A stretch of DNA of 58,190 nucleotides, the filler included, from Sluysia triapertura (taxonomy: Eukaryota): NCBI GenBank assembly GCA_046118255.1. It is 5 parts of 5 records of this genome, joined end to end, with 100 filler letters (N's around TTAATTAATTAA, not from the genome) between each part and the next. Parts side by side here need not be neighbours in the genome. Positions count along the whole stretch, not along the records: positions 45,980 to 58,190 come from JBJNIA010128851.1; 4 more parts are not named here. The stretch is one strand, 5' to 3'. This document shows, in pieces, positions 1 through 58,190 of the stretch. Under the pieces are notes generated by a model. It was not told the DNA's origin, made no database searches, and saw only the letters and a program-made list of their open reading frames with translations. Within the stretch, counting starts at the first letter, position 1, and each line of letters opens with the position of its first letter. A program made the position numbers and the translations under genes.

Positions 1-27537: not shown

Positions 27538-28689
27538 CTAGTACTCTCTTACGACACTCCCTCATAATTTTTTATCTTTTATTTTTATCTTTCCTTCTCT
27601 TTTTTCCCTAACAACTGCTGTGGTTTTTATATCTTAACCTTTCTAAAGCAGCAAAAGTTCGTCTACAATCACGGCGTATAAATGGCGTAGCTGTAGATAA
27701 TAATAATATTATTATTATTATAATTTAATATTTCAAAAAAGGATATTAAACATTAAAGAATTTGAAAATAAATTAGTTTTAAAAGATTAAATTATAAAAT
27801 TTGTTTTAAGAACTAAAACATAAACAAAATCCAAAACCGAGAATAAGGAAGTAAGAAATAATATAAATATTACAAATTTTTAGAACAAAACAACAACAAC
27901 TTGGAGAAAAAATCGATATTGTAGTTGGTAAAAACAGTTTTGGATTCAACTTTTGATCAATTTTGGAATTGGATTCTACACATAAACAGAATAACGATAA
28001 AATTCCAATCATAGGTAAATTTTTCTAGATAAGTTTAACATTCCTAATCTTAACGATAGAATAACAAAAATCTACGTAAAATATAATTATTTCATCTGGA
28101 TAGGTAAAAATCATTTTAAGACCGAATATAATTATTACATTATCTTGATATTGTGAACTCCAGCATTATAAATTTCATCTTTTTGTAATTAATAAAGATA
28201 TTAAAGGACGTTCCTTTTATTTTAACTTTAAAAAGCATTTTGTTGTAAATCAGACCGTAACAGGCTGGTTTAAATTATAAAATCCAGTTATAAATTCGTC
28301 ACACCGTAAAAAGGCTGACTTAACTTATTTTAATTTTTAATTTCTCTTATATTAATTGTAAAATAGTCATTAATCGTGAGGATAACTGTTTGGCAATTTG
28401 ATAAATATAGAGTGGATATACGTTTAAGATAAGCACCCCAAAAGGTCAACTGTCTTGAATATAAATATCAGCTACTTTTCTTTTGTGAAATTTTAATTAG
28501 ACCGTCGTCAAAATTTTCCTAAGTAGGTTTCTCTTAAGTTAAAACCTTCGTAAATCCAATGACGAAAATTGTTTATATTGAAGCAGTTATTAAAATGAAC
28601 AAAAGTTTTAATAAAATGTTATTGCTGTAGTTTTTTTATCCCCAGTTTTTTAACAACATTTAAATAATGGTGCTGTTTGAACAAAATAT

Positions 28690-28830
28690 ATGAATGTTAT
28701 CCAATATATGCTGACAACCCTTACAAATGTAAGCTGCAAACATCAAGATGATACAATCGACAAAAGTGGCTGCCTAAATATTATTTGGGCACAATCCAAT
28801 GCACCAATTACCACAACAATGTTCCAGTTC
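28690..28830 (-). mobile_element. Possible PIF/Harbinger transposase remnant
   Basis: VVVIGALDCAQIIFRQP resembles the Harbinger VIGAIDCTHI motif. Confidence 0.4.
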
Positions 28831-30764
28831 TATTGAAGAAATATTTTACTTGTTAATTCAAGCACGGTATTTTAATTTTTATTCTCATTTCTTTTTAGTC
28901 GATTTCTATTCTTATATTAATCTTTTTAAAGTCCTACCTACGAAAAGTTCAGGGATGTTCCAACATTTTATGTTTAATAAACTTGTAACATCTAATCGTT
29001 TAATTATAATACAATTAATGTTCATTTTGAATAAATGCTCTTTAGATTATTTTTGGTATTTAGTTTTACGTAAATTTAATTTTATTCGTATGTTTTTTAA
29101 AAGAAATGTCAACAAACGTATTCTATTAATTAATTTTTATTTAAAAACCATACCACCAAATAAACATTTAATGGGGCTATAAGAAAAAGGGGTAGTAACT
29201 TGTTTATTATTCATGATATTTTATTTAATATTGGTGTCGACATTTATTTGTTTGAGTTGTGTCATCCCTGGTGGTGATTTTTTAATATTAAAAGTTAATA
29301 ATAATAAAGAATGATTTGTTTTATTTATACAATGGATGTGTATTGTTATAAAAGAATCTTCATTGTATAATTGTGACTTTATTAAAGAATATATCGAGAT
29401 TCTGAATTTGTTTAATTATTGGTTATAATGTGGTAATTTAAAATAAAGTGTAAAACACACAACAATACCCTAATTCATAGTGGCTCTAATAAATATGTGG
29501 TCTTGTCGAACAGTCTTTGTATTTAATGCCTTTATTTATCTCGGGATCGGAATGGGATACAATTGAAGATAATGATTATTATTTTTATTTTATATAAGTG
29601 ACTTCTTTAAACTATGATTTTTTATTTATGACAAAAAAGTGCAACACCCCATCGAAAACTGATAAAGTATTTTGCGACGCCGGGCTCAAAAGCAAGCATG
29701 TATATAGCGTCGTCGTCATTAGAAAAATTAAACTTGCTATTTTTCTATTATTTCGATAGTTTATTTTTTAAAATTGTTCCTTGTTTATTTCTTCAAATAT
29801 AAAAAAGTAATATAATAATAATAATAGTAATAAATTAATAATAAATTAAGTTTAAAAGAACTTGAAAGAAAAATAATTTTGAAGTCCATAAAAATCGAAT
29901 ATTAAATTATAAATAAATATTAAATTTGAATATTAACAAAAGTTAATTTTAGTGATTTTGGCGAATTGAAGTTTGTAAAAATTGAATTATTTATCGATAA
30001 ATTATCTATAATTTTTGTTTTAACGAATATCAATAAAAACAAGATTGAACGGTAAACCATGACGTATGCAATATGCATTAAATTACAAATAAAATAATTC
30101 TGTGAATATTATTGACAAATTATTATTTAATATTACTTGTTCATAACAATCAAGGCATAGTAGATAAGCTATATTACTGACAATGATAAACAAAAATAGA
30201 ATTATTAAAACAATTTCGATTTTTATGTCACAAAATATTTTTTGATTTATTCAGCATTTATTACTGATAATAAAGTCGAACAATTTATGAAACATAATAA
30301 AATAAACGTAGTAAACGAATCAGACAAATAATAAACACTTTAATTCAAATCAATAGTAAAAACTACTTTGGGAAATATTGTTCTAACAACAGTAAAAAGA
30401 TAAAATATTGACATAATTGAGATATAATGTAAACACTAAACAAAACAATTTTATACAATTTAGTTTGCAAAATATCAAGCATCAAAAAAACAACTTACAC
30501 AACCAAAATAATCTAAATAAACATTTGAATTTTATTTTAATGGATTTTTGTCGAGAGACGTTTTACAAACTAATTCATTTTAGTAATCTAAAACAAGAAT
30601 AAAACGAAAATAATTTTATATAAATACAATAGTAAATTATTAGACTAAATTATTACACTAAAATTAAAAAGGATAAATGATTATCTGTGGAATCAGTTGT
30701 TTAACTTTCCTCTTCATTTTTAGCGTCTATGTATCACTTTTCTAAATGAAGAAAACATTATATC

Positions 30765-31054
30765 ATTTGAGAATTTTTTTACTGAATTTAGCACGAATAA
30801 TACAATATTAATTTAACTAACCCTACAGCAGATCGAGCACCTTCTGCAACATTCGATACACTTTCTTTAGCCCAATCTAATGCTGCGTGCATAGTATCTT
30901 GCACTTTCTCCAAAGGAGTTCTGTTTTCAGAGTTCAATAAGGAAGGATCTACAGTGCCGTCTTGGTAACTGTTCATATTGGGGTCAGCACCCGGACCTCC
31001 TGCATTCATAGGTTGATGGTATTGTTGCTGTTGCTGATTCATATTGGAATTCAT
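30765..31054 (-). CDS. Small orphan protein of about 83 aa with a Q/N/P-rich N-terminus and an amphipathic C-terminal helix
   Basis: ORF is clearly more GC-rich than its flanks and starts with ATG. A donor GTTAGT follows 30822, and a probable 40-nt intron leads to a short last exon (..SAVG|KKILK*). Alternative acceptors exist. Confidence 0.7.
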
Positions 31055-31234
31055 TATCCCGAATTTGAAAATTTTATTTTATTTTTCTACTCTCTAGTTT
31101 TGTTTAATTTTTAACACAAGCAATGATTACTGCAGAAATTGTTACAGTAAGAAGAGAAAAGTTGAGATGAGATGAAGATATAGAAATTCTCTGTCAAGAT
31201 TCTGTTGATACACACAAACAAACAATTTATGTTA

Positions 31235-31280
31235 CCTTGGCCAATTATTAAATACAACCAATCAGATTTAAGTTGGTTTG
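31235..31280. promoter_or_regulatory. CCAAT boxes in a probable bidirectional promoter
   Basis: GGCCAATTA and AACCAATCAG lie between two divergent genes. Confidence 0.4.
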
Positions 31281-31853
31281 TTTTTCGTTTCTGATTTCAA
31301 AATCAATAAATATTGTTTGTTTATAAAGTGTGTATCATTTGGGAATACCTTGAGAACAAACTTAAATTTCTTATTTCCTTTAGCCTATCTTTACAATTAT
31401 AATTAAATGTGTAGTAACTTTTATTTTAAAATTGATTAAATAATTGAGATTATTTTAAAGATTAGTTTAATTTGTTGCTAAATATAATAAAATTTTGTAA
31501 AAAAATTATAAACTATTTCTAACGTAAAGTTTGTTTAAGAAACAAACATATTTAACAATGTAAAATAAATTTCAAGTAATTTTATAATCATTATATAAAT
31601 AAAATAATTTTAATTACTATATGCAATCACATTAATTTTTATCATTCATGTTAATTTGAGAGAAATACAGTAAAATATATTGTCATTTGTTTTTTCGAAT
31701 CAAACTATATATTTTTTCATTTTTCTAGTTAGAATTAGTTATTTAAATTCACTTTACTATTTTTAGGTAGTTTTGTTACTAATTTTACTTTTATTGCGCT
31801 TAGATATTTAATTATATTATTTGTTATTTTAACGTGCTTTCAGAAATTGTATA

Positions 31854-32460
31854 ATGAGCAAATCCACCACAGAATGGGATGATGCCATGCACAAGTTTGG
31901 TATTATACCAAAAGAAGCTGAAATTACAGAAGAAGCTATTATAAGCATGATTGAAGAAAAAGTTGAAAAGTCACGCCAGTGTAAATTAGAAGAAAAAACT
32001 AATGAAGAATTAGACGAATTAGAAGATGATTTGAAAGATGATGAAGAGGAAAAAATAATTGCTAGAATTCGTGCACAAAGACTAGCAGAAATGAAACAAA
32101 AATTAAAAATGGATAAATTTGGTGATGTGATTGAAGTAACAAAATCGGATTGGAAAACGGAAATAAACGAAGCTGGTGATGGAGTTTGGGTAGTTGTATT
32201 TATTTACATGACTGGGTTAGAATTTATATTCATAATCAATTTTTTTTAAAGAAATATATTGTGCAATAAAGTTAATGATGCAATTATAAAATTGGCAGCT
32301 AAATTTAAAAATGTGAAATTTGTTAAAGGTGTTAGTGAATTATGTATACAAAATTATCCGGAAAGAAATGTTCCTACCATTATTTTATATAAAAATGGAG
32401 AAGTTATGCGCCAATGGATCGGTTCGGATGAATTTGTGCCAAATAAATTCAGTGTAGACT
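31854..32460 (+). CDS. PDCL3: Phosducin-like protein 3 / VIAF; exons 31854-32215 and 32252-32460; last exon uncertain
   Basis: TEWDDAMHKFGIIP, LDELEDD, R.QRLAEMK..KFGDVIEVTKSDWKTEINEAG..VWVV and LAAKF..VKFVK....CIQNYPERNVPTI; a 36-nt intron restores the frame. Confidence 0.9.
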
Positions 32461-32949
32461 GTTAGTTTTTTTGTTTATAAAGCTGAATTTTTTAAAGGCA
32501 ATATACAATACGAATGAAAATTCAATATTTGCGCATCATAAAAAGCAAAATAGTCCTAAAATTGGTATGTTCTTTCGATTTACAAATTGTTGCTATTCAT
32601 ATTGTTCACATTCTACATAAACTCTGACGTAATATTTACAGTCAGGTGATACACCAGGCTGTTGGGATAAGATTTTAGAGCACGATCAAACGTCAAATAA
32701 TAATTAATGATTTGTATCCTAACACTATGATCCATCAAACCTAATTTGTTTTAAAATGTTTCATAATAACATCAAACATGGTACAAATAGACTTGATTGA
32801 ATTGCATTAAGTTTCTCTGTTAAAACATTGATTCATTTCTGCATAGAATTAAATGATCCGAATTTAAAAACTTTTACGATGTACGAAAAGCAACTTCTCA
32901 ATTTGTATAATTTGATTTATAAATAAAACATCAAATAAATTTAATCCTA

Positions 32950-33130
32950 AATTTAGAAATATTAATTCATATATCTTACTCATATTTTGCATGTAAAACA
33001 GATATTTTGTTTTGTTTTTGTAATATCTTAATTGGCATCTTTTTCGCACACTTGTTGATGCTTCTTCTACATTGTGTTCTTTTTCTTGTGCATGTTGAAA
33101 ATATTCAGCAAATTCTTTAGCGCTACTGTA
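32950..33130 (-). mobile_element. piggyBac transposase C-terminal remnant
   Basis: AKEFAEYF...STSVRKRCQLRYYKNKTK resembles a decayed piggyBac cysteine-rich tail (RKRCQ..C..NKT). Confidence 0.5.
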
Positions 33131-33226
33131 TAATCAGATGGTTTCAGGTATATTCTTTTACGCAATAAAACTACAGTTTCAATTTTAATTTAAAACTTAT
33201 TTGAATGTAAAATGTACGTAAAATGT

Positions 33227-34090
33227 TTAATTTTTCAAAACAACTACACACAATGAATACAAAATTGTTTGATTTAATGTAAAATGTATTTTATTAAATG
33301 CACGAAACGATGTTGACGTAGGCATTTTATTGTTTTTATAATTACGTGGATTACAATTGTTCCAGAAAACACTAAAAACATGATCCACACAGCGCAACGA
33401 ATTCTGTACAATATGTGAAATTCCTTGTTTCAATGAAACAGACCTAATATGTCCAAGGTTTCGCGGGACCGTTGGAAAAGTCCGTAATGCCATACTTCAA
33501 TATAATTTGTAGTCTATTATGGTTCCTCATCGAAATATAATAGAATTTGATCGATTTGATCATTATATTCATTGAAATCCTTCTAGAACTTTTACTGGTA
33601 ATAAACTGATAAAAAACGATAACATTTTAGAGCTTATTGCAAATGATTGACTATAATCCACTCATCTATTTTAACAGAAAGGCGAGCGATAGATGGAAAA
33701 TCATCCAACATCGATATTTCCGAATACTTTAATTGATGCACTTTCATAGCCAGTCATGGTTTTTCGTGGTCGGGCTTGGGTAATTTTCTCTAGCAGCGTA
33801 ATTGACGTCTTCCAGGTGCAATAAGTACAGGAACCATGAATAGTCCAGTTTGTATACATCTCTGATATTTCAAAATTTATATTCGGATTTATCGGAACTT
33901 CCTCGTTTGTCTTAGTTTTATTCCATCTGATAACTGAACGAGTCGTTGTCCCTGGATTTGACATGGCAATTTTCACTTGGTTGGTAAGTTCCTGAACTAT
34001 GGCTTCGAAAATCTTGTTTGTACACTCAAATAATTTATAAATAATAATTTTACCACTTTTATTACTAACACTATTTTCAAAATTTATCAT
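33227..34090 (-). mobile_element. MULE (Mutator-like) transposase remnant
   Basis: VPINPNINFEISEMYT and RPRKTMTGYESASIKVF resemble the MULE P..IMTDFE.A.I.AF motif; many stops. Confidence 0.6.
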
Positions 34091-34475
34091 GGTATAATTA
34101 ATTTTTAATATCGAAATACAATTGTGGTTATAGCAGCGCGAAAAGTAAATCTATTTTAGGAAAAAAATAGTATCGAAATTTGTAGCGTAACAAAACAAGA
34201 AATGAAAATTAGGTACACTTTGCTTTAAATATTCATGTGTGATTTTTGAGTTTTGGGAATGAAATCACTTATCAGAATTCATCACACTTCATCACATAAA
34301 AACACTTCTATGGGGTTTATAGATATATTAACTCTATATTTTAATGTTTTATGGAGAATGAGAACCATGGAAAAGTTTGAGGGCGTAAAGATCTGCAAAT
34401 GAAGATAGATGTGGCTGAGTAGAACACCTACCGGAAGACGTAATTTAAAATTATGGTCGAGTAGAGTATCGCCTT

Positions 34476-34575
34476 NNNNNNNNNNNNNNNNNNNNNNNNN
34501 NNNNNNNNNNNNNNNNNNNTTAATTAATTAANNNNNNNNNNNNNNNNNNNNNNNNNNNNNNNNNNNNNNNNNNNN
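34476..34575. other. Assembly spacer
   Basis: Same 100-nt spacer. Confidence 0.98.
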
Positions 34576-35409
34576 GTATTTGGGAAACCGTCATTCTGAC
34601 TGCTTATGGTAGAACTAGGTATATCAAATATGTTGGTAAATCTAGTGTTAAATTGTACTTAATATCATCTTTCAATATTTTATTTAATTCACAATCTATT
34701 TAACAAATAACTTAACAAGATCTTGATGTGAATTTAAGACAAATACTTTTATTGAAAATAAAGCATGCATTTTAATAAATATTAAGTAATACATTTATAA
34801 TATATGAAAGAAATTTATCTATTTTAAACAATAGTATTTATATAAGTAAATATTAAAACACATAAATAATTTAGAAATAAATATTATGAGAATTGTAAAT
34901 AAATTTCCATAAAACAATAGATAGATACAATATTTACGTAAATTATTGTTAGAAAGTTTAATACAATAGATTGAAAATAACTTAGATAAATTATGCTACT
35001 GACAAATAAATTGACTTTTCTTAGTAATCACAAATTTAAAAATTGTAAAATAAAACAAAACTAATCTCATTATGTATCTCGGAAAATGAATCCAGCTTCA
35101 ATCATATGTAAAACAATAGAATAATATCAAGTGATAACACAATTTTTACTGTAACAAATAGTTTAATTTATATTGAATCGACACATTTTATAAATGAATT
35201 ATTTCTTTATTATACAGATAAAATATAATTTAAGTTTGTATTGAAGTTGCTTACAATATTTTAGTTATATATTTAAGTACTAAAATAACAATTTAAATGC
35301 ATATTTAAATAGGTTTTTTTCAAAGTTGTTGGTAAAATATTAGAAATAAAATTTCTTACTTATTTTAAATTGTTAAAATTAAAATTATTGATTTGTTTTC
35401 TAACTTAAA

Positions 35410-35449
35410 TAATTACTACGTTAATTATTACGTTAATTATTACGTTAAG

Positions 35450-35502
<53 letters not shown>
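35410..35502. repeat. Three copies of a 12-bp tandem unit (TAATTATTACGT) followed by (AAT)n
   Basis: Directly visible. Confidence 0.9.
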
Positions 35503-36893
35503 CTAAAATATTTTCAAACAATCATTAATTCTGCCGATTTGTACTTAAAATGTTATAAATATAATTTGTATTTTTGCGTATAAGTGACACAAAAGTAAAA
35601 TAAATATAAGAATGATAATAATAATAATAGTAATAATAATAATTATTATTTTTTTTATTATTATTATCAGGAAGTAAAACCTTGGTATTTTATTAATCCT
35701 TAGCTTACATAGTCTAATTCGGTTTGCATTTCGTTTATTGTTAAAAGCATATTTTCGTTTGTACAGTAGATTGATTTCAGTGTTTTTCATATAAAAACAA
35801 TTTTTATTATTAATTATTTAATTAATGTATGAAATTTAAAAAACTTATATATTATTTCATATTTTTGTATGTAAAATATGATATGCATTTAAAAATCAAA
35901 TATGCTGTGGTTTTCTTAAATCTAAACCTACGGCAAAATAATAACTTGAGCAAGGTCTGGCTAGAGTGAACGACGTACAACGTGTAGTCGGCGTTCCTGT
36001 TGGATCTTTAATCAAATTTTCTCAAAATATAAGTTAGAATTTTCCCCTCATTCTCTCGGGGTTCTTACAGAATAATAATAAAATTTAAATTTAAGTGCAT
36101 TTTAATATTTTGTTTATTAAAATCAAAATAGCCTTAACAATAAAAAGATTTACTCTTGTATGTACTGAGAAAAAATTGGAAAAAGAAGAAAATCAGAAAG
36201 AATCGTCAGAATACAATTGAATTAAAGCAAAATAATTAGGAATTCCAAACTTCAAAATGGAGAAATAAAGGGAATTATGTTGAAAGTTGTGGCAAATGAC
36301 TAAAGTGTTCTTTATGATTAGCTGTAGCAATTTACATAAATTCACAGCCAATCATATGCTAGAAGATTCTATTTTTAGTAAGGAATTTTCTTTTTTAGAA
36401 AATAAGATATCTTTTTAAGAAAATGACTTTCTTTTAAGTAATTTAGTGATTTAGTTATTTTTCTATATTAAGTTTAATGATTTAAATGTTTGTGATGACA
36501 ACCTAAAAAATATATTCATTTAAATTATAATTATTAAATTATGTAATGAAAAAAGTGACTTAATAATACTCATTAAAACATTTTTTAATAAATAATTATT
36601 TATTATACATTGTGTTATGCATTATCTTACTTCTAATAATTATAGGAAAATATAAAAGACAAAGTAATAATAATTATTTCGTGTAAAATAAAAATTTATA
36701 TACAGAAAACTTTAACTAATTATACTTTAATTGTTATTTATAGTTTATATTTCTTGAGAAACAGACATAACTTAAACATATAATCGTTAAAACGATTTTA
36801 TTTTATTTTAATACAAACTAGCAAAGCAACAATATTTGTACACATTATAATTCAGTAAAAAATAATTATTAATTAAATATATTTGTAATAATT

Positions 36894-36895
<2 letters not shown>

Positions 36896-36951
<56 letters not shown>
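36896..36951. repeat. (AAT)n microsatellite
   Basis: Directly visible. Confidence 0.95.
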
Positions 36952-36953
<2 letters not shown>

Positions 36954-39900
36954 GCTCTTATAATAAAAATTTATTAAATTATAAATTTAAATATGCTTTA
37001 TATATTCCAATAAATTGATTGTGTAGTTTTTGAATAGTAATAAATATTTTTCATAAATTAAATAATCATTTTTAAGATGAAAATCAAATTGTGTAAAAAT
37101 GAAAAAGTAACGATATAAACTAATTTATTATTTATCACAAATAATTTATGCATTACTTAGTTTAGTATCAAAATGTTTTATTGATAATACTCACCAACGA
37201 TTTATATAGGCACAAAGCTTTTTTGTTTATAAATGTTTATAAAATGAATAATATAAAATGAAGGAAATTCTCAAATATGTATTCCAACATTTTATGATTT
37301 ACCAGTGATTATTTATTCAATCTACTTATTCTTTCTCATTTTTTGATTTGTAGTTACATTTTAATTGTGGTTAAAATGAAACTAGATTGTATATACTATA
37401 AATAAATGGTACACTTATGAATAAACGTTAAATATTTTGTATTTTTATTTTAAACAATAAAAATGCAAGAGAGAAATTATCTGGTGAAATCTTCATTCAA
37501 AAGTTTATAAAAATTTGTAATCACAAAATTTTTGTTGTCCATTTTAATGTTTTTATATCACATATTTATACTATGAGTTTGACCTTGAAGGTCGAAACTA
37601 ATTTCTTTATTAAAAATGATTATTTTAAATTATATTCACTTTTAAATTTAAATATTCATTTAAAAATCTCAATAAAATAATAATTTCTTTAAAAAATTAA
37701 ATCAAAATTAATTCTTAGTTCTAAAAATTAATCAATGATTATTAATCAAAATAAAATAGATTTATACATAGTTTATACTAAATAATCAATAGAAATTCTA
37801 TTTATAGACAATATTTACAATATATTTTTAGGTACTAATATATATATATATATTTGTGAAATAATGTCCAATAATAATATTGATATGTAAGAATAATAAT
37901 AATTATAATAATAATAAAAATAGACTGATAATATAATAATATGGAATTAAATGTGTAATATATGTCTAATTTAATTCCACACACTTTACATTGGCTATTA
38001 GTTGTATAATATTAATAGAATAATGAATAACTAAAATAAGTTAGTATATACTGAATGTATAACTCTGTGTAGGGAAGTTAATCAGCTAAATAACAGAAAT
38101 TAACTAGTTAATAAATTAGCAGAAAAATCATAATGTAAGGAATGTTTCTCAATGTAATGCGATGATTAAAAAAATTGTTATTTGACTAATATTGGTCGAC
38201 AAAAAATGATACATTGGAATTGCTAAATGATTTTACACTTCATTGGAAGCTGACATACATGGATGCCGATTTAGATTTGGTAATATTTTTTTATTACAAT
38301 CCATCTTATTACTTAGGAAATACCTGCAACTATAGTTGATAATCTTTTCTTTGTTTTCATTGATTTTGTGCAGAATAATTTGTCAGAAGAAAAAATCGAA
38401 TTGATTAATATTGTGTTTCTGAATCAAAACAGCATCGAACAATATTAACTCTCGTTTGTGGCTTCATATTTAATAGCAGAATTTAAGTGGTGCTGTTTTA
38501 ATGGAAGTGCATGTCGATTATTCATGGAATTTAATAAAGCACCAATTTAATAATAGAATATATGATAATTATGTATTGACATTTATGATGAGGCCTAGTG
38601 CTACTTATTATGAAATTATGATTCTTTAGTGCAGCAATAAATAAAGCACAATTCTAAATCAAAATGATATATCAATACATCTTTGAGATCTTTATGTCAA
38701 TATATCAAGCCAAAGAATCATAGAAAATGCGAACTGATTTACAAAAGACGGATCTTATTAATGTGTAAACTTCACATTGATGAATAGTTGCAAAATCTTC
38801 GAATAAAACTGAGATTTACTTATTACTTTGTTAACTGCAACTTTTTTGGATTCTCCATTATATGCATTCAATACATTACACTATGCATCACTCGCTATGA
38901 AGTAACTAATTTGAAATTCTTAGTTTATAAGGTTGAAATAAATTTTTTATTACATATATATATATACGCAATTTTGTTTTATTTTCGATATATATTCATA
39001 TCTATGCTTGTATTTCAATATTTCATAAATTTTACATTCAAAATATAAATGATTCGGAATTTAACGACACCTTTATTCCAAAAATGATATAGATAAGACA
39101 ATAAAAATATTGACTAAAAGTAAAAACGTACCTTCTAAAAGTAAAGGTTCACAATTACCGACTGTAATTAAATAAATGAGAAGTTTGAGGTAAAATACAC
39201 ATTTTTTGAATTTAGAGTATAACTTTCTTAATATCTTAGCTTCAATATCAACATGTTCTAAACAATGAATAAAGTTATCTTAAAAATTGCATAAGAATCT
39301 TTTATAGTATGTTATTATTAAAATCGTTAAATCATTAACTTCGGTTAATATTCGAATAAGAGATTCGATATTATAAATTATGTTAGCAGTACGTACAGTG
39401 AAACATAAATTAATTTCTGATTGAGTTAAGATTTTTATTTTGTATCTTCGTTCCTCAATATCTTTATATTTAAATTTAGCAGAAATAAATTTCGAATTAT
39501 TTTGCAAACTTTTCATATAACCGAAGTATTGAATTTCTGAATTCTCTTTCAGCAGTAGCATTAGTTCTTATCGTCATTTTAATTGTGCAAATCACAATTT
39601 TATGCATAAAAATTTCGCAGAAATCTAAAAGTGACTTTGAATGTCATTGTAATTTAATTTCTATAACAACATAATAGCAATAATACTTAAAAATAAAATG
39701 TAATAATAATTTTAAAATAATAACAATAATAAAATGACATAATTTAATAAAACATTTTACGAAATATTCAGAATAATATATTTTATAGTGAATATAAAGC
39801 CGCTATTAAAATATTTTTAAATGGTTATTTTGAAGTAAAATATTAACGATGATTAAATTATAAAAATAATGACTGAAAAATAATAAAGTAATATTGTATT

Positions 39901-41409
39901 GGAGGTTTAGAATAACTATGAAGAATTTGATAAAGTGTGAAAGCTGTTATGTAATAATTGTTGTCAAATATGATTTTGTAACTGTTTTATTTATGTCTAT
40001 TTTAAAAGTGATTCAACGAATTATTAACAATTACAATTATTAAAATGAAATATTTTCCACGAAATTTTGATATTTTTATTTATATGTATCATGTAATAAA
40101 TCAAACTAACTTTAAATATTTAATTAACAAACATGTCTGGTATTTGTTAGTAATCATTACTTTAAAATATTTAAAGATTATTAATGAATTATATTCGACT
40201 TTTATTTCCAACGACGAAAGTTACTGTTTTAATAGTAAATATTTTAATATATTCTTCTATTTAGATAATTTTAAAAAATATGCAATTAACTAAGACCGAC
40301 CTAAAATAATATGAAAACAATTTCTTCTATAAATAACATAACCTTTTAACTGCCTTTTATAAATAATTTTTATAACTAAATACATAAAAAATATTTAAAA
40401 TTGAAATTATTTAGTTTATGATTTTTGCAAAAAAATATAAATAATTTATTATGATAACTAAAATTCTTATTAAATTATTTATTTTAAAGTACATAAATCT
40501 AATTTATAAGAAAATCTCAATTGATTATAAATTATTTATAGATAAATGAATTGATTAAATTTAAAAAAAAACAAAATAAAACATTTAAATAAAATTAATA
40601 ATAAATTATAATCGTATATTTTAAAACACAAAAAAAGAAGTTTAAGTTAAACGAAAAAATTTTAATTCTACAATTTAGATTTGTCGAAAATATTAATTAT
40701 TATACAATTTATTTAAGATTTTTCCAAATTGGGACTTGCACTACAAGGACAAAATATTACGTAGACTTAATTAAAATTTAAGAAAATCAAAACGATACTT
40801 TTATAATTAGAAAAGTATTTCATTATTTCTACGTTTCTAAATTAAGATGAACAAAATTACTTTCTAATGAATTTGCCTTATTCATTGAATTATATTTATA
40901 GTTTATCAAAAATGAGAAATTAATTTTTTTGACAAATTTAATCGATAAAATTATTATGATCCATTTGAATAACTTTCTCTTATCTCGGAAGTAACTTTTC
41001 CATTCCATTACTGTAAAACTATTTTCGATTTGGAGCTGAGATATATGATCAATACATACCAGTTGTTGTGCATAAAGTTACTGTCTTTTATCTCCTTTAA
41101 TAGTTCAGGCTCAATCTTGATAGAATAAAATTGCATTTTAGTTTGTTTTCAAGTAGTTTTTAATAATTTAAAACAGTTTCTTTGTTATGTTCATACTTAA
41201 AAGTTTGATATTTGATTCAACGAGTGTTTCCAGAGCATAATTTTTCCGTTTTTAAGGACAGCTAAATTTAGATCTATTCTGTAAATCGCAGTTATGCGAC
41301 ATAAATTTCTGTTCTAAGAATTAAAAAATCAAGATATATTTTTGACATTTTATTAAAATCTTCATTAACTTCGGAAGCGTCCTAAGGAAGAAAGGGAAAG
41401 CATCATTAA

Positions 41410-41662
41410 CCCTTTCAGCCCCGGGACCGCTATATGGCGTCAATGGCGATTTTTTCTCTTATACAACTGCTATATCAAATTTTTATTAACTTTTTATAAA
41501 CTTTTTCATAACTTTTCAATAGATATTTATGTTTGAACTTTGAGCTATATATTTTTACTTCGCGTCAATATTTACAATTTTCATACATTTTTCCTAAATC
41601 ATCATCTATAAAGACAATAAATCACCATATATCTTAAGGAAAAAAATTCGGGGCTGAAAGGG
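41410..41662. mobile_element. piggyBac-family MITE (253 bp)
   Basis: Perfect 14-bp TIRs CCCTTTCAGCCCCG / CGGGGCTGAAAGGG with TTAA target duplications at 41406-41409 and 41663-41666. Confidence 0.92.
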
Positions 41663-43949
41663 TTAAATAACGTCCAGATACTTATCTTTATTAAAAATAG
41701 TCTAAATAAAATTAATTGTTATTTAATAATTTAAAAATAAATGTGATTTTGAAGTGAGTGATAAATTTGAATCTCTTTTATTTATAAATTTACTCAATCT
41801 TCATCACTATCAAACAGAAATTTTAGACTGACATTAATTTATAAGTTATACGAAATTGTAGTTTGACTTAAATCTTAAAAATGTATAAGATAGTTTTAGT
41901 ATTATTAATTTGAATAAAATTGTTGACAAATATATAAAAATTTACAGTCCAAGATAAGTTTTAAGGTTTATTGCTATTTTAAAATATAAAGAAATAAATC
42001 AAAGATCAATTCAAAGGATTAAAAATAAATTTCAAAGAAAAATGAAAATAACGTGTTTATTTTAATCACAAGTTCCATTTTTGGGTACAGTCAGGGAACA
42101 AAAATAACGCTAAAATTTTTAAATAAATCAATGAAACACAAAATGAGAGTTAGATCCGGATCACTAATGTATCTCCATTAGGATTAATAAAACAAAAAAA
42201 TTAATTGAAAACTTAATACTTCAATGAATAATTTGGTATTGTAAGATAAATAAAGAAAAATTTAATATGCAACAAATGTCGAAATTCTTACCTTATGCAA
42301 CAATATAAATGTACTATAGAGATAGACTTTTGGATGCAGACTATGGTTTATATTTAATAACATTTGCCTAAGCTGAATTTCGTTCATTATAATAGTATAT
42401 TATAATGCTCATTTTAACTTCAAATTTTCAAAATTTTTAATTTTTCAAATTTTTATTTTTAATTTAAAATTATTTATTTTATTTTCAAAATAAAATTAAA
42501 TTCATAATGCTCTTATATCACTTTAAAATAAGATTACATACAGTTAATATAAATTTAAAATTTAATAACAAATTACAATCAATTTTAAAATGAAATTATA
42601 TAAATAATCATTTTAAAATGAGTTTGTATAAAAACAATATAAAGTTAGAATTTATAAACATCAAATCAACAAATCATTTTCAATTAAGAAGTCAAATTTT
42701 AAGAACATAAAATCGTATTAGAATTATCTTAAAAACACGATTTAAAATACTATAATACGTAAGTTCATATTATACTAAATTGAGATCGAATAGAACTAGT
42801 ATGTAATTAAAAATTAGTAACATTATTCTCGATCAAAATTAACTTAAATTAAAGATTTGATAGAATAGACAAAAATTATATATAATCGAAATTTAAGAGC
42901 ATTATTATCGACAAAAATCATCTTAAATTTTAATCAAATAAAAACAATATAAAATCAATAACACAATTTAAAATGCAGGCAGAAAATAAACTAGTATATA
43001 AATTCTACTTAGCTAATTAACTAATATTACAAAGTTATTAATACTAATTTAATTCAGACTGTTGATTATTGATACTATCTATGTATTATACTATGATTAT
43101 ATATTACTATGTACAAAATTTTGTATAAAGTAATTTAGTATGTTATAAATAAAATTCCCAACTGTATAATCGCAAATTAATTTATTAATTGATAATAATA
43201 ATTGAATGTTATAATTTAACTGTGAAATAATGTAAAGAGAATTAAAAAAAGCAAAACAGACAATAGAGAATATTCTTCAACTATTTGTGATCAGATCAAG
43301 CAACTGTTTAATTGAAGAATTCGCACCAACACTTCAGACTTTCACTAAACCAATTGTCCCATATTGATTAATCAACAACCGTTCAATTAATTGATGGAAA
43401 GAAAGTTTAATGTACAGTTATCGTGTCAATATTCAAGACAGTTATCCTATATTGATTGTGGTTAAACATATTATTATTATTATTTTATAGCGAGTTCACT
43501 TTGTTTTGTGTCTGCATATAAAACAATAATATCGAAATTAAATTTGTTAATGTTATTGTTCTTTGCATTTGATAGAATTAGTAATATTATAAACTATTGT
43601 AAACGCATTAAAGTTAATCTATTAATAAAAATTTCGTATTGTAATTTAATTTTTAAAAGGAGTTAAGGTTGAAAGCAGAGTTTTCAAAGAAAATAAAATA
43701 ATTAAGATAATTTAAAGCATTACAAAAGACTCTTATAAAGAGTATTAAGGAGTTTAATGTTTAATAGAAGTTTGACAAAGGGAATCAGATAAGTTTAATT
43801 CCGTAAATTAAAGTAAAGTTTTTAACAATGCATTTACATTGGATACACATTTAAATATTAAATTTTGATTTAATATCTTAACAATTATTACAACAAAATT
43901 ATGAGTAAAACAATAAAAACATTTGTTACGCAAAATTTGATAAAGTTTT

Positions 43950-44814
43950 TTATTACATAAATTAAATTCTTTAATCTTGTTTGGATATGCCACAGGATCA
44001 ATCTTACATATTTTTCTAAATAAAATAAAATATATAAAATTATGGTCAAAAACATCAAAATAAAGAGATTTTTTACCTTTAACTTGGAATGATATAGCGA
44101 GTTGGAAGTATTGTGAATATGATAGGTATGGAATGCTTGATGATTGGGTTCTCTGTGTATGGTGAGTTCCTAAGACTTGACATTAAATTTTTGATGCGTT
44201 CATAATGATAATCAAGATTTGATACATTGAAATTAGGTAGTTGTAGATCGGACAGACCATGTGAATAAATATAATTCTTGCCAAATTTGACACACACCGC
44301 TTTCTGTTGTTTCATAATTACATAGCACTATCTTATGATATATTGAATACAATTTAAATTTACTGTTATTGACCTGGATACATTGGTGACGTTGATCAAA
44401 TCCTTCCCCTGTCTTGTAAAAATTCGTCATATGTTCACTCACCATCAAATCAAAAAGGTCCTCGAAATTGTACAATTCACTACCCCTAAAATTACGATGT
44501 CGCATTAAAGATATTTCGCATCGAGTGGATCATTAAGGTACGTAAACTTTTCACAACCCTAATTGCGTTTTCATCACACAATTTTACCACATATAATCAA
44601 TAGGTTTATAAATATTTCTACATTTAGAACACGTACAATAAGGAGACACTGATTGAGGATTAACAATACAAACGTCATCTTTCATACTAAAATGGGGTTG
44701 AGCATAATCAGAAACTTCTTGTACATTTACTTGTGGTTTATTCATTGAACAAACTTCACAATTTTGCATAAAGAAAGAATTTTTGTAAGTACATGCACGA
44801 CATATCCAGTTCAT
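43950..44814 (-). pseudogene. RanBP2-type zinc-finger gene, probably decayed
   Basis: MNWICRACTYKNSFFMQNCEVCSMNKP fits W-x-C-x2-C-x3-N-x6-C-x2-C. A second finger (CEKFTYLNDPLDAKYL*CD) has lost cysteines and contains a stop, and downstream frames shift. Confidence 0.6.
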
Positions 44815-45639
44815 TTTACGGAATCCAAACAAAACATTAATCTTTATAAGTCTCATAAAACATATTTAATATCAAAGCTTGCTTTTAATAATATATTTTA
44901 AATTCAGTGAATTACTAATAGTACAATAATTATTAACAGCTTTTAAATGTATTGATCAATAAGCCTAAAATATTTTGTCAAAAACAGTGACAAACAGGAA
45001 TGTAATTGGATGGCCATAGAAATTACTAATTTTTCATTATGGAACAGTCAGCAATGACAGTTAACAAGAAATGATGATCGAAATACTGTCATCACTGACA
45101 GCGTAAATAGCACAATTATAGAGGCAGTAACCGAAACATGCATGATAATGTAACTGATAATGATATAATAATAGTGCGAGTGATAATAATAATAAAATAA
45201 AATTAATAATAATAATAAACAATAAAACTAAAATAAAAAATAATAACTGCATAAATAATTCTCTCTTTATATCTTTAAAACACAATCTTTTAATAATAAT
45301 AATAATGACAAATAAAATGTGACATAAATAAAATATATAAAATTCTTCCTAATTTTAAACCTATTGCTTTTAGACATAAATCTTTATCTTAACTTATTTC
45401 TTTGAAAATTAAAATCTTTGACAACTTTTTGATAAAATATTTCTCATAAAATATTATTTCTTTTTCTTACAATTGTGTGAATATTTGAAATATCTTACAT
45501 ATCTTTTGACTATTGTACGATGTTGGAGTAACAAAACTTGAATTTGACGTTTCTTTTACAAAAATAGTTGTTGAATGAAGAATAAATGTACAAATGTAAA
45601 GAAAATTTATGAAAGGATAGTTAAAGAGAAACAATGTCG

Positions 45640-45811
45640 TTAAAGATGTTAAAAGAAATTCCATTTGATTTAATGCTATGAAGTAAATTTAAAATGTAAA
45701 TTTAATGTTTTTCGATGCTATTAATGATTTTAATGTTGAAGAATTGTGAACTTGAAATTTTTAGTTATATTTACATGTTTTAATACTTTTTGAAGTGAAG
45801 TTTGGAGGGCC
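45640..45811 (-). repeat. Dispersed repeat family B, diverged copy 3
   Basis: Its reverse complement contains AAATGGAATTTCTTTTAACATCTTTAAC and a similar upstream sequence. Confidence 0.55.
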
Positions 45812-45879
45812 TAACAATTTTTATTTTATTTTCTAATTTATTAAAAATTATTCCTAACAAAAAACAATTTATTAACTTA

Positions 45880-45979
45880 NNNNNNNNNNNNNNNNNNNNN
45901 NNNNNNNNNNNNNNNNNNNNNNNTTAATTAATTAANNNNNNNNNNNNNNNNNNNNNNNNNNNNNNNNNNNNNNNNNNNN
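45880..45979. other. Assembly spacer
   Basis: Same 100-nt spacer. Confidence 0.98.
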
Positions 45980-46079
45980 ATTATAATACCTTATCTTAGT
46001 TCTTTAATAACGCTCTACTTATCATATTATTCCAAGTTTTGACCCTTATATCAACCTTTATCCTTCACTAGTCCCAACA
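45980..46079 (-). mobile_element. Second copy of the same putative LTR end, truncated by a gap
   Basis: About 2 mismatches to 11291-11364 over 74 nt. Confidence 0.7.
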
Positions 46080-46227
46080 AATTAATGCTAATACTATTCT
46101 GCCATTTATTTTAATATTTACTATTGGACTTTTCGAGCCATTGTAGTTATTGTTTGCACATATCATATACATTACATGTGGTGGTGACGTTGAGGTAACA
46201 GTATATATTCCCTTTTTCTGACTTTCT

Positions 46228-48180
46228 TTAGTTTTCTATAATTTTCTGATTTTCAATAAATTTTTGACTTTCTATAATTTCTTCATTTCTATTGTTCTGT
46301 AATGATTGCAGTGTTGTATTTCCTCTGTGTGATGTCTTTCCTTTCTTAATGCATTTATATGAGCATTTGCGTGATGGTGTAAGAGATATTTCGCTAGAAA
46401 CGGAAAACATCCGTTTATTAGTTTTCATACAAATCCTGAAATTTTATAAATTCCAACTACTGAGAATGCTTGAGAAATTATCAATGCTATTGCCTTAATT
46501 ATTATATAAATTCATATTAGTCCTGAAAACACTTGTCCTAATAATAAAAATTCGTGTTTTTTTTGTGTATCTTGTGCGACTCTTTTAAAGTGATCAGGTC
46601 CCAAAAGTAATTCGAAGTTTACTTGTCCATTCTTTTCGACACTTGCCTTATCTACAATTTCTGTTAACATTTTTGATCTCTTTATTGGGAATAATATTTC
46701 CTGCCAAGCTGCTTGAATATCATCATTTGTGTAGATACCGGAATTAGGTATATTTTTTGTAGCTAAAAAAATTAAATTTTCTTTTTAGTTAAGTTAGTCA
46801 CATAATTTCTGAAGTTTTAACTTGACTCCTATATGGTAATAATATCCACAAATTGTCATCTATTCTATATTCCGGTGCCATGACATTAGACCAATGCATT
46901 AATTTTGGTTTCACCTTATTATTCGGAAAAATTACTTTTGTTACCATTCAAGGTATGTTTCTACTTTACTATACAATATAGGTAACTGGTTTATGCATTC
47001 AGTAGTTGACCTTTCTTGTACTTCTACTTTCTTACATTTATATATGCATAATACTTCTCCCAATAATCGACCAAATACTCCTTCCTCTAATGGTAATAAA
47101 GGTGCGACTAAATCCGGGTTGGTAATAGCTCGTAATAGTTTGTAATATTTACTTATTTAATTGAAAATCGCTTGTAACCATAATTTGATAAATCTTTTCT
47201 AATGATATTAAATTTAAATGATAGTAGAAATCGATTTCATTGTTAAAATAGATGTTTAATTTTACATTTTTCGCATCAGCACCTTTTTTAGCTTGTTGTA
47301 TTGTTTTTACCGATAAATAAATTCCTTGGTGATTTGTTTCAGTTATTTTCTTACAACTGAATTATTGTTCCTTTTAAAATAAAAGTCAAACAATCTTTTT
47401 CTCTGCTTGTCATTAATAATGTTGGCCTTTCCACTTCATCTAATCTTTTTCTTTGCACACGATCAATATTTTTGTTTATTTTCTCTTTTGGGTATTCATC
47501 TTTGTCTTGATATATAAACCCAGGTACTAAATTAAATTTTATTTGCTTTAGAAATATTAGGGGACATTGAAATTTGTCCAACTCGTAAATTAATGTTGAC
47601 TCTCCTGTGTCACAACTAGTCTGCTCACTTTTACAATATGATCATGACATAATTGTTCCTTTTTCCATGTAAAAACTTTCATTAAATGATTTTAAACTTA
47701 CTAAATATATATCTTGTGCCACAACATTGTGATAAATTTTTCCTTCATATTCTATTGTTCCTTCTTCACACGTTCCATTTATTAGTACATTACCTGCTGT
47801 TCTTATTTTGTAAATAATTTTCTCATTATTTCCTATTTTTAACTTATCACCTTTAGTTAAGCTTATGTTCCTGTTTCGAATGCATCCCTACATTGTCTAG
47901 GTAATATTTTAAATGGTTTAAGCACATCTGGTCACAATATTGTCTCATATTAAAGTTGTCACTAAATTACCCTCTTGGTAAACACTCATTACTTCAGTGT
48001 CATTTCTTTGTATTCGATTGGCCTTGACTCAGGACAATCTTCCATGTCCAGTAACGAGAATTTTCTACCTATCTGAAACTGACTACAATCAAATGTCTTT
48101 ATCACATTAGTCCTATTTATATCAAACACTGATAACAGTATTATGATAACAACATATTCGGCATTCAGTTTAACTCTTTC
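46228..48180 (-). pseudogene. Chuvirus-type viral envelope glycoprotein (env), disrupted
   Basis: Collinear motifs: signal-like VVIIILLSVF, KTFDCSQ..FSLLDMEDCP, AGNVLINGTCEEG..EGKIYHNVVAQ, CDTGESTLIY..CPL, TNPDLVAPLL..GVFGRLLGEVLCIYKCKKVEV..TTECINQLPI, MAPEYRIDDNLW, SGIYTNDDI....EILFP, then a hydrophobic transmembrane region and a tail. The order matches Chuviridae G as recalled. Confidence 0.8.
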
Positions 48181-49295
48181 CTAAAAGTATTTGATCTTAA
48201 CTTATTATAATTTCCGGTATAGTGCTCATGCCTTCCACATTTATGACAAACTATATTACCTTCTTTATTTGTTCGTGTTTTATAGTTACTTTCAATATAG
48301 TTTGGTCTTGCAGGACTCTTATTTCTTATAGAAAAGTTATTATTATTAAATTGATTGTTAGGCCATCTTGGTAATGGGCGCTGTTCATACTCTTGAGCCT
48401 ATATTATTCGGTTGTCTTTTCTCAAATCCTCTATTGTTTCTACCTACATTAGTATAATTTCTTCCTATATTATTTCTCTGTGTAAAACTATTCGAATTTC
48501 TTCTGTTATTTCCTCGAAAATTATTACTATTGCTACTATTATTATTAAAACTATTATCATCAAAAGAATTCTTTTACTTACGCTTAGGGAATTCACTGGA
48601 GTTATTTTCTATATTTTTATTGTTATCATCTATATAACTTAAATTATTTCTTCCTTCATTTCTGGTACGTTCAATACCACTTAATTTCTTAACTATACCT
48701 TTAAATGACAAATTATCAATTAAACTTACATAAATTAGTAATTCAGGGCGAAGCACATTTTTAAACTTATATATTAATGTTGCTTATCTTTTATTCTCTG
48801 AAATTTTGGCTCTGGTCGCTAAACTTTTAAGTGCACAGGCATATTCGTAAACTGTTTCATGAGCTTTCTGTATCTTTATATTAAGCATCTTTGCGTAATA
48901 TTTAGCTATATCTTCTAAGGCTATTTCTTCAGTAAAAGTATCGACAAATGTATTCCAATTTTCTTTATATTCTTCTCCTATTTCCTTATAAGTCTGTATT
49001 GCTACACCAGTCAAGTAATATTGAATCCTCTTAATTTTATCTAATTGTGTTCAACCATTAGCTTCAGTTATGCTATCAAATTCAAATAAAATGCCGTAAA
49101 GATCTTCCTCGACGCCATTAAACTTGCGCATTTCGGGAAATATTACCATTGGCTTAATGCTGTGAGTTAATTGAGACATATAGTCTCTAAATTCATCAAA
49201 TGGAACAGTAATTATAAATCTTTCTAATGAATTACTTCTTAAAGTTCTCTTAAGTTTCTTCTTAGTTTTATCTTTATTATTATTACTATCTATTC
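48165..49295 (-). pseudogene. Ty3/gypsy-like gag, disrupted
   Basis: KFNGVEEDL....EFDSITEANG*T..DKIKRIQYYLTGVA, Q..HETVYEYACALKSLA, FKNVLRPEL and a zinc knuckle CHKCGRHEHYTGNY (last Cys changed to Tyr); ends GAG TTA AAC TGA. Confidence 0.85.
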
Positions 49296-49658
49296 TTAAA
49301 ACTTAAATGTGAGTGCTTAACAATAAAATTCAATATAACGTAAATACTTAAAACAAAATCAATGTAACTTCAACTTAAATAACAAATAAACGTAACTTAA
49401 ATTAATACTTAACTTAAAAATTCAACAACTTAACAATAATCGTAATTAAACTTATCAATTAACAATGATACAATAATCAATCAAAAACTTTAATTAACTT
49501 AATAACGTAATTAACAACACTTAATACAACTTTAAAATAATCAAATAATCGAAGACTTAATAACAATTTAAATTAAATCGTAACTGGAAAACTTAATTCA
49601 ACCTAATAAATGCTAACTTATTAATACTTACTTAAAAACTTATAACATACTTTGGCCT

Positions 49659-49676
49659 GTCCCAATTCGGGTGCCA
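49659..49676 (-). promoter_or_regulatory. tRNA-Lys primer-binding site
   Basis: TGGCACCCGAATTGGGAC matches the tRNA-Lys(UUU) PBS TGGCGCCCGAACAGGGAC at 15/18; it lies 5 nt after a CA and upstream of gag. Confidence 0.8.
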
Positions 49677-51820
49677 GATTTTGCAGGTGCTTTATCGACA
49701 GAAACTTAAAACTTACACTTAAAAATGTCTGAGGGCCAGTTCGCCTAATATGCGCGGTTTATAATAATACTGGAGATGCGCTATTAGGATTTTTTGCAAG
49801 AAAAACTAAGGAGCTTAAGCAGATCTATACCATACTTCGTGAATAGTATTATGTACGAATTGTTAGGTTATTTATGTTCCACTAGCCTTTTGAAGATCTA
49901 GTTTACAACAAAGTTATTTTTGACGATAATAAAAAACTATCTTAACACTAACTTATATTCCGCAATGAAAACTACAAAAATAAGTCTTTATACAATTCAG
50001 AGTATAAAATTATAATAAGTATATAAATTTTAATTCTGTGTTCAAAATAATTGACGTTTAAGTATATTTTAGAACTAAGTTACACTGGCCGTATAAGATC
50101 CAATATTAAATTGTAAGGATTTTACGTAGGATTTTGTATTTCCCTTATAAGGTCAAATTGTTCCTTAAACAAAAAAGAACTTCGAAATGTTAATTTTAAT
50201 CTTCAAATTTAATCTTCTGCTAAGAAATTTCTAAGAGTTTTATTGTCTCTTGGTCTGAAAATTGTTAATTTTATATTAATTTTACTAATGCCATCTTACC
50301 TATTTACTGAATTACTTGATTCAAACAAATAATTAAATTGGTTAGATTAAACAAAGTAAATTTTTATTAAAATTGAATGTTAAAATTTATTATTAAAATT
50401 CATTTTATATTAAAATTTTAAATTAAAATTAATATTAAAATTTATTTCATTAAAATTTTATTTTATTTTTTTTTAATTTTCAAATTAAATGTAATGTATT
50501 TTTTAGTTTTCTTAATTTTATTTTACTATAATAAAAAGAATTATTTAATAAAATTACACATAAATCGATAAAATTACAAATATAAATCATAACACAAAAG
50601 TAATTCACCAAATTTTTTACATCTTGACACAAAAGAGAAATCGTTTAGTTTTCAGTTGACGAATGTATATAACACCGATTGTTGAATGTATATATTATTT
50701 TGAATCGAACTCTAATCACAATTTATTTTCTATTGTATTTTTTCTCTTGTTTTTATAATTGAGTTTCTATGCTTGCGTTTTGATTTTATATTTATTTTGA
50801 CACAAGGTAATTAAATAAATTTAAAACAAAAATTTAAGAAACTTATCAGAAAAATAGAAATTTTTTAAATTATATTATTTAACAAAAATGTTTAAATTAT
50901 TTTTTTAGAATAATCCGCAAATTAATTTAAAAAATCTATATTACAAAATAAATCGATATAAAATAAACACAAAAAACTAAATAATTAAAATACACATTTT
51001 ATAAAACTATTAATAATTATTGATATACACACAAAGTCAGATAGATAAAAATTGATATTATTGATGTCATTAAAATAGATATTTACAGTTATTATTGCTG
51101 TAGTTTTCTTATCTTAATCTACGATAAAATAAATTTTAGCAGGGCCAGGTGGGCTTACTTGTAATTATAGGTAAACAAATTTAACGTATAATTTAACTAT
51201 TAACTTCCTAATCTTTATCAAGCATAAATTCTTCCTCATGTTAATTAGTTAAATATCTTATGTTGAATTCTAGTATAAATTTCACCTATTCTATTACAAT
51301 ATTTTACTATTTTATTCATAAAACTGATAATCAATTACTTATATCTTAATTTACTGATGAAATTCTTTTATTATTTAAATCTATTGATTGATTTTCTCGA
51401 GTGATTGTTCGTCACATTTAATATACACATGTAAATCTTCATTAAGTTATTCGCAAAAATTAAAAAGCAGTTTACAAATGATAATTAATATTTTTAATAA
51501 ATGTAGTTTAAGAAATGGTTAAAGTAAATTAGTGACATACAAAATTTAGAGTAAAATTATACAATGTATAATAATGTAGATAAGTGTGAAGAAAAGAAAT
51601 TTAAAATTTTAAAATTAATATTTTAGAGCAATTTTAGCCTTCATTAAATTGGCACGAACGGAATTAAATAAATAAATATAAAACGTACTAAGTTAAAGTT
51701 ATACAAATATTTTGAAAAACAATATTGCGTCTTTTTACAATAAAATAGATCACAATTGCCTGGTGTGATAAAATGTGAATCGAGAATTATTGATTGCGAT
51801 TGAAAATGGTCTACATAAAT

Positions 51821-52254
51821 CAGGCATGGTCAACAGTTTTTGTCCTCGAGCCTGATTGGAAAAAAATATTTTTTACGGGCGGACAAATATTAAAATTAAA
51901 AAAATAGGTTTTAAGAGACTTTTATTATGAACATGTGTATAAATAATTGTAAGTAATCTAAACATCAAATTAGCATAATATCTAACGCCAAGTGTTATTA
52001 TTTTTTTAATATCTAGTTTTATACTTGTAGTGCCTATTCTTAACGCAGCTTCCAAATGAAAATCATTCAATCTTGATTGTGTTGTACTTTTATTTAGATT
52101 CATTAAAAAAGGCTTGTTCACAAATATATGTTGAACTAAAGATTACTAAATACTTTTCGGCAAGTTTTTTTAAATTTTCATATTTATCATTATTCCATTG
52201 CTTATAAAAATTATGTTGAAAATTTGCTCTTGGTCCGAATGTTGGCCATACCTG
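51821..52254 (-). mobile_element. hAT (Buster/SPIN-like) deletion derivative
   Basis: TIRs CAGGCATGGTCAAC / GTTGGCCATACCTG, imperfect 8-bp TSD ACATAAAT/ACGTATAT, and internal hAT dimerisation motifs YENLKKLAEKYLVIFSSTYICEQAF and KS..QSRLNDFHLEAALRIGTTSIKLDIKKI. Confidence 0.88.
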
Positions 52255-53195
52255 ACGTATATAGTAATTTCGACCAATAATTTTCAGTCGTTTTATTTTT
52301 AAAATTGAAAATTTTGTTACTTATTAAAATAAAGACTTATGTTAAAATTAAAAATAAATTTTTCAAAAAATAAAAAGAAATTTTAATTTTAATTATCTAT
52401 TTATTTTCATTTAATGTAAAATCCATTATCTATTTATTGTTTTATTAATATTGCCTCTTTATAGGTATTATTTGAAGTTCAAGCTATAATTCAAAAGTAT
52501 TATTTTAAAAATTATTTATTTTAAATATTACTAGCACTTTAATAAACGTTTATTTAACTGTTTATAATCAAATACAAAATAAATTATTAAATTCAAAACG
52601 AAACTTAAGAATTACAAAAGTTTATGTCAAATTCTTTTAAATAACATTTAATTACTTTGATTTTCAATGAACCCTAAGGATATGACTATAATCTTTGACT
52701 TATGAAGTATAGTAGGGTTGTTTGTAACTATGAGCCAATTAAAATATGTTAACTTAAACTGACACTCAACTTGCAATTCAAATACTTGAGATCGATGTTA
52801 AGTCGATTTCTATAGGAATTAATAGTTATAAATTAATGAATCCGATTCATTTACCAAAATAAAATTATTAACTACTAGATACAATAAGAAATTAAATATA
52901 TCAAACAAATATAAAGACTAATAAAACAAAGTAGTACCATCAGTTTAATTACTAAGATTTCCTTAATAAGAGCAATATATTTTATAATAATAATGACAAT
53001 AATAATAATAATAATAATAATGATTATTATTACTATAATTATAATTATAGTAAATATAGCGATAAAATCTAATGTAAAATAAGTACTCAAAAGCGCTTAA
53101 GATAAAATATTCATTATAATATTTCTGAAACAGAAAGCCCTTTGACGTTTTAAATATTTCATAATCTTTCTACCAGTGTTTTTCTTCTTATTTAA

Positions 53196-53900
53196 CGGGA
53201 ATTACAGGAGATGCAATTAATATAATTGGTGTAATGAAAGCTTTTTGTGAATTAGGACAAAAGAAGTTAGAAATTAAATTACGAGTTATGAAAAAATGTT
53301 CTGAAGAAATGATAATGGGGATGGACATATTATCACAGTTAAAAAGAATCACATTAGATTTTGATCAAGTAAGATTGATGGATAGTCGATCAAAAAGAGT
53401 TATTGGCGATGATGATGTATACATAGACGAACCACTTTGGTTATTAAAAAGAAATGAATATATAGTGCCATAAAACAAACAGTTTATTAACTGGGTGTAT
53501 TATGTTTATTGCGTCAGAATCTAATCAAGGAAAGTTTGATATAAGAATAGCAAGTGCGGTGTGTAATAATTGCGAAGGAAAATACCAGTCCGTATTATAA
53601 ATTATACGAATGACAACAAATAGCTTTACACTGGTAGGAAAAATTGTCAAGTACACAATACCTGCACATATTAATGGATGATAAAAATAAGTTCGAAAAT
53701 AAGATCAAAAATAATATAAAATTGCAACGTGAAATACAAGACGAAGACTCTGGCGAAATAGAAATCACTGATAAAAATTTAACAAAGAAACAAATACACC
53801 AGTTATATGACGTTATTTATCGTTAGCAAAAAATAAATATGATATTGAAGACTCAGTAATAACTAAACATGAAATATCACTAATAAGAGACAAAGTAATT
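53196..53900 (+). mobile_element. Ty3/gypsy pol remnant (protease C-terminal half and pre-RT spacer)
   Basis: GITGDAINIIG..MIMGMDILSQ (ILGMDFL motif), IPVRIINYTND, NLTKKQIHQLYDVI..TKHEISL; RT itself is missing. Confidence 0.75.
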
Positions 53901-53949
53901 TTAATAACTAATTTTAGTAGCAAGATATGTACCTTTACAGTTAACAAAA

Positions 53950-56900
53950 ATTTGATACCTTTGATGATAATGATGATGGTTTCCACAATTCAATGCAGTA
54001 CGCACAATATGCAAGTTTATAAAAGGAATATCTCGAATTTCGTAATTATGACACAAAAGTTAGAGTTAAGATATTACAAAATGATATTTAAGTTAGATTT
54101 ATGTGCTTAAAACCGGCACGACTTAATTTTAGTTCATGTAATATGCCGGAGCATTACATTAATAACATAGTAAATCCTGTGCTACATGTGCTGATTTCTT
54201 ACCTAACGAAGAAAGACATTATTACCCGAATATATGTAGCACCGGCAAAATTAGAGCAATTACATTTTGCATTGAAAGGAACAGGGAAATATTTGTCATT
54301 ATCAGAATGTTAAAAATTGATTCAGCTCTGTTAATATTAATTTTGGCAACAATATTGTTTATTACCGCTTTATCAGTAGTTATAGTTATCAATAGTTATT
54401 ATTATGTTTGTGTCAAATAAATGTAGATATCCATGCTTACCGCCTAATCATGACGACGATGACTATCAATATACTTACCGCATAGAGGTAGTTTTTAGCC
54501 GCCACCAAGATTTCCGTTAGCATCACCTCTTGTTTATGAAGATGCAACAGGTAATCGCTCACCTTTGGTGTATGGAGGTTGGCAAATGACAATATTATAA
54601 TCTGTTATATTAGCCTGTGTATGTATTACATGTATAATCAATGTACAGACAAAATCAGTAATAATATTGAGACCATGGATTACACCAAGAGCACTTGTGC
54701 AAAAATATGTGCAAAAATACAGAATAATACTGTTAAAATCAATAATATCTCTATGCGAGGTTGTTTGATTAATTGGTGCAAGTACGAATCAGATATTAGC
54801 AAAAATAAAAATAACTGGATTTCGTCTTGTGACATTCTTGTGGAAAATCAATTATTTAATGCCACATTAACTCTAGAAATTGAATACGAAACAAACCATA
54901 ATTAGCGAATCACATCAATACATAATTATAAATTTAGGACAAAGCCTTTCATCTTTGATCAACTTTCAACGACCGTTAAATTTCCAATGTTATTACATAG
55001 GGACATTAACAATTTCGTTCGTATAACAAATCAATTGACAAAAATGTAATATTAATTGCCTATGAATTGGAAAAAGCAAGTCACTATGCTTTAATACTTC
55101 CTAACACTAGTATCAATTTACTTTTTGACCGAAATCATGATCTTACATTTATTGAAGTTTGGATTCTGCGTTACAGTGAAATTCATGATACAATCGAATT
55201 TTGGCCGGAATATAGAATATGTGACTTAATGACACCTATTTTGGATATACAGAATGTTGTCGTTACTGCAACGCTAACTACTACTATTACTACTACTTTA
55301 ATTAAAATAAATACCACATATAATACCACGACTATAAGTTATCCTATCAAACTAGATAAGAATTTAAGTTTGCAGATTAAAAAGCATTTACAAATATATA
55401 ACACATGACTTTGCAATAATGTCTATCACATCATATTTAGTTACTACATTTTGACTTCGTTTCTTTTTCTTACATCAATAATACAGGTTATATTCAAAAT
55501 TCATAAGTTTTATTTACTTACTAGGCATAGGAACCACTTGTTCATTCAAACTTAATTTACGATTAGGATATAAAATATGTATGATGATGTCTTCTGTTTA
55601 CTGACCATGTGTGACGGCTGTCATCGTCCATTTTCGGTTGTAAGCGGAGTGATATTAGAACTCATATTTTACTAATATAATTAGGAAAATATTTACTATA
55701 TTTTGTCACAATACGTTTTGTATTTAATTTATTTTAATGCAATAAACTTGTTTTCATTTTTACTGTAAAATTTCACTACAATAAACTTTCCTTGAATTTA
55801 CATTAAATGTAATTATTAACTTATTATATTTTTCTTTTCCGACAAATTTCACCATCATCACTTCTTTTCACTTTATACTCAATCTGTAGACGCTCTATTC
55901 ATAGAACTATGCTTTAACTATACCGTGTAGGCATAGATTTAATTTTCGTTGTGTTTATTTTTTGTTTCATATTGTCCCAACTCCTTTTCTTTCTTGCCCA
56001 AATGTGCCTCATTACGATTAGAGAGTATGAAATTTATTATAAAAAAGTTTTTCGCCGATATTACGAATTTACGATCAATTGTATTGCACCTGGTTCATCT
56101 ACTATTGTAGCACGACATGGACTTCACGACGATACATCAAAGTTCATGTTTTGTATAATGAATTTCGGGTGCCTAAACCTTATTATCCACCAGGATTGAC
56201 TAAATCCCAGAAAAGAAATTATCGACGACGACAATTAAGAAAATTTTATAAATTAAATAAACATCTGATTAATAACCCCTTTCTTAAGAAAAAGTAATCG
56301 TTTCTTAATTATTATCATTTATTATAGTCGTGAGATAAACACAAAAAAATTTACCTCTAAATTATTTTGTGTACTCATTCTTTCGTCGTTTTTTGGTTTT
56401 TTTATGTCATGATAAAATATTAACCAACGATTCCCAACAATCATAATCAAACAAACAAAACCTTATCCCAGGGCTAAACTTAACTCCCAACTTAATTTTG
56501 TCTACATGCCTGTTGACAAATTCTGTTCTACTTTATCTTCACCTGTTTTCTTTTCCGATTGTAAGTTGAAAAGCGAACTTATACAAAATTTAGCTACGCA
56601 CCTTTTTCAGTAAGCCCAAATTGTCCGTATATTTCTTTGTGAGGTATGACAATGACCCTGATGACTTTGCTATCCTTTATATTGTTACTGTGAATAACAC
56701 TCCTCTTCTGCTGCGAGTTGAGGGTCCTTAAACTCTTCATTTTTCGGTTCTGACCCATTCCTGTGGGATTTTTGCAGAGGGATTTTTGAATTTCCAACTT
56801 CGGTGGTGCTCAATTTTGCTCTTATCCCACCACCTTTCTTTCTTCACTTGATAATCATTTAACCTCTGACATCGCAAAATTGAGTCGTTGGAACAGTGGG

Positions 56901-57800
56901 GCTGTCTGTTCGATGAGGACATTACGTATCATTACGCTATTGACTTTAACAGTCAACCCCAAATTGTGAGAATTGCGTAGACTCCAAACACTAGACAACT
57001 CCACTCCAACGTGCGAATAAAACCTCGTGACCGAATCAAAAATTTCCTACGCGACACACAATTAATTTCTGCAGAGGACCTTAATGACTTAAGAATATCG
57101 ATAGCGTCAGACCTTACTTCCTAAACTTGTTTCACAATAAAATACTGGTGTCGCTTAATTCCCAATTCGTTATTCAAGCTCTAAGTATCCCTTTGGTTGG
57201 TTGAGAGGCATCATGAATTTGACCAACTACAATATTTTATCTTTTACAACTGAGGATGTATTATTGAGGGCAAAACAAACGTTGAAGTTGTTATACCCTG
57301 TCTGCCTTAAATTTTTATGCAAACAAGCGGCCACTGATTTGGTCACTTTATCAGATTTCATCCGTGAACGGGACGAACGTTTTATTCCTCATTTCAATGA
57401 ACTCCACACTTCTCACTTCTTAAAGAAATTTAGTACTCTTACCACTCAAGCTATATCTTCTTCTTCATTCCCTTTTTCTTTTCTTTCTCTGTCAATTTCC
57501 ACACATGTTTCATCTACTACAATAATAGACAACAAACCCGATACCAAAGTTTCGTCCACAACGTCAAGTAACCCAGTTTTCAAAAAGTCCATTCCAATCA
57601 CAAGGAAAAGAGCCTTTACACCGTTTTCTACATCGACAGTCACTACCATTCCACCAACTACCACTACACGATACGGGGATGATTGGATCTCCCCTCTGAA
57701 TCTCTCCCACCTCCATCTCGGCGGCCTTGATCAGCTCATGGCGCTTTTATTGATTCTCCTTCACCACCATGTTTCAGTTTCGACGCTGTGGACCTAAATG
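53950..57800 (+). pseudogene. Series of disrupted, intronless ORFs of unknown function, including a Cys/Thr-rich surface-protein-like one
   Basis: Same-strand ORF fragments 54101-54313, 54579-54905, 55067-55408, 56079-56297 and 57201-57797, with higher GC than the flanks. Confidence 0.35.
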
Positions 57801-58190
57801 GCGACTACTAGATTTGGCACAAATCTTCCCTTGGGGAAGTATTGTTAGAATTGCCATTGGACTTAACATTAACGATCGACTTTTTGAATATTTTTTTGAA
57901 TTTACATTACATTTGATTTGATTGTTTTATATTTTAAATATTTTATTATTATTTGATCTTATATTATTATAAAAATATAATTATTATTTGAATTGTATTT
58001 AGAAAATATTATTTGATATTGATGAATATAATTTTTATTATAACATAAATTTGATAACATTTAATATTAAAAAAATAAAAAATTTTCTAACATAAATAAT
58101 TCTAAAAAGAGAAAGAATTAAATAATAAATAAAAAATTTGTTTTAACTAATCATTTTATAATATTTACAAAATGGACGGCAATATGGTTG

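Follow-up and report, generated by a model that had tools for sequence, protein, structure and literature searches.

How is the envelope protein of this retrotransposon translated, when its reading frame is displaced by -1 from gag at the very point where gag stops and no ATG precedes its mature domain? The window, which is the whole stretch of 58,190 nucleotides that was analysed, is made up of five contigs that are unrelated to one another, each about 11-12 kb long, and neighbourhood across the joins is meaningless. The element occupies the minus strand of one contig, where profile search, BLASTP and tblastn gave the order gag, env and protease start (Table 1); we read it as a Ty3/gypsy retrotransposon of the gag-env-pol type, in a copy that is dead. 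Elsewhere in the window, host exons at 372-11073 (minus strand) with weak matches to cadherin, EGF and laminin-G domains point to an AT-rich animal host, and a phosducin-like host gene lies at 31833-32500 (plus strand) with a probable 36-nt intron at 32216-32251. A 2-kb repeat in two inverted copies about 80% alike (2117-4253 and 24668-27112) contains long open frames without Pfam match, and may represent a mobile element of unassigned type.

Table 1. Positions of the features discussed, counted along the window
Feature	Position	Strand	Basis or remark
N linkers, 100 nt each	11365-11464, 23105-23204, 34476-34575, 45880-45979		
Primer-binding-site-like 18-mer starting TGG	49659..49676	-	sequence
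gag capsid region and Asn-rich linker	48361..49299	-	four internal stops; frame change near 48390-48360
gag 3' end, zinc knuckle without its last Cys	48168..48359	-	zf-CCHC_3 E 0.044; translation
TTTTAG, stop closing the env frame upstream; resembles a 3' splice site	48181..48186	-	putative exon would start at the first env codon
G-UUA-AAC heptamer in gag frame	48168..48174	-	translation; candidate slippery site
gag stop TGA (48167-48165) and adjoining ATG (48164), gag frame	48162..48167	-	translation
Hydrophobic stretch and spacer ahead of mature Env start	48094..48156	-	presumed signal or signal-anchor
Predicted hairpin	48114..48154	-	distance from the heptamer: outer stem 13 nt, 12-bp core 19 nt
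env, gB-like (Monjiviricetes-type) fusion glycoprotein	46275..48180	-	at least 8 frame pieces; tblastn of 8 relatives
Protease (pol) start	46071..46130	-	same frame as last env piece; truncated by repeat and contig end

The capsid region of gag gave a Retrotrans_gag match below the cut-off (E 0.0011) and aligned by BLASTP with the Gag of a relative, P0018 (E 1e-12). The gag frame ends 14 codons past the zinc knuckle, and in this it looks like a separate ORF1. Among the six env pieces scanned, four matched PF24664, the Monjiviricetes fusion glycoprotein family (best E 5.7e-18). This gB-like env, together with the order gag, env, protease, places the copy among the GAG-ENV-POL gB-type Ty3/gypsy elements (errantiviruses in the wide sense). 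The preliminary description had env taking the place of pol. This idea is not supported and we rejected it: a protease start lies behind env at 46130-46071 and shares its frame. Env and this start form a single alignment with P0018 (E 5e-29) and likewise with P0009, and eight relative proteins and two relative loci have the same env-protease fusion. The segment itself gave no Pfam match, and its similarity to the protease start of P0017 (11 of 16 residues identical) is weak when taken alone (E 0.075).

The contig stops after the protease start, and the RT-RNase H-integrase part seen in relatives would lie beyond its end. Since RT and integrase are absent from the contig, the clade of the element is not assignable. 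The protease is cut off at 46079 by a 74-nt inverted repeat (46006-46079 and 11291-11364, 97% alike) that terminates two contigs; a different repeat of high copy number has probably inserted itself here. On the plus strand of the same contig, at 53165-53660, a second decayed protease-like remnant has weak similarity to the pol of P0009, P0002, P0033 and L001 (best E 2e-5). No second LTR or repeat partner was found in the contig or the window, and no second copy of the element within the window. The primer-binding-site-like 18-mer at 49676-49659 may resemble a tRNA-Lys site.

The copy is dead: nine frame changes (the junction included) and ten internal stops fall in 1,082 codons, the borders between pieces being our reading of the tblastn alignments. 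The preliminary description mentioned neither the eight frame changes outside the junction, nor the ten stops, nor the protease start behind env. At the junction gag ends AGG AAA GAG TTA AAC TGA, and translation confirmed both elements as first described, the heptamer (48174-48168) and the stop (48167-48165). Translation agreed equally with the earlier account of the other frame: the -1 frame begins after the TAG at 48183-48181, reads ERVKLNAEYVVIIILLSVFDINRTNVIKTFDCSQ, and has its first Met within the mature domain. The gag and env frames are jointly open over 13 nt, and the heptamer fills this zone. Only 36 codons separate the zinc knuckle from mature Env in this copy, vs 246-710 in all six relatives that show both. 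The hydrophobic stretch begins 21 residues ahead of the FDC of mature Env in the -1 frame, and 19-23 residues ahead of it in 14 relatives.

Gag-pol frameshifts usually occur at the end of gag. G-UUA-AAC was correctly cited as the frameshift site of equine arteritis virus, as it is listed in Table 1 of PMC3835772. An X XXY YYZ-type heptamer is present inside the overlap and in the upstream frame, but it is the non-canonical G-UUA-AAC, at a chance level of 23%: among 2,212 hypothetical -1 break positions, 503 had a heptamer of the same class within their doubly open zone. The exact heptamer occurs in frame a single time in the 3,249 coding nt. Two of the three relative loci also have a heptamer in the same register, by chance. 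Hence the heptamer is weak evidence for frameshifting. At the other breaks of this copy a comparable heptamer in the last 21 nt is found at none of the three -1 breaks, and at one of all eight.

The hairpin predicted behind the heptamer has a stability of -12.7 kcal/mol. Compared with 200 dinucleotide-shuffled sequences its z is -1.6, and 14 of them folded equally well. The 60 nt after the heptamer give the best fold among those behind 32 in-frame heptamers (-12.7 vs -9.0 kcal/mol for the next), and 6 of 316 windows were as stable. Typical spacers of frameshift sites are 6-9 nt (accessible part of PMC3835772), whereas the stem here would start at 13-19 nt. As a stimulator the predicted hairpin may therefore be both weak and too far away. 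No exact 6-8 bp stem starting at most 18 nt from the heptamer was found, and an Rfam scan gave nothing of note, with two matches at chance level.

Fusion of Env to Gag is the rule among informative relatives. The library-wide search with one env piece found 32 relative proteins at E<=0.001, 24-39% identical, and cluster look-ups added three. We looked at 34 proteins, and 15 of them contain the Env start; 12 of the 15 have at least 144 in-frame residues upstream, and four have the Gag knuckle in frame. Of the others two begin at a Met 19-23 residues upstream of the Env start and one begins inside Env. At least three relative loci came from a metagenome scan: L003 is a single gag-env-pol frame of 2,693 codons, L001 is open for 489 codons upstream of Env and onward through pol, and L002 has a single in-frame TGA (L002:3058-3060) between a gag frame of 999 codons and env, before the hydrophobic stretch, which may reflect decay or readthrough. 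Protein searches favour fused forms, so the DNA loci weigh more. Neither the 15 Env-start proteins nor the three loci, all relatives at about 30% identity, showed a -1 shift at the gag-env junction. The earlier suggestion that Env is part of a fusion initiated in Gag, with no ATG of its own, fits the family, as judged from the relative proteins and loci and from the planarian element Burro.

Several of these relatives have features of their own. P0004, P0006 and L002 have an accessory region with ubiquitin-like and BCL2-like domains between knuckle and env. After Env, P0002, P0015, P0033 and L001 have repeats resembling aspartic proteases, in numbers from two to four or more. P0009 (HBK71150.1), a Gag-Env-Pol polyprotein, bears the database label of a hypothetical protein from a Flavobacteriaceae MAG, and its source is probably a mis-binned animal contig. 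In a tree of 30 of 37 sequences, from which sequences with short matches were left out, the window sequence forms a long branch with weak support and no close relative. Protein collections (word-index search), viral contigs and prokaryote genomes yielded no close member of the family; one match at 0.84 to P0018 in a protein atlas is a lead only.

One reading is that in the active element, like in Burro, Gag, Env and Pol shared a single uninterrupted frame, and that the -1 offset is one further decay indel, with the motifs at the junction there by chance. Every informative relative is fused, whether protein, locus or Burro, and the relatives flank the window sequence on both sides in the tree (with weak support). 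This copy has eight other frame changes, and its gag capsid and Env start already share one frame, only the knuckle piece being offset. Against this, the copy has a further three -1 changes over some 3,250 nt, and by our own arithmetic that leaves a chance of about 5% for one in the zone of about 50 nt between knuckle and hydrophobic stretch. The linker would also be more than 200 codons shorter than that of any fused relative, heptamer, hairpin and acceptor-like site would all have to be coincidence, and across most of the zone two other contigs show no gap. We regard a continuous frame broken by decay as unlikely. The short spacing between knuckle and Env favours an offset by design, and so does the small probability that decay broke the frame at this place; the fused relatives and the decay of the copy speak the other way. 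It is likely that the offset belongs to the design of the family, as we infer it for the active element.

Other copies of the family bear on the same point. The family is abundant, with 6,364 contig pieces of one public DNA run mapping to the element over the 4.2 kb covered by the mapping, and the window may itself derive from that run. Two contig ends from other copies stay in register over 48180-48168, with 8 of 13 letters alike by eye and no gap, which leaves less room for an indel private to this copy. No indel at the junction appears among the 12 of 88 indels listed, where several of the other breaks are likewise missing. Conservation of the heptamer, the check first proposed for this junction, gave a divided answer: its five central letters are kept in both contigs, but its first and last bases differ. 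The same mapping speaks to the possibility that a long linker between Gag and Env, of the size seen in relatives, was lost from this copy by deletion. The junction bin has the lowest mapping depth of the bins from 45990 to 49232, and other copies contain many deletions. Such a deletion would have had to spare the knuckle at one end and the hydrophobic stretch at the other, the two contigs run on alike through the heptamer, and no large cluster of loose ends falls at the junction among the 6 of 1,234 listed. We consider a deletion scar very improbable.

Designed offsets can be read in more than one way. The TAG closing the env frame upstream is part of a motif resembling a 3' splice site, so the two frames may be joined by splicing, which the preliminary description named only as a check. 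Env-pol would then be expressed from a splice site at 48181/48180, its donor lying either in the leader or within gag, and Gag from the unspliced RNA. This TTTTAG followed by R is the sole one in 3,711 nt of coding strand, it stands exactly at the opening of the env frame and in phase 0, and such context is found at none of 102 other frame-closing stops. Three phase-compatible GT donors lie at most 270 nt upstream, a GTAAGT stands at 48729, and the two contigs of other copies agree through the acceptor-like AG inclusive. The env of insect errantiviruses is typically spliced, and in one subclade the donor lies inside gag, according to the accessible part of PMC12992720. On the other side, the site was spotted after the fact, and under a looser rule all three relative loci, too, have a site resembling an acceptor ahead of the hydrophobic stretch. 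The density of strict acceptor-like sites here is 1.6 per kb, and the donors near the site are not strong. Learning a host splice motif from open-frame joins yielded no motif, and no joint matching such an intron was found among the 15 of 132 joints listed for contigs of one DNA run. Splicing is possible and explains the layout about as well as frameshifting, and we place it on the doubtful side.

The ATG adjoining the gag stop offers another way in. Translation may restart at this ATG, or the TGA may be read through, and the frame would then have been broken later, inside the signal stretch. The ATG stands about 24 residues ahead of the mature start, a normal length for a signal peptide, and P0014 begins 23 residues before its mature start, likewise with M-P-N. 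The in-frame TGA of L002 lies 78 nt before the mature start and the TGA of the window 74 nt. In this copy, though, the ATG at 48164 gives in the gag frame a product of seven codons, MPNMLLS-stop, and a restart demands an extra indel within about 25 nt. Of random breaks, 17% have an ATG at an equally short distance from the stop. Starts set by gene callers are unreliable, as shown by P0012, which begins 8 residues before the mature start, vs 63 for its cluster-mate P0035, and P0001, the tree sister of L002, has a sense codon at the position of the L002 TGA. A restart or readthrough is quite improbable in our judgment. Under frameshifting, splicing and decay alike, Env is made without an ATG of its own, within a longer protein that has an internal signal stretch.

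Frameshifting at G-UUA-AAC is narrowly our first choice for how env is reached, and a tentative one, based on one dead copy. It is favoured by the heptamer filling the doubly open zone when none of the three other -1 breaks has a comparable one, by the best fold among 32 heptamers, and by env and pol sharing one frame in relatives. It is disfavoured by the fusion of Env to Gag in relatives, the decay of the copy, the 23% chance of a heptamer, the weak and distant hairpin, and the changed ends of the heptamer in other copies. The frameshift claim of the preliminary description is possible and narrowly preferred; no relative shows the -1 shift it implies, and the acceptor-like site accounts for the layout about equally. 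With an ATG and an acceptor-like site at the junction as well, chance must account for two or more of these motifs. It is impossible for heptamer, hairpin, acceptor and ATG to be functional together, hence the AT-rich junction is rich in coincidences and each of them was discounted. The weights given to the readings of the junction are judgments and not computed values.

According to the frameshift model, most ribosomes would halt at the gag stop and release Gag. A few would slip by -1 on the heptamer and go on to make a polyprotein of Gag, signal anchor, Env, membrane anchor and Pol, which would be cleaved by signal peptidase and by the protease of the element. Where env lies between gag and pol, the elements inspected use a single frame, so Gag, Env and Pol would arise in equal amounts. 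We hold it about evenly balanced whether a compact, high-copy gag-env-pol lineage captured a gB-like env behind the gag/pol recoding site, with one frameshift (or splice) setting the ratio of Gag to Env-Pol and with the enzymes tethered to the envelope tail. The gag-env-pol order is already known; a recoded Gag/Env-Pol junction would be new. If true, the recoding step would show how a particle sets its Gag-to-Env ratio and packages Pol through the envelope. If the copies prove fused, the locus is one more decayed example of the known gag-env-pol type.

Known systems share parts of this layout. Nematode endogenous retroviruses (Sacco et al. 2022) reportedly carry one continuous gag-env-pro-pol ORF. 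Like the window element they have env and pol flipped and a glycoprotein from an RNA virus. The ORF1a/1b site of equine arteritis virus has the same heptamer, but there a pseudoknot of 43 kcal/mol follows at 5 nt (PMC3835772, in the part available), vs the 10-13 kcal/mol hairpin predicted at 13-19 nt here. Drosophila errantiviruses are like the window in having an env exon without its own ATG, whereas their env is F-type, lies behind pol and is spliced by demonstration, where the window offers a motif only (PMC12992720, as seen in part). In the available portion of PMC3383448 no passage deals with splicing or frameshifting. No paper on frameshift-fed Env in an LTR retrotransposon was found in the literature searched, which extended neither to Sacco et al. 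2022 nor to the ORF files published by Chary and Hayashi.

The closest types are found among gag-env-pol elements of other animals. Chary and Hayashi 2026 (PMC13524379) described GAG-ENV-POL HSV/gB-type 'ancient errantiviruses' in Nematoda, Bryozoa and Platyhelminthes. By the accessible text, these have in common with the window element the gene order, a gB-type env, an ectodomain between two hydrophobic stretches, an animal host and many copies, and they differ from the window copy in being intact. The main text, as far as available, makes no mention of frameshifting, splicing or readthrough, and its ORF files may contain two-frame cases. Burro (GYPSM1), a planarian Ty3/gypsy element described by Arkhipova and Yushenova 2019 (PMC6431247, accessible part), likewise has an env related to mononegavirus fusion glycoproteins between gag and protease, in frame with pol and without a separate start. 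Unlike the window element, Burro is one ORF of 4,873 aa, with MATH, ubiquitin-like and BCL2-like domains between its knuckles and env. We rejected an assignment to Burro; such a long accessory region is absent from the window element. At the place where Burro has it, the copy shows a stretch of 36 codons with the gag stop and the -1 offset, the last amid eight other frame changes.
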